DNA of 62,503 bases, counting the filler. It is 8 parts of 8 records of this genome, joined end to end, with 100 filler letters (N's around TTAATTAATTAA, not from the genome) between each part and the next. Parts side by side here need not be neighbours in the genome. Positions count along the whole stretch, not along the records: positions 51,087 to 58,008 come from SRR20825010_701; 7 more parts are not named here. The stretch is one strand, 5' to 3'. Below the pieces are notes generated by a model. The model made no database searches, was not told the origin of the DNA, and saw only the letters and a list, made by a program, of their open reading frames with translations. How positions within the stretch are numbered: position 1 is the first letter of the stretch; each line of letters begins with the position of its first letter. Positions 1-62,503 of this stretch are shown in pieces. A program made the position numbers and the translations under genes.

Positions 1-126
1 CCGGCGAACCTTGCGGGCATTGCCCTTCATGACAGTGTTGCCTAGGCTGACCTGGCCATCGCCACCGATAACCACGTTGTTACCTCGGCGGACAGAAACA
101 ATGGTAGTGCCGCGATACTGCTCCAC
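1..126 (-). CDS. hslV: ATP-dependent protease subunit HslV, 5' part (runs off window)
   Basis: Not in the ORF track. Hand translation from GTG at 126 gives (M)[41 protein letters not shown], the HslV N-terminus with a short propeptide; GGAG RBS upstream. Confidence 0.93.
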
Positions 127-204
127 GGGAATTCTCCTTTTTACGCGTAGCAAAGGAGGTGTGGGCGCAGGTGGAGGATTTCAAGGATCAAGACCGCTTA
201 CATG

Positions 205-265
205 CTGCACGCGAGCACGCGACACGCAAAGAAGGCGTGTCGGCGTGGTGCGTGAAGCGTGCTGG
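205..265. repeat. Imperfect inverted array of 7-8 bp units (CACGC x3, then GCGTG x4)
   Basis: CACGC at 208, 216, 223; GCGTG at 235, 243, 250, 257; core hairpin CGACACGC-AAAGAAG-GCGTGTCG (220-242). Confidence 0.75.
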
Positions 266-268
266 CGT

Positions 269-904
269 CTACTTTTTCATCTTGATCGGCAGGGTCTCGA
301 TGCCGTTGCCGGCCAGTTGGTCCTGGGCGCGGTGCATGGCGTTGAGGTTGTTGTAGGGGCCGATCATGACCCGATGCCAGCTGTCGCCGCTGTCCAGGTC
401 GACTGACTGAATGCTCGCCTCGAAGCCTTTCAGGATCAGTTCGGCCCGGCGGCGGTCCGCATCTTCGTTGCGACGGAAGCTGCCAGCCTGCAGCAGGTAC
501 TTTTCGTTGTTGCGGGTGCTGCTTTCCGGCTTGCGGGTATTGGCCGGTTTCTCGGTGGTGCTGGGCTTGCTGGTGCGTGTGCCGCTGTCGGTTTCGTTTT
601 GCGGCACGATCACTTCCATCTTGGGGAGTACCGCATAGAAATCGAATTTGGGTGAGTCGTCCCCGGACTCCGGCTTGGGTTCCGGTTTGGGCTCGGGTTT
701 GGATTGCGCGGGTTTGTCGCTGCTGTTGGCCACGGGCGTGCTGCCACCCTGAGCCATTTGGGTTTTACCCAGATGGAATAGAAAGGCCACGAACAGGCCG
801 ACCATAAGGCCGGTAAACAGCCAGACCCAGCCGGGCACCTGGCGTTGAGGTTTCTTCTTGCGGGCGGGGCCGCGGCTGGCGCCGCGACGGGTGTTCTTCG
901 CCAT
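269..904 (-). CDS. SPOR-domain cell division protein (FtsN-like)
   Basis: Basic N-tail, one TM helix, Pro-rich linker, FDFY motif, C-terminal SPOR (YLLQAGSF...WHRVMIGPY); lies between argS and hslV; start overlaps argS stop. Confidence 0.88.
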   Translation of the reverse strand: MAKNTRRGASRGPARKKKPQRQVPGWVWLFTGLMVGLFVAFLFHLGKTQMAQGGSTPVANSSDKPAQSKPEPKPEPKPESGDDSPKFDFYAVLPKMEVIVPQNETDSGTRTSKPSTTEKPANTRKPESSTRNNEKYLLQAGSFRRNEDADRRRAELILKGFEASIQSVDLDSGDSWHRVMIGPYNNLNAMHRAQDQLAGNGIETLPIKMKK

Positions 905-2658
905 TACATGCGCTCCAGTGGGCTCAGGCCCAGCAGTTCCATGCCGTGTTTGAGGGTGCGGGCGGTGAGGGCGGCCAGCTTCAGGCGGCTGTTACGGATG
1001 CTTTCGTTTTCACTGCTGAGGATCGGGCAGTGTTCATAGAAGCTGGAAAACAGGCCGGCCACGTCGTACAGGTAGGTGCTGAGCAGGTGCGGCTGCCCCT
1101 TGTCGGCTACGTTCTGTAGTACTTCGCCAAATTGTACCAGCCGAGCGGCAAGGGTTTGTTCGGCTTCTTCGTTGAGCAGGAAGTCACCGTTTACGCTGTT
1201 CATGTCGCGCTCTGCCTTGCGGAATACGCTGGCCACGCGAGTGTAAGCGTACAGCAGATAGGGCGCGGTGTTGCCTTCAAAGCTGAGCATTTGTTCGAAG
1301 TTGAAGATGTAATCGCTGCTGCGGTTCTTCGACAGGTCGGCGTATTTGACTGCGCCGATGCCCACTGAGCGGGCGATGGTGCGTAGTTCGGCCTCATCCA
1401 GCTGTGGGTTCTTGTCCTGCACCAGTGCAAAGGCTCGCTGTTCAGCTTCGTCCAGTAGATCCACCAGTTTGACGGTGCCGCCGTCGCGGGTCTTGAACGG
1501 GCGGCCATCTGGGCCGTTCATGGTGCCAAAGCCCATGTGCGCCAGCTCGGTCTGTTCGGGGACAAAACCGGCCAGCTTTGCCAGGGTGAACATTTGCTGG
1601 AAATGCAGCGCCTGACGCTGATCGACAAAATACAGCATGCGGTCGGCTTGCAGCGTGCCGGCGCGGTAGCGCAGGGCGGCCAGGTCGCTGGTGGCGTAGA
1701 GGTAACCGCCGTCGGCTTTGCGCACAATTACTGGTAATGGCTCGCCTTCCTTGTTTTTGAAGGCGTCCATGAACACGCACTGGGCGCCCTGGCTTTCACT
1801 GAGCAAGCCTTTGCTGTCCAGGTCGGCGACGACCTGGGCCAGGTCATCGTTGTAGGCGCTTTCACCGCGTACGTCCGATGGGGTCAGGCTGACACCGAGG
1901 CGATCGTAAATGGCCTGACAGTGGCTCAGGGATACCTGGTTGAATTCTGCCCACAGGTTCAGGCAGTAATCGTCGCCGGACTGCAGTTTTACTACCAGGG
2001 CGCGGGCGCGGTCGGCGAAGGTATCGGATTCGTCGAAGCGTTGTTTGGCGGCCCGGTAGAAGGTTTCCAGGTTGGCCAGCTCGCGGCTTAGCTCGCGCTC
2101 GCCTTCCTCAGCTTTCTGTTCTTCCAGGTAGGCGAGCAGCATGCCGAACTGGGTCCCCCAGTCGCCCACGTGGTTCTGGCGAATCACGGTGTGGCCGAGA
2201 AACTCCAGAGTGCGCACCACAGCGTCGCCGATGATGGTGGAGCGCAGGTGGCCCACGTGCATTTCTTTGGCCAGGTTGGGCGAGGAGTAGTCCACCACCA
2301 CAGTCTGGGGTTGCTCTGGCCGGTCAATGCCGAGAAAGTCGTCGGCCAGGGCAGATTCCAGCAAGCCAGTGAGCCAGTCGTCCGCCTGGAAGAAATTGAT
2401 AAAGCCGGGCCCGGCAATGTCCACCTTGGCCACGGCGCTGTCGCTGGGCAGGGCGGCGATCAGCTTTTCCGCCAGATCACGTGGCTTCATGCCGGCGGGC
2501 TTGGCCAGCATCAGCGCGATGTTGGTGGCAAAGTCGCCGTGGCTTTTGTCCTTGGTGCGGTCGATTTGCACCGGACGCTTGGCGTCGGCGGGCAGGGTGC
2601 CGTCGTCGATCAGGGTGTCCAGGGCGCTTTCAATAAGGGGTATCAGGCGTTCTTTCAT
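904..2658 (-). CDS. argS: Arginine--tRNA ligase
   Basis: [43 protein letters not shown]; start trimmed to MKERL. Confidence 0.97.
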
Positions 2659-2729
2659 GACATTCTTTTGTGGAGGGCTCTGGGCCGGTTGACTGGCCGG
2701 CGATTGTACGGGAAAAGGCGAGGATTCGC

Positions 2730-2750
2730 AGCACGCTTCACGTAACACGC
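2730..2750. repeat. Heptamer-periodic CACG array
   Basis: CACG at 2732, 2739, 2746; AGCACGCTTCACG (2730-2742) is the exact reverse complement of 251-263. Confidence 0.6.
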
Positions 2751-2779
2751 ACCTTGCGGGGCTCCGGCGTCCAGCGTTG

Positions 2780-4954
2780 TCACAGCATGTCGATTGGGTC
2801 CACGTCCAGGTGCCAGCGGCACTGGCGGCCTTCGGGGAGTTTGCGGGCCTGTTCCAGTAATTGGTTCAGTGCCTGGTGCAGGGGCGCACGCTGGGCGCAT
2901 TGCAATAGTAGCTGGGTGCGGAAACGGCCCGCCCGTTTTTCCATGGGGGCGGGAATCGGTCCAAGGATGTGGACATCCGGTGGTACCGCGATGATGCTTA
3001 GCTGTTGCAGGAAGTTCATGGCGGTACCCATGGCCATGGCTTCGCAACGGAACAGGGCCAGGTGGCCGTGGGGGGGCAGTCCGGCCATTTGCCGTTCTTC
3101 CAGCAAAGTGGTGGCCAGTTGCGGGTAGTCACCGCTGGCCGCCAGTTGCAGTAAATGGTGATCGGGGTGGCGGCTTTGCAAAATCACTCGGCCCTGGCCT
3201 TCACGGCCGCTACGGCCGGCTACTTGCAATAGCAGTTGGGCGGCTTGTTCCGGGCCACGGAAGTCGGCGCTGAGAAAGCCTGCGTCCATATCCAGAATCA
3301 CTACCAGTGTCAGTTTGGGAAAGTGGTGGCCCTTGGCCAGCATCTGGGTGCCCACCATGACAGCGGGTTCGCCTTTCTGGATCTGCGCCAGGTGTGCATC
3401 GAGGGCGCCTTTGCGGCGGGTGGCATCCCGGTCGATGCGGATCACCGGTACCGGCAGGGATTGCTCCAGCAGCTCGGTGAGTTTTTCGGTGCCGCTGCCG
3501 GCTTCCTGGATGGCGCTGGAACCACAGTCCGGGCAGCGGCTGGGGACGCGCTGCTGGTAACCGCAGTGATGGCAGCGCAGGGCGCGGTCGCTACGGTGCC
3601 AGGTGAGAAAGCTGTCGCAGCGTTTGCACTCCGCCTGCCAGCCGCAGTCATGGCAGAGAATCATCGGCGCGTAGCCACGCCGGTTGATAAATACCAGCCC
3701 CTGATTGCCTGCCTCCACGCATTGCTTCAGCGCTTGCAGCGACAGGGGCAGCAGGGGGTTGCCGGGGGCGGCCAGTCGCGCATCAACGATTTCGATGGGA
3801 GGCCGGCTCTGGTCGGTGGCGCGCTGTGACAGCTTGAGCCACTGGAATCGGCCTTCTCGGGCCAGATGCAAGGTTTCCAGTGCCGGCGTGGCACTGCCCA
3901 GTATCACCGGGATGTCCAGTTGCTGGGCCCGCCAAGTGGCCAGATCCCGCGCGTGGTAGCGAAAACCGTCTTGTTGCTTGAGGGAGCTGTCGTGGGCTTC
4001 ATCCACAATGATGAGGGCGGGATTCAGCATCGGGGTAAAGATGGCGGAACGGGTGCCGATGATGATGCGCGCCTGCCCCTCGCGGGCGGCCAGCCAGTTA
4101 TCCAGCCGCTCCCGATCGGTGAGCCCGGAATGCAGGGTGACCACGGGGACGGCGAAGCGCTGTTTGAACCGTTGCACCGTTTGCGGGGTGAGCCCGATTT
4201 CCGGTACCAGCACCATGACCTGCTTGCCGGCGGCCAGCAGCGGCGCCATGGCTTGCAGGTAGACTTCGGTTTTGCCGCTGCCGGTGATGCCGTCGAGCAG
4301 GAAGGGGGTGAAACCAACGGCATCCTGGATAGCCTGAATGGCGGTGCGCTGCTCGGCATTGGCCGCCAGCGGGGCCTGGGCCAGAGTCTCTTTGGCTGCG
4401 TCAGGCCGGGTGTCCACCTGGATTTGCTCGGCCCAGCCCTTGTCGCGCAGGCTGGTCAGGGCGGAGGTGCTCACCTCCAGCGCCGCCAACATGGCGCTGC
4501 TGAGCCCCTTGGGGTGGTCGCGCAGGGTGTGCAGGGCGTCCCGTTGACGGGGGGCGCGGCTGACCTGGTCGTCGCTGACGTGTTGTCCGCGTTCGGTGAT
4601 CTGCCAGCGTTTTTCCAGGCTGGCCTGGGCTTCCTGGCCCTGGCGCAGCAGGGTGGGCAGCGCGTAATTGAGCACCTCGCCCAGCGGGTGATGGTAATAG
4701 CGGGCCGCTCGCTCGCAGAGCTGGTAGAGCTCGTCGGGCATTACCGGCTCGTTGTCGAGTACCGCCTGCACTGCCTTGAGTTTCGGGTAGTCGCTGGGGG
4801 CATGGCCGTGCACGAGGCCAATCAGGGTACGTCGCCCGAAGGGAACTTTGACCCGGCTGCCCCGGGGCGGCACGACGGTGCCGTGCAGTGCATAGTCAAA
4901 ACACCCGGGCAGGGGCACGGGCAGGGCAATTTGCAGGGTGTTTTTCGGTGACAC
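2780..4954 (-). CDS. priA: Primosomal protein N' (replication restart helicase)
   Basis: [11 protein letters not shown] Walker A, DEAH, Cys-rich zinc region (CHDCG, CKRCD, CHHCG, CPDCG); likely GTG start at 4954 after AGGA. Confidence 0.96.
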
Positions 4955-5041
4955 GGAATTTCCTGGAGCCAGCGGCGGCTTTGCGCTTGCGGAATGGGGA
5001 CAAGCTGTTATGATTCGCCTTCTTTTTCCCAGGCGCAAGCC

Positions 5042-5076
5042 GTGTGGTGCCTGTCGTAGAGGCCGGTAGCGACACA
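5042..5076 (+). promoter_or_regulatory. Possible rpmE leader stem-loop (L31 autoregulatory leader-like)
   Basis: Imperfect GTGT...ACAC hairpin just upstream of the rpmE RBS; not tested against an Rfam model. Confidence 0.3.
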
Positions 5077-5091
5077 AAATGGAGCTTAGCA

Positions 5092-5310
5092 ATGAAAGCA
5101 GAGATTCATCCCGATTACCAGACAGCGACCTATTCCTGTAGCTGTGGCAACGTTATCGAGTCCCGTTCCACCAAAGGTGGCGCCATGGATTTGGACGTTT
5201 GTTCCGCCTGCCATCCTTTCTATACTGGCAAGCAGAAGCAAGCCGACAGCGGTGGCCAGATCGACAAGTTCAAGCAGCGCTTTGGCATGATGCGCAGCAA
5301 GAAGGACTGA
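5092..5310 (+). CDS. rpmE: 50S ribosomal protein L31 (zinc-binding form)
   Basis: [25 protein letters not shown]; divergent from priA. Confidence 0.97.
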
Positions 5311-5334
5311 TACGGCGTCTTCACAGCGCCTATT

Positions 5335-5364
5335 GTAAAAAGCACCCTGCCGGGTGCTTTTTAC
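5335..5364 (+). terminator. Intrinsic terminator after rpmE
   Basis: AAAAAGCACCC-TGCC-GGGTGCTTTTT. Confidence 0.85.
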
Positions 5365-5417
5365 GTTAAGTACTTGCGTACACACTGTATATCCCAACTA
5401 GGGAAGCGGAGACCAGC

Positions 5418-5697
5418 ATGTCCGAGGATTTAAAAGCGGCGGCCCTGGAATACCACGCCAAACCGCGGCCGGGGAAAATCAGCGTCGAGGTGACCAAGCC
5501 AGCGGCGACCAGTCGAGATCTGAGCCTGGCGTATAGCCCGGGTGTGGCAGAACCGGTGCGTGAAATCGCCCGGGAGCCGGAACTGGCCTATCGTTTTACC
5601 TCCAAGGGCAATCTGGTAGCGGTCATCAGTGATGGCACCGCGATTCTTGGTCTGGGTAACCTGGGCGCGCTGGCGTCCAAGCCGGTGATGGAAGGCA
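5418..5697 (+). CDS. maeB: NADP-dependent malic enzyme, 5' fragment
   Basis: ALEYH...PGKI, DLSLAYSPGVA, KGNLVAVISDGTAILGLG, SKPVMEG; cut by contig end. Confidence 0.9.
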
Positions 5698-5797
5698 NNN
5701 NNNNNNNNNNNNNNNNNNNNNNNNNNNNNNNNNNNNNNNNNTTAATTAATTAANNNNNNNNNNNNNNNNNNNNNNNNNNNNNNNNNNNNNNNNNNNN
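5698..5797. other. Artificial contig spacer
   Basis: Ns flanking TTAATTAATTAA (stops in all six frames). Confidence 0.99.
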
Positions 5798-6238
5798 CAC
5801 GGTGATTACCTTGGTTGAGTCAGAAGACTGAACCGTGGCGATCACGTTGCCCGCGTAAATTGGGCGCGTGAATGTGTCAGCGCTTTCAACGCTGATGATG
5901 TCGGAAATTTGTGCAACATCCAGCTTGGCAGCAACACGTGGCAACACGTTTTTTCCCACGCTGGTGGCGGGGGCAAGAATGTGGCCATAGTTGCCAGCAA
6001 TGGCCAGAATTTGCGCGGCAAAATTTTCAGCCAACTGGTCACCCAGTGAATCGGAGTCTGCAACCAGAACCTTGGCCACACCAGCAGCCTTGGCAGCCTG
6101 TTCAGCAGCAGCGCCACAACCTTTGCCGGAAACCAGCACGTGGATGTCGCCACCAATTTTCTGGGCCGCAGCGATGGTATTCAGCGTGGCGGGCTTGATG
6201 CTTTGATTGTCGTGTTCGGCAATAACGAGTACTGACAT
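5798..6238 (-). CDS. etfA: Electron transfer flavoprotein alpha subunit, 5' part
   Basis: MSVLVIAEH, PRVAAKLD, FTRPIYAGN; follows etfB. Confidence 0.95.
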
Positions 6239-6248
6239 TTTTTGCTCC

Positions 6249-6998
6249 TTAGATCACTTTCGCTTCGTTCTTCAGCTTGTCAACCAGCGTGGCCACATCG
6301 GGCACGGTGATACCAGCGGAACGTGTGGGAGGGTCGCTCACTTTCAGGGTTTTGATGCGCGGATCTACATCTACACCCAAGTCAGCAGGCTTGATGGTGT
6401 CAATCTGCTTTTTCTTGGCCTTCATGATGTTCGGCAGTGTCACGTAACGTGGCTCGTTCAGGCGCAAGTCGCTGGTTACTACCGCAGGCAAGCTCAGGCT
6501 GACTGTTTCCAGACCACCATCCACTTCACGGGTTACGTTGACCTTGCCGCCTTCAACCACCACTTTGGATGCGAAGGTGCCTTGTGGCATGTCGGCCAAG
6601 GCAGCCAGCATTTGGCCGGTTTGGTTGCAATCGTCGTCGATGGCTTGCTTGCCCATGATCACCAAATCGATGCCTTCTTTTTCAATGATGGCTTTCAGAA
6701 TTTTGGCAACAGCCAGTGGCTGCAATTCCACATCGGTTTCAACCAGAATGCCGCGATCTGCGCCAATTGCGGCAGCCGTGCGCAAGGTTTCAACACACTG
6801 GGCAACGCCACAACTAACTGCAATCACTTCGGTTGCCACGCCAGCTTCTTTCAGGCGCGTGGCTTCTTCAACAGCGATTTCATCGAAGGGGTTCATGGAC
6901 ATTTTCACGTTGGCGATATCCACACCAGAGCCATCGCTTTTGCAGCGAACTTTAACGTTGTAATCGACTACGCGTTTAACGGGTACCAGGATCTTCAT
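6249..6998 (-). CDS. etfB: Electron transfer flavoprotein beta subunit
   Basis: [39 protein letters not shown]. Confidence 0.97.
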
Positions 6999-7062
6999 GC
7001 AAGCCATCCCTTTGTTGAAATTGGAGAATAGATGATTGGATTATACGAAGCGTTTTGAGAAA

Positions 7063-7082
7063 AAACGCACGATCGTTCGATT
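7063..7082 (-). promoter_or_regulatory. Probable FadP-type (TetR family) operator upstream of etfBA
   Basis: Minus strand AATCGAACGATCGTGCGTTT, palindromic core ACGATCGT; fits the betaproteobacterial FadP consensus as recalled (AATNGWACGAYCGTKCKNWT). Confidence 0.65.
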
Positions 7083-7121
7083 TTTCATAGAGTGTACACT
7101 CTAAGGGGCTTGCTGTCGAGG

Positions 7122-7811
7122 TTATCGGTAGCGGGCGCAGATCGAATTCATGGCCTCGAAACAGCACCGATCAATTTCTTCCCGACTGCGAACCGTGCAA
7201 TTCAGGTCGATGACCCGACCGGTTGACATGCTATACACCAAGCCACTGATCGCAACAGGGTCGCCCCGGCCCCACGCTGCATGGACTGCCGGGCTAAGCG
7301 CTGCCAGCCGAACTTGCTGAATCACATTGAGTTCGCACAGCTTGTCGACATTCCGGTTGGCTTGCTCAAGCGATGCCGGGTTGAAAAGCTGGTGATCGTG
7401 CGCCAGTTCACGCACACCCTCCAGCCAGTCACCAGGCGCACCCCCGGCATGCAAACCCAGCGCTACGCGCACACCACCACAACTGTGATGCCCAAACACC
7501 AACAAGTGCTTCACCTTCAAACTTTCGATTGAAAATTGCAATGCGGTTTGCAAGCTAAGGTCGTTCAAACCAGCCTGATTGGCCACGTTCTTGTACACAA
7601 ACAGTTCACCCAGGTTGCTTTGCAGCAAGGTATTGGGGTCTGCCCGGCTGTCGCAGCAACTGATCACGGTGAACGCCGGGCTTTGTCCCGCGGAAAGCCG
7701 TTTGAAATAGTCAGGGTCTTGCGCAGTAATTTGCCCTGCCCACTCGGCATTGCGTGCCAGCATTTCGGCAAGCCGTTCTTCCGAATAAGGTGCTGGCGTT
7801 GAAAAAATCAT
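7122..7811 (-). CDS. Beta-class carbonic anhydrase
   Basis: Zinc ligands C-x-D-S-R (CCDSR) and H-x-x-C (HHSCGG); LCELNV..QV. Confidence 0.92.
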   Translation of the reverse strand: MIFSTPAPYSEERLAEMLARNAEWAGQITAQDPDYFKRLSAGQSPAFTVISCCDSRADPNTLLQSNLGELFVYKNVANQAGLNDLSLQTALQFSIESLKVKHLLVFGHHSCGGVRVALGLHAGGAPGDWLEGVRELAHDHQLFNPASLEQANRNVDKLCELNVIQQVRLAALSPAVHAAWGRGDPVAISGLVYSMSTGRVIDLNCTVRSREEIDRCCFEAMNSICARYR

Positions 7812-8731
7812 GTTGCGGCCAGCGCCTCCACGTGTGCGTGCACTGAATCAGCCAAGGCTTCCAGCTCATAACCACCTTCCAGCGTGCTGATCAGTTTGCC
7901 GTCGCAGTATTCATCGGCCACGCGAACCAGAAATTTGGTGATCCAGCCATAGTCCTCGGTGGTCAGGGTCATGTCCGCAAGCGGATCACTTTCATGTGCA
8001 TCAAAACCTGCCGACACCAACACCAACTGGGGCTTGAACTGGTCAATGGCATCCACCCAGTGGGTTTGAATGGCATGCTTGATTTCCTCGCGGCCACCGC
8101 CGGGTTGAATCGGACAATTCACCATGTTTCTTGCGCCCTCCAGCCCGCCACTGAATGGGTACAACGGCGATTGAAAGGTGCTGCACATCAAGATTTTCGG
8201 GTTGTTGGCAAACACATGTTCAGTGCCATTGCCGTGGTGCACATCAAAGTCCACAATCAGCACCCGCTCCAGCCGGTAGGCATCAATGGCGTGTTGCGCA
8301 GCAATGGCCACGTTGTTGAACACGCAAAAACCCATGGCACGGTCCACGCAGGCATGATGGCCTGGCGGGCGCACGGCACAAAAGGCATTGTTCACGGCAT
8401 GCGCCATGACCAGGTCAACCGCATGCACGCAGGCACCGGCAGCACGGCGGGCTGCATCAAGCGAGAATTCCGACAAGGTAGTATCGCCGTCAATGTCGAT
8501 GTTTCGCTTCAAGGGAAAACGCGCCTTGATGCTTTCAACATAGGCAGGGGTATGCACGGCAGTGACCGCAGACCACGGCACCTGTGGGGCATCACAATGC
8601 ACCAGCCGTGGCCACAGTTCAGACGATTCAAGCCGATCACGAATGACCCGCAGGCGGGCCATGCTTTCAGGATGACCCAGGCCCGGGTTGTGCAGGGCGC
8701 AATCAGAATGGGAAATAAAGGCAGTGGTCAT
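7808..8731 (-). CDS. Histone deacetylase family protein
   Basis: HPES..RL, VRPPGHHA, DFDVHHGNGT, SAGFDAH, LEGGY. Confidence 0.93.
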   Translation of the reverse strand: MTTAFISHSDCALHNPGLGHPESMARLRVIRDRLESSELWPRLVHCDAPQVPWSAVTAVHTPAYVESIKARFPLKRNIDIDGDTTLSEFSLDAARRAAGACVHAVDLVMAHAVNNAFCAVRPPGHHACVDRAMGFCVFNNVAIAAQHAIDAYRLERVLIVDFDVHHGNGTEHVFANNPKILMCSTFQSPLYPFSGGLEGARNMVNCPIQPGGGREEIKHAIQTHWVDAIDQFKPQLVLVSAGFDAHESDPLADMTLTTEDYGWITKFLVRVADEYCDGKLISTLEGGYELEALADSVHAHVEALAAT

Positions 8732-8845
8732 GGCTTGGGCCCAACAGCATGTAGATGCTGGGTTATAGTGAATGCAGGACCTGCCATTGACTGCGAACAC
8801 GCACCGGGTCGACCTTCTTTACCGCTTACTACGCCTATACCGGAC

Positions 8846-9901
8846 ATGCTGACTCCTTTTTTGACTACTCATCGAATATTCAAATACTTTGCCTCCATTC
8901 TAATCAGCACAGCGCTGTGCACTCAAGCCGTGCAGGCAGAAGACACCAAGCGGGTGAATTTTGCCGACCACGCGCAAGCCATGGCCATGGCCCAGCGCCT
9001 GCAGGAAAAAGAAGGCATTGCAGTGGCGGACACCCTTGCCTTGCTGCAAAAAGCAGAGCTGTTACCCCAGGTGGTACAAGCCGTCAAGCCGCCAAAAACA
9101 AAAGGGGTGCGCAACTGGGACACCTACCGCAACCGTTTTGTAGAACCCTATCGAATTCGAAAAGGTGTGGAATTCTGGAATGAAAATGCCGGAATTCTAA
9201 AAGAAGCCGAGACCAAATATAGTGTTCCACAAGAAGTAATTGTGGCCATCATCGGCGTGGAAACCATTTACGGGCAGCACATTGGCAACTACCGGGTACT
9301 TGATTCACTGGCCACACTGGCCTTTGCCTACCCCGAGGGTCAGAAAGACCGTTCGGAATTTTTCCAGAACGAACTGGAAGCCTTCATTGCCCTGTGCAAC
9401 AAAACACACCTGAATGCACTGGAAGTGAAAGGATCGTATGCTGGCGCCATAGGGCTTGGGCAATTCATGCCCAGTTCATGGACGGCTTATGCAGTAGATG
9501 GGGACGCAGACGGTATTGTAGATTTGTTCAACAGCCGGAAAGACGCCATTTTCAGCGTGGCCAACTTCCTGAAAGTGCATGGCTGGGAAACAGGCAAAGC
9601 CACCCGCGTGCTGGTCGACATTCAACACGCCGACAACCTGACCGAACTGCTGGCCCCCGATATTGTGCCCACCTTCGCCCCCGCCGTGATGCAGGAAAAA
9701 GGCGTGAAGCTTAATGGCAAGGCCCTGCCCGATGAAAAACTGGCACTGATTGAACTGGTGCGTGGCGAGGCCGAGCCTGCGTTTGTGGCTGGCGGGCAAA
9801 ACTTCTATGTGGTGACCCGCTACAACCGAAGTTCTTTCTATGCCAACGCCGTGCTTGAATTGAGCGAAGCGTTGAAGCTAAGAAGGGATATGTTGAACTA
9901 A
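8846..9901 (+). CDS. mltB: Lytic murein transglycosylase B
   Basis: IIGVETIYG, GSYAGAIGLGQFMPSS, EF-hand-like DGDADG, YNRS; start trimmed to MLTPF. Confidence 0.92.
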   Translation: MLTPFLTTHRIFKYFASILISTALCTQAVQAEDTKRVNFADHAQAMAMAQRLQEKEGIAVADTLALLQKAELLPQVVQAVKPPKTKGVRNWDTYRNRFVEPYRIRKGVEFWNENAGILKEAETKYSVPQEVIVAIIGVETIYGQHIGNYRVLDSLATLAFAYPEGQKDRSEFFQNELEAFIALCNKTHLNALEVKGSYAGAIGLGQFMPSSWTAYAVDGDADGIVDLFNSRKDAIFSVANFLKVHGWETGKATRVLVDIQHADNLTELLAPDIVPTFAPAVMQEKGVKLNGKALPDEKLALIELVRGEAEPAFVAGGQNFYVVTRYNRSSFYANAVLELSEALKLRRDMLN

Positions 9902-10758
9902 GCGGGAAACACACCCGTCGACAAATACCGATCACCACGGTCGCACACAATAAACACGATAGTGGCGTTTTCTACTTCCTCTGCAATTTTCAGGGCAATG
10001 TGCGCCGCGCCTGCCGCGGAAATACCGCAGAAAATACCCTCTTCCGCAGCCATTTTGCGTGCCATGTCTTCGGCTTCAAGCTGGGTAACCTGCACCACCC
10101 GGTCAACACCAGCAGGCTTGTAGATCTTGGGCAGGTATTCCTGTGGCCACTTTCGAATTCCTGGAATTTGCGAACCTTCGCTGGGTTCTGCACCAATAAT
10201 TTGCACGTTCGGGTTCTGGCTTTTCAGGTAACGCGACACACCCATAATCGAGCCTGTGGTGCCCATGGCACTTACAAAATGGGTCACTTTGCCGGCGGTA
10301 TCACGCCAAATTTCGGGACCGGTTGTTTCGAAGTGGGCCAGCGGATTGTCCTCGTTGGCAAACTGGTCGAGGATCACGCCCTTGCCCTGATCGCGCATTT
10401 GCTCCGCCAAATCGCGTGCGTATTCCATGCCGCCTTTTTGTGGGGTCAAAATGATTTCCGCGCCAAAGGCACGCATGGTTTGGCGACGTTCAATGCTGAG
10501 GTGTTCAGGCATGATAAGCACCATTCGATACCCGCGAATGGCAGCCGCCATGGCCAGCGCAATGCCTGTGTTCCCAGAGGTTGCTTCAATCAGGGTGTCG
10601 CCAGGCTTGATGGTGCCGCGTTCTTCGGCACGCTTGATCATGGAAATTGCAGGGCGATCCTTGACCGAACCCGCCGGGTTGTTGCCTTCCAGTTTGCCCA
10701 GAATGATATTGCCGCGATCGGCATTGGCCTTGCCCGGCAAACGTTGCAACTGCACCAG
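9898..10758 (-). CDS. cysM: Cysteine synthase B (5' end missing)
   Basis: KLEGNNPAGSVKDR PLP lysine, IPGIRKW, CDRGDRYLSTGVF. Confidence 0.95.
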   Translation of the reverse strand: MVQLQRLPGKANADRGNIILGKLEGNNPAGSVKDRPAISMIKRAEERGTIKPGDTLIEATSGNTGIALAMAAAIRGYRMVLIMPEHLSIERRQTMRAFGAEIILTPQKGGMEYARDLAEQMRDQGKGVILDQFANEDNPLAHFETTGPEIWRDTAGKVTHFVSAMGTTGSIMGVSRYLKSQNPNVQIIGAEPSEGSQIPGIRKWPQEYLPKIYKPAGVDRVVQVTQLEAEDMARKMAAEEGIFCGISAAGAAHIALKIAEEVENATIVFIVCDRGDRYLSTGVFPA

Positions 10759-10858
10759 NNNNNNNNNNNNNNNNNNNNNNNNNNNNNNNNNNNNNNNNNN
10801 NNTTAATTAATTAANNNNNNNNNNNNNNNNNNNNNNNNNNNNNNNNNNNNNNNNNNNN
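10759..10858. other. Artificial contig spacer
   Basis: Ns flanking TTAATTAATTAA. Confidence 0.99.
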
Positions 10859-10916
10859 AGGAGTTCCCTTCCAGGGGACGAACCTCGCACAGCGAGGCCA
10901 TCGCCCGCAGGGCGAT
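10859..10916. repeat. Three short hairpins at contig start; probable truncated GTAG-type REP/REPIN
   Basis: AGGAG then GTTCCC-TTCCA-GGGGAC; CCTCGC-ACA-GCGAGG (10883-10897); ATCGCCC-GCA-GGGCGAT (10900-10916). Confidence 0.5.
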
Positions 10917-10994
10917 CAGGGAAACCAGAACGTAGCCGCTTGCGCAAAACTCATGTGAAGCGTGGTGCACACTTCAACCAAACAGGCCCGATCC

Positions 10995-11840
10995 ATGACT
11001 GTATCCCCCAAACTCGGCACTCGCCATTCCCTGGAAGTTCTCAAAGTCATTCGCAATGGCTTGTTGCTGGATGGTGGCGAGCTGGGCGAAGTGTTGTTGC
11101 CGTCCCGGGAAGTGGAGGGCCAGACGCTGGGCCCCGGTGACAGTGTCATGGTCACGCTGTACAGCGATGGTGAAGGGCGGCCCATGGCCAGCCTGCGCAC
11201 CCCGCGAATACAGCTTGGCCAGGTGGCGTTACTGAAAGTGGTTTCCACCAGCAAGGTGGGGGCATTTGTGGACTGGGGCATGCCCAAGGATTTGCTGCTG
11301 CCGTTCGCTGAACAAAAAGGACCGGTGCGGGAAGAGAGCTGGGTGCTGGTGATACTGACTTCGGATCGGGAAGGGCGGCTGATGGTTAGTGCCCAGCTGG
11401 ATCGGTTCCTGTCCGATACCTGTCAGGCGTATCAGCAGGGAGATGAGGTCTCGCTGGTGGCAGCGCACAGCACCGACCTGGGCTACAAGGTAGTGGTGGA
11501 TGATCATGCCTGGGGAATGATTGCGGCCAGTGAACTGCGTGCGCCATTGCGCCCGGGACAACGGGTGACCGGTTATGTGCAGCGCTTGCGTCAGGATCAG
11601 AAACTCAGCCTGTCATTGAACGCGCCGGGTGCGGCGAAAAGCGATGGGCTTACGGAGCAGATTCTGGCGGCACTGGAAAAGGCCGGTGGCGAACTGCCAT
11701 TGGGGGACAAGAGTTCGCCGGAAGCCATTTTTCAGACTTTCCGTTGCAGCAAGAATGCCTTCAAGCAGGCCATTGGCGGGCTCTACAAGGCGCGCCGGAT
11801 TGTCATTGAGAAAGAGCGCATTTTTCTGTCTGACGTTTGA
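10995..11840 (+). CDS. CvfB-family S1 RNA-binding protein
   Basis: GAFVDWGMPKDLLLPF, DKSSPEAI..F..SK.AFKQAIG.LYK winged-helix tail. Confidence 0.9.
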   Translation: MTVSPKLGTRHSLEVLKVIRNGLLLDGGELGEVLLPSREVEGQTLGPGDSVMVTLYSDGEGRPMASLRTPRIQLGQVALLKVVSTSKVGAFVDWGMPKDLLLPFAEQKGPVREESWVLVILTSDREGRLMVSAQLDRFLSDTCQAYQQGDEVSLVAAHSTDLGYKVVVDDHAWGMIAASELRAPLRPGQRVTGYVQRLRQDQKLSLSLNAPGAAKSDGLTEQILAALEKAGGELPLGDKSSPEAIFQTFRCSKNAFKQAIGGLYKARRIVIEKERIFLSDV

Positions 11841-11862
11841 TCTTTGCAGGCTCCGTGATTCC

Positions 11863-11894
11863 GTAGGTCGGCTTAGGCGGAGCCGTAAGCCGAC
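11863..11894 (+). repeat. GTAG-tagged REP element
   Basis: GTAG + GTCGGCTTA-GGC-GGA-GCC-G-TAAGCCGAC, between convergent genes. Confidence 0.75.
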
Positions 11895-11926
11895 ACCCGC
11901 CTTCGCCCAGGATTGCTAAACCGCGG

Positions 11927-14116
11927 TCAGAACCGGTAGTCCATCTTCAAGCTATACTTGCGGGCATCCCCGTAGTATCCCCCGTTATAGAACCCCAGAT
12001 TGTTGTAGTACTTTTCGTCCGTCAGATTGCTCACGTTGGCTCCCACCGACAGGGCGGGAGTGACCTGGTAGCGGGCCATCAAATCCACTAGCGTGTAGCT
12101 TTCCTGAACAAACTTGTAGTCGGCGCTGGCCCCTGGTCGGGTCACGAATGCATAGGTCTTGTTCTGCCAGGACACAGCCGTGCCGATGGTCAGACCGTTC
12201 AGGTCACCGCGGAAGCGGTACTGGGTGGACAGGCGAATCATGTCTTCCGGCGAAGTCGTGTTTAGCTCGTCGCCATCCGGGTCTTCGGTAATGCGGTAGG
12301 TGTAGCCTGCCTGTACCTGCCAGTCAGGCAGGATTTCACCGGCGGCTTCCAGCTCAAAGCCATTGGTTTCGGCACCATCCACAGCCTGATAGGCCACGGA
12401 GTTGGGTGGTCCGCCTGCAATGGGTTGGCCGGTGGATTCGGCCAGGTTGTCCTGATTAATACGGAACACCGCGACAGTGGTGTTCAGGCGACCCTCATTG
12501 AACTCACTTTTCAGGCCGGCTTCATAGCTGTTGCCTTCTTCCGGGTCGAGAATCTGATTGTTGGTGTCGCGTACGGTCTGCGGCTGAAAGATGCTGGTGT
12601 AGCTGGCGTACACAGAGTGGTGATCGCTCAGGTCATAGACCAGCCCCAGGTAGGGAACAACTTCACCGTTTTCCTGGTACTGCTCATCCAGGGGGCCTTG
12701 CCAGTTCACACCCTGGGTGTCGGTTTTCCAGTCCACCACCTGGCCGCCGGCAATAACGGCAAGGCGGTCGGTGGGTTTGAAACGGGCGGTGGCGTACAGG
12801 CTGGTCTGGCGGGTGCTCTGGTCTTCCACGGTGTTGGGTGCGGCCCAGGCCGGTTTGGGAATATCGCCATCCCAGTTGAGCAGGTTGGGCACCACGTTAT
12901 TGAAGTTAACCGGCGACTGGCCGGTGTAATCCCGTTCGGCATCAGAGTAGCTGGCGCCCACCACCAGTTCATGTTGGCGGCCGAAGAGGGCGAAGGGCCC
13001 GTTGGCGTAGAGATCGAACGTATCCTGGGTCTTGTCCTCCACAAAGCGTCCAGACCATAGCGTCTTGCCGCTGCCATCACGGTTCAGTTGGCCACCACCG
13101 GCGGAGGCCAGCTGGGCGTCATAGTTGTTCTGCTGATTGGTGTAGGCAAGCTTGCTGTACCAGCCGTTATCGAACTGATGCTCCAGGTTCACAAAGACGG
13201 TTTGTGAATCCTGGGCCCAGCTGCTCCAGTCGGTGGCCGGATTCAGATCCCGGTCCAGATCGGCGATGCCGCCGTCGCTGTAGAACAGGGGGATACCGCC
13301 CCAGGTAGACCCCAGAGGGTCATAGTCCATGTAGTCCATGCCCACGGTCAGCAGGGTGTTGTCGAACAGGTCTGCTTCAATCACGCCGTAGAACACCTGC
13401 TTTTCGTTTTCGTAGTGATCCAGAAAAGACTCGCCCTGTTCGTAGGCACTGACAAAGCGACCGCGTACCCGGCCATTCCTGGACAGGGGCCCGCTGGCAT
13501 CGAACTCGCCGCGGTAACCGTCCCAGCTGTTCAGCTCTGCGCCCACCTGGCCGGTGAAATCGCGGGTGGGTTTCTTGCGTACCAGGTTGACCGTGGCGGA
13601 CGGGTTGCCGATGCCATTGAGCAGGCCGCTGGCCCCGCGCAAGACTTCAATGCGGTCGTAGATGAAGGTGTCGGACAGGGCGGCTTGTTTCCCCAGGGTA
13701 TCGATGCGGGTGGAGGGCATGCCGTCGTAAAGAAAGTTGGTGATTTCAAAACCCCGGGCGAACAGTTGCTGGCGCTCGGTGTCCTGGGTTTTCACGGTAA
13801 CCCCCGGGGTGCGCTGCATGACTTCCGCTACGCTGTCGAGATTGAAGTCGTCCATCTGCTGACGGGTAATCACGGAAACAGACTGCGGCGTTTCGCGGGG
13901 CGATAGCACCATGCGGGTTGCAGTGTCGGTGGCGGCGGTACCGTATCGCTCCGTGCCTTCAGTGGTCATACTGGCATCGTGTTCATCCACGCTGCTGGCG
14001 GTGACATCAATATTGCCCAGCGTATGCGCATCGCTGCTGCTGGTGGTTTCGGAATAGGCCGTGCCGGACGCCAGCATCAAACTGGTCGCCAGAACGGAAA
14101 AACGAAAATCAGACAT
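11927..14116 (-). CDS. TonB-dependent siderophore receptor (FhuE/FpvA-like)
   Basis: Signal peptide, ETPQSVSVIT, YDRIEVLRGASGLL.G.G.PSATVNLVRKKP, terminal Phe; start trimmed to MSDFR. Confidence 0.93.
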   Translation of the reverse strand: MSDFRFSVLATSLMLASGTAYSETTSSSDAHTLGNIDVTASSVDEHDASMTTEGTERYGTAATDTATRMVLSPRETPQSVSVITRQQMDDFNLDSVAEVMQRTPGVTVKTQDTERQQLFARGFEITNFLYDGMPSTRIDTLGKQAALSDTFIYDRIEVLRGASGLLNGIGNPSATVNLVRKKPTRDFTGQVGAELNSWDGYRGEFDASGPLSRNGRVRGRFVSAYEQGESFLDHYENEKQVFYGVIEADLFDNTLLTVGMDYMDYDPLGSTWGGIPLFYSDGGIADLDRDLNPATDWSSWAQDSQTVFVNLEHQFDNGWYSKLAYTNQQNNYDAQLASAGGGQLNRDGSGKTLWSGRFVEDKTQDTFDLYANGPFALFGRQHELVVGASYSDAERDYTGQSPVNFNNVVPNLLNWDGDIPKPAWAAPNTVEDQSTRQTSLYATARFKPTDRLAVIAGGQVVDWKTDTQGVNWQGPLDEQYQENGEVVPYLGLVYDLSDHHSVYASYTSIFQPQTVRDTNNQILDPEEGNSYEAGLKSEFNEGRLNTTVAVFRINQDNLAESTGQPIAGGPPNSVAYQAVDGAETNGFELEAAGEILPDWQVQAGYTYRITEDPDGDELNTTSPEDMIRLSTQYRFRGDLNGLTIGTAVSWQNKTYAFVTRPGASADYKFVQESYTLVDLMARYQVTPALSVGANVSNLTDEKYYNNLGFYNGGYYGDARKYSLKMDYRF

Positions 14117-14222
14117 GGTTCCCCCGGTAACAATAAAATGCAGTAACGATGCTCGCGGCTTTGCGTGCACCGAGGCATGTGATGGCTGGGAGGAAACCTG
14201 GCGAGAATCACAGGATTGTGGA

Positions 14223-14242
14223 TGATAATGGTTTTCATTTGT
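14223..14242. promoter_or_regulatory. Fur box-like site upstream of the siderophore receptor
   Basis: GATAATGGTTTTCATTTGT, 13/19 to GATAATGATAATCATTATC. Confidence 0.6.
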
Positions 14243-14288
14243 AATTCAAGGTGACAACAGGACGAACGGTGAAACAGGGGCAAGAGAT

Positions 14289-14903
14289 ATGCTTTTGACG
14301 TTGTATCTGGTCGGCATCACGGCAGAAGCCATGACCGGCGCGCTGGCGGCAGGGCGGCTGCGTATGGACCTGTTCGGAGTCGTCATGGTGGCCTGTGTGA
14401 CGGCCATGGGCGGCGGCTCCATGCGTGATGTGCTGCTCGGGCACTATCCGCTGGTCTGGGTCGTGCACCCGGAATATCTGGGCTTGACGGCGGTCGCGGC
14501 ACTGGTAACCACCTGGGTGGCACCGCTGATGCAGCGCCTGCGCATGCTGTTTCTGGTGCTGGATGCGCTCGGGCTTATGGTGTTTACGGTGATCGGCGTG
14601 AAGGTGGCTCAGGGCATGGAGCTGGGGGCGCCGGTGGCGGTGTTGGCCGGCTTGATCACCGGTATTTTTGGTGGCGTGATTCGTGATCTGCTGTGTAACC
14701 GCATGCCGCTGGTATTTCAGAAAGAACTGTATGCGGTGATCTCGCTGGGCGCGGCTTGCTTGTATCTACTGCTGCAATTCACCCCGCTGGGTGAAATGGC
14801 GATCACGCTGATCACGCTGGCCAGCGGCTTTCTGATGCGCATGCTGGCGATTCGTTATGAGTGGCATCTGCCCCGTTTCAAGTACAACGTGCCGGAGCAG
14901 TAG
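14289..14903 (+). CDS. Trimeric intracellular cation channel (TRIC/YadS) family membrane protein
   Basis: Duplicated GGG..RD.L motifs, LDALGL..F, about 7 TM segments. Confidence 0.88.
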   Translation: MLLTLYLVGITAEAMTGALAAGRLRMDLFGVVMVACVTAMGGGSMRDVLLGHYPLVWVVHPEYLGLTAVAALVTTWVAPLMQRLRMLFLVLDALGLMVFTVIGVKVAQGMELGAPVAVLAGLITGIFGGVIRDLLCNRMPLVFQKELYAVISLGAACLYLLLQFTPLGEMAITLITLASGFLMRMLAIRYEWHLPRFKYNVPEQ

Positions 14904-14927
14904 CGCCTGCCGGTATGAGTCGCGGTT

Positions 14928-15203
14928 TCAGTGCCAGCGCAAGGTCACCGGTTCGCGGGTGGTAAAGCGGGCCAGGTGGCTGTCGATGATCTCGCGCAGG
15001 CGCCCCAGATCATTGCTGCCGGCTTGGCAGTGCAGATGCAAGGCCTGTTCGTCCGCGCTTAGCTCGCAGGTGCCGAACGGAAAACGGATGACTCCGTTGT
15101 GGTCGTCGAAATGTGTTTCCAGCTTGTGGCTGAAATGGCGGCAGAGTTTTTTCAGATACAGGGAGGCCTGACCGGTGGCGGCGAATCCGTGGGCATGTTC
15201 CAT
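14928..15203 (-). CDS. DUF2218 family protein
   Basis: ASLYLKKLCRHFSHK...IDSHLARF...L.W. Confidence 0.8.
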   Translation of the reverse strand: MEHAHGFAATGQASLYLKKLCRHFSHKLETHFDDHNGVIRFPFGTCELSADEQALHLHCQAGSNDLGRLREIIDSHLARFTTREPVTLRWH

Positions 15204-15224
15204 GGTAGTAAATCCTGTGCATTA

Positions 15225-15272
15225 AGTTGATAATATCAACTATATTCCGCCTAAAAGTTGACTCTGTCAACT
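15225..15272. promoter_or_regulatory. Two tandem palindromic operators AGTTGAY-N3-RTCAACT
   Basis: AGTTGAT-AAT-ATCAACT (15225-15241) and AGTTGAC-TCT-GTCAACT (15256-15272), between the divergent DUF2218 and MarR genes. Confidence 0.8.
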
Positions 15273-15295
15273 ACTTTGACCGCTACGAGAACGCC

Positions 15296-15727
15296 ATGCC
15301 TGATGACATTACCGCGCCCCTTGGTCGGGCTTTCACTGCCACATTGAACCGGCTGCGTGGGGCCATGCGTGAACCGCTGTCCACGCTACCGGTGTCGCTG
15401 GGTCCGCCGGATATTGGCCTGCTGCAGTTTCTGCTGAATACGCCGGGCGCCACACCCCAGTGCCTGGCGCGCCACCAGGCCCGTGACAAGGCGCAGCTCA
15501 CCCGCAAGATCAAAGCACTGGAAGCGCAGGGGCTGATACGCCGGGAAGCCGACCCGGATGATGGCCGCAAGGTGCGCCTTTTCCTCAGTGAGCAGGGGCA
15601 GGCCATGGCGGATGCCGCCGAGCAGATTCGCCGGGCGGCATTTGCCGAGCTTCTGCAAGGCTTGAACCGCAGTGAGCAGGAGCTGTTGCTCGGGTTATTG
15701 CAGAAATGTCAGCAGCCGCTTGAATGA
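15296..15727 (+). CDS. MarR family transcriptional regulator
   Basis: RDKAQLTRKIKALEAQGLIRR..DPDDGRK..L.LS..G; start trimmed to MPDD. Confidence 0.92.
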   Translation: MPDDITAPLGRAFTATLNRLRGAMREPLSTLPVSLGPPDIGLLQFLLNTPGATPQCLARHQARDKAQLTRKIKALEAQGLIRREADPDDGRKVRLFLSEQGQAMADAAEQIRRAAFAELLQGLNRSEQELLLGLLQKCQQPLE

Positions 15728-15839
15728 CCCCCTGCGCAAAGCGTGCACAAAGTGATGGCCGTCGTCTTTTTGCATGGGTAAGGTTTGCCATACTGTTTCC
15801 CTCTGAACAGGGATGATTGACGATAACCAAGGAGCAACT

Positions 15840-16412
15840 ATGAACGCTTTTCGTTTTGGCTTGATGGGCGCCTCTCTGTGCCTGGTCCTGAGTGCGCCGG
15901 CCCAGGCCTTTGATCTGAAATCCATGACCGACTCGGCCAACAAGGCCGTGAATGACGCGTCCGACAAGGCCAATGCTAGCGTGAACCAGGCTAACGAAGC
16001 CGCTACCGGAGCTATGGACAGCGCCAACAGCAAACTGGCGGTGACCGGTGAAGCCAAGGCATTGGTGGATTCCCTGTCCACCGATTTGGGTGTGACTCAG
16101 CAGCAGGCAGCAGGCGGTGCCGGTGCCTTGTTGGCCATGGCCCAGAACAACCTGTCGGGCGATCAGTTCAGCGGCATCATGAACAAGGTGCCGGGGCTGG
16201 ATTCCCTGCTGGGTGGCGATGGTGGCATGGCCTCCTCCATGCTGGGTAATATTTCTTCTTTGCAGGGTGTATCCAAAGCCTTCAGCGCACTGGGCCTGAG
16301 CCCGGACATGATCTCCCAGTTTGCGCCGAAGATTCTCGGCTTCCTGGGCGGTGAAGGCGTTGGCGCGACCGCACTGAACAGCCTGAAGGGCCTGTGGGGC
16401 GTAGCGGGTTAA
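15840..16412 (+). CDS. DUF2780 family exported protein
   Basis: Signal peptide, LGVT..QAAGGAGALL.MAQ, F..LGL...MI.QF; AAGGAG RBS. Confidence 0.75.
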   Translation: MNAFRFGLMGASLCLVLSAPAQAFDLKSMTDSANKAVNDASDKANASVNQANEAATGAMDSANSKLAVTGEAKALVDSLSTDLGVTQQQAAGGAGALLAMAQNNLSGDQFSGIMNKVPGLDSLLGGDGGMASSMLGNISSLQGVSKAFSALGLSPDMISQFAPKILGFLGGEGVGATALNSLKGLWGVAG

Positions 16413-16479
16413 TGCCGTATTGACGGCCTGTTGGCAGGCGGGATGCGATACTGTCGCTCCGCCTGCCGTCGAGTAATTC

Positions 16480-17571
16480 ATGGATTCATTGTCACAGGCC
16501 GTATTGGGGGCCTCCGTCGGGGGCGCCGTTCTCTCCCGCCCGCTGGGCCGCCGGGCTTTGCTCGGTGGCGCCTTGCTGGGCACCCTGCCCGATCTGGATG
16601 TACTGATTGATTACGGCGATGCGGTGGCCAATTTCACCGAGCATCGCGGTTTCAGCCATTCCCTGCTGGTGTTGTTGCCGGTATCGCTGCTGCTGGCCCT
16701 GTGCCTGTCCCGCTGGCAGACACAGATCCCGTTGCGACGCTGGTGGCTGTTCACCGGGTTGTGTCTGATTACGCATCCGTTGCTGGATGCGTTTACCACT
16801 TATGGCACCCAGTTGTTCTGGCCACTGGGTGATCCGGTGGCCATCAGCAGTGTCTTCATCATTGATCCGTTTTATACCTTGCCGTTACTGATCGCGGTCC
16901 TGTGGGCAGTGGCGAAGCCACCGTCCGGGCGGGTGTTGATTGGCGGCCTCGCCGTGTCTTCCCTGTACCTGGCATGGAGCGTAGCGGCCCAGTATGCGAT
17001 GACCCAGCGGGTAATGCCGGTGCTGGCCGAACGGGGTTTGTCTCAGGCGCCACGGCTGGTGCAGCCGATGCCGTTTTCCACACTCTTGTGGCGAATCACG
17101 GTGCTGGGCGAGCAGCAACGGCTGGAAATTCTGACGGGGATTCTGGATGGCGATGCACCGTTGCAGGTGGAGGCATTTCCCCGTGATACACAACGGTTAG
17201 CGGCGATCCGGTCGCTGCCCGCCGGGCGTACCCTGTTGCGCTTTACCCGTGGGTTTGTGGCGGTGGATGAGCAAAAAGGCAGGCTGCTGGCCACGGATAT
17301 CCGCCTGGGATTGCCCGGGCTGCACCCGTTCCAGTTTGTACTGGCCGAACGTCAGCCGGACGGCTGGCATCCGCTGGCTGCCAGCCAGCGGATGCCCCGG
17401 CCGATGGCGCATCCCGAGGCCTGGCCGGCCCTGCTGGCCCGGACCCTGTCGAAGAGCACACTGTGGTGCCTGTCGACATTGTCGGCCCCGGGGAAGAATG
17501 GCTGCCCGTTAACGGGCGCCGGTGTAGACCCGTTGGCGCCCGCCGGTATGGCTGAACACCCACTGCCATAA
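16480..17571 (+). CDS. Inner-membrane metal-dependent hydrolase (YdjM-like)
   Basis: MDSLSQ..LG, LPDLD, HRGFSHSL, THPLLDAFTTYGT, IIDP. Confidence 0.85.
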   Translation: MDSLSQAVLGASVGGAVLSRPLGRRALLGGALLGTLPDLDVLIDYGDAVANFTEHRGFSHSLLVLLPVSLLLALCLSRWQTQIPLRRWWLFTGLCLITHPLLDAFTTYGTQLFWPLGDPVAISSVFIIDPFYTLPLLIAVLWAVAKPPSGRVLIGGLAVSSLYLAWSVAAQYAMTQRVMPVLAERGLSQAPRLVQPMPFSTLLWRITVLGEQQRLEILTGILDGDAPLQVEAFPRDTQRLAAIRSLPAGRTLLRFTRGFVAVDEQKGRLLATDIRLGLPGLHPFQFVLAERQPDGWHPLAASQRMPRPMAHPEAWPALLARTLSKSTLWCLSTLSAPGKNGCPLTGAGVDPLAPAGMAEHPLP

Positions 17572-18669
17572 CTGAAGATCCCGGGCCTGGAACGCCCCTG
17601 CGCAGGCATTCAGGTAATAGCGCCACATGCGGTAGAAGCGGTCACTATAACGCCGGGAAAGTTGTGGCCAGGCACTGACAAAATTGCGATCCCAGGCGCG
17701 CAGCGTGCGGGCGTAATCGGCGCCAAAATTATGCAGGTCTTCAGCCACAAACCAGGGTTCGGCGGTACGGCTGATCTGGGCGCAGGACGGCAGTTCGCCG
17801 TTGGGGAAAATGTATTTGTCGATCCAGGGGTCGTGGTGGTGGCTGCTCACATTGCTGCCGATGGTGTGTAGCAACATCAGGCCTTTTGGCCGTAACCGTT
17901 GGGCGCAACTTGCCATGAAGACGGAGTAATTGCGCCGGCCCACGTGCTCGAACATGCCCACCGATACCACCCGATCGAATTGCCCCTGCAGGGTGCGGTA
18001 ATCCTGCAGACGAATATCCACGTCATGTTCAGCGCAGCGTTGTGTCGCAAGGGCTGCCTGTTCTTTGGACAGGGTAATGCCCACACCGCGCACGCCGTAG
18101 TGACGGCTGGCATGTTCCAGCAGGCCGCCCCAGCCGCAGCCGATATCCAGCAGTGTCATGCCGGGCTGCAATTCCAGCTTGCGGCAGATCAGGTCCAGTT
18201 TGTTTCGCTGCGCCTGAGCCAGGGTGTCGGCCTGCTGCCAGTAACCGCAGCTGTAGCTCATGGTCGGGTCGAGCATGGCCTCGAACAGGCTGTTGTCCAG
18301 GTCGTAATGCTGCAGGGCCACATCCTTGGCGCGATGCAGATTCTGCCGATTAAACAGACACTGTCCGATCCATTGCAGGCCCCGTTGTAGCAGGTTCTGG
18401 CTGATGCCGTTGGCGCCGTGGCGCAGCAGTCGCCGGAATAGTTCATCCAGTGCGTCGCAGTCCCACCAGCCATCCATGTATGACTCGCCCAGGCCCAGTG
18501 AGCGTTGCAGGGCAATGCGGGTGAGCGTGCGAGGGTGGTGGATCTGCATGTCCCAGGGGCGGGAGCCGTTGATGCGGATATCGGCGCTATCCAGCACGTC
18601 GTGAACCCGGCCGGCCAGGCCGGTGTGCTGATGCGAGGGCAGAGAATCGGGGTGATGCAGGCCAGACAT
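17509..18669 (-). CDS. cfa: Cyclopropane-fatty-acyl-phospholipid synthase
   Basis: LGESYMDGWW, HYDL.N, LDIGCGWGG, SVGMFEHVG, F.RMW.YYL. Confidence 0.93.
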   Translation of the reverse strand: MSGLHHPDSLPSHQHTGLAGRVHDVLDSADIRINGSRPWDMQIHHPRTLTRIALQRSLGLGESYMDGWWDCDALDELFRRLLRHGANGISQNLLQRGLQWIGQCLFNRQNLHRAKDVALQHYDLDNSLFEAMLDPTMSYSCGYWQQADTLAQAQRNKLDLICRKLELQPGMTLLDIGCGWGGLLEHASRHYGVRGVGITLSKEQAALATQRCAEHDVDIRLQDYRTLQGQFDRVVSVGMFEHVGRRNYSVFMASCAQRLRPKGLMLLHTIGSNVSSHHHDPWIDKYIFPNGELPSCAQISRTAEPWFVAEDLHNFGADYARTLRAWDRNFVSAWPQLSRRYSDRFYRMWRYYLNACAGAFQARDLQLWQWVFSHTGGRQRVYTGAR

Positions 18670-18851
18670 AACGCCTCCTTTCGTCGCTAGCGATGATGGC
18701 GGAGTCGGTTCTGGGCGACAGCTCGGCTGCCCGTTCGGTGTTACCTGTGTCAGTTATAGCACGCTGCTGCGCGCGCAAACGCGCATCACCGCACAGTCCC
18801 TATTGTTCTCCTGTGTGTGGCCACCGGCAAGAGGGGTATCCGGCCGGCGAG

Positions 18852-19862
18852 CTATTCCCAGCCGGCGAGGACCAGCTTGCCGATGGTGCTGCCTGACTCC
18901 AGCCGCCGGTGGGCTTCTTTCAGATTGACGGCATTGATGGTGCCGAGCCCCTCGCTGACGGTGCTCTGGATTTTGCCCTGATCCACCAGCGCGCTGAGCT
19001 GGTTGAGGATGTCGCCCTGGCGCTGCATGTCCGTGGCGAACATGGCGCGGGTGAACATGAACTCCCAGCTGAAGCGGGCGCTTTTGGCTTTCAGGGGGTT
19101 CAGATCCAGTGGAGCGCGCGCATCGACAATGGCGCAGATGCCGCCGAACGGGGCCACGGCCTGGCAGGCCGTGGCCCAGTAGTCGTCCAGGTTCTGGGTG
19201 ATGAAGATGCCATCAATCTGTGGGCAGCCGATGGCCTCAAGCTGCGGCAGTAATGGTTTGCGGTAGTCCACAATGTGATGGGCGCCCAGGCTTTGGCACC
19301 AGTTGGCAGAGGTTTCCCGGCCCGCGGTGGTAATGACTTTGAGGCCGAAGTGGTGGGCCGCCAGCTGGATGGCGATGGAACCCACGCCACCGGCACCGCC
19401 GATCACCAGCACATTTTTTCCTTCGCATTGGCCGGGCTGAAAACCAAGCTGATCTTCCAGGGCTTCCCATGCCGTGAGCGCGGTGAGCGGCAGGGCGGCG
19501 GCTTCCTGCATGCCCAGGCTGTCCGGTTTTTTTGCCACCAGGCGCTCGTCAACGCACTGGTGTTGCGCGTTGCTGCCCTGGCGCTGCACGGCGCCGGCAT
19601 ACCAGACCCGGTCGCCGGCTTTGAAGTTTTCCACTTCCGCACCCACCGCTTCCACCACGCCGGCGGCATCAAACCCCAGCACCCGGTAACCGGGCTGCTC
19701 CAGGGGGCGCTGGCGCAGTTTGGTGTCAATCGGATTGACGGAGACTGCCTGCACGGCGACCAGCAGATCCCGCGGACCGGGAGAGGGCAGGTCGAGCTGG
19801 ATATCCTCCAGGGCGTGAACATCTTCGATAGCTCTGGGTTGATTGAATCCAATCGCTTTCAT
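18852..19862 (-). CDS. Zinc-binding alcohol dehydrogenase / quinone oxidoreductase family protein
   Basis: SVNPIDTK, AAALPLT.LTAWE, GGAGGVGS, WEFMFTR; start trimmed to MKAIG. Confidence 0.9.
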   Translation of the reverse strand: MKAIGFNQPRAIEDVHALEDIQLDLPSPGPRDLLVAVQAVSVNPIDTKLRQRPLEQPGYRVLGFDAAGVVEAVGAEVENFKAGDRVWYAGAVQRQGSNAQHQCVDERLVAKKPDSLGMQEAAALPLTALTAWEALEDQLGFQPGQCEGKNVLVIGGAGGVGSIAIQLAAHHFGLKVITTAGRETSANWCQSLGAHHIVDYRKPLLPQLEAIGCPQIDGIFITQNLDDYWATACQAVAPFGGICAIVDARAPLDLNPLKAKSARFSWEFMFTRAMFATDMQRQGDILNQLSALVDQGKIQSTVSEGLGTINAVNLKEAHRRLESGSTIGKLVLAGWE

Positions 19863-20013
19863 TTCGGTTCCCTCGCGGATCGCTAACGTATTCTCACAAG
19901 TGTTGCGTGCAACGGTTTGGCACACTTGGCTGGGCAGACTATGCCACAGTATGGCTTTATCGTCTGGCAGCAGGTCATCGCCAGCGCTTCGGGACAGCAA
20001 AAGGGAGAGCACA

Positions 20014-21495
20014 ATGAAGTTTGAAGAATACCGTCAGTTTGATGCCATTGGCCTTGCCGATCTGGTGGCGCGGGGGGAGGTCACGGCGGCGGAGCTGCTG
20101 GAACTGGCGATTGCCCGTGCCGACGCGGTGAATCCGCAATTGAATGGTTTGATTATTCCGTTGTACGACATGGCGCGAGAACAGGCCACGGGGCCCCTGA
20201 GTGGGCCGCTGGCAGGTGTGCCCATGCTGGTGAAAGATCTGTTTCAGGAAATTGGCGGTGCGCCCAACTATCAGGGTAATAAAGCGCGCAAGGCCAGTGA
20301 TGTTCATGCACAACGAGACTCCACCCTGGTGGCACGCTGGAAGCAGGGCGGACTGGTCCCGTTCGGTCGTACTAATACGCCGGAGTTTGGCGCCAAGGGC
20401 ATTACCGAGCCGGATTCGTTCGGGCCGGCGCGCAACCCCTGGAACCCGGACCATACTCCCGGTGGTTCTTCCGGAGGCTCGGCAGCCATGGTCGCAGCCG
20501 GTGTGGTCCCCGTGGCTGGCGCCAACGATGGTGGCGGCAGTATTCGAATTCCCGCTGCCTGTTGCGGCCTGTTCGGCCTCAAGCCGGGCCGTGGGCGCAC
20601 CCCCTGGGGGCCGGAATTTACTGAGGCCATGCACGGGATAGCGGTCAATCATGTGCTGACCCGTAGCGTCCGAGACAGCGCATTACTGCTGGATATTGCC
20701 CAGGGCGACGAGCGCGGCAGCCTGTTTCAGATTGCCCCGCCAAAGCAGGCTTACGCGTTGGCTGCTGCCAGTCGGCCTGGCAAGTTACGCATCGGTTTTT
20801 CCACCCGCTCGCCGCTGGGGACCGATGTGGATCCGGAAGCGATCCGGGCGGTGGAGAAAACCGTGGCGTTGTTGCGGGACCTGGGCCACGAAGTGGTCGA
20901 GGCCGAGCCGCAGATGGACGCCAAACAGATGTGCATGGACTGGCTGTCGGTCTGGTTTGGTCAGTGCGCAGCCGAAGTGGATGAGGTGAAGGCCTTGACC
21001 GGGTGCGGTGATGAGGGCTTCGAGTTGGATACCCTGGCCATTGCCGCTTTTGGTCGTGCCACCCCGGCCCATGAATATGTGAAATGCCAGACCCGCTGGC
21101 AACAGTACATGATTGCCATGGATACCTTTCTGGAGCAGTACGATTTCTGGCTCACTCCTACCCTGGCCATGCCCCCTGCAGGGATCGGTGCCATGGCGAC
21201 GCCGCCATGGCAGCAGACCGCACTGAAAATGTTGCTCAAGGTGGGCGGCGAAAAGCTGTTGATGAAGACCGGCATGATCGAACAGATGGCCATGGAGAAT
21301 TTCAAATATATGCCCTTTACCCAGTTCGCCAACGTGACCGGGGTGCCGGCCATGTCCGTGCCCTTGCATTGGTGCCAGAACGGCCTGCCGTTGGGTTCAC
21401 AATTTGTTGGTGGTCACGGAGATGAGGGCAAGCTGCTGGCGCTGGCGGCACAGTTGGAAGCCGCGGCGCCCTGGTTTGATAAGGTACCAATGTAA
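20014..21495 (+). CDS. Amidase (amidase-signature family)
   Basis: KD, GGSSGGS, DGGGSIRIPA; start trimmed to MKFEEY. Confidence 0.93.
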   Translation: MKFEEYRQFDAIGLADLVARGEVTAAELLELAIARADAVNPQLNGLIIPLYDMAREQATGPLSGPLAGVPMLVKDLFQEIGGAPNYQGNKARKASDVHAQRDSTLVARWKQGGLVPFGRTNTPEFGAKGITEPDSFGPARNPWNPDHTPGGSSGGSAAMVAAGVVPVAGANDGGGSIRIPAACCGLFGLKPGRGRTPWGPEFTEAMHGIAVNHVLTRSVRDSALLLDIAQGDERGSLFQIAPPKQAYALAAASRPGKLRIGFSTRSPLGTDVDPEAIRAVEKTVALLRDLGHEVVEAEPQMDAKQMCMDWLSVWFGQCAAEVDEVKALTGCGDEGFELDTLAIAAFGRATPAHEYVKCQTRWQQYMIAMDTFLEQYDFWLTPTLAMPPAGIGAMATPPWQQTALKMLLKVGGEKLLMKTGMIEQMAMENFKYMPFTQFANVTGVPAMSVPLHWCQNGLPLGSQFVGGHGDEGKLLALAAQLEAAAPWFDKVPM

Positions 21496-21682
21496 TGTCT
21501 TTTCGGGGCGTATCTTAAGGTGCGCCCTCCTTTTCGTGCTTATCCGCAATATCGCGTTCCCGGTTTTTGTCGGGAAAAGAGGCGCCGTATACAAAACATG
21601 CCGTTAAGTTTTCTTTGTGCCGTTGTGATTTCACTACCAGAGCGGGCCTTACAAATCTTACATAATGAATGCCGTTCGCGTT

Positions 21683-21697
21683 TGATAACAATTATCG
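21683..21697. promoter_or_regulatory. Fur box-like 7-1-7 site upstream of the second TonB receptor
   Basis: TGATAAC-A-ATTATCG versus TGATAAT-N-ATTATCA (12/14). Confidence 0.6.
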
Positions 21698-21751
21698 TTT
21701 AATAAATACTCCTTGCCGCTTTGATTTGTGTCGTAACGCAAGGGGTAGAGG

Positions 21752-23989
21752 ATGAAACGGTCTTTTGGGGTGCCAGTTTTAGCTGGGGTAATGGCGAACG
21801 GGTTGATTATGCCGGTGATCGCGGAAGAACAACCGGGCCATGAGCTTGGCGAGGTCAAGGTGATTTCCGCTGCGGGGTACGAGCAGAAAATTACTGATGC
21901 GCCGGCCAGTATTTCGGTGATTTCCCGCGAGCAATTAGAGCAAAAGCGGGTTAGCAGTTTGGCTGAGGCGCTGGATGACGTGGAGGGTATCGACGTTAGA
22001 GGCAACACGGGTAAATCCGGTGGCCTCAACATTAGCATGCGCGGTATGCCCTCGGAATATACGCTGATCCTGATCGATGGCCGCCGTCAGAATACGGCGG
22101 GCAACATCGCCCCCAACGGCTTTGGTGAATTCAATACCAGTTTTATTCCTCCGGTTTCTGCTATTGAACGAATTGAAGTGATTCGTGGCCCCATGTCCAC
22201 ACTGTATGGCTCAGATGCCATGGGTGGGGTGATCAATATCATTACGCGCCGGGTGGGTAAAAAATGGGGCGGCACCATTTCCCAGGATTATACCTTGCAG
22301 GAAGAGGATGAATTTGGCGATTCCGCCAGTACATCTCTCTACTTGAGTGGTCCGCTGGTTGAGGATGCTCTGGGCTTGACGGTTCGCGGCAGTACTTACA
22401 GACGGCGGGGCTCAGAGCTGGAGCCTACTGGCGACGCGGATAGCACAACGGCATCTCTCAACTCTCGAGGCCAGAGCCTGGTGGATGCAAAAGTGCAGAG
22501 CATTGGTGCCCGCCTGGATTTTATTTCTGTTGAAAATCATGATTTTTGGCTGGATGCAGATGTTGCCCAGCAGACATACGACAACGGCTCGCCCTCAAAC
22601 CGTAAATTAAGTAGTAATGACTCGGCGACCAATTGGCGTGGTTACGATGATGAGCTTGAGTTCAAGCGTGAACAGATCGCTATTGGTCATGATGGTGAGC
22701 TGGGGTTTGGTCGGGTGGAATCCAGCTTGATGCGTAATTATACCGAGACGGTAGGCCGTACCATTCCGGGTAATCCAACGGCGCCCTTTGATCCTGTTAC
22801 CGGTGGTAATTCCGGTATCCCGGGAAAAAATGTCATGGATCCCCGTGAGCTTGAAACCACCAATTATGTATTCGATACCAAGCTGATGGCCCCGGTAGGG
22901 GACAATCATTACGCCACGCTGGGTGCGCAATGGTGGAAAGCGGAGATGACCGATGGCATCGCTACGGAAGATTTCGAGCAGACCACCTGGTCCGTTTTTG
23001 CTGAAGACGAATGGCAAATCCTTGAGAGCCTGGCGCTAACCCTGGGCGTTCGTCACGATGACCATGAAGCATTCGGTGGTCATACCAGTCCGCGAGCCTA
23101 TGCGGTTTGGAGTGCGACGCCAAACTGGACGGTGAAAGGCGGTGTCTCTGCAGGATATAAAACCCCAAGGGTGGATCAGCTGCACGATGGGGTTGTGGGC
23201 GTTTCCGGGCAGGGCACGATTCTCACCATTGGTAGCCCCGATCTGGAACCTGAAACCAGCCTGAGCAAAGAAGTAGGGTTGTACTATCAGGGGAGCCAGG
23301 GACTGTCTGCGAACGCTACGGTTTTCCGTAATGATTTTGACGACAAGATTGCGGCTGGTCCTTCCATTCCAAACTGTGAATATCCGACAAACCCGAATTT
23401 ACCCGGTTGCGTCTCCTTTGGTTCCGGTTTCCAGCAGGAAGATTTCGGTCAGTCGATCAACCTGGATGAAGCGATCACGGAAGGTCTGGAATTGGCAGCG
23501 ACCTTCCCGCTAGCGCCGCGCTGGTCGCTAAACATGAACTACACTTATACCGACAGTGAAGTGAAAGAGAATGGGGTAAGCAATGGCAAGCTGGCGGATA
23601 CGCCGCGCCATATGGCCCATGCCAAATTGAACTGGCATAGCACTGATCGCCTGAACCTGTGGCTGAAAGCGGATTACCGCGGTGAGAGCCGTCGCTTTGA
23701 TGGCCGCACCAGTGATCTGACAGGCCAGGATCTGGCGATCTATGAGGCGGTTGGGGATCTTAAAGCGTATGAGCTCTTCAGTTTGGGCGGCAGCTACAAG
23801 ATGAATGACCATCTGACACTGAGTGCTACGGTGGAAAATTTGGCGAACAAGGATTTCCGTAGCTTCAAGGCATATGAATATAGTGGGTCTACAGAGTATG
23901 CCAGCGAATATAGCCACTTCAGCCGCTCGACCAAGGGGGCAGTACTGGAAGGTCGGCGTTTGTGGCTTTCAGCAAATGTGACTTTCTGA
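21752..23989 (+). CDS. TonB-dependent receptor (IrgA/CirA-like)
   Basis: VISAAGYEQKITDAPASISVI, IERIEVIRGPMSTLYGSDAMGGVINIIT, terminal Phe. Confidence 0.93.
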   Translation: MKRSFGVPVLAGVMANGLIMPVIAEEQPGHELGEVKVISAAGYEQKITDAPASISVISREQLEQKRVSSLAEALDDVEGIDVRGNTGKSGGLNISMRGMPSEYTLILIDGRRQNTAGNIAPNGFGEFNTSFIPPVSAIERIEVIRGPMSTLYGSDAMGGVINIITRRVGKKWGGTISQDYTLQEEDEFGDSASTSLYLSGPLVEDALGLTVRGSTYRRRGSELEPTGDADSTTASLNSRGQSLVDAKVQSIGARLDFISVENHDFWLDADVAQQTYDNGSPSNRKLSSNDSATNWRGYDDELEFKREQIAIGHDGELGFGRVESSLMRNYTETVGRTIPGNPTAPFDPVTGGNSGIPGKNVMDPRELETTNYVFDTKLMAPVGDNHYATLGAQWWKAEMTDGIATEDFEQTTWSVFAEDEWQILESLALTLGVRHDDHEAFGGHTSPRAYAVWSATPNWTVKGGVSAGYKTPRVDQLHDGVVGVSGQGTILTIGSPDLEPETSLSKEVGLYYQGSQGLSANATVFRNDFDDKIAAGPSIPNCEYPTNPNLPGCVSFGSGFQQEDFGQSINLDEAITEGLELAATFPLAPRWSLNMNYTYTDSEVKENGVSNGKLADTPRHMAHAKLNWHSTDRLNLWLKADYRGESRRFDGRTSDLTGQDLAIYEAVGDLKAYELFSLGGSYKMNDHLTLSATVENLANKDFRSFKAYEYSGSTEYASEYSHFSRSTKGAVLEGRRLWLSANVTF

Positions 23990-24013
23990 TTATTGGTAAA
24001 TCTTCAGATTGGG

Positions 24014-24044
24014 AAAAAGGCCGCTGTAATCAGCGGCCTTTTTT
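24014..24044. terminator. Bidirectional intrinsic terminator
   Basis: AAAAAGGCCGCTG-TAAT-CAGCGGCCTTTTTT. Confidence 0.9.
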
Positions 24045-24113
24045 ATTTTGCATGTTGGCATAGAGCCGTTGGAATAGAGGCGGCAAGACTTGGAGCTTGC
24101 GGCCGTTAGCGTT

Positions 24114-24147
24114 AACAGCATGGCGGTGTGGCTCGCCATGCTGTTTT
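24114..24147. terminator. Second terminator-like hairpin in the same spacer
   Basis: 12-bp stem AACAGCATGGCG/CGCCATGCTGTT with 8-nt loop. Confidence 0.5.
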
Positions 24148-24201
24148 ACTATCGGGAGAGCGTTTCTGTGATGTGAAAATGCCCACGATGTGGCAACCGC
24201 G

Positions 24202-25119
24202 TTACAGTCTTGCTGCCGCCTGCGCTGCTGGAGAGCGCGCCAGGTAGTCCAGGGCCTGTTGGGTGTCACCTTCATTGATCGGATGAAAGCGTGGTGAAAT
24301 CCAGCGCAGGGTCGCGTTGAACAAAAAGCTGAAGGTGGGCACGTTGTGCGTTTTCTGGCCGACCTGCTGAAGTTGCATCAGCAGTTGAGGGATCAGTTTT
24401 CGTGCTAATTTGCGGGCTTCTTTATCCGGGTCCTGGCCTGCCAGGCTGCGACCGCCTTCAGCGATGAAATAGATGAACAGCGGGAATACCAGAGCCATCA
24501 ATGCCTGGCGGCTGACGTAAAAACCCAGTTGGGTCTTACACAGGTGTTCAAACAGGTCGTAGGCAACAGTGCGGTGTTCTACTTCTTCGGCCAAATGCCA
24601 TTTGAAAAGATCGACCATGGTGGCGTCGCCGTTTTGTTCCCAGCTTTCGTTATCCATGGCCCATTGCCCAAGCACACCGGTGAAGTGTTCGATGGCGGCG
24701 ATGATGCCTACCCGCAATACCAGCCAGTGTTTTTTCAGTGGCTGGCGCTGCAGCAATGTTAAACCGAAAGGTGCGTCCGCCAAGGCAGTCCCAAACAGCC
24801 ATTCCACTTTGCTCAGGAATGGCTCAACGCTCAGGCCGTGGCGTTCCAGGTAGATCTGGGCTTTGCTGTGAGCGCGAGAGTGCACTGCTTCCTGACGAAT
24901 AAATCCTTCTACATCTGCCCGTAGTTGCTCGTCTTTAACGAAAGGCAAAGCCTGGTTGTAGACCCGGCAGAACCACAGTTCACCTTCCGGTAGCAGTAAG
25001 TGAATACCGTTGATGATATGGGTTGAAAACGGATCATCGCGCAGCCAGTGCAGCGGTGTTTCGTCAAAATCGAATTGCACCCGGCGGGCTTTAATTTGAT
25101 GGCGAACAGCGTCATTCAT
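24202..25119 (-). CDS. Predicted metal-dependent hydrolase (ferritin-like ExxH type)
   Basis: PEGE.WF, FIRQEAVH, AIEHFT, WH.AEEVEH. Confidence 0.85.
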   Translation of the reverse strand: MNDAVRHQIKARRVQFDFDETPLHWLRDDPFSTHIINGIHLLLPEGELWFCRVYNQALPFVKDEQLRADVEGFIRQEAVHSRAHSKAQIYLERHGLSVEPFLSKVEWLFGTALADAPFGLTLLQRQPLKKHWLVLRVGIIAAIEHFTGVLGQWAMDNESWEQNGDATMVDLFKWHLAEEVEHRTVAYDLFEHLCKTQLGFYVSRQALMALVFPLFIYFIAEGGRSLAGQDPDKEARKLARKLIPQLLMQLQQVGQKTHNVPTFSFLFNATLRWISPRFHPINEGDTQQALDYLARSPAAQAAARL

Positions 25120-25134
25120 GGTGTCCGATCTCCG

Positions 25135-26877
25135 TCAGGGGGTAAGGTCAATGCGCGCCACGCGGCGTGACAGGGCGGGGGCGAACCGGCTAAGCAGTCG
25201 GGTGCTCCAGGCTTCGGCACCGACCAGTGACAGGGCCGGGTTATTCAGCACGGCTTTGATAATGGCGTCTGCTACATCGTCCGGCGAAAAATTTCTGCGC
25301 TTGTAGAGCGCATCGGCTTTCGCGCGCTTCTCGGCCTGTTCTTCTTCGCTAACCCCCGCATAGACTGTGGCACTGGCAATGCCGGTGGCGACAAAGCCGG
25401 GGCAGATGGCGGTAACACCAATATCGTGTTCGGCCAGTTCTGCACGCAGGCATTCGCTGAGCATGTGCACGGCCGCTTTGCTGGTGGAATAGGCGGCCAG
25501 TTTCCGGTTGGGTGCAAAGGCGGCGGCTGAGGCGACGTTGATGATGTGGCCGTGACGATGACCATCGATCATTTGCTGCGCGAACAAACGTGAGCCGTGA
25601 ATCACGCCCCACAGGTTTACTTTAAGCAGGCGGTCCCATTCCTTGACGCTGGTGTCCAGCACGCCGCCGGCCATACCAATACCGGCGTTATTGATAACGA
25701 TGTCGGCGCCGCCGATTTCTTTGCTCACCCAATTGGCCAGCCGCTGCATAGCCTGGGCCGAGCCCACATCGACTTTACGGGCCCAGGCCGCAGCGCCTAA
25801 TTCCCGTGCTTGGGCGGCAGTGTCTTCGGCACTGTCTTCATCGATGTCTACACAGACCAGGTCTGCGCCTTCGGCGGCAAAACGCAGGGCGGCGGCGCGG
25901 CCGATACCGGAGCCGGCACCGGTGATCACCGCTGTCTTACCATTCAGGGGCAGTCCACTGCGCGCCGGGCGTACACGGGCGTGTTGCAGGGCGCCGCTCA
26001 TGGTGCCTTTCTCTACACCGCTGACAAATTCGTCGATCCAGCTGGCGATTTTTTCCGGATGGCTCAGTGGTACCCAGTGGTTGGCATTGATATCCCGGCG
26101 ATACAGTTCGTCCACCCACTGATGCAGGTTCTCGAATAGCTGCGTGCCGACATAATTATCGCGGGTCGGCACGATCAGTTGTACCGGGCAGCCCGCGTAG
26201 CGTTTTTCCGGATTGATCAGCTTGTGTCTGAAGTTGGCGCGATACAGTTGCACGCCAAATTTGCCGTCTTTGCCCTGGGTGGGGTTGGCTTCCGGTTCGC
26301 TGACGCTCTCACGGCGTTTCAGGTACTGCGGCCAGAGTTTGTCCAGGCCGCCTTGCCAGGCACTGGGGGCCAACACAGGCAGGTGAAAGAAGCCGATGTA
26401 CCAGGAGCTGAGCGCCTGCTTGAAGACTTTCGCCTTGGCGGAAGCAGACAGATTCAGGGTGTGCTCGCGCATCCAGTGCCCCATGTGATCCAGGCAGGGG
26501 CCAGAAATAGTGGTGTAAGACAGGATGCGGGATTTCAGCGGTTCGCTGGTGACTGACTCCCAGCTTTGAATGGAGCCCCAATCATGGCCGACCAGGTGAA
26601 AACCTCGCTCAGGAATAAGAGTGTCCACCACGGCCTGAAGATCTGCGGACAGCAGGTGCATGCGGTAGGCCGATTGCGCCTTCGGTGCTTCGGAGGCGCC
26701 AGCGCCACGCACGTCATAGCGGATAACGAAGTACTTTTTTGCCAGCTGCTCGGCCACGGGTTGCCAAACGCTGTGGTTATCCGGGTAGCCATGCACCAGT
26801 ACCACGGGGACTTTTTTCGGGTCACCGAGGGTGTAGGCCTTGAGAGAAACCCCATGGCTGTGAACGGTGGTGGTCAT
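25135..26877 (-). CDS. Alpha/beta-hydrolase plus short-chain dehydrogenase fusion (EphD-like)
   Basis: HGYPD and GHDWGS in the N-domain; TGAGSGIG, NNAG, YSTSK in the C-domain. Confidence 0.9.
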   Translation of the reverse strand: MTTTVHSHGVSLKAYTLGDPKKVPVVLVHGYPDNHSVWQPVAEQLAKKYFVIRYDVRGAGASEAPKAQSAYRMHLLSADLQAVVDTLIPERGFHLVGHDWGSIQSWESVTSEPLKSRILSYTTISGPCLDHMGHWMREHTLNLSASAKAKVFKQALSSWYIGFFHLPVLAPSAWQGGLDKLWPQYLKRRESVSEPEANPTQGKDGKFGVQLYRANFRHKLINPEKRYAGCPVQLIVPTRDNYVGTQLFENLHQWVDELYRRDINANHWVPLSHPEKIASWIDEFVSGVEKGTMSGALQHARVRPARSGLPLNGKTAVITGAGSGIGRAAALRFAAEGADLVCVDIDEDSAEDTAAQARELGAAAWARKVDVGSAQAMQRLANWVSKEIGGADIVINNAGIGMAGGVLDTSVKEWDRLLKVNLWGVIHGSRLFAQQMIDGHRHGHIINVASAAAFAPNRKLAAYSTSKAAVHMLSECLRAELAEHDIGVTAICPGFVATGIASATVYAGVSEEEQAEKRAKADALYKRRNFSPDDVADAIIKAVLNNPALSLVGAEAWSTRLLSRFAPALSRRVARIDLTP

Positions 26878-27053
26878 ATTGGCTCCTGAAACATGGCGAC
26901 GGGCATCTGGACGACGTCAAGTTTTGAATGTATCAGTGCTCAATGTAACGGTCAATGTGCAGATTGTGGCACGAAATACCGGGGGGTCAGTCCCGCCGGT
27001 CAAGGAAAGCATTCGGAGCGAGGGCGCTGCAGAAGGGGAGGGGGGAACGAGAA

Positions 27054-27075
27054 ACGGCGGCCCGAAGGCCGCCGT
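27054..27075 (-). terminator. Terminator-like hairpin after the OB-fold gene
   Basis: ACGGCGGCC-CGAA-GGCCGCCGT, short T run on the minus strand. Confidence 0.6.
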
Positions 27076-27103
27076 CAACAAGGTCGGAGCGGGGATCAGC
27101 GAA

Positions 27104-27472
27104 TTAGTTGCTGATCGTTGCGCTCGGGCTGTTAGTGGTGACGCTGCCTTTTACGGAGTGCACTTCTTTCACGTCCACTACGCTGCGACCGTCGTCGTGG
27201 TCCACTTCACCGGTAAAGGAGAGCTGGGTACCGGCTTTCAGCGGACGGTCAGCTGTCAGATCTTCGTCGAGCTCAATTTCGAACTGCCCTTTCGTGTCAC
27301 GGAGCAGATAACGCTCGTCGCCCAGTGCCTGAACGACTTCACCGTCCATGCGCACTTCAGTGCCTTCCTTGATGCCCTGAGTGATGGCGGCGCTGTCGGT
27401 GGTAATGGTGTCGCCTGCGGTAACGGTGGCGGTGGCGCCGAGCAGTACAGATGCAAGAATCAATTTTTTCAT
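27104..27472 (-). CDS. Periplasmic bacterial OB-fold stress protein (YgiW/YdeI-like)
   Basis: Signal peptide, G.VV..LGDERY..RD.KG...IE.D, GEVD. Confidence 0.8.
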   Translation of the reverse strand: MKKLILASVLLGATATVTAGDTITTDSAAITQGIKEGTEVRMDGEVVQALGDERYLLRDTKGQFEIELDEDLTADRPLKAGTQLSFTGEVDHDDGRSVVDVKEVHSVKGSVTTNSPSATISN

Positions 27473-27644
27473 GAGTCATCCTCCTTGGTTGATGTCTCAG
27501 GAGGTTAGTGGGGCGATGGGGGCGGGTCGTTCCTGATGTTTGTAAAAGCTCGGTTAAAGCCGGGCAAAAGCGGTGTTTTTTGCGATCTGTCTCACAGGTT
27601 CAGCACAGAGAATCGGTACGAGGGCACCCATGGATAGGCGCCTA

Positions 27645-28610
27645 TCAGGGATGGCTATTGAAGGTGTTCCAGAACAGGCAGGGCTGGGCGGCGGTTTTTT
27701 CCAGATCGAGGAAGGCCGCAAATGCCTTGCCGGTATAGGTATTTTCCAGGCGCAGGCCACTGCGTGCGGCAGCATTCACGGCCTGGGTACTGGCGGCAGT
27801 GGAGTGGCCGTAACCGGTGCCCAGGTAATCGTCATGCCATTGCAGGAAGCCGGTATCGAATTGTTCCCAGGGCAGCCCCAGTTGTTGCCAGCATTGCCGG
27901 GCCATGCGAATGACCAGCCGGGCATTGCAGACCGAGAACGGGCCGAGATGATCCTGGGCTACCTGCACGGCATGAATGCGGGCATTGAGGCCGCTGAGCT
28001 GGTTGCCCACCAGCAGCCCGGCCACGGTGGCGCCGGACCCGGCGGCGACCACGATGTCGGCGGGGGCCGGGCAGAAGCTGTCGTTGATTTGCTGCTTGAG
28101 TTCCAGCATGGCGTTGGCATAGCCAAGGGTGGCCACCGGGTTGGAGCAGCCTGCATAGAGGAAGTAGTGGTCGCGGCGCAGCCGCCCCGGGTGCAGGTAC
28201 CAGCCCAGGGCGGCCCGTAGCAGGCTGTTGCGGTCGTGCAGCTGGGCGCCGGCCTGTTGCATGCGCTGGCGGTTGTGCTGTACCACCGGAGAATCCGGTT
28301 GAGGGAAGGTGAAGATGTCACAGTTCAGCTGTTCTTGCTGACATAGCAGCGCGGTGGCCAGGCCCGCGTTGGTACCGGTGGCGCCCAGGGTCACAACATT
28401 CTTTATCGACCGTTGCCGGATTTCGCCCAACACCCACTCCAGTTTGCGCAGTTTGTTGCCGCCGTAAGGGTGGGCGCTGATGTCATCACGTTTGACCCAG
28501 CTCAGGGGGCTCTGCCCGGGAAGCGGCTCCACCGGTGTGGGCAGGTCGCACAGTGCAACGGGGGCCAGGCTGGCGAGATGGGGGAACTGGGTGAGTAGCG
28601 GCCAGCGCAT
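27645..28610 (-). CDS. PLP enzyme, ACC deaminase / D-cysteine desulfhydrase family
   Basis: PTPV, VKRDD....YGGNKLRKLE, GSGAT.AGL, LENTYTGKA; ATG overlaps upstream stop (TGATG). Confidence 0.85.
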   Translation of the reverse strand: MRWPLLTQFPHLASLAPVALCDLPTPVEPLPGQSPLSWVKRDDISAHPYGGNKLRKLEWVLGEIRQRSIKNVVTLGATGTNAGLATALLCQQEQLNCDIFTFPQPDSPVVQHNRQRMQQAGAQLHDRNSLLRAALGWYLHPGRLRRDHYFLYAGCSNPVATLGYANAMLELKQQINDSFCPAPADIVVAAGSGATVAGLLVGNQLSGLNARIHAVQVAQDHLGPFSVCNARLVIRMARQCWQQLGLPWEQFDTGFLQWHDDYLGTGYGHSTAASTQAVNAAARSGLRLENTYTGKAFAAFLDLEKTAAQPCLFWNTFNSHP

Positions 28611-29890
28611 CAGGCGCCGTTGCCCTGGGGTAGCGGCGGCCACCAATCGACAAGGGCGCGGTTGTCCCATACCGCCAGGTCACCAAACTGCAGCAACACG
28701 AATTCACTCTGCGTCGGCCGGAAGAACAGTTGGTCGTCTACCTGCAGGGCGGTGTCCGGGCTGCCGTTGTACATCATTTGGTTGGTGCTCACGCCGTACA
28801 CGGGGTTGGCTTGAATCCCCGGCGGGGACACCGGCTCGGCTTTCCAGTAACCGCCGTAGATAAAGTAGGTGCGTCGGCGGTTGCTGTCCCAGCCTTGCCA
28901 GAGTTCGCCTAGCGGTAACGGCCCGGGCAAAGCCAGGCCATCCAGCTGCTTGAGCACCGGGGCGGCAATAAAGGCAGCGGGCTGGAAGTCTTCCAGTAGC
29001 GGCAGGTCGAAGTCGCTGGCCTTGACCAGGCAGGAGCCGGCACTGAGTTCGTTAACCACGGTGGTGTCGTCGTAGAGTGCTACCGTGGGGCTGCCGGCGC
29101 CGTTAAAGCACAATGTTTGTTGCTGGTAGGCAGGGTTCAGTTGATACAGCCTGTCGATATAGCGCTGGTAGAGGGCTTCGGTTTCCCGGTGGCCCTCTTC
29201 TGCACTCTGGATAAAACCGGGCAATTTCCCCACGTGGGCATCGTAGCCCATGAAACCACTGAAGCGCAGGTGATCAGGGTGAGCCTCAATCAGCGCGATG
29301 ATGTCGTCCAGTTGCTGCGGGTCGGTGAGCCCGCCCCGGTGCAGGCCGACATCGATTTCAATATTGATATTGAGTTGCCGGTTTTGCTCGCGGGCCAGGG
29401 TCAGGTATTGCTCAAGGCGAGCGAGCGAATCAATCAGCCACTGCAGTTGTTGATCAGGTTTGAAAGGGTGTGTCTCGCCCAGCTCGGTATAGAAACGACG
29501 GGCCGCCTGGATGGGCATGGGTTTGCCCAGCAGCAAGTCCACGCCGGGCTCGGCATCGACCAGGGCATTCATGAACGGTTGGTGGAAGACCATCACCCGT
29601 TGGCTGCCGGTGTGGGTCATGACTTCCTGGATCAGCGGTACGCTGGGCAGGGATTTTGCCACGATGCGTAGTTGGCAGTGACTGGGCAGCATCCCTGTCA
29701 GGGTCCGGCAGTTGCCAATCAGACGCTGGCGGTCGATGAGCATCAGCGGCCGACCGGGGCCGTGTTGCTTCAGGGTATCGTTCAGCGACTGGAAGTAAGC
29801 ATTATGGGCCGCACCACGATTGTCCGGTCGCAGCCACCAGCCACCCACGGCAAGCGCGGCTGCGCCGAAGAGAAAATGACGTCGTTTCAT
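28610..29890 (-). CDS. Tat-signal DSD1 / alanine-racemase-like PLP enzyme (SphD-like)
   Basis: MKRRHFL twin-arginine signal, RIVAKSLPS, EIDVGLHRGG, GFMGYDAH, RPTQSE. Confidence 0.82.
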   Translation of the reverse strand: MKRRHFLFGAAALAVGGWWLRPDNRGAAHNAYFQSLNDTLKQHGPGRPLMLIDRQRLIGNCRTLTGMLPSHCQLRIVAKSLPSVPLIQEVMTHTGSQRVMVFHQPFMNALVDAEPGVDLLLGKPMPIQAARRFYTELGETHPFKPDQQLQWLIDSLARLEQYLTLAREQNRQLNINIEIDVGLHRGGLTDPQQLDDIIALIEAHPDHLRFSGFMGYDAHVGKLPGFIQSAEEGHRETEALYQRYIDRLYQLNPAYQQQTLCFNGAGSPTVALYDDTTVVNELSAGSCLVKASDFDLPLLEDFQPAAFIAAPVLKQLDGLALPGPLPLGELWQGWDSNRRRTYFIYGGYWKAEPVSPPGIQANPVYGVSTNQMMYNGSPDTALQVDDQLFFRPTQSEFVLLQFGDLAVWDNRALVDWWPPLPQGNGA

Positions 29891-29965
29891 AAGCGATAAC
29901 CGATCAAGCGTGTGTCTGCCGCAAAGGCTCGGGATGATGCCTCCCCGGCACGGTCGACTCTCACC

Positions 29966-31324
29966 CTATAAAAACAGGCGTTTCAGATGCGGATTCAGCA
30001 TCCGCCCCTGTGGATCCAGTTCCTTGCGCACGGCCTGGAAACGGTCAAAGGCCGGGTACAGTTCTTCCAGTTCTTTTCGCCCCAGGTTGTGAATCTTGCC
30101 CCAGTGGGGGCGGCCGGCGTAGCGGCGCAGGATGGGCTCTACCACGTCGAAAAGCGGCTGGTAGTCCTGCTCGAAGTATTGGTGTATCGACAGGCTGGCG
30201 CCGCCTTGCTGATGGAACATGGATAGCAGATTCTCGTCGGCCGCGACGTAACGGAATTCAATGGGAAAGAACACGTTGATGTCATGCTGGCGAATGGCGG
30301 CGCAGACTTCTTCCAGGCAGGCGATGCCCTGTTCCGCTGGCACCGTGTATTCCATTTCGTTGAAACGCACGGTGCGGTGGTTGGCAAAGACTTTGTTGGC
30401 CGGGCCCACATAACGGCTGTCTTCCACAAAGAGGGTGGACAGTTTCTGCAGGGTCGGTGTTAGCCAGCCGGCCTGCATGGCCAGCTTGGAGACCATTTCC
30501 AGCAGCTCGTTGTCGTCGGCACGGGTAGGGCTGTCCTGGGTGTCACTGGTGATCTCCATGGTCTTGACGATGGCCTGGTCGCCCAGTGGGAAGGCGAAGA
30601 ATTCGATGTGGCGGAAGTTGTCTTTTTCCTTCTCCACAAAATCCATGGCGTCGCGAAGCGGCAGGGTCCAGGTGTGTTCTTCCAGCCGGTAGGCGGGATC
30701 GTGCCGAAAACCGATTTCGGTGACGACACCCAGGGCACCCACGTTGCAGCAGGCGGCAAGAAAAGGATCGCCATCGGCGGCTGTCAGTTCCAGCGGTTCA
30801 CCGTCTGGGGTAATCAGGCGCAGAGACTCGATTTGGCCGGACATGCTTTGCAGCCCCAGCCCGGTGCCATGGGTGCTGGTGGCAATGGCGCCGGCCAGGG
30901 ATTGCAGGTTGATGTCCGGTTCGTTGGTAAAACTGTAGTCCTGTTCGTGGGCCATGGCACTGGCCATGGCCAGCCGGGTGCCGCCGCCGTAGCGAAAGAC
31001 GTTGCCGTCAGTGCCGCGCAGTCCGGCCATGGGTTCCAGGGAAATCAGCGTGTCGTCGGTGGGCACGATGCCACTGAAAGAGTGACTGCCACCGAAGGCG
31101 CGCAGGGTGCCGGTGCTGTTGCGAATGGTGTCGCGCACCACGCTTTCATCGGTGGCGTACACCAGTTGCCGAGGGGTGGCGCTCTGGTTGCCGGACCAGT
31201 TTTGCCAGGCGGGAGCGTTACCTGTGCTGGCGAGTAGCTGGGCGGGACTCATTGAGCCCAGGGCTCCGGTGGCGGCCAGGGATTTCAGGAAAGCACGGCG
31301 GTTGAGTGACGAAAAAGCGGACAT
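29966..31324 (-). CDS. Tat-signal FAD-linked oxidase, sugar-1,4-lactone oxidase family (SphC-like)
   Basis: NRRAFLK twin-arginine signal, WQNWSG, GGSHSFS, RFNEMEY, GRPHWGK, LDP.G...N; start trimmed to MSAFS. Confidence 0.88.
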   Translation of the reverse strand: MSAFSSLNRRAFLKSLAATGALGSMSPAQLLASTGNAPAWQNWSGNQSATPRQLVYATDESVVRDTIRNSTGTLRAFGGSHSFSGIVPTDDTLISLEPMAGLRGTDGNVFRYGGGTRLAMASAMAHEQDYSFTNEPDINLQSLAGAIATSTHGTGLGLQSMSGQIESLRLITPDGEPLELTAADGDPFLAACCNVGALGVVTEIGFRHDPAYRLEEHTWTLPLRDAMDFVEKEKDNFRHIEFFAFPLGDQAIVKTMEITSDTQDSPTRADDNELLEMVSKLAMQAGWLTPTLQKLSTLFVEDSRYVGPANKVFANHRTVRFNEMEYTVPAEQGIACLEEVCAAIRQHDINVFFPIEFRYVAADENLLSMFHQQGGASLSIHQYFEQDYQPLFDVVEPILRRYAGRPHWGKIHNLGRKELEELYPAFDRFQAVRKELDPQGRMLNPHLKRLFL

Positions 31325-31348
31325 GGGCGACCTTGTTATCTTTGTTTT

Positions 31349-31360
31349 GTACGATCGTAC
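31349..31360. promoter_or_regulatory. Perfect 12-bp palindrome, possible operator
   Basis: GTACGATCGTAC, 24 bp upstream of the oxidase start. Confidence 0.5.
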
Positions 31361-31415
31361 CATATTTGTGTTTGGGCGCCACTGCTGTGATGTGATGCGG
31401 CGCCCACCCCGGGGA

Positions 31416-31662
31416 TTATTCCGGGGTATCGATACCCAGTGATGACCACATTTCATCGACCCGGGTTTTGACAGCCGGGTCCATGCTGATGGCGCGGCCC
31501 CATTCGCGGGTGGTTTCACCGGCCCATTTGCTGGTGGCATCCATGCCCATCTTGGAGCCCAGCCCGGCCACTGGAGAAGCAAAGTCCAGATAGTCGATGG
31601 GGGTGTTTTCGATCATCACGGTATCGCGGGCCGGATCCATGCGGGTGGTCATGGCCCAGATC
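31416..31662 (-). CDS. ubiD: 4-hydroxy-3-polyprenylbenzoate decarboxylase, 3' fragment
   Basis: [36 protein letters not shown]. Confidence 0.93.
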
Positions 31663-31762
31663 NNNNNNNNNNNNNNNNNNNNNNNNNNNNNNNNNNNNNN
31701 NNNNNNTTAATTAATTAANNNNNNNNNNNNNNNNNNNNNNNNNNNNNNNNNNNNNNNNNNNN
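31663..31762. other. Artificial contig spacer
   Basis: Ns flanking TTAATTAATTAA. Confidence 0.99.
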
Positions 31763-31775
31763 ACGGTGCTCCTAC
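31763..31775 (-). repeat. Probable truncated GTAG-type REP at contig start
   Basis: Minus strand reads GTAGGAGCACCGT, cut by the contig end. Confidence 0.4.
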
Positions 31776-31842
31776 AGCGGCTTCGTAGAAAGACCGATGC
31801 TTGGGGGATTTTCCGCGCCTCTCTATCTGTCCTATCTGTTTT

Positions 31843-31863
31843 CTCGCAACTCGTAGCTCGTAG
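31843..31863. repeat. Heptamer tandem repeat abutting the rimI stop
   Basis: CTCGCAA CTCGTAG CTCGTAG. Confidence 0.65.
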
Positions 31864-32346
31864 CTATTTATGCCCCGAAGCCAGCAGGCACTGCATCAGT
31901 ACCGCATCTTCGTGGCCATCACCCCGGCGGTAATAGTTCTTACGGATGCCGGATACCGTGAAACCCAGTGATTCATACAGCGCCCGGGCACTGTGATTGC
32001 TTTCCCGCACTTCCAGGTAGATCACACTCATGGCATCGCGCCGGGCCGCGTCTATGGCCTGTTCCAATAATCCACGGGCCAGACCCTGACGCTGCCGGGC
32101 AGGGGCCACGGCGATATTGAGCACATGGGTTTCATCAAGAATCCGCGACATAATCAGAAAGGCCGCCGGCGCCCCCTCAACCTCCACGACCTGACACAGA
32201 TAATGGGCGTTGCCGAGGCAATCGAGAAAATGATTACGGCTCCAGGGAGTCAATTGCGCGGCCGATTCAATGGCCAGCACCGCCTCCAGGTCTGCCTCCT
32301 GCATGGCCCGAACCGGGCCGGCGACATCAAACGCCATCGTAACCAT
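31864..32346 (-). CDS. rimI: Ribosomal protein S18 alanine N-acetyltransferase
   Basis: LNIAV.P..QRQGL, LEVRESN..A..LY...GF...G.RKNYY, EDA..M. Confidence 0.93.
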   Translation of the reverse strand: MVTMAFDVAGPVRAMQEADLEAVLAIESAAQLTPWSRNHFLDCLGNAHYLCQVVEVEGAPAAFLIMSRILDETHVLNIAVAPARQRQGLARGLLEQAIDAARRDAMSVIYLEVRESNHSARALYESLGFTVSGIRKNYYRRGDGHEDAVLMQCLLASGHK

Positions 32347-33136
32347 GAGCCTGCATGGCTTGCCAGCTGGCTTTCTTGTGCTGCACCGGGTCTGCCAGCA
32401 TTTCTGCCAGGCTGCTGATCACCAGTGCCGGCAAGCGGCCCAACTCGAAAGGCTGATAACGGGGTTGTTCAAACAGGGCCTGCGCCACGGTTTCCGGCAG
32501 GCACAACAGTACCCGCTCGCCGCCGCTCTGCTCGCTGAGCCCGGCCACAAAGGCGGACAACGCCTGGGCGGCTTCGTCCGCCGGCATGGGCTGCTCGGTG
32601 AGAGGACAGAAGAAACGACGCGGGCGTTGCGGACGCCCCTGAAACAGGGCGAGCAAGTTGGCCATCAACGGGGCTTCGAAACGCCCCAGCCCGGGTGCCT
32701 GGCTGTCTTCCTGGGCGCACAGCAGCCAGGTGGTGCCGCCCAAGTGGGCTTCCAGCGTAAATGTGAGCCCTTTCACTTTCGCCTTGGCTGGTGCAGGGGC
32801 CTCGCCCTTAGCCTGCTCTTGAGCAGGTGTCACGGAACGGGCCGATGGCGCTTTCGCCAATGCGTCAGCTGCCGATGCCTCAGGCGCATGCTCGGTACCC
32901 GCATGAGCCGGGCTGGATTCAGCGGCGGCCAAGGGAGCATCGACAGGAGCACTTTCAGGCTCCCGGGACGGCATCGCCACATCAACAACAGGCCCTGCCG
33001 ATGCAGGAGCATTAGCCTGCTCTTCCTCCGGCCAGTCCAATGCCGGTGACGGCGCCGCCCCGGGCAAAGCCACACGGGCCACCCAGGGCGTCAGCCCCAT
33101 GGCTTTCAGGTAACTCTGGCGCTGCGCTTCGTTCAT
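32327..33136 (-). CDS. Probable DNA polymerase III psi subunit, long pseudomonad type
   Basis: N-terminal R..YL.AMG...W..R..LP.A.PS, Ala/Pro-rich linker, C-terminal SL.EML.DP..K...W; directly upstream of rimI. Confidence 0.6.
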   Translation of the reverse strand: MNEAQRQSYLKAMGLTPWVARVALPGAAPSPALDWPEEEQANAPASAGPVVDVAMPSREPESAPVDAPLAAAESSPAHAGTEHAPEASAADALAKAPSARSVTPAQEQAKGEAPAPAKAKVKGLTFTLEAHLGGTTWLLCAQEDSQAPGLGRFEAPLMANLLALFQGRPQRPRRFFCPLTEQPMPADEAAQALSAFVAGLSEQSGGERVLLCLPETVAQALFEQPRYQPFELGRLPALVISSLAEMLADPVQHKKASWQAMQAHGYDGV

Positions 33137-33156
33137 GAGGCGCTCCGCGCCGGCTG

Positions 33157-33228
33157 GCACGCAAACACGCCCGCACACTCACACGCCATGTCTGCGTGTT
33201 GCGTGTCAGCGTGATGCATATGTGCGTT
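33157..33228. repeat. Imperfect inverted array of CACGC/GCGTG units
   Basis: CACRC at 33158, 33166, 33174, 33182; GCGTG at 33194, 33201, 33209 and degenerate copies at 33216, 33224. Confidence 0.7.
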
Positions 33229-33230
33229 CT

Positions 33231-34781
33231 TCATACGCCCTCTACCGCCTGGGGGTGGGCTTTTTCCACCCCGGCTGCAAAGTGGTTAAGGGCGTTCAGG
33301 TAGGCCTTGGCCGACGCGGTAATGATGTCCACATCCGCACCGTGGCCGTTCACAATACGGCCGCCCTTCTCCAGGCGCACGGTCACTTCTCCCTGGCTGT
33401 CGGTGCCTGCGGTAATCGCGTTAACCGAATACAGTTGCAGGGTGCTATGGCTATCGGCCAGTTGCTCAATGGCCTTGAAGGCGGCATCGACTGGACCAGC
33501 ACCCGTGGCGGTAGCATCTTGTTCCGTACCATCAATGGACATCACAATGCGGGCCTGCGGGGTTTCGCCCGTACGCGCGCTGGCTTCCAGCAGCACCAGC
33601 TTGAAGCGCTCCTGTTCCACCGCTCGCTTGGTGTCGCTGACCAGCGCCTGCAGATCCTCGTCGAACACTTCATGCTTCTTGTCCGCCAGGTCCTTGAAGC
33701 GCAAAAAAGCCTCGTTCATAGCTGCTTCCGACGCAAACACGATGCCCAGCTCATCCAGACGAGCCCGGAAAGCGGCACGGCCGGAGTGCTTGCCCAGCAC
33801 CATGCGGTTGGTGTGCCAACCCACATCTTCGGCAGACATGATCTCGTAGGTTTCGCGATGCTTGAGCACGCCGTCCTGATGAATGCCGGATTCATGGGCG
33901 AAAGCGTTGGCACCGACAATGGCCTTGTTCGGCTGCACCGGAAAGCCGGTAATCTGCGACACCATTTTCGAGGTGGGCACGATTTCCCGGGCGTTAATGC
34001 CGGTGTCCACCTGAAACAGGTCCTGGCGGGTTTTGACCGCCATGACGATTTCTTCCAGCGAGGCATTACCGGCCCGCTCGCCCAGCCCGTTGATGGTACA
34101 TTCCACCTGCCGCGCGCCGGCCTGCACCGCCGCCAGAGAGTTGGCCACAGCCAAGCCGAGATCGTTGTGGCAATGCACCGAAAAGACCGCCTTGTCAGCA
34201 TTGGGAATACGCGAGAGCAGCTGGCCGATGGTGTCGCCGAATTGCTCGGGGATGGCATAGCCCACGGTATCGGGAATGTTGATGGTGCGCGCACCGGCGT
34301 CAATCACTGCTTCGATAATGCGGCACAGGAAATCGATCTCGGAACGGCCCGCGTCCTCACAGGAAAACTCCACGTCGCCCATATGATTGCGCGCATGCTT
34401 GACCGCTGCCACCGCGTGTTCGATGACCTGATCCGGTTCAAGGCGCAGCTTGTGCTGCATGTGAATCGGGCTGGTGGCGATAAAAGTATGAATACGCCCG
34501 GACTCAGCGCCGGCCAACGCTTCCGCCGCCCGGTCGATATCCGCCGCCTTGGCACGGGCCAGTGAGCAAATGGTGGATTCGCGCACGGTATCCGCGATGG
34601 CTTTCACGGACCGGAAATCGCCCTGGCTGGCAATCGCAAACCCGGCTTCAATCACGTCCACCTGCATGCGTTCCAACGCCCGGGCGATACGCAGTTTCTC
34701 ATCCTGGTCCATGGTGGCACCGGGGCTCTGCTCACCGTCGCGCAGGGTGGTATCAAAAATAATCAGGCGGTCTTTGCTCAT
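33231..34781 (-). CDS. leuA: 2-isopropylmalate synthase
   Basis: [34 protein letters not shown]-terminal regulatory domain. Confidence 0.97.
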
Positions 34782-34902
34782 CGGATATCTCGCAAATTGT
34801 CGGGGCCACTGGCTCGCCTCTTTCGCTACCAAAATCGCTACAGGAGTCGATACAGGACACGCTTGCGCGTTCCTGCGTCACCAGTTCAGCTTTGCGAACA
34901 GT

Positions 34903-36630
34903 TTACACCAGTCGCAAGGTGCGCAGCACGGCCTCACGCAGCGCTTCGCCCGCTTCCCGCCCTTCAATGCCCTCCGCCAGGCGCAGTTTCTTGTCGTCCA
35001 CCTTGGCATACAGGGTCATGTACTCGGTTTTACGGCCATTACTGGTGCTGCTCATACCACTTTCCAGCACCAACTGGTCGGCGTTCAACAGCCGCCCCTC
35101 ACGGCGAAACAGCGGAATTCCCAGCCAGCGACGCAGGTTACGCACTTCGCCACCGCGTACCCAGGCATCCAGCCGGCGCGCCAGGGTATACAGGGTCGAG
35201 AAAACAATCAGGTAACCGATCAAACCGAAAATGCTACCCATGACATAGAGCATAAAGCCCTCTTCGGCCGCGAGCACAAACAGGAAGGTGCCCACTCCAG
35301 CAAAAATGCTGCCGAACACCAGCAACCCCAGCTTCATGCCCAGGTTGCGCCCGGCCCGACTGATCAGATGCAAGCCTTCCCCGGTCTGCACCACTTCGAT
35401 TTGTTGATTGGCTGATTCCAGAGCATCCAGCGCACGCTCGCGACGATCTGCAGTGCGATGGGATTCTGGCAGGGTAAAGCGGCTGGTACCGGTTCCAGGC
35501 TGCACGGGAATGTCCCAGCTGCGTTTCAGCTCACGCCCCTCCACCTGGCCTTCCAGCTCCACCCGCCAGCAAATGTAGTTGCGGCCGCTACCGCTGCTGG
35601 GCAATTGCTCTGCCGGCACATCGAAGCAAAAGAGGATATCCGTGCCCGTTTGCGCCGGCTGACAATACGCACGCTGCTCCGATTGCCAGAGCACACTCTC
35701 CACGGTTTTGCGGTCTTTACCGCTGCCACTTTCACGGCCACGAATACAGGTCAACCACACCTCCAGATCCGCCTCGCGGGGCAGCGACCGGCCCAGGTGA
35801 ATCTGACCGCCAACCTGGCCACCGGCGTGACCAGGCTCCGGGTGCAGCACCAGCGGCGTGGGGCCAAAAAACTGGTACGCCCGGCGCATCTTCCAGCCGC
35901 CCAGAGCAACACCCAGCCCCACGGCCGGGAACAGCAATACCAGCAGGATGGCATAATCCCCCCGGCCGACCCGCTCCCACACGTCCAGATAGGCCGGCGA
36001 CGGCAGCAGCACAAAAATGGCACCAAATCCGATCATGAACCAATGCCCGGATTTTTGCTGGCTGGTGTAGCTCCCCGTTTCCGACACCGCAGACTTTTCC
36101 TTGCTGCCACGGGAAAACAACACCATCAACCCGCCACCCACCAACGCAAACACGCCACCAAACGCAAAGCCAAACACCAGGGAGCCCCAGCGCAATGTGC
36201 GATCCAGATACGCCTGACCGGGGTTATCCGGGTTTACCCAGGCGCTCACCGTGCGATTTTGCTGGCGCGCGGCGTTCAGGCGGCTGCCAAGTCGTTGCCA
36301 GTAATCATCAAAATTATCACTGCCGCCATACTGACTCACCACGTCGCTGGTGAAGGTTTTCCCGCGATAGGTATATCGATAGCGTGCATCCACGCTGTAG
36401 GTAGTCGATCCATCGGAACGATGGCTGTTCAGGGTGCTGCTCAGCACCGTGGCAGGTACCCGGTCCCAGCTACCCGACTGCCAGTAATGAAATAACGGCT
36501 TGATGGCCACAAACACCATAACCGCCAAGCCGGCGATCAGAAAAACACCGGCGAAACCGTACATCAGGCAACCGCTCTTGCCGTCCTTGTTATTGTTTTG
36601 CGCGCCATCGGCGCTGGCCGTATTCGACAA
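34903..36630 (-). CDS. DUF3592-domain membrane protein
   Basis: W..VPATV......YSV...Y.Y...G..F, V.AWVNPDNP.QA.L, three TM hairpin blocks; probable TTG start at 36630 after GGGG. Confidence 0.72.
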   Translation of the reverse strand: MSNTASADGAQNNNKDGKSGCLMYGFAGVFLIAGLAVMVFVAIKPLFHYWQSGSWDRVPATVLSSTLNSHRSDGSTTYSVDARYRYTYRGKTFTSDVVSQYGGSDNFDDYWQRLGSRLNAARQQNRTVSAWVNPDNPGQAYLDRTLRWGSLVFGFAFGGVFALVGGGLMVLFSRGSKEKSAVSETGSYTSQQKSGHWFMIGFGAIFVLLPSPAYLDVWERVGRGDYAILLVLLFPAVGLGVALGGWKMRRAYQFFGPTPLVLHPEPGHAGGQVGGQIHLGRSLPREADLEVWLTCIRGRESGSGKDRKTVESVLWQSEQRAYCQPAQTGTDILFCFDVPAEQLPSSGSGRNYICWRVELEGQVEGRELKRSWDIPVQPGTGTSRFTLPESHRTADRRERALDALESANQQIEVVQTGEGLHLISRAGRNLGMKLGLLVFGSIFAGVGTFLFVLAAEEGFMLYVMGSIFGLIGYLIVFSTLYTLARRLDAWVRGGEVRNLRRWLGIPLFRREGRLLNADQLVLESGMSSTSNGRKTEYMTLYAKVDDKKLRLAEGIEGREAGEALREAVLRTLRLV

Positions 36631-37192
36631 TTCTGATTCCCCCGTACAACACCGCGCCCGACAGAGCGCCATAAAAATGGGCGTTGACATACACCCGCCC
36701 GTCAATCCAGCTGCGCAGATAATCCACGTCGTAACCGGCTTGCTGCTCCATGACGATCCGCCCGGCAATCACCAGCAGAACCAGTGAATGCAGCCAGGGA
36801 TTCCCCCGCCAACCCAGCAGCAAGCACAGCACCAACAGCCCGTGAAGAATACCGGACAGCCCCACATAATGTTGCAGTTGCGGGTCCAGTATCAGTAGCG
36901 CCACACCGGTGGTGACACCACAAAACCCTAGCCATGCCCAAAACCGGGTGCGGTCCAGCAGGTCTTCAAAAAAATACCCGCACAGCAACAAGCCAGTCAG
37001 ATTCAGCAGCATATGCCAGTGATTCAGATGCACCAGATGACAGGTGAAAATCCGCCACCACTGCCCCTGCTCGATCGCCCCCCGATCAAACCCCAACCAG
37101 GGGTTCACCCAGGCATGCGCCAGTCCCAGCACCACCATCATGGCCAGCACCAGGGCGAAGTGCGGGCGGAGTTTTCTGTCTCTGGGTTGCAT
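36590..37192 (-). CDS. rrtA: Rhombosortase (rhomboid subfamily)
   Basis: FDR.AI..GQWWR..T.HLVH....H..LN, YVGLSG.LHG, AH.YG. Confidence 0.8.
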   Translation of the reverse strand: MQPRDRKLRPHFALVLAMMVVLGLAHAWVNPWLGFDRGAIEQGQWWRIFTCHLVHLNHWHMLLNLTGLLLCGYFFEDLLDRTRFWAWLGFCGVTTGVALLILDPQLQHYVGLSGILHGLLVLCLLLGWRGNPWLHSLVLLVIAGRIVMEQQAGYDVDYLRSWIDGRVYVNAHFYGALSGAVLYGGIRIVEYGQRRWRAKQ

Positions 37193-37233
37193 GCGGCTGC
37201 CTGTCAGGGATGAAAGGAGATTATGGGAAGGGT

Positions 37234-37263
37234 GAGTTGAAAGTTCAAAGTGTAAAGTTCAAA
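37234..37263. repeat. Degenerate heptamer tandem repeat at contig end
   Basis: GAGTTGA AAGTTCA AAGTGTA AAGTTCA AA. Confidence 0.6.
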
Positions 37264-37363
37264 NNNNNNNNNNNNNNNNNNNNNNNNNNNNNNNNNNNNN
37301 NNNNNNNTTAATTAATTAANNNNNNNNNNNNNNNNNNNNNNNNNNNNNNNNNNNNNNNNNNNN
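37264..37363. other. Artificial contig spacer
   Basis: Ns flanking TTAATTAATTAA. Confidence 0.99.
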
Positions 37364-38185
37364 CCCCTTGTTCTCCATGGCGCCCATGTTGAAGTCATCC
37401 ACTGCGACGATCATGAAAATATCCAGATCGTACTCGCGGCCATACACCTCCTCGTCCCAGCGCATGGCGCGTTTCAGGGAGTCCATGGCGTGGTCGCACT
37501 TCTCGGCGTTGCGGGGCTCAACGTACATGCGCAGATCAATGTCACGACCTGACATTGTCTTAAAGGTGTCCCGCTTCTCCAGGAGGTCACCGGCCACCAG
37601 AGCAAACAGGTAGCAAGGCTTCGGGAATGGGTCTTCCCAGGTGACAAAATGCCTGCCGTCGGCCAGATCGCCCTTTTCAACATCGTTGCCGTTGGACAGC
37701 AGGATGGGATAGCGGGTTTTATCCGCCTCAACACGGGTGCGGAAACGGGCCATCACATCGGGCCGGTCAGGAAAGTACGTAATGCAGCGGAAGCCTTCGG
37801 CTTCACACTGGGTACAGAACATGCCCGACGATTTGTACAGGCCTTCCAGGCGCGTGTTGTTCTGGGGTTCGATCCAGGTCACGATCCCCAGATTAAACTG
37901 ATCCGGCACTTCATGAAGGGTGAGTTTGTCGTCACGGTCCTCGTAGGCGCTGCCCTCCAGGGGTTTGCCATCCAGGCTCACCGATTCAAGTGTGGTCAGG
38001 CTGTCGCCGTCGAGTTCAAGGCTCTTGTCCGAGGAATCGCTGTCGGGATTCCGGCGCATGGCCAGGGTACAGTGAACCCTGGCCCCATCTTCAAACAGTT
38101 CAAAACGCAGATCCACATGGTCCACCAGAAAGGCGGGCACGCGGTAATCCTTGAGGAAAATGGTCTGTGGCTGACTGGTACGCAT
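37364..38185 (-). CDS. pepN: Aminopeptidase N, 5' part
   Basis: TQCEAEGFR, DRPDVM, PKPCYLFALVAG, FNMGAMENKG. Confidence 0.97.
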
Positions 38186-38215
38186 TCACTTTCTCCAGAA
38201 TTCGTTGGGCCGGGC

Positions 38216-39058
38216 TCAGTGGTTTGGGAAGACCCGGAAGCGGACTTCATAACCGGTGTATTTACGGATATTGATAACACCGGTATCCAGAATCAGGTAT
38301 TGGCCCTTGATCCCCTGGAGCACGCCGTCCGCCGAGGGCGACTTGTCCAGATTATGAGTTTTTACCGTCCGGGGCCATACCTCGACCGGATAGCTCAGAG
38401 CCAACCCGTCTTCATCGACAGCCCGGATACTGTTCTCACCGTGGGCGGCGCGCAATTCCGACAAATCGTCGGCGACCAGCTCCAGCATGCGGCGACGCTC
38501 TTCAACCAGATCCAGATCCGGCACGTCGCCTTTAAGCATGGCCCGCCAGTTGGTTCGGTCCGCGACGTACTTCTTGCACGCGACTTCCACAAAACCTGCT
38601 AACTGTCGGGTAGTCACCCGGACCATCGGGATGGCATCGACGGCACCCTGGTCTATCCAGCGAGTTGGCACCTGAGAACCACGGGTTATGCCCACCTTGA
38701 GACCGGACGAATTAGCCAGATACACCACATGCTCAATCATGCAGTGAGTCTCTCCCCACTCCGGCTCACGGCAGGTGCCCTCATGGTAATGGCATTTTTC
38801 CGGGCTCATGATGCAGCTGTCACAGGCGGCCAACTTGCGAAAACAGGGATAGCAGTAACCCTGGCTGAAACTCTTGTTGGTCTTACGATCACAGTTGATG
38901 CAGCGTATCACGCCATCGAAATCAAACTGCAACGGGTACCCGACCATCTCATTAAGGGGGATGAGGGTATCGCCCACCCGGATGGTATAGCTGACCGGAT
39001 CACCGGCCTCTGCAGGCATCTTGCGCAGGCGACCGGTCACATCAACCAATGCGGTCAA
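38216..39058 (-). CDS. DUF2797 family Cys-rich protein
   Basis: CINC.RKT.KSF.QGYCYPC, VYLA.SSGLKVGITR, RWIDQGA, GIKGQYL. Confidence 0.85.
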   Translation of the reverse strand: MTALVDVTGRLRKMPAEAGDPVSYTIRVGDTLIPLNEMVGYPLQFDFDGVIRCINCDRKTNKSFSQGYCYPCFRKLAACDSCIMSPEKCHYHEGTCREPEWGETHCMIEHVVYLANSSGLKVGITRGSQVPTRWIDQGAVDAIPMVRVTTRQLAGFVEVACKKYVADRTNWRAMLKGDVPDLDLVEERRRMLELVADDLSELRAAHGENSIRAVDEDGLALSYPVEVWPRTVKTHNLDKSPSADGVLQGIKGQYLILDTGVINIRKYTGYEVRFRVFPNH

Positions 39059-39366
39059 GACTTCACCTCAAAGTACTGATCTGAGCCAGCGGTACCGTTT
39101 GACGATTTCCCTGCTGTGCGCGACACGCTGGGATCGCACGCAGTCCCCGCCTTTTCGCCGCGGTCAAGGTAACCAACCCGCTCTTCCATCGGTGTGTTGT
39201 GGTGGTCTTCGTAATAAATAACGGCCTCCATGCAGATCGACCGCTGCTCGTCACTCAGTTTACGACCATCCGGCCACTTGCCCAGCTCAAGGGCGCGCTT
39301 GAGGCTCTGATAAACAGCGGGGTCCAGCCGTTTGATCAGCTCTTCGTAGGTCATTTCGTTCTCCAA
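39055..39366 (-). CDS. YeaC (DUF1315) family protein
   Basis: VY..LK.ALELGKWPDG.KL..EQ...C..AVI.Y. Confidence 0.85.
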   Translation of the reverse strand: MENEMTYEELIKRLDPAVYQSLKRALELGKWPDGRKLSDEQRSICMEAVIYYEDHHNTPMEERVGYLDRGEKAGTACDPSVSRTAGKSSNGTAGSDQYFEVKS

Positions 39367-39398
39367 TCATTTGCTAGCAAAAAATGTGAGGAAACCCG

Positions 39399-39432
39399 TT
39401 GACAACAATAAACGATAATGATTATCATTAAC
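39399..39432 (+). promoter_or_regulatory. Sigma70 promoter overlapped by a near-consensus Fur box
   Basis: TTGACA (39399-39404), TATCAT (39423-39428); GATAATGATTATCATTAAC (39414-39432), 17/19 to the Fur consensus. Confidence 0.85.
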
Positions 39433-39434
39433 TC

Positions 39435-39523
39435 ACCAAATGACGAAGGTCGTATTCATTTGGTCTCTCTCATCAGGAGCTATACGCTCTTTTCATGCCC
39501 CGCGGTTTCGCGGGGCTTTTTTT
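39435..39523 (+). ncRNA. Fur-regulated PrrF-like small RNA (predicted)
   Basis: 5' stem ACCAAATGA/TCATTTGGT, unpaired CTCTCTCATCAGG resembling the PrrF core (TCTCCTCATCAGG, from memory), terminator GCCCCGCG-GTTT-CGCGGGGC-T7. Confidence 0.75.
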
Positions 39524-40368
39524 GGTACCGGCAAAATGGCCGCCAGGGCAAGGCCAGCCACAAAGCCTCCCAGGTGGGCTTCATTTGCCATCTGCCCCAA
39601 CCCCACCATTTCGGTAAATGGCGTAAAGCCAATCACCATCCAGGCCACGGCAAACGTCACCAGTGCAGGCGGGAACTGGAAACGGGGCACGCGCCGCTGG
39701 CTCAACCAGCAATAACCCAGAATGCCGTACACAACGCCAGACAGACCGCCAAACAGAGGCCCACTCACGATGTACTGCAATCCGTTGGACAGCAGGCTGG
39801 TCACTACGAACAGGGCAAGTAACCGCGCACGGCCATCGAACCACTCAACCTGACTGCCCAGGAACCACAACATGACGGAATTAAAGATGATATGGGTCCA
39901 GCTGAAATGCAGGAAATCCGGCGTGATCAGGCGCCAGACCTGCCCACCAGCCAAGGTAGAAGACAGCGCCTGGATTCGATCCGCCATGGTACCAACATCA
40001 TAGAAACGCGGATCGACGAACATCAACAGGGTGGATAGCTGATTCTGTCCCATGGCCGTCACCCAAGCCATCAATACGGCCAGGGCAATCATGGCGAGCA
40101 CCATGGGTGCGTGGCGTGGCGACGGCTGCCAACGCCCCCCGACAAACACCGGCGATTGCGCTGTCGTATTGACAGCGTCCTGCACCTCGGGTTCCTTCAG
40201 GAAGCGCTCAAGGGCCTGTAACACCGGCTCCGTATGCTCAGGGTTCTCCAGCCACAGCACCTGTGACCCACCCTCCTCGGTGATCCGGTGCTCCACCCCC
40301 TGCTCTTTCAGCCAACGACTGAAACCAGCCAGGTTTATGTCGGTCTCAATCTGTTTCACGCGATACAC
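39493..40368 (-). CDS. Rhomboid family intramembrane serine protease (GlpG-like)
   Basis: WRLITP.FLHF...HI.FN, GGLSGVVYG, ANEAHLGG. Confidence 0.92.
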   Translation of the reverse strand: MYRVKQIETDINLAGFSRWLKEQGVEHRITEEGGSQVLWLENPEHTEPVLQALERFLKEPEVQDAVNTTAQSPVFVGGRWQPSPRHAPMVLAMIALAVLMAWVTAMGQNQLSTLLMFVDPRFYDVGTMADRIQALSSTLAGGQVWRLITPDFLHFSWTHIIFNSVMLWFLGSQVEWFDGRARLLALFVVTSLLSNGLQYIVSGPLFGGLSGVVYGILGYCWLSQRRVPRFQFPPALVTFAVAWMVIGFTPFTEMVGLGQMANEAHLGGFVAGLALAAILPVPKKAPRNRGA

Positions 40369-40371
40369 AGG

Positions 40372-41385
40372 TTACCTCGCCACGCTGTCTTCGCTGGTGG
40401 GATAGTCCGGCTGCTCCGGCCTCTCCACATCCACCCAAACGAACTTGTCACGGGACAGGGTACGTTCGCCATCCAGGCGATAGGCCACTAGCTTGCCGTA
40501 TTTGACCGCACTGAAGTCGATGCAGGCCACATTGTGTTTCAGTGGTGCCGGCTCGCCTTCCATCCAGTAATGGCCCACGAACACCGGTGGCGCTGAAGCG
40601 GGATAGCTGATCAGCTGGCCTCGCTCAGCGTCCGTCAGCTCACGACAGGCGACGTCCTCCGGCAAGGGGTCGGGCTGGAACACCACATCGGCGTAGGTTT
40701 TCGGGTTATCAGCCCAGAACTTGGTGCGGAAAAACTCCCTGACGTAGCCGTCTTTACCGGTAATCTTCACGCCCGGCGGCAAGCGAAGATCCGTGCCGCG
40801 CAGCAAGGTATCCATGACTTGGCCGGCGAAGGACTCAATCGCCGCCGATGCATGGAGGAACTCGTCATCGATACAGGCACCCCCCTGATTTTCCTTGAAT
40901 TTGGTGATCAGGTCGCTGTCCCAACACGCATGTACTGCCCGGAAATCCGGCTCATCGATAAACAGGGGAATGGTGTAGAACCACTCCAGAAACTCGTTCC
41001 ATTCGTGGGGGTAATGCTCGAACTGTTCGAGGGTTTCGCGGATCAACCGGTCGTGCCGGGCATTGTGCTCCCGCAGGAACGTCTTGCCACTGCCGGGGCG
41101 GGCACGGGTGCAGTAGCCCAGGGCGTTGTACTCGTGATTTCCCATTACGATGCGGGCGGAACCGTGCTCGACCATGTCCCTGACCAGATGCAGTGCCTCA
41201 CGGATACGAGGTCCGCGGTCAATGATGTCACCAATGAATATGGCCTGGCGCCGGGGGTGTTCATAGACACCGTTAACCTTGCGATAGCCCATCTGGTCCA
41301 GTAGCCGCACCAGGGTATGAGCGCATCCGTGAATATCGCCGATAATGTCGTAGCCGCGGCTCGCGGATCTTTCCTGTCCTGGCAT
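40372..41385 (-). CDS. Calcineurin-like metallophosphoesterase
   Basis: IGDIHG, GDIIDRG, GNHE, VHACW, GHYW. Confidence 0.9.
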   Translation of the reverse strand: MPGQERSASRGYDIIGDIHGCAHTLVRLLDQMGYRKVNGVYEHPRRQAIFIGDIIDRGPRIREALHLVRDMVEHGSARIVMGNHEYNALGYCTRARPGSGKTFLREHNARHDRLIRETLEQFEHYPHEWNEFLEWFYTIPLFIDEPDFRAVHACWDSDLITKFKENQGGACIDDEFLHASAAIESFAGQVMDTLLRGTDLRLPPGVKITGKDGYVREFFRTKFWADNPKTYADVVFQPDPLPEDVACRELTDAERGQLISYPASAPPVFVGHYWMEGEPAPLKHNVACIDFSAVKYGKLVAYRLDGERTLSRDKFVWVDVERPEQPDYPTSEDSVAR

Positions 41386-41389
41386 GTTG

Positions 41390-42274
41390 TTAGCTCGCTG
41401 CAATCTCACTGGCCCAGCCCAGCTTGTCCCGGCATGTGGCGTAAAAATTATGATCCGCGGGGTGAATCAGGCGAATCTTGAAGGGTTTCTTGGTGATTCG
41501 GATGATGTCGCCGGGGGCACAGGCAATGTTCATCTGCCCGTCGAAACTGATCTGCGGATAGGTTTCGTTGGTTTCACCGATCACCAGCTTGATCTCGCTC
41601 TTGCCGTCCACCACGATCGGGCGACTGCTCAACGTGTGCGGGAACATGGGTACCAGCACGACGGCATCGAGTTTCGGATGCATGATCGGCCCGCCCGCCG
41701 ATAACGAATAGGCGGTCGACCCGGTCGGTGTAGCCACGATAAGCCCATCCGAGCGTTGGCTGTATACGAAATGTCCGTCGATGTAGAGGTCGAACCCGAT
41801 CATCCGGGTCGATTTGCCGGGATGCAGCACCACGTCATTCAGGGCGGTTCCAAAGCCCAGCGGCTGGCCATTGCGCTCCACGTGCCCATCCAGCAGGAAA
41901 CGGGTCTCTTCGATGTATTTCCCCTGCAGGACCTTGCCCAGCCGTTCCTCCAGGTCAGACGGAGAAATATCGGTCAGGAAACCAAGACGACCACGGTTCA
42001 CACCCAGCAGCGGAATCTTGGATTTGGCCAGTTCCCGGGCAGCGCCCAGCAGACTGCCATCACCACCCACCACAATAACCAGGTCACAAATTTCACCCAG
42101 CAGCTTCTTGCTGGCCACCTGAAGACCATGACCAGGCAGCATACTGGCGGTGTCTTCCTCAATGATCACGTGATAATTATTGCTCACCAGATACTGTTTG
42201 AGCTGACGCAGCGATTCGACCACCTTTACGCTGCCCATGCGGCCAATCACGCCAATGTTTCTGAATTGATCCAT
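41390..42274 (-). CDS. nadK: NAD kinase
   Basis: GGDGS, GRLGFL, LND, DGLIVATPTGSTAYSLSAGG; start trimmed to MDQFR. Confidence 0.96.
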   Translation of the reverse strand: MDQFRNIGVIGRMGSVKVVESLRQLKQYLVSNNYHVIIEEDTASMLPGHGLQVASKKLLGEICDLVIVVGGDGSLLGAARELAKSKIPLLGVNRGRLGFLTDISPSDLEERLGKVLQGKYIEETRFLLDGHVERNGQPLGFGTALNDVVLHPGKSTRMIGFDLYIDGHFVYSQRSDGLIVATPTGSTAYSLSAGGPIMHPKLDAVVLVPMFPHTLSSRPIVVDGKSEIKLVIGETNETYPQISFDGQMNIACAPGDIIRITKKPFKIRLIHPADHNFYATCRDKLGWASEIAAS

Positions 42275-42406
42275 GTAGCTTCCTGTGGGTGTCTGGGTTG
42301 GGCCGGGGCGGAGCTGATTCATCACCCGGGGGCGTATCAGCACCCATAGTAACGAAATACGGCCCGATTCTGAAAAAAGATCCCGCAGGAAATCGCTAGA
42401 GGCAGG

Positions 42407-43657
42407 TTAGTTGGAGTCCTTCGGCCGGTGCTGTTCGCAGCGATCATCCACCTCTGCCCGAAACTCAGCCGGCTGACTGATGCGCATGACGGGCTCACCA
42501 CAGGGTTTACCGTTGGTAAGCTTATGATGGCAGACCGGGTGTTCATAGTGGTCAAGCCATTGCCGGTAGGCCGGCTCATTGAGCCCGCAACGCTCAGCAG
42601 CGTAGGCCACAGGGTTGCGGAAATAGCTCTCGATATCATCGTAAGGCAGGGTAATATGACCTACCCCGGCGTGGTAGGCCACCAGGAAGACCGAATGGTT
42701 TTGCAGATGATCCATGACTGAATTTTCGGTTGGCGGCTGGTGTCGCAAGTCATAGTTTTCCTGCTCCAGCACCACGATCTTTTCGTCCCTCAATTCCAGT
42801 TCGCGCTGACGGCGCTCCAGTTGCTCTCGCAGCAACACCACCTCGGCATCCGCCGTAGCACCCTCGCGCTCATTACGGGCCTCACCACTGGCGATCTGCT
42901 CCTGCATCATCAGGTACTGCTCATTGCGCTCAGCAAGGCGTTTTTTCAGCTGTTCATTGCTGAGTTTCTGGCGCTCATACTTCTGCTGGAGTTCGGCGGT
43001 CTCATTACGCAGGGCCTGCATCTCATGGCGGTTTTCACGCTGCAGATCAGACAGCGCATCGCGATGAACACTTTGCAGGGTTTTGATGCGAAGCCGCTGT
43101 TCCCGGATAACACGGGCAAGCCGCACCCGGTCTGCGGAAACCTCAGGTTCTTCCTGGGAACGGGACTCGGCACCCAACACAGGAATATCCTCTTCCGGCG
43201 TGGGCTCCACCTTGCGGAACCTCAGTGTGTTCGCATCCACGGCGCGCCGAATGGCCTGAAAGTGGTTGCTTCCCGGGGTCATATCAGGATCCCAGAAATC
43301 CTCGGCACTGGCAGACTTCGGGCATTGACTGCGACACACCAATCGAATCGGACCAGCACCCATATCCGGGCCCTTGGCACCTTTGCGGGCCAGTTTTTCT
43401 ACGGGCAAGTTCCAATGGCTGTCAGCCCTGCCTTCCTCATCAAAATAGATTCGGAAAAAAACCAGCGAACGCACCAGAAGGTCGCTGCCAAGCAATACGT
43501 AAACGGCCTTTACATCGGTATCTGCCAGGTCGGACAGGCCAACGTAGCCATCAAGAAAGGCTCCGAACTCAGACGCACGCATCTGGCGCGACACGTCGCT
43601 GCCGTCCATGAAAAACACCGCCGAATAACCATCGCTTGCCTGGTCGGCAGACCCCAT
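42407..43657 (-). CDS. Coiled-coil protein of unknown function with Cys/His clusters
   Basis: Long ORF; central heptad-rich segment; CRSQCP and C-terminal HPVC...C...C..H. Confidence 0.75.
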   Translation of the reverse strand: MGSADQASDGYSAVFFMDGSDVSRQMRASEFGAFLDGYVGLSDLADTDVKAVYVLLGSDLLVRSLVFFRIYFDEEGRADSHWNLPVEKLARKGAKGPDMGAGPIRLVCRSQCPKSASAEDFWDPDMTPGSNHFQAIRRAVDANTLRFRKVEPTPEEDIPVLGAESRSQEEPEVSADRVRLARVIREQRLRIKTLQSVHRDALSDLQRENRHEMQALRNETAELQQKYERQKLSNEQLKKRLAERNEQYLMMQEQIASGEARNEREGATADAEVVLLREQLERRQRELELRDEKIVVLEQENYDLRHQPPTENSVMDHLQNHSVFLVAYHAGVGHITLPYDDIESYFRNPVAYAAERCGLNEPAYRQWLDHYEHPVCHHKLTNGKPCGEPVMRISQPAEFRAEVDDRCEQHRPKDSN

Positions 43658-43871
43658 TGCTAACTCCCCACTCTCCAAAAACCCGACCGCTACACGACAA
43701 ACACACCAAAAGTGTTCCGTTTTTTCGTCAGACACCAGAAACTGGCCCTGCACAGTGCGCGGGGCCGGCTTCAAACTGACAGACTTCCGGATAATAGTCT
43801 AGCGGGTCAAACCTCTGAAGGTAGAGTAAAACTGCAACGTTTTGTGATCAGGGCCCGCACGCCCGTGGCAC

Positions 43872-46067
<2,196 letters not shown>

Positions 46068-46069
46068 TC

Positions 46070-47128
46070 ATGAAAACGAGCACCAGACACAAAAACCCCC
46101 TCGGCGATATCAGCGTGCTGTACGTCGCCGTCATGGCCCGCGCACTTCGGGCCGAAGGCCAGGACCCCACAGACCTGCTGAGCCGGTTTGGGCTGGACGA
46201 ACAAGCACTGGGAGCGCCTGCGGCCCGGATCAGCATCCCCCGGTTCATGAGAATGGGTCAGGCGGCTATCGCCCTCACCGGCAACCCCGCGCTCGGCCTG
46301 ACGATGGGCCAGCTGTCTCGCCCCGTGGACGCGGGTATCGCAGGGCTTGCCGCCCAATCTGCCGCCACAGCTGGCGAAGCCATCAGCACGCTGATTCATT
46401 ATTCCCTACTCAACAGCCGCAACAGCAGGGGTGTTCCCTGGACAGCCGGCAAGGGCCGTGAAGCGCATTTTTACTCCATCAAACCCTACAACGTGTTTAA
46501 TTACTTCGTGGTGGATTCGGTCCTTGCAGCCTGGGCCCAATTCCTGAGGCTCATTACCGGCCACGACGGGGTCGTTGAACGGGTCTGCATTGAGTACCCT
46601 TCCCAGGGTTACGACGATGTGTTTGAACAGTGGTTCGGGTGCCCGGTGAAGTTCGGTGCCGAAGGCAACAGCCTCAGACTGGCCCCGGGAATAGCGGAAG
46701 CCGCTTCGCTACAGGCGCAGGCCGCCATGTTCGAGTCACTGTCAGGGCAGTGCGCGCTGGAACTGTCACGTATCCGCGCCGGGTGGAGCACGGCTGACCG
46801 GGTGAAAGACCAGCTCCCACCCCTGCTACAGGGCGGCACTCCGACCCTGATGACCGTCGCCCATAAGCTCGGCGTCGCGCCCTGGACACTTCAAAGGCAA
46901 TTGGCAGAGGAGAACACCGGATTTCGGGAACTGGTGGACGACACCCGCAAGGAGCTGGCTGTCGAGTACATACGGGAAACACGGGTATCGCTGTCAGAAA
47001 TTGCGTGGCTATTGGGCTTTGCCAATCCGGCAGCATTTCATAAGGCGTGGCGTCGCTGGTTCAACACCAGCCCGGGGGAACATCGAAAACAGTACCTGGC
47101 GGAGCAGGCTGCCAAAGGCATTCTCTAA
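46070..47128 (+). CDS. AraC family transcriptional regulator
   Basis: C-terminal HTH: TLQRQL.EE...F..L.D..R..LA..Y, IA.LLGF....AF..A..RW...SP..R. Confidence 0.92.
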   Translation: MKTSTRHKNPLGDISVLYVAVMARALRAEGQDPTDLLSRFGLDEQALGAPAARISIPRFMRMGQAAIALTGNPALGLTMGQLSRPVDAGIAGLAAQSAATAGEAISTLIHYSLLNSRNSRGVPWTAGKGREAHFYSIKPYNVFNYFVVDSVLAAWAQFLRLITGHDGVVERVCIEYPSQGYDDVFEQWFGCPVKFGAEGNSLRLAPGIAEAASLQAQAAMFESLSGQCALELSRIRAGWSTADRVKDQLPPLLQGGTPTLMTVAHKLGVAPWTLQRQLAEENTGFRELVDDTRKELAVEYIRETRVSLSEIAWLLGFANPAAFHKAWRRWFNTSPGEHRKQYLAEQAAKGIL

Positions 47129-47144
47129 AAACCTGAAAGCACCA

Positions 47145-47231
47145 CTACAACTCAGTGGCATCGTCCAGAGTATCGTCATCATCATAGTCTTCAAACTGAC
47201 AATCCATCAGCTCTTCTTCGTAATCGGACAT
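47145..47231 (-). CDS. Putative 28-aa highly acidic small protein
   Basis: MSDYEEELMDCQFEDYDDDDTLDDATEL*; GGGAG 7 nt before the ATG; below the ORF-track size cutoff. Confidence 0.5.
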   Translation of the reverse strand: MSDYEEELMDCQFEDYDDDDTLDDATEL

Positions 47232-47334
47232 TATTCGTCTCCCAAGTTTCAAACAGAAGAACGATAGCATGGACAATATTACAGAGAGATGAATCGGGAA
47301 TGACAACAAAAAGAGGTAATCAAAGAAGGGAAAA

Positions 47335-47360
47335 TGGCGGAGCGGACGGGACTCGAACCC
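47335..47360 (-). tRNA. tRNA 3' fragment, probably tRNA-Asp (truncated by contig end)
   Basis: Minus strand GGGTTCGAGTCCCGTCCGCTCCGCCA: T-arm, acceptor strand and CCA typical of proteobacterial tRNA-Asp; anticodon not visible. Confidence 0.8.
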
Positions 47361-47460
47361 NNNNNNNNNNNNNNNNNNNNNNNNNNNNNNNNNNNNNNNN
47401 NNNNTTAATTAATTAANNNNNNNNNNNNNNNNNNNNNNNNNNNNNNNNNNNNNNNNNNNN
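47361..47460. other. Artificial contig spacer
   Basis: Ns flanking TTAATTAATTAA. Confidence 0.99.
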
Positions 47461-48283
47461 CGGATTTCTGATCACGCCGCTTTTGATTTTCTACCAGATC
47501 CCGCCGGTGGTGGCGGTCGCCACGGGTGCAAGCCAGGTGGTCGCATCCTCGGTCTCCGGCACACTCACCCATTTCCGGCGCGGCACGCTGGACATGAAGC
47601 TCGGAACGGTGCTCCTGTCTGGCGGTCTGGTCGGCGCGACCATCGGCATCTGGCTGTTTTCGCTGTTGCGCGATCTCGGCCAGCTCGATCTGGTGATTTC
47701 GCTGCTTTACGTCGTGCTGCTGTCGTCGATCGGCATGCTGATGCTGGTGGAAAGCATCCGCGCCATAAGGCGCAGCGCCAAGCAGCAATCCGTCTCGCTG
47801 CGCAAGCCCGGCCAGCATAACTGGGTCCACCGCCTTCCGATCAAGATGCGCTTCAAGAAATCGAAGCTCTATCTCAGCGTCATCCCGGTGTTCGTGCTCG
47901 GCGGCGTGATCGGCGTTCTCACCTCCTCGCTCGGCATCGGCGGCGGCTTCATCATGGTGCCGGCGATGATCTATCTCCTGCGCATTCCGACCAATATCGT
48001 GGTCGGCACGTCGCTGTTCCAGATCATCTTCGTCTCCGCCTATACCACCGTGGTGCAGGCGACCACGAACTATTCGGTCGATATCGTGCTCGCCACCATC
48101 CTGATGCTGTCGAGCGTTGTCGGCGCGCAATACGGGGTGCGCGTCGGCCAGAAGCTCAAGGGCGAACAGTTGCGCGCGCTGCTGGCAATCCTGATCCTCG
48201 CCGTCGGCGTCAGGCTCGCCTTCGGTCTGGTGGCCACGCCGGTCGATTTCTTCTCGGTCGTGTTCGAGGGGGCGCCGCAATGA
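47461..48283 (+). CDS. TauE/SafE (TSUP) family transporter, 5' end missing
   Basis: P.VAVAT, GIGGGFIMVP.M.Y.L......VGTSL; paired with a TIGR02186 gene. Confidence 0.9.
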
Positions 48284-49059
48284 TCAGGAACGCTCTCCTT
48301 TTCCTCGCCGTCCTTCTGCTTCCGGCAACGTCCATTGCCCAGACGCAACACCAGGAAACGCTCGAGATCGGAACCTCGACCAACCAGATCGCGATCACCT
48401 CGGATTTTTCCGGCGCCGACCTGACCGTGTTCGGCGCGATCAACGATGCCGATCCGATGCTGCTTTCCAGGGGCGGCTACGACATCGTGGTGATCCTGGA
48501 AGGCCCGAAGGCCGAGGCCGATGTGCGCCGCAAGGAGCGCATGTTCGGAATCTGGGTCAACCGGGAAACGGTAACCTTCGAACATGTGCCGCGTTCCTAC
48601 TCGATTTCCAGTACGCGACCGCTGGATGAGATGACCACGCCGCAGACGCTCAACTCGGCCGGCATCGGCGTTTCGCACCTGCGCATTTCGCCCGTCGGCT
48701 ATTTCGGCGATGCCAGCGACGTGGCCACCTTCCGCAACGCGATGCTGCGCCTGAACGCCGCTGACGCGCTTTACGACAGCGAGCCGGAAGGGGTGACCTT
48801 CGTCTCCAACAGCCTGTTCCGGGCGGGCCTCCGGCTTTCGGTGAACATTCCCCAGGGCACCCACACGGTGCGGGCCTATCTGTTCAAGAACGGCCGCCAG
48901 ATCGCGACCGAGACGCTGCCGCTGAAGGTCGTGAAGACCGGGCTCGAGGCTCAGCTCACGATAGCCGCACACGAATATCCGCTGTTCTACGGCCTCGGCA
49001 CAGTGTTCATCGCGCTGTTTTCGGGGTGGTTCGCAAGCGTGGCGTTCCGCAAGAACTGA
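48280..49059 (+). CDS. TIGR02186-type alphaproteobacterial membrane protein
   Basis: Signal peptide, IAITSDFSG..L.VFG, VRRKER.FGIW.N, C-terminal TM. Confidence 0.85.
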   Translation: MIRNALLFLAVLLLPATSIAQTQHQETLEIGTSTNQIAITSDFSGADLTVFGAINDADPMLLSRGGYDIVVILEGPKAEADVRRKERMFGIWVNRETVTFEHVPRSYSISSTRPLDEMTTPQTLNSAGIGVSHLRISPVGYFGDASDVATFRNAMLRLNAADALYDSEPEGVTFVSNSLFRAGLRLSVNIPQGTHTVRAYLFKNGRQIATETLPLKVVKTGLEAQLTIAAHEYPLFYGLGTVFIALFSGWFASVAFRKN

Positions 49060-49061
49060 TC

Positions 49062-49946
49062 TCAGCCATCGTCGACAAGGCGGGCGAGCGTGCTGCGGCC
49101 GAGCGCCGCCATCTCCTGGTTGCTGCTCTCGTAGTACCAGACGAGGCCAACCGCCTGTACGAACGCCCAGGCGGCCCCTCTTTGCCATTCCACCTCGTCC
49201 GAGCCGAGGCTCTGCCTGACGCGTGCCCGGCGGGATGCGTCAAGGAGATGCCAGCAGGCCACCAGATCGAGCGCGGGGTCCGCCGGACCGAAAGCGCCGC
49301 CGTCAAGCACGCCAGCAAGCCGTCCCTTGCCCACCAGCAGGTTCGCCGGGATCAAATCACGATGGCTCATAACATCCGGCCCGGCGGGCGGCAGCAACCG
49401 CAGCCTTTGCCACAGCGCCGAAAGGCGGGGCACATCAAGCAGTCCGAGACTTTTCTCAAGACAGGTTGCGACCCAGGCATCATGATCCGTCAGGACCCCG
49501 CCCCTGCCGGCTCCATCGAAACGAAGGCCTTGCGTGTCGGCCTGCCTGAACGCTGCAATCAGCCGAACGAGGTCGCCGGCGAATTCTTCCGAATGAGAAA
49601 GGCCAGAGGGCGTTGCAACCATGCCCGGCAAAAAGCTCTGCACGGACCAGAACATCGGATAGCCGGCACCTGGACGGCCAATGCCGATCGGCGTCGGTGT
49701 GGGAACGGGCGAGCATGCAGCAAGTTCCGCAAGCGCGACGGCCTCCGCTGCCAACCGGGTATAAATCTTTTCAGGCGACTGCTCGCGGCGCGGAAACCGC
49801 GCGGCGACCTCGCTTCCGATACGGAAAATCGCGTGATCCGTACCGCCGGCGAGTGGCGTCACAGGAAGGCCCGCAAACCGTGCAAACTGGTCGGCGATCA
49901 AGCTGCGGACTGTCGCCGGTTCTACTGTGATCTCATCGTCGTGCAT
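49062..49946 (-). CDS. Aminoglycoside-phosphotransferase-like kinase
   Basis: G.D..IFR.G....RFP, HRDLIPANLL, LD......DPA.DL. Confidence 0.85.
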   Translation of the reverse strand: MHDDEITVEPATVRSLIADQFARFAGLPVTPLAGGTDHAIFRIGSEVAARFPRREQSPEKIYTRLAAEAVALAELAACSPVPTPTPIGIGRPGAGYPMFWSVQSFLPGMVATPSGLSHSEEFAGDLVRLIAAFRQADTQGLRFDGAGRGGVLTDHDAWVATCLEKSLGLLDVPRLSALWQRLRLLPPAGPDVMSHRDLIPANLLVGKGRLAGVLDGGAFGPADPALDLVACWHLLDASRRARVRQSLGSDEVEWQRGAAWAFVQAVGLVWYYESSNQEMAALGRSTLARLVDDG

Positions 49947-50659
49947 CAGCAGCCAAGCGCGGAAAACGGCAGCGAATAAACCCGCTCCGGCCCCAGCATA
50001 TGAACGTTGAGAAGTTGCCGGTTGAAGAGCCCGGCAAAGGCGGCGTGGCGAATATCCAGCCCGCCGCGCGTCGTGGCGAAGGCCGGCAGCATCAGTCGCG
50101 TCTCATCGGCGGCAAAGCAGGGACGGCGGACGGATTTGCCGGGCCGGCGCAGCACGGCGGAGGGGTGGAGATGCCCGCAGATTTCCGCCTCGGCCTTGCG
50201 GGTCGGCTCATGACGGAAAGTCAGTCCTTCAAAACGCCAGACATCGAAGACCTGTCCCGGCAGACCGCCCACCCCATCGGGATCGTGATTGCCGTTGATC
50301 CACACCCAGTCGCAGCTTTCCGCAAGCGCCGAAAGCGCATCGCGCGATTGCGAGGGCATTTGCCTTGCACCGACGCGGTCGTGAAAATTGTCGCCGAGCG
50401 AGACCACGCGGGCGGGGCGATAGCGGACGATCACGGCTGCAAGCGCCGCGAGGGTGCGCCCGGTATCGTAAGGCGGCAGGAAGAAGCCGCGGCGCGCATG
50501 GGCGGCGCCGCGCTCCAGATGGAGGTCGGAGACGACAAGAAGGCCGTGTTCGGGGAAGAAGGCGGCGCCCGAGGCATCGAATTCGACGACATGGCCCGCG
50601 AACCGGCGGGCGCGGCCGGCATCTCGTTCCCGTTCGATCGCAAGAGCATCCAAGCTCAT
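49946..50659 (-). CDS. pdeM: Ligase-associated DNA damage response metallophosphoesterase/endonuclease
   Basis: SDLHLE, LPPYDT, LGD.FHD, GNHD, GHLHP, LPAF; follows an Lhr-core helicase. Confidence 0.85.
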   Translation of the reverse strand: MSLDALAIERERDAGRARRFAGHVVEFDASGAAFFPEHGLLVVSDLHLERGAAHARRGFFLPPYDTGRTLAALAAVIVRYRPARVVSLGDNFHDRVGARQMPSQSRDALSALAESCDWVWINGNHDPDGVGGLPGQVFDVWRFEGLTFRHEPTRKAEAEICGHLHPSAVLRRPGKSVRRPCFAADETRLMLPAFATTRGGLDIRHAAFAGLFNRQLLNVHMLGPERVYSLPFSALGC

Positions 50660-50986
50660 TCCCTGGCCTCTTCTGTTTCGTGCATCGCTTCCGCTGCCTC
50701 GAGCGCTGCCGCCAGTTCGTCGGCTGCCTGCTGAAGCACCGCATCGCCAGCGCCGCCATTGACGCTTTCGCGGCCGATTTCAAGCAGCACCGGCACGGCC
50801 AGCGGCGAGACCCGTTCCAGCCGATAGTGAACCAGATGCCCCTTGATTCGTTCCAGCATTGTGCCAAGCCGGGCGATGTCCAGCAAGCCGGACGCAGCAT
50901 CCGCCCGGGTCGCCTGCAGCAGAATATGGTCGGGCTCGTGGCTGCGCAGCACATCGTAGATCAGGTCGGCGGAAACCGTCATCTGC
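50656..50986 (-). CDS. Ligase-associated DEXH (Lhr-core) helicase, 3' fragment
   Basis: DLIYDVLR.HEPDH.LL, SPLAVP.LLE.GRE. Confidence 0.85.
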
Positions 50987-51086
50987 NNNNNNNNNNNNNN
51001 NNNNNNNNNNNNNNNNNNNNNNNNNNNNNNTTAATTAATTAANNNNNNNNNNNNNNNNNNNNNNNNNNNNNNNNNNNNNNNNNNNN
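50987..51086. other. Artificial contig spacer
   Basis: Ns flanking TTAATTAATTAA. Confidence 0.99.
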
Positions 51087-51809
51087 CCAGAACCACCAGC
51101 CACCCCAGCCAAGCTCATAATAGGCCCACCAAGACCCAAGCGCGAGGCCACCGGTGAGGAACATCCACGCCGTCAGCGTCCACGGCCGTACCCAGCGCGC
51201 CCACAGGGGCGTTACCTCGCCCTCAATAAGCGCGGCCACCGCGAATGAGAAAACCACAGAGAGGCCCACATAACCGAGGTATAGCATGGGTGGGTGGAAC
51301 GCGAGGCCGGGGTCCTGCAAAAGCGGGTTCAGGCCGTTGCCTTCCAGCGGGGCCGGATCAAGCCGGGTGAAAGGATTACTGGTGAAAATCACAAACAGCA
51401 GGAAGCCTAGCACCAGCGCGCTTTGCACCGCCAAAACGCGGGAGCGAAAGCGAAACGGCAAACGCTTGCCCTTGACCGAAACGGCGGTACCGAACAGCGT
51501 GAGCACCAGCACCCAGAACATGAGGCTGCCTTCGTGGTTGCCCCATACGCCTGAGATTTTATAGAGCAGCGGCTTCGCGCTGTGGGAGTGGGCCGCAACC
51601 GCGTAGACTGAGAAATCAGAGTTCAGGAAACTATAGGTCAGCGCCGCATAAGCCACCACGGCCATTATGAACTGACCAACAACCGCGTTATCTGCCAAGC
51701 CAATCAAACGCGCATTGCCGCGGGCGAGGCCAAGGTGTGGCACCACGGCACCAAGAAGCGCAAACGCCAGCGCAATCATCAGCGCAAAATGGCCAAGTTC
51801 TGCGATCAT
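51087..51809 (-). CDS. ccmF: Cytochrome c heme lyase CcmF, 5' part
   Basis: [45 protein letters not shown]. Confidence 0.96.
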
Positions 51810-52288
51810 CGGCCGGTTTCCGCCTCATAATCGCTCAAGCCTTCAGGGTGCGTGCAGGCCTCCGCGTTTTTGGGCATGGTGCCCGGCGGGGCGTAGTTTT
51901 CATCATGTTTGGCAAGCACCGTATCGGCAATGAACACACCGTCTGCAGTGAGCGCACCTTCCGTCACCACGCCTTGGCCTTCGCGGAACAGGTCTGGCAG
52001 CAGGCCCCTGAAACGAACAGGGATGTCTGCGGCGCAATCCGTCACCGTGAACCGGTAGGTGAGATCATCACTTTCACGGCCGAAAGACCCCATGGCCACA
52101 AGCCCGCCAAGACGGAAGCGTTTGCCTGCAACTATTTGTTTTTGCTGCACATCGCTAGGCTGAAGGAACAGGCTGAGGCTGTCACCACCAAGCGCGAATA
52201 TCACCAGCAGGATTGCACCCGCGATGGCTGAAACCGCGAGGGACGCGACCACCAGCCGCTGTTTTTTTCGTGTTTTCAAACCTGCCAT
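51806..52288 (-). CDS. ccmE: Heme chaperone CcmE
   Basis: [24 protein letters not shown]; start trimmed to MAGLK. Confidence 0.95.
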
Positions 52289-52289
52289 T

Positions 52290-52451
52290 TTACTTGCTCT
52301 TTTGCCGCTTTGGGCGCTGGCGCTCAACATCCCGCAGGGCCGCCTTGTGGGCGCGCAGGCTTAAAAAGGCGAGCCCGGCCAACGCCAGAAAGGTGACCCC
52401 GTAAGCGGACCATATGAAGATAGCATGTTTGCCCATATCAAGTGTGTCCAC
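52290..52451 (-). CDS. ccmD: Heme exporter protein CcmD
   Basis: Not in the ORF track: (VDTLD)MGKHAIFIWSAYGVTFLALAGLAFLSLRAHKAALRDVERQRPKRQKSK*; start GTG 52451 or ATG 52436; lies between ccmC and ccmE. Confidence 0.9.
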   Translation of the reverse strand: MDTLDMGKHAIFIWSAYGVTFLALAGLAFLSLRAHKAALRDVERQRPKRQKSK

Positions 52452-52470
52452 CCAAAAACCCTGCCTTTTC

Positions 52471-53190
52471 CTACGCTTGCACGACTGCAGCGCGCAGTAC
52501 TGATAGCTTGCGCCGGTTAATTTCCAGTTTCATCCGATAGAGAAACACCACAATAAAATACGCCTTGAAGGCAAGAGCGATGGTGAAGAGAGGCCACAGC
52601 ATCGCGGCGTCAATCGTTGGGCCACCCATGCGCATCACACTTGCGGGCTGATGCAGCGTGTTCCACCAATCCACCGAAAACTTGATGATCGGGATATTCA
52701 CCACACCCACGAGCGCGAGGATAGACGCTGCCCGCCCCCCCTTGTCTTCTTCATCCATCGAACGCCAGATCGCCATATAACCGAGATAGAGGAAAAACAG
52801 CACCAGAACCGAGGTTAACCGCCCGTCCCACACCCAGTAAGTGCCCCACATAGGCTTGCCCCACAGCATGCCGGTGATAAGCGCAAGCGCTGTGAAAGTC
52901 GCACCAATCGGCGCTGCGGCCTTACCGGCCAAAAGCGCGAGCGGATGGCGCCACACAAGGGCTGTGAAGCTCGCCGCTGCCACCACCATATAGCTGAACA
53001 TGGCCATCCAGGCGGCAGGAACATGCACATACATGATGCGTACACTCTGGCCTTGCTGATAGTCTTCAGGGCTCGCAAAAAGCGCCAGATAAAGGCCGTA
53101 AGCAAACGCCAGCACCATCACGATTTTCGCGATGGGCAGGATCTTGTCTGCCAGGCGGTTAAACTGGGCTGGATTGGCGAATCTATGCAT
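52471..53190 (-). CDS. ccmC: Heme exporter protein CcmC
   Basis: YVHVPAAW, WGKPMWGTYWVWD.RLT, WWNTLHQ. Confidence 0.96.
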   Translation of the reverse strand: MHRFANPAQFNRLADKILPIAKIVMVLAFAYGLYLALFASPEDYQQGQSVRIMYVHVPAAWMAMFSYMVVAAASFTALVWRHPLALLAGKAAAPIGATFTALALITGMLWGKPMWGTYWVWDGRLTSVLVLFFLYLGYMAIWRSMDEEDKGGRAASILALVGVVNIPIIKFSVDWWNTLHQPASVMRMGGPTIDAAMLWPLFTIALAFKAYFIVVFLYRMKLEINRRKLSVLRAAVVQA

Positions 53191-53288
53191 GGCCCTTACC
53201 TATCCCGAACCGGGCCGGGCGGCAAGTGCGACGTGATGCCTCAGATGGGCGCTATCACCCCCGAATTTACGCCACACTTTGGCAAAAT

Positions 53289-53353
53289 GTGTGCGCGTTT
53301 CTGCGGCGTATGTGTGGCGTGAGTGTGCGCGTTTTTGTGGCATGGGTGTGGCG
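53289..53353. repeat. Degenerate 31-bp direct repeat in the ccmB-ccmC spacer
   Basis: 53289-53319 versus 53323-53353, 26/31 identical. Confidence 0.65.
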
Positions 53354-53358
53354 CGCCT

Positions 53359-54051
53359 CTACTCGAGCGAAAGCCGGAGCGCAGCAGCCGACGCCACCGG
53401 CCCGATAATGAGCGAAACAAGCGTCACCGCCCCCAGAAAAGCAAGGTGCGGATATGGGTCTGTCATGCCCGCCGCCGCATCAATCGCACCAACGCCAAAA
53501 ATCAGCGTCGGCACATAAAGCGGCAGCACGAGAAGCGACATCAGCACCCCGCCCCGGCGCACGGAAACCGTCAGCGCCGCACCAACACTGCCAATCAAGC
53601 TAAGCGCAGGTGTGCCGATAAGAAGCGACAGCACCAGCATGCCAAACGCGTCCACAGATAAGTTCATCAGCATGCCAAGAACGGGGGAAAGCAGCACCAG
53701 CGGCAGCACGGTGGCCACCCAGTGCGCGAGAATTTTTGCCGCCGCCACCCCAAAAAGCCCGAGCGGCGAAAGCGCGAGGTCTTCAAGGCTGCCGTCTTCA
53801 AAATCAGCCTGATACAGCCGATCGAGCGACAACAGGGTCGCGAGCAGCGCCACCACCCAGATCACCCCGGCGGCAATACGCGCCAGCACTTGCGGCTCCG
53901 GCCCCACCCCGAAAGGGAACAGCGTCACGGCGATGAGGAAAAAGCTGAGCGCCATGGTGCCGGTCCCGCCCTGCGACCATGCGAGCCGGATATCCCGCGC
54001 GCAAACACTTTTGAAGATGCCCATCAGGCCCGCACTCATGCCGCCGCTCAT
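53359..54051 (-). CDS. ccmB: Heme exporter protein CcmB
   Basis: LFPFGVG, D.EDGSLE, K..AHW, LPL.VP.LIFG; ATG overlaps the ccmA stop. Confidence 0.94.
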   Translation of the reverse strand: MSGGMSAGLMGIFKSVCARDIRLAWSQGGTGTMALSFFLIAVTLFPFGVGPEPQVLARIAAGVIWVVALLATLLSLDRLYQADFEDGSLEDLALSPLGLFGVAAAKILAHWVATVLPLVLLSPVLGMLMNLSVDAFGMLVLSLLIGTPALSLIGSVGAALTVSVRRGGVLMSLLVLPLYVPTLIFGVGAIDAAAGMTDPYPHLAFLGAVTLVSLIIGPVASAAALRLSLE

Positions 54052-54734
54052 GCCCACATCTCCTCATCCACAGAGATTTTGGGTTGATAGTCTTTGAGGT
54101 TCAGCTCTGTCCCCAAAACCGCAATCGGGTCATGGGTCGCGGCAACAATCATGCCGCCACGGCCAAGGTGCCCCGCCATCAGGCGCTCAAGCGCCTCGCG
54201 GTTTGCACTATCAAGCCCAACGGTAGGCTCATCCATCAGCCAAAGCGGGCGGTGCACCAGCGTAAAGCGCATCAGGCTGGCGCGGTGTTTTTGCCCGCTT
54301 GAGAAAAACCGCGCGGGCTGGTCCAGAAGCCGGGTGAGGTCAAACACTGCTGCAGCCTCATGGGCTGCATCATCGCTCAGGCTCCTGCCGGTCATCAGCT
54401 TTACATAGTATTCTGCGTGTTCCCGAAGCGTCAGCACGGGTTTGAGTGCATTCTCATGGCCCGCGTATATCACCGCCTCTTCCGCGGCGGCGCTGCCCGG
54501 CCGCCAAACACTCTCACCAAACTTCAAGGTGCCTGCGCATGCTGGCGTCAGCCCGGCAATCAGCCGCAACAGAGTTGATTTCCCGGTGCCGTTCGGCCCG
54601 CGCAAGTAAAGCAGCCCGCCACTTTCTAGGCTGAAGGAAAGCCCTTCAAACACGCGCCTGCCACCCCGCGTACACGCGAGGTTTAACCCCATGAGGGCTT
54701 TCTTGTCATAATCCGGGCTATGGGCATCAGTCAT
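54048..54734 (-). CDS. ccmA: Heme ABC exporter ATP-binding protein CcmA
   Basis: GPNGTGKST, GH.NALK..LT, SSGQ, W.MDEP, ATH. Confidence 0.92.
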   Translation of the reverse strand: MTDAHSPDYDKKALMGLNLACTRGGRRVFEGLSFSLESGGLLYLRGPNGTGKSTLLRLIAGLTPACAGTLKFGESVWRPGSAAAEEAVIYAGHENALKPVLTLREHAEYYVKLMTGRSLSDDAAHEAAAVFDLTRLLDQPARFFSSGQKHRASLMRFTLVHRPLWLMDEPTVGLDSANREALERLMAGHLGRGGMIVAATHDPIAVLGTELNLKDYQPKISVDEEMWA

Positions 54735-54899
54735 GGCGGCAACGCTAGCCAATCGCCTGAGATAGCTCAAGAAAAACCGGTGGGCTGGCCAAAGCCGCGA
54801 CACTATGAACCAGCGTAAAAACAGGCGCGAGGATCAGTGCGCTGCTTCTCAATGCCACATACATGCCCTATATATATGCTTAAGGTTGTTAACAGCACG

Positions 54900-54936
54900 A
54901 TTGAGTTCACACTAGAATTCAAAATTGAGTTCACAC
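54900..54936. repeat. 12-bp-period direct repeats upstream of the cls-like gene
   Basis: ATTGAGTTCACAC at 54900 and 54924 with degenerate CTAGAATTCAAA between. Confidence 0.65.
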
Positions 54937-54946
54937 AGGTGCCCGC

Positions 54947-56422
54947 ATGGGCCCTTGGGGGAATATGGACCTGAACGGCACCATATGGCCTGATGGCCTT
55001 TTGATCGCGGGCTTTGTATTTCTGGCGCAAATCTACGCCAGCGTGCATGTGCTCAGAACCCGCGATGATGTGCGCGCCGCCGTCGCCTGGATCGGGCTTT
55101 TGTGGCTCGCGCCCGTTTTTGGCCTCATCTTCTATATGCTGTTTGGCGTGAACCGTATCGAGCGGCAAGCCAAACGCGCCCGCGCCCGCCGCGGCCTGCC
55201 CGCTCGCCGGGACATGATCAGCGATCCTGACGGCCCTTCAATGCTGGATGCAAACCCCGATACACCGCACCGCTGGCAGGCGCACGCGCGCCTCGCGGGT
55301 CGGGTAACGGGCCTTCCCATCACGCTGGGTAACCGCATCACCCCGCTTGAAGGCGGCCGCAAGGCGTATGACGCCATGGTGGACGCCATCGACAAGGCCG
55401 AGCATACAGTTGCACTCACCACCTATATCTTTCAGGCCGACCAGGCCGGCAGGCGCTTTATTGCAGCCCTTGTGCGGGCGCATGAGCGCGGGGTCAAGGT
55501 GCGGGTGCTGGTGGATGCGGTTGGCAACCTTTATGGGCTCAAACCGGTTTCAAACCTGCTCCGGCGCAAGGGCATCAAGGTCGCCACCTTCAACCCGGCC
55601 CGGCTTTCATGGCGGCTGGCGTTTTTCAACCTGCGCACCCACCGCAAGCTTCTGGTGGTGGACGGCTTCAAGGGTTTTGCGGGTGGCATGAACATTCGCA
55701 AACATCACCTGGAGCGGGAGGACGGCACCCCTCGCGTGCGCGACACCCATTTCGCGCTTGAGGGGCCGATTGTGACCCAGATGATGGACGCCTTCACTGA
55801 CGACTGGGCCTTCTCTGCCAAGGAAGAGCTGGACGAAGACACATGGCTGCCCACCGTGGGCGCCACCGGCCCCGGCGTGATCGCGCGTGCCGTACCCGAC
55901 GGGCCGGATGAGCCGCGCCAGCGCTCCGCCATGATCATGGAATCGGCGCTCACGAGCGCGCGGAACCGCGTGCGTATCATCACGCCCTATTTCATTCCGG
56001 AGCAGGCGCTGATTGTGGGCCTCAAGCAAGCAGCCCTCAGGGGCGTGCAGGTGGATATCATTGTGCCCGCAAAAAACAACCTGCCGTTTTTCATGCTCAC
56101 GGCGCTGTCGGGCGCGCGGCAACTGGTGGAAGCAGGCTGTCACCTCTACCTTTCACCACCACCGTTTGACCATACCAAGCTGATGATTGTGGATGAAGAC
56201 TGGGTGTTTTTCGGCTCCTCGAACTGGGACGCACGCTCCCTGAAGCTGAACTTTGAATTTAACCTTGAGTGTTATGACGCTGGTTTCGCCCGCACCATGA
56301 CCGATTGGGTGAAGGACCGCACAGACGCGGCGTTAGAGATGACGCGCGAGGACTTCCGCACCCGCCCGCGCCTGCACCGCGCCATAGGCCGCCTGCTGTG
56401 GCTCACCAGCCCTTATTTGTGA
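54947..56422 (+). CDS. Cardiolipin synthase (phospholipase D family)
   Basis: Two N-terminal TMs; HKD motifs HRKLLVVD and HTKLMIVD; start 54947 or 54965. Confidence 0.92.
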   Translation: MGPWGNMDLNGTIWPDGLLIAGFVFLAQIYASVHVLRTRDDVRAAVAWIGLLWLAPVFGLIFYMLFGVNRIERQAKRARARRGLPARRDMISDPDGPSMLDANPDTPHRWQAHARLAGRVTGLPITLGNRITPLEGGRKAYDAMVDAIDKAEHTVALTTYIFQADQAGRRFIAALVRAHERGVKVRVLVDAVGNLYGLKPVSNLLRRKGIKVATFNPARLSWRLAFFNLRTHRKLLVVDGFKGFAGGMNIRKHHLEREDGTPRVRDTHFALEGPIVTQMMDAFTDDWAFSAKEELDEDTWLPTVGATGPGVIARAVPDGPDEPRQRSAMIMESALTSARNRVRIITPYFIPEQALIVGLKQAALRGVQVDIIVPAKNNLPFFMLTALSGARQLVEAGCHLYLSPPPFDHTKLMIVDEDWVFFGSSNWDARSLKLNFEFNLECYDAGFARTMTDWVKDRTDAALEMTREDFRTRPRLHRAIGRLLWLTSPYL

Positions 56423-56449
56423 AATAGCCAAGCCAATTGATGTCGGTGA

Positions 56450-56476
56450 CTGGACTCCCGCCTTCGCGGGAGTGAC
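56450..56476 (-). repeat. CGTC-type REP / dRS3-like palindrome, copy 1
   Basis: Minus strand GTCACTCCCGC-GAAG-GCGGGAGTCCAG; identical to copy 3. Confidence 0.9.
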
Positions 56477-56585
56477 AATGTTCTCAATCGGCCCCCACGC
56501 TTCAACCAGATGGGCGGCTTAACATGTATGGCTGAAAAGCCTGAGAACCCATCATTCCCACACACCCAAGACCGCACCTTTAAGT

Positions 56586-56656
56586 TTCGTCATTTCCGCC
56601 CCTGTTCGTCATTCCCGCCCCTGTTAGTCATTCCCGCCCCTGTTAGTCATTCCCGC
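56586..56656 (+). repeat. 19-bp tandem repeat of REP left halves
   Basis: TTCGTCATTTCCGCCCCTG, TTCGTCATTCCCGCCCCTG, TTAGTCATTCCCGCCCCTG, then TTAGTCATTCCCGC continuing into copy 2. Confidence 0.9.
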
Positions 56657-56672
56657 GAAGGCGGGAATCCAG
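56646..56672 (+). repeat. CGTC-type REP / dRS3-like palindrome, copy 2
   Basis: GTCATTCCCGC-GAAG-GCGGGAATCCAG; contains ATTCCC-N8-GGGAAT. Confidence 0.9.
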
Positions 56673-56714
56673 AATTTCGTTGATTTCAAGCTAAGTTTTA
56701 CTCACGCTCACCAC

Positions 56715-57008
56715 ATGCAGAAGTCAGGTTTTGTCTATATTCTGGCATCGGAAAAGAACGGTACGCTCTACATTGGTGTGACGTCCGACCTTGTCCGGCG
56801 CATCTATGAGCACAGAACAGACGCCGCGTCAGGTTTCACCAAACGATACGGTGTTAAAATGCTGGTTCATTTCGAACAGTTTAAGGCCATGCCTGCCGCG
56901 ATAACGCGGGAAAAGCAGCTCAAGAAATGGAACAGGGCCTGGAAACTATGGCTTATTGAAGAAGAAAACCCCGATTGGTTCGACCTCTTTGATAAAATCG
57001 CTTCATAG
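56715..57008 (+). CDS. Stand-alone GIY-YIG nuclease family protein (97 aa)
   Basis: FVYILAS..NGTLYIGVT.DL.RR..EH, FT.RY, AI.REKQLK.W.R.WK..LIE..NP.W.DL. Confidence 0.93.
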   Translation: MQKSGFVYILASEKNGTLYIGVTSDLVRRIYEHRTDAASGFTKRYGVKMLVHFEQFKAMPAAITREKQLKKWNRAWKLWLIEEENPDWFDLFDKIAS

Positions 57009-57031
57009 CCAGCCCCACTGTAACCACTGAT

Positions 57032-57059
57032 CTGGACTCCCGCCTTCGCGGGAGTGACG
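57032..57059 (-). repeat. CGTC-type REP / dRS3-like palindrome, copy 3 (full CGTC tag)
   Basis: Minus strand CGTCACTCCCGC-GAAG-GCGGGAGTCCAG. Confidence 0.9.
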
Positions 57060-57125
57060 ACCTACTGTGCATTACTGGTAGTGCCTATTGAATTGGTCAT
57101 CCGCAAAAGCAGAAATCCAAAAAAC

Positions 57126-57644
57126 CTACCCCTCTTTCGGCAGGTATTTGGGCATGCGGTCCTTGATCTCGGCCTTGAGCCCTTCCTCCAGCCCCAGCAT
57201 GAAAAGCACCTCGGCGATGAGGAAGGAGGGGGCCATGAAAATCTGCAAGAGGTTATCAAACAGCGCCGGTTTGCGGCCTTCATATTTGTGGCCCCAGAAC
57301 TGGATGATCCAACCGATGATGAAAAGGGCGAGGAAAGCCTTGAGCGGCACACCATCTCCCATCGCGGCAATCATGGCGGCGGCATACATCAGCGCGCCGT
57401 ATAGAAGCACCGCAATGGTGCCCACCAGCGGCGCGGCGATAATGTAAAACAGCAGCAGCACACCCATGAGGATATTGGCCAGCGTGAAGGTGCCCGCCTC
57501 CAGTGTGATCACCGGCACGGTTGAGGCGATGATCAGCACGGAAAACACAATCATCGGCACGCCAACATGGTGCGTTGCCTGATTGCGGCCATCCCTGTGG
57601 TAAGCCGAATACATGGCCATCTGCTCATAAAACCAGTTTTTCAT
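57126..57644 (-). CDS. Mpo1-like (DUF962) membrane protein
   Basis: Y..YH....N...H..GVP, GWI.QF.GH..EGRKPAL.DNL.Q....P. Confidence 0.88.
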   Translation of the reverse strand: MKNWFYEQMAMYSAYHRDGRNQATHHVGVPMIVFSVLIIASTVPVITLEAGTFTLANILMGVLLLFYIIAAPLVGTIAVLLYGALMYAAAMIAAMGDGVPLKAFLALFIIGWIIQFWGHKYEGRKPALFDNLLQIFMAPSFLIAEVLFMLGLEEGLKAEIKDRMPKYLPKEG

Positions 57645-57786
57645 GGGTTTTCCCTCCCGATACGTGCCCTGAGAATTAAAGTGGACTGACGAGTCTTTAA
57701 AATCAAGCCGTGAAAAGCTGCGCCCGCGCTTTCCCGCATGGCGTTTGGGCCTATCTAACGCGGGAAGGCATCAAGGGAGACCCACC

Positions 57787-58008
57787 ATGGCAGTTTATGA
57801 GACCATCACACTCACACGGGAAGGCAGTGCCGCGATCCTGACGCTGAACCGGCCGGATAATATGAATGCTTTCACCCCCACCATGGCGCGGGAGCTGGAA
57901 GCGGTGTGCGATGTGGTGGATACGGATGACAGCATCCGCGCACTTATTGTCACCGGTGCCGGGCGTGCGTTTTGTGCGGGCATGGACCTCTCCGCCAGCG
58001 GTAACGTA
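57787..58008 (+). CDS. Enoyl-CoA hydratase/isomerase family protein, 5' fragment
   Basis: LTLNRPD.MNAF, TGAGRAFCAG.DL. Confidence 0.9.
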
Positions 58009-58108
58009 NNNNNNNNNNNNNNNNNNNNNNNNNNNNNNNNNNNNNNNNNNNNTTAATTAATTAANNNNNNNNNNNNNNNNNNNNNNNNNNNNNNNNNNNN
58101 NNNNNNNN
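58009..58108. other. Artificial contig spacer
   Basis: Ns flanking TTAATTAATTAA. Confidence 0.99.
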
Positions 58109-59298
58109 GGTTTCTGGAAGCGCCTTATGCCAATATCAAAACCCAGTTGCTGATTTTGTTTTTATTGGCCGTGGGCGCGGCCATGGTGCTGGGCGCCATG
58201 ATGGTGGTGCGTTTAACGTCGGGTATTTTTTATCCACTGCGGCGCATGAACTACATCATGAGTTTGCAGGAGAAGGGCGATGCGGCGGCCCGTGTGGGCG
58301 ATCTTCGGCGTGAAGATGAATTTGCAGACCTGGCCAATCACTTCGATGTGCTACTGGATCAACTGGACGCACGCCGCAGTGAGTTGCTGGGGTTGAATGA
58401 AGAGCTGGATGAGCGCGTGCGCCAACGCACAGCGGATCTTCAGGCAGTTAACCAAAAACTGCATCAGGCAGTGGAACAATTACTGGCCTCGGAAAAACTG
58501 GCGGCAATGGGTCAGCTGACAGCCGGTATTGCGCATGAATTCAACAATCCACTGGCTATCATGATGGGGCATCTGGATTTGATTCGTATCACCCTGAACG
58601 ACCCCGAAAGCATGAAAACCTTGCGCCTGCTCGATGAACAGGTACACCGCATGCGCAATATTGTTCAAAAGCTGCTGCAGTTTTGCCGGCCCGATGAATA
58701 TGCCTCCTACACTGAAGAAGTGAATGTGAGCGACGTGATTCAGGACAGCATTCTTTTCGTGCGCAGCGAAATAGAGGCGGCGCGTGCGCAGCTTAAACTG
58801 GAATTCAATGCGCGCGAAACCGTACAGATCAGCAAAACCGAGTTGCAGCAGGTTATGGTGAATTTGTTGATCAATGCCACGCATGCGCTTGAAGGGCCAT
58901 TTCATGAGCAGGCTGCAGTGCTGGACGAACCGCCGTTGATCTTTGTTGAAACACGCGACATTGCATTGGCAGATGGTCAAAAAGCAGTCAGTATTCGGGT
59001 GCAAAATAACGGTGAGCCGATTGCTCCCGAACGCTTGCAGCTTATTTTTAAAATGTTCTACACCACCAAGCATGCTGGCAAAGGCACTGGGCTTGGTCTG
59101 CCGGTTTCGCGCATGCTGGTGCAACGGTATGGTGGCGACTTGCATGCCAAAAGCCCGGTTGTGCCGGAAAACGCACCGCAATTTGGTGCGTGTTTCGAGA
59201 TTGTTTTGCGCTGCAAGGCCCGCCCATCGGCCGATATTTTGAAAGAAACTGGTCAGCAGATTTTGTTGATCGAGAAGCAACTGTCAGAAGGAAGTTGA
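58109..59298 (+). CDS. HAMP-domain sensor histidine kinase, 5' end missing
   Basis: TM plus HAMP, EKLAAMGQLTAGIAHEFNNPL, NLLINA, FYTTK..GKGTGLGL. Confidence 0.92.
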
Positions 59299-59299
59299 A

Positions 59300-59800
59300 G
59301 TGCCCAAGGTTTTTGGATTTGCCGGTTTTTCCGGCGTGGGTAAAACCACATTGATTGAACAGCTGCTGCCCATCTTGATCGGGGAGGGTGTTCGTGTGTC
59401 CGTCATCAAGCACGCCCATCACGACTTCGACATCGACCGCCCCGGCAAGGATTCTTATCGGCATCGCGAAGCTGGTGCCTATGAAGTGCTGATTACCGCC
59501 AACAAGCGCTGGGTGTTGATGCATGAATTGCGCGACGAGGTTGAGCCCACACTCGAGGAACAGTTGAGCAAGCTCTCGCCCTGCGACCTGGTGATTGTGG
59601 AAGGCTTCAAGCGGGCAGACATTCCAAAAATTGAAATTTGGCGGGAAGCCAATGGCAAGCCCATGTTGCACCCCCAAGACCCCAACATTGTGGCGGTGGC
59701 CTGCGACACGGCGATCGAATGCCGTGGTTTGCCCACCTTGCCCTTGAACGACCCTGCATCTATAGCGCAGTTTATTTTGAAACGGTTTGTGAATGGTTGA
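59300..59800 (+). CDS. mobB: Molybdopterin-guanine dinucleotide biosynthesis protein B
   Basis: G.SG.GKTTLIE, IKHAHHDFDID.PGKDS, VEGFK. Confidence 0.95.
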   Translation: MPKVFGFAGFSGVGKTTLIEQLLPILIGEGVRVSVIKHAHHDFDIDRPGKDSYRHREAGAYEVLITANKRWVLMHELRDEVEPTLEEQLSKLSPCDLVIVEGFKRADIPKIEIWREANGKPMLHPQDPNIVAVACDTAIECRGLPTLPLNDPASIAQFILKRFVNG

Positions 59801-61013
59801 ACTCAATGACCTGCTTGCGCAGGTGTGGCCTTTGGCTGCAAGCAATACGCCGGGAACTGACACAGTGACCCTGAATGCGGCCTTGGGGCGCGTGGTGGCC
59901 AGGGATGTGTTTTCTCAACTGAATGTGCCGCAGCACGACAACAGCGGCATGGATGGTTACGCTGTTCGCTGCGCAGACCTTGCCAAAGGTGTGCAGTTTG
60001 CCGTGTCGCAACGCGTACCGGCAGGTACGTCGCCATTGCCTTTGCAGGCAGGCACCGTGGCAAGAATTTTTACGGGCGCCCCCATTCCTTCGGGTGCAGA
60101 TGCTGTGGTGATGCAGGAAGATGCCAGTGTGCTGGCCGATGGCCTTGTCACCTTCAGTGCTGCACCCACGCCCAATCAATGGATACGCCGTGCTGGCGAA
60201 GACATTGCAAGCGGGCAGGTGGTTGTGCCGAAAGGCACGGTGCTGGACGCTGTTCATGTGGGTTTGCTGGCGTCTATCGGTGTTGATCGTGTGGAAGTGG
60301 TCAAACGCCTGAAAGTGGGTGTGATGGTGACCGGCAGCGAGCTGCAAAACCCAGGCAAGGCCCTGGAAGCAGGGCAAATTTACAATTCCAATGAATTTGT
60401 GTGGTGTGGCCTATTGAAAGCCATGAATATTGAAGTGGAGTCGGTGGGTATTGTGGCCGACAACTTTGAGGCCACATGCAATGCGCTTGAAAGCCTGGCG
60501 CAATGTGATGCGGTGATCAGTTCCGGCGGTGTGTCTGTGGGTGAAGAAGACCACGTGAAACCCGCCATCGAAAAAGTGGGGGAATTGCGCGCGTGGAAAG
60601 TGGCCATGAAGCCGGGCAAACCCATTGCCTTTGGCCACATCAATCGCAAAGGCGGCGGGCAAAGCTGGTTTTTTGGTTTGCCTGGCAACCCGGTGTCCAG
60701 CGCCTTGGCCTTTCAGTTAATCGTGAAGCCTTTTCTTGGGTTGTTGCAGGGGCAAAGCACGCGGCAAGTGGACTGGCGTTTGCGCATGCATCCGGTAAAA
60801 GCCGATTTTGCATGGGCCAAGCCCGATACACGCCGTGAAGAGTTTTTGCGGGTGGATGTACAATCTGGGTGTGCAGGCCTGTTTCCCAACCAAAGTTCGG
60901 GCGTGTTGACATCGCTTGCGCAGTCCAGCGGTTTGGTGCGTCTGGCCAAAGGCCAGGTGGTTGCCCCCGGGGATGTGCTGAATTATGTGTCGTATCAGGA
61001 CTTGATGAAATGA
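59793..61013 (+). CDS. moeA: Molybdopterin molybdotransferase
   Basis: NS.MDGYA, RIFTGAP, SSGGVSVGEED, MKPGKP, GLPGNPVS. Confidence 0.96.
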   Translation: MVELNDLLAQVWPLAASNTPGTDTVTLNAALGRVVARDVFSQLNVPQHDNSGMDGYAVRCADLAKGVQFAVSQRVPAGTSPLPLQAGTVARIFTGAPIPSGADAVVMQEDASVLADGLVTFSAAPTPNQWIRRAGEDIASGQVVVPKGTVLDAVHVGLLASIGVDRVEVVKRLKVGVMVTGSELQNPGKALEAGQIYNSNEFVWCGLLKAMNIEVESVGIVADNFEATCNALESLAQCDAVISSGGVSVGEEDHVKPAIEKVGELRAWKVAMKPGKPIAFGHINRKGGGQSWFFGLPGNPVSSALAFQLIVKPFLGLLQGQSTRQVDWRLRMHPVKADFAWAKPDTRREEFLRVDVQSGCAGLFPNQSSGVLTSLAQSSGLVRLAKGQVVAPGDVLNYVSYQDLMK

Positions 61014-61267
61014 ATGTGAAGGTGCGGTTTTTTGCCAGTTTAAAAGAACAGTTCGGGCGTGACAGCGTGGTGGTAAATGCCCCTTTCGCACCCGCCACCG
61101 TGGCGGGTTTGCGCCAGCATCTTTGTGAGCAGCACCCCGGTTTTGCCAAAGCCATTGCCGAAGTAGGGCGCCTGCGCGCGGCGGTGAATCAAGACATGGC
61201 CGACGACGACACCCCCGTGGATGAGCAGGCCGAAGTGGCGTTTTTTCCACCGGTGACAGGGGGCTGA
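61010..61267 (+). CDS. moaD: Molybdopterin synthase sulfur carrier subunit
   Basis: V.FFASLKE, EVAFFPPVTGG C-terminus; start trimmed to MNVKV. Confidence 0.95.
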   Translation: MNVKVRFFASLKEQFGRDSVVVNAPFAPATVAGLRQHLCEQHPGFAKAIAEVGRLRAAVNQDMADDDTPVDEQAEVAFFPPVTGG

Positions 61268-61735
61268 ATGTTGCGTTCCAAAGTACAGGTGCAAGAAGCA
61301 GATTTTGACGTGTCCAGCGAAATTCGCTGGCTACGGGAAGGCTTGCCCGAAATTGGTGCGGTCGCTACTTTCATTGGCACCGTTCGGGACATCAACGAAA
61401 ACAGCACCGTGCGGGCCATGACCCTGGAACACTATCCGGGTATGACCGAAAAAGCCCTGGAAAACATTCTGAAAGTGGCCGATGAGCGGTTTGAAATTAC
61501 CTCTGCCATGATCATTCACCGCGTGGGTCCTTTGTACCCCGAGGATCAAATCGTGTTTGCAGCGGCCACCAGTGAGCATCGTCAACAGGCTTTTCTGGCC
61601 TGTGAATTCATCATGGATTATTTGAAAACCGAGGCACCTTTCTGGAAGAAGGAAGACACCCCGGAGGGCGCACGCTGGGTGTCGGCCCGCGACAGTGACG
61701 ATTCTGCCAAAGAACGCTGGGAGAAGGCCGATTGA
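61268..61735 (+). CDS. moaE: Molybdopterin synthase catalytic subunit
   Basis: GAVATF.G.VR, LEHYPGMT, HRVG, MDYLKT.APFWKKE. Confidence 0.96.
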   Translation: MLRSKVQVQEADFDVSSEIRWLREGLPEIGAVATFIGTVRDINENSTVRAMTLEHYPGMTEKALENILKVADERFEITSAMIIHRVGPLYPEDQIVFAAATSEHRQQAFLACEFIMDYLKTEAPFWKKEDTPEGARWVSARDSDDSAKERWEKAD

Positions 61736-62115
61736 ACGCACTCAATGCCTTGGCGGTATTTGTGGGTGCGGGCCTGGGTGGCGTGGGTCGCTATGGTTTG
61801 GGCGTGGTGCTGGCACAACCAGGTTGGTTGCCATTTGCTGTGGGTACCCTGGCTGTCAACCTGATTGGTGGTTTTTTGGCGGGCGCCCTGTTCGCAGCGC
61901 TGGGCCCGGTTTGGTTGAAAACGAACCCCATTGGTTTGTTCCTGATGACAGGCGTGCTGGGCGGATTGACCACGTTTTCAGCCTTTACCGCAGAAGGTGC
62001 CAACCTGTTGCTTGATAAACCCTTGTTGGCGTTGGGCCACGCGGCTGCCCATGTGCTGGGTTGTTTGGCCGCATTTGTTGTTGCGGGCAAGCTGTTTCAT
62101 TTTTTCGCACAATAA
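61732..62115 (+). CDS. crcB: Fluoride efflux channel Fluc
   Basis: GAG.G...RY, GTL.VNL.G, G.LGGLTTFS.F..E. Confidence 0.9.
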   Translation: MNALNALAVFVGAGLGGVGRYGLGVVLAQPGWLPFAVGTLAVNLIGGFLAGALFAALGPVWLKTNPIGLFLMTGVLGGLTTFSAFTAEGANLLLDKPLLALGHAAAHVLGCLAAFVVAGKLFHFFAQ

Positions 62116-62140
62116 ACCTGTCGATATCTTGTCCAGATGA

Positions 62141-62503
62141 TCAGTGTTTTTGACGTTTGGTAGCGGGCTCGATAAACCCCATGGGAACATCAAATATGGG
62201 AAAAAAGGCGGTAATTTTGTAGGGGGTGGTTTGAATTTTTTCGCCGATTTTTGCTCCCGAGCGGGCCAGTAACGAGGTCACCTCACCGGCCGTGTATCCG
62301 CCTTCGCCAATCAAATTCAACAAGTGATGTTTATTCTGAATCAAACCGAGAACGGCTTGTTCCACGTTGGCTTTGCCACCGTGCAGCATGCGGGAAATAT
62401 TTCTTGCCGAGAATTTCCCCTTGCCGATTAGTTCATGCAGGGCGTTTTTGTGCATGTGCAACGCTTGAACGGCCTGACCCAGACTGGCTCCACTACCATA
62501 TAA
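62141..62503 (-). CDS. 3' end of a protein with 39-aa tandem helical repeats
   Basis: Frame is open to the window end; two full 39-aa units and a degenerate third align. Confidence 0.65.
   Translation of the reverse strand, partial: LYGSGASLGQAVQALHMHKNALHELIGKGKFSARNISRMLHGGKANVEQAVLGLIQNKHHLLNLIGEGGYTAGEVTSLLARSGAKIGEKIQTTPYKITAFFPIFDVPMGFIEPATKRQKH

Follow-up and report, generated by a model that had tools for sequence, protein, structure and literature searches.

A probable Ssn-family GIY-YIG nuclease gene with CGTC-type hairpins in Kordiimonas, and one-sided half-copies of its hairpin

Ssn proteins (cd10448) are encoded by small single-domain GIY-YIG genes that are flanked by a hairpin repeat, the NTS, across bacteria. 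According to the main text of the describing paper, the NTS is found on one side of 71% of these genes and on both sides of 42% (Chenal et al., 2025, Nat Commun 16:2388; PMC11893778). Four Ssn homologues bind single-stranded DNA in a strand- and sequence-specific manner and cut it 5' of the hairpin, and activity is lost when the stem sequence is changed with the hairpin kept (PMC11893778). The Neisseria enzyme SsnA (NMV_0044/NMB0047) released a 20-nt product from an oligonucleotide in which the G of the tag is base 26 (PMC11893778), so the cut lies 5 nt before GTC. Transformation of Neisseria by NTS-bearing DNA is lowered by Ssn, which is the sole biological role demonstrated in that text. The NTS-ssnA-NTS layout was discussed there as IS-like, and an analogy with REP/RAYT systems was put as a hypothesis. 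The genome table of the same paper places ssnA homologues in two of nine Kordiimonas species (K. marina and K. lipolytica) by most criteria. No later work on Ssn mobility was found in the literature searched. The hairpins belong to a second line of description, the CGTC-1 REP family, which is the same as Neisseria dRS3 and Rickettsia RPE-6 (Di Nocera et al., 2013; PMC3733652). CGTC-1 REPs are common between convergent genes, and no associated protein is named for them in the available text of that paper.

The window, that is, the whole stretch of DNA analysed here, is 62,503 nt long and consists of eight fragments separated by N spacers at 5698, 10759, 31663, 37264, 47361, 50987, and 58009. 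The ssn unit lies in the fragment 51087-58008, of which 52715-58008 is 100% identical to locus L003 in a Kordiimonas sp. MAG chromosome (G002). The fragments 58109-62503 and 5798-10758 have a similar tetranucleotide make-up, unlike the remaining fragments, pointing to mixed sources. The following features were assigned at the locus.

54947..56422, plus strand: cls-like neighbour (PLD/cardiolipin-synthase-like, just below the TIGR04265 cut-off), a host gene outside the unit.
56450..56476, minus strand: NTS/SRM (CGTC-1 REP) copy 1, 27 bp, tag pointing to copy 2.
56589..56645, plus strand: tandem array of three 19-bp units immediately before copy 2, each consisting of tag and left arm (11 nt) and an 8-nt spacer.
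56646..56672, plus strand: NTS/SRM copy 2, 27 bp, differing from the published NTS consensus at one position, 42 nt 5' of the ATG.
56715..57008, plus strand: ssn gene, encoding a predicted 97-aa single-domain GIY-YIG nuclease (ORF and Pfam match).
57032..57058, minus strand: NTS/SRM copy 3, 27 bp, equal to copy 1, 23 nt 3' of the stop codon.
57126..57644, minus strand: Mpo1-like neighbour, a host gene outside the unit, which abuts cls directly in nine relatives.

The cls-like and Mpo1-like genes are convergent around the ssn unit, and an SRM is present within 500 bp on both sides of the ssn gene. Each hairpin copy has an 8-bp stem and a 4-nt loop, with folding z scores from -3.3 to -4.3. The features that define CGTC-1 REPs are present, namely a tag of the (C/T)GTC kind, an 8-bp stem starting with A, a 4-nt loop, and a CCA tail. 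Copies 1 and 3 are identical, and copy 2 deviates from them at two mutually paired stem positions, copies 1 and 3 having a C:G pair in place of T:A. The base before the GTC tag is T, A, and C across the three copies. The 27-bp hairpin has just three matches at up to three mismatches in the whole window (none in 100 shuffles), and the matches to the published SRM pattern in the whole window are these three copies alone. The original prediction, made from the letters of the window, had described three 27-bp palindromes, their orientations, and the paired two-base difference exactly as found here, and had placed a 97-aa GIY-YIG ORF between convergent cls-like and Mpo1-like genes, which is also borne out. 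The three 19-bp tandem units before copy 2 were not mentioned in it.

Several minor observations concern the same interval. A further, decayed half-copy lies at 56551-56561, 38 nt (two periods) 5' of the first 19-bp unit. Within 56680-56714, G002 and the related genome G014 share an identical stretch of 12 nt, the end of which lies 6 nt 5' of the ATG. A TTGA lies 17 nt 5' of the last six bases of this stretch, and there is no obvious ribosome-binding site. The 12-nt stretch and the TTGA are possibly a leaderless promoter upstream of ssn; the promoter scan returned no sigma-70 site at the threshold of the scanner. The Rfam search gave only two matches, both sub-threshold and both to the Francisella sRNA FtrB, at 56621-56699 and 56993-57087 (over copies 2 and 3). 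The FtrB family may contain an NTS-like hairpin.

The 97-aa protein matches the Pfam GIY-YIG domain (PF01541) over residues 5-77 with an E value of 9e-16. A single GIY-YIG domain in a protein of less than 150 aa agrees with the size range of the Ssn family. The protein shares 69–70% identity over 90 columns (E ≤ 3e-37) with three 94-aa Neisseria proteins, which were taken as SsnA since their genes contain both ssnA primers of PMC11893778 exactly. The strict definition of SsnA homology (E < 1e-10, more than 75% of the length, 60% identity) also applies. In an ungapped register, Y8, Y19, and E66 correspond to the catalytic SsnA residues Y6, Y17, and E64. From these comparisons, the gene most probably encodes an Ssn-family nuclease, with the hairpins as its recognition sites (probability about 0.9). 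The ssn unit is an additional member of the Ssn system described in 2025. The novelty that the original prediction attached to a CGTC hairpin-nuclease unit does not stand, as the pairing, the layout, and the REP/RAYT analogy are already in PMC11893778.

Other assignments were tried and rejected. RAYT/REPtron membership calls for an HUH Y1 transposase and GTAG REPs, and the gene here is GIY-YIG only. A GIY-YIG homing endonuclease of the I-TevI type is represented by TIGR01453, which gave 23 bits vs. a cut-off of 56 and covered residues 5-39 only, and the gene is intergenic. A transposon or IS with terminal inverted repeats was rejected on a single copy in G002, variable layouts across homologue loci, and no target duplication by inspection. 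The PDB sequence matches were 1ywl and 1zg2 only, with E values of 1.5e-4 and 2.6e-4, both from UPF0213. The UPF0213 (YazA/Slx1-like) GIY-YIG proteins belong to the same small fold family but are distant. The second GIY-YIG gene of G002, 39% identical, has no hairpin of the CGTC-1 type within 1.5 kb.

The unit here and the Ssn/NTS system have in common a GIY-YIG protein of about 95 aa, the catalytic residues, the hairpin, and the NTS-gene-NTS layout. As a difference from the published system, the host is free-living and marine and carries just 11 hairpin copies. Tandem 5' half-copies are found here and are also visible in the oligonucleotides NTS2, NTS3, NTS5, and NTS_Dlyk of PMC11893778. The hairpins resemble CGTC-1 REPs in tag, 8-bp stem, 4-nt loop, CCA tail, and position between convergent genes, whereas copies 1 and 2 form a tags-inward dimer, an arrangement termed rare in the available text of PMC3733652. 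The REPtron/RAYT (TnpA-REP) system of GTAG REPs is similar in having one resident gene flanked by its hairpins, with orphan hairpins elsewhere, and in the cut 5' of a tagged hairpin in single-stranded DNA, which for ssn here is suggested by analogy. RAYT, however, is an HUH tyrosine transposase working with a GTAG tag, whereas Ssn is a GIY-YIG hydrolase with another tag. To our knowledge, no strand-transfer chemistry is known for Ssn, unlike RAYT.

The association of gene and hairpin was examined at homologue loci, in genomes, and on a protein tree. The homologue loci were the best 80 of at least 547, the ssn locus of the window included, and 64 of them had 500 bp on both sides. An SRM was found within 500 bp in 48 of the 64 loci, on both sides in 27. 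Motif density was 1.78/kb within 500 bp of the 80 homologues vs. 0.086/kb beyond 1 kb (about 20-fold), and among these best 80 loci the enrichment spans homologues from many phyla. A survey of 301 genomes of the order, with kinship ignored and many genomes incomplete, gave an exact hairpin copy in 90 of 155 genomes with an ssn hit vs. 27 of 146 without, and 29 of the 31 genomes with at least ten exact copies have an ssn gene. Among the 155 ssn-positive genomes, 65 lack an exact copy, in a count that covers the CGTC-type hairpin of the locus alone; conversely, one genome (G037) gave no ssn hit despite its 47 exact copies. The length class of the hairpin required 14 changes on a 93-protein tree vs. 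24.7 after shuffling (0/500 as low), on a quick, poorly resolved tree of those 93 of 107 proteins that have a hairpin nearby, with labels from a loose finder without chance control. The gene-hairpin association is real, as published, because the motif is enriched near homologues, gene and hairpin co-occur genome-wide, and the hairpin class clusters on the protein tree. The original prediction had proposed that gene and hairpins belong together and had named as checks the flanking enrichment around homologues, repeat type against protein phylogeny, and copy counts with and without the gene; these came out in its favor. Its proposal that the nuclease recognizes and nicks the hairpins is supported by analogy, as relatives bind and cut there (PMC11893778). 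The Slx1-style structure-specific recognition that it had mentioned is contradicted by the loss of activity of the relatives on stem changes.

The history of the cls-mpo1 site was followed in 41 related genomes, 24 of which gave an mpo1 locus and 15 of which have cls in the same locus. The junction is empty (3–95 nt) in nine of the 15 relatives and holds about 1.3 kb of other DNA in two. G010 and G015 have a decayed hairpin doublet at the junction and lack the ssn gene, and the full ssn unit is present in G002 and G014. The nearest genome, G001, has neither the locus nor the motif, in keeping with a window made up of joined pieces. A nine-gene tree gave the topology ((G002,G014),((G010,G015),G020)), in which G020 and the outgroups are empty at the junction. 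As judged from this pattern, the ssn unit was gained at the junction in this lineage, because G020 and the outgroups are empty. The hairpin doublet may have had either one origin or two. Between G002 and G014, ssn has a dS of 0.62 (0.44–0.58 for the three nearest genes) and a dN/dS of 0.135. Since dS is neighbor-like and dN/dS is low, the gene has been resident, vertically inherited, and under purifying selection since the split of the two genomes. G002 has 11 hairpin copies and one ssn gene, and ten of the 11 copies have a G014 counterpart, therefore there has been little recent spread.

A further ssn gene is present in G014 (65% identity), with one doublet of a different, longer-loop hairpin on each side of it (L224:1325-1944). 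This 620-bp block is absent in G002, G010, and G015, and unrelated DNA of about 685 bp is found in G020. Gain and loss of ssn genes thus do occur, at a slow pace, without fixed ends or visible target duplications. No contig joint deleting ssn at the locus was found in the contigs of four runs; the joints listed in these runs have sides of 22–27 nt and other spacers and belong to other doublets.

The 19-bp tandem units led to a wider pattern of one-sided half-copies. The own 5' half of the hairpin is repeated 14–23 nt upstream in 21 of 211 distinct copies, and the 3' half downstream in 0 of 211. By set, 5' half-copies were found in 15/165, 7/49, and 6/42 (Neisseria) copies, with no mirror case. 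Among 1283 exact copies in the 301 genomes, which include 41 already examined for half-copies, the 5' pattern was matched 29 times, in 19 genomes, and the mirror pattern never. In the enriched set of 46 cases, the half is 10–15 nt long and mostly ends at the loop edge (11 nt in 20/46), and the spacer is 7–12 nt in 42/46. The spacer and the DNA preceding the half agree at 2.9 of 5 positions vs. 1.7 after permutation (0/10,000), a similarity that multi-half arrays inflate. Half-copies sit on the side where SsnA cuts. Term searches of the main text of PMC11893778 and of PMC3733652 and PMC1797815, together with literature searches among open-access texts, gave no description of them. In Neisseria arrays (L209), some halves that precede a full copy begin with tail-side letters rather than with the tag, as though an exchange had taken place at the shared stem.

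By the preferred explanation, the protein, like Neisseria SsnA, would bind hairpins whose tagged strand is single-stranded, and would cut a short distance 5' of the GTC tag, as the four relatives do. A Kordiimonas sub-lineage acquired the unit between cls and mpo1 and has kept it there. The ssn gene has remained single, conserved, and vertically inherited, much as domesticated RAYT genes do, and the rest of the genome carries a small, stable set of hairpins. Its everyday action is likely the cutting of hairpin-bearing single-stranded DNA, such as incoming DNA, gaps, or extruded hairpins, and repair of Ssn cuts may remodel the tag-side DNA. Half-copies could arise when a cut leaves a 3' end that is extended through the flank and left arm and then re-joined to the displaced 5' end.

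Three other readings bear on these data. One of them adds to the main explanation and is possible but rather doubtful: Ssn also mobilizes CGTC REPs. Host repair synthesis would start from the Ssn cut on the 5' side of the hairpin, run through the flank and left arm, and be followed by a re-joining step that duplicates hairpin DNA, with half-copies as the traces left behind and the gene itself traveling as a cassette bounded by hairpins. The strict one-sidedness of the half-copies, including those in Neisseria, their usual end at the loop edge, and the likeness of the spacer to the DNA 5' of the half favor it. So do the lengths at the locus, where the tag-side segments changed between G002 and G014 (169/37 and 67/17 nt) and the tail-side segments did not (27/29, 42/42, and 23/23 nt), with the 19-bp tandem absent in G014, and the second ssn gene of G014 with its other hairpin type in a block missing from the relatives. 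However, other shared sites showed no general tag-side hypervariability, the duplicated flank is mostly 8–10 nt compared with a cut 5 nt before the tag, exact duplications of at least 8 nt make up only 6/46 cases, and arrays inflate the similarity test. The half-copy rate is alike with and without a detected ssn gene (26/1153 vs. 3/130 copies), a comparison of low power. The sharing of ten of the 11 G002 copies with G014 and the lack of target duplications by inspection also speak against mobilization. GIY-YIG enzymes, moreover, hydrolyze DNA with no covalent intermediate. We therefore put forward only tentatively that 5' half-copies across several phyla are footprints of Ssn cutting, host fill-in, and re-joining, by which a hydrolytic nuclease generates and spreads CGTC REPs and also mobilizes its own gene, with no transposase involved. 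Spreading of the hairpins by the enzyme, which the original prediction had suggested, is no more than a candidate role, as are their creation and the movement of its own gene.

An active mobile element, whether a miniature transposon or a homing element, in which copies 2 and 3 would serve as terminal inverted repeats, is unlikely. The empty site in relatives, the G+C content of ssn below its neighbors (48% vs. 62% in cls), and up to nine ssn-like genes per genome in the 301-genome survey agree with it, as does the strand bias around homologues, where upstream copies are mostly plus (47:15) and downstream copies mostly minus (26:46). The likeness to terminal inverted repeats in the original prediction holds as far as a tags-outward nearest pair recurs, but it does so in only 15 of 64 homologue loci, at variable distances. 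The single copy in G002, the same position with neighbor-like dS in G014, and the absence of a joint removing the gene in the four runs argue against a transposon, and the DNA-binding extension of intron homing enzymes is absent. Less probable still is that the hairpins are ordinary REP RNA/DNA elements at convergent 3' ends, with the nuclease gene there by chance and the 19-bp tandem due to replication slippage. CGTC-1 REPs are indeed commonly found in such positions (PMC3733652), G010 and G015 have a doublet at the junction without the gene, and slippage accounts for further units once two exist. The enrichment of about 20-fold around homologues from many phyla, however, largely refutes a chance association; the second ssn gene of G014 has its own different hairpin; and binding and cleavage are published for relatives (PMC11893778). 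Both strands fold almost equally under the model used, and symmetric slippage does not readily give 29 vs. 0.

With the nuclease read as a resident Ssn enzyme, the locus adds one Ssn-hairpin pair to the thousands catalogued. Whether Ssn makes or moves its repeats is the open question after the 2025 paper, and the one-sided half-duplications are a countable, testable signature for repeat generation by Ssn. The filled and empty sites in sister Kordiimonas genomes offer a natural time series.

Other hairpins in these genomes gave further minor observations. Copies 1 and 3 are identical within G002 and also within G014 (L097:1004-1030 and 1454-1480), with a loop base that differs between the genomes, which suggests conversion between these direct repeats. 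The hairpin doublets of G028 and G037 mostly combine two different stem variants, G037 having 62 copies and no ssn hit. In G002, a catalase-peroxidase gene is flanked by direct copies of a hairpin doublet, one on each side (L225:2794-5650, G002:C1:330793-333650). G014 has one doublet and lacks the catalase-peroxidase gene (L220), and the gene is present with no hairpins of this kind in G010, G015, and G020, an arrangement consistent with loss of the gene by recombination between doublets.
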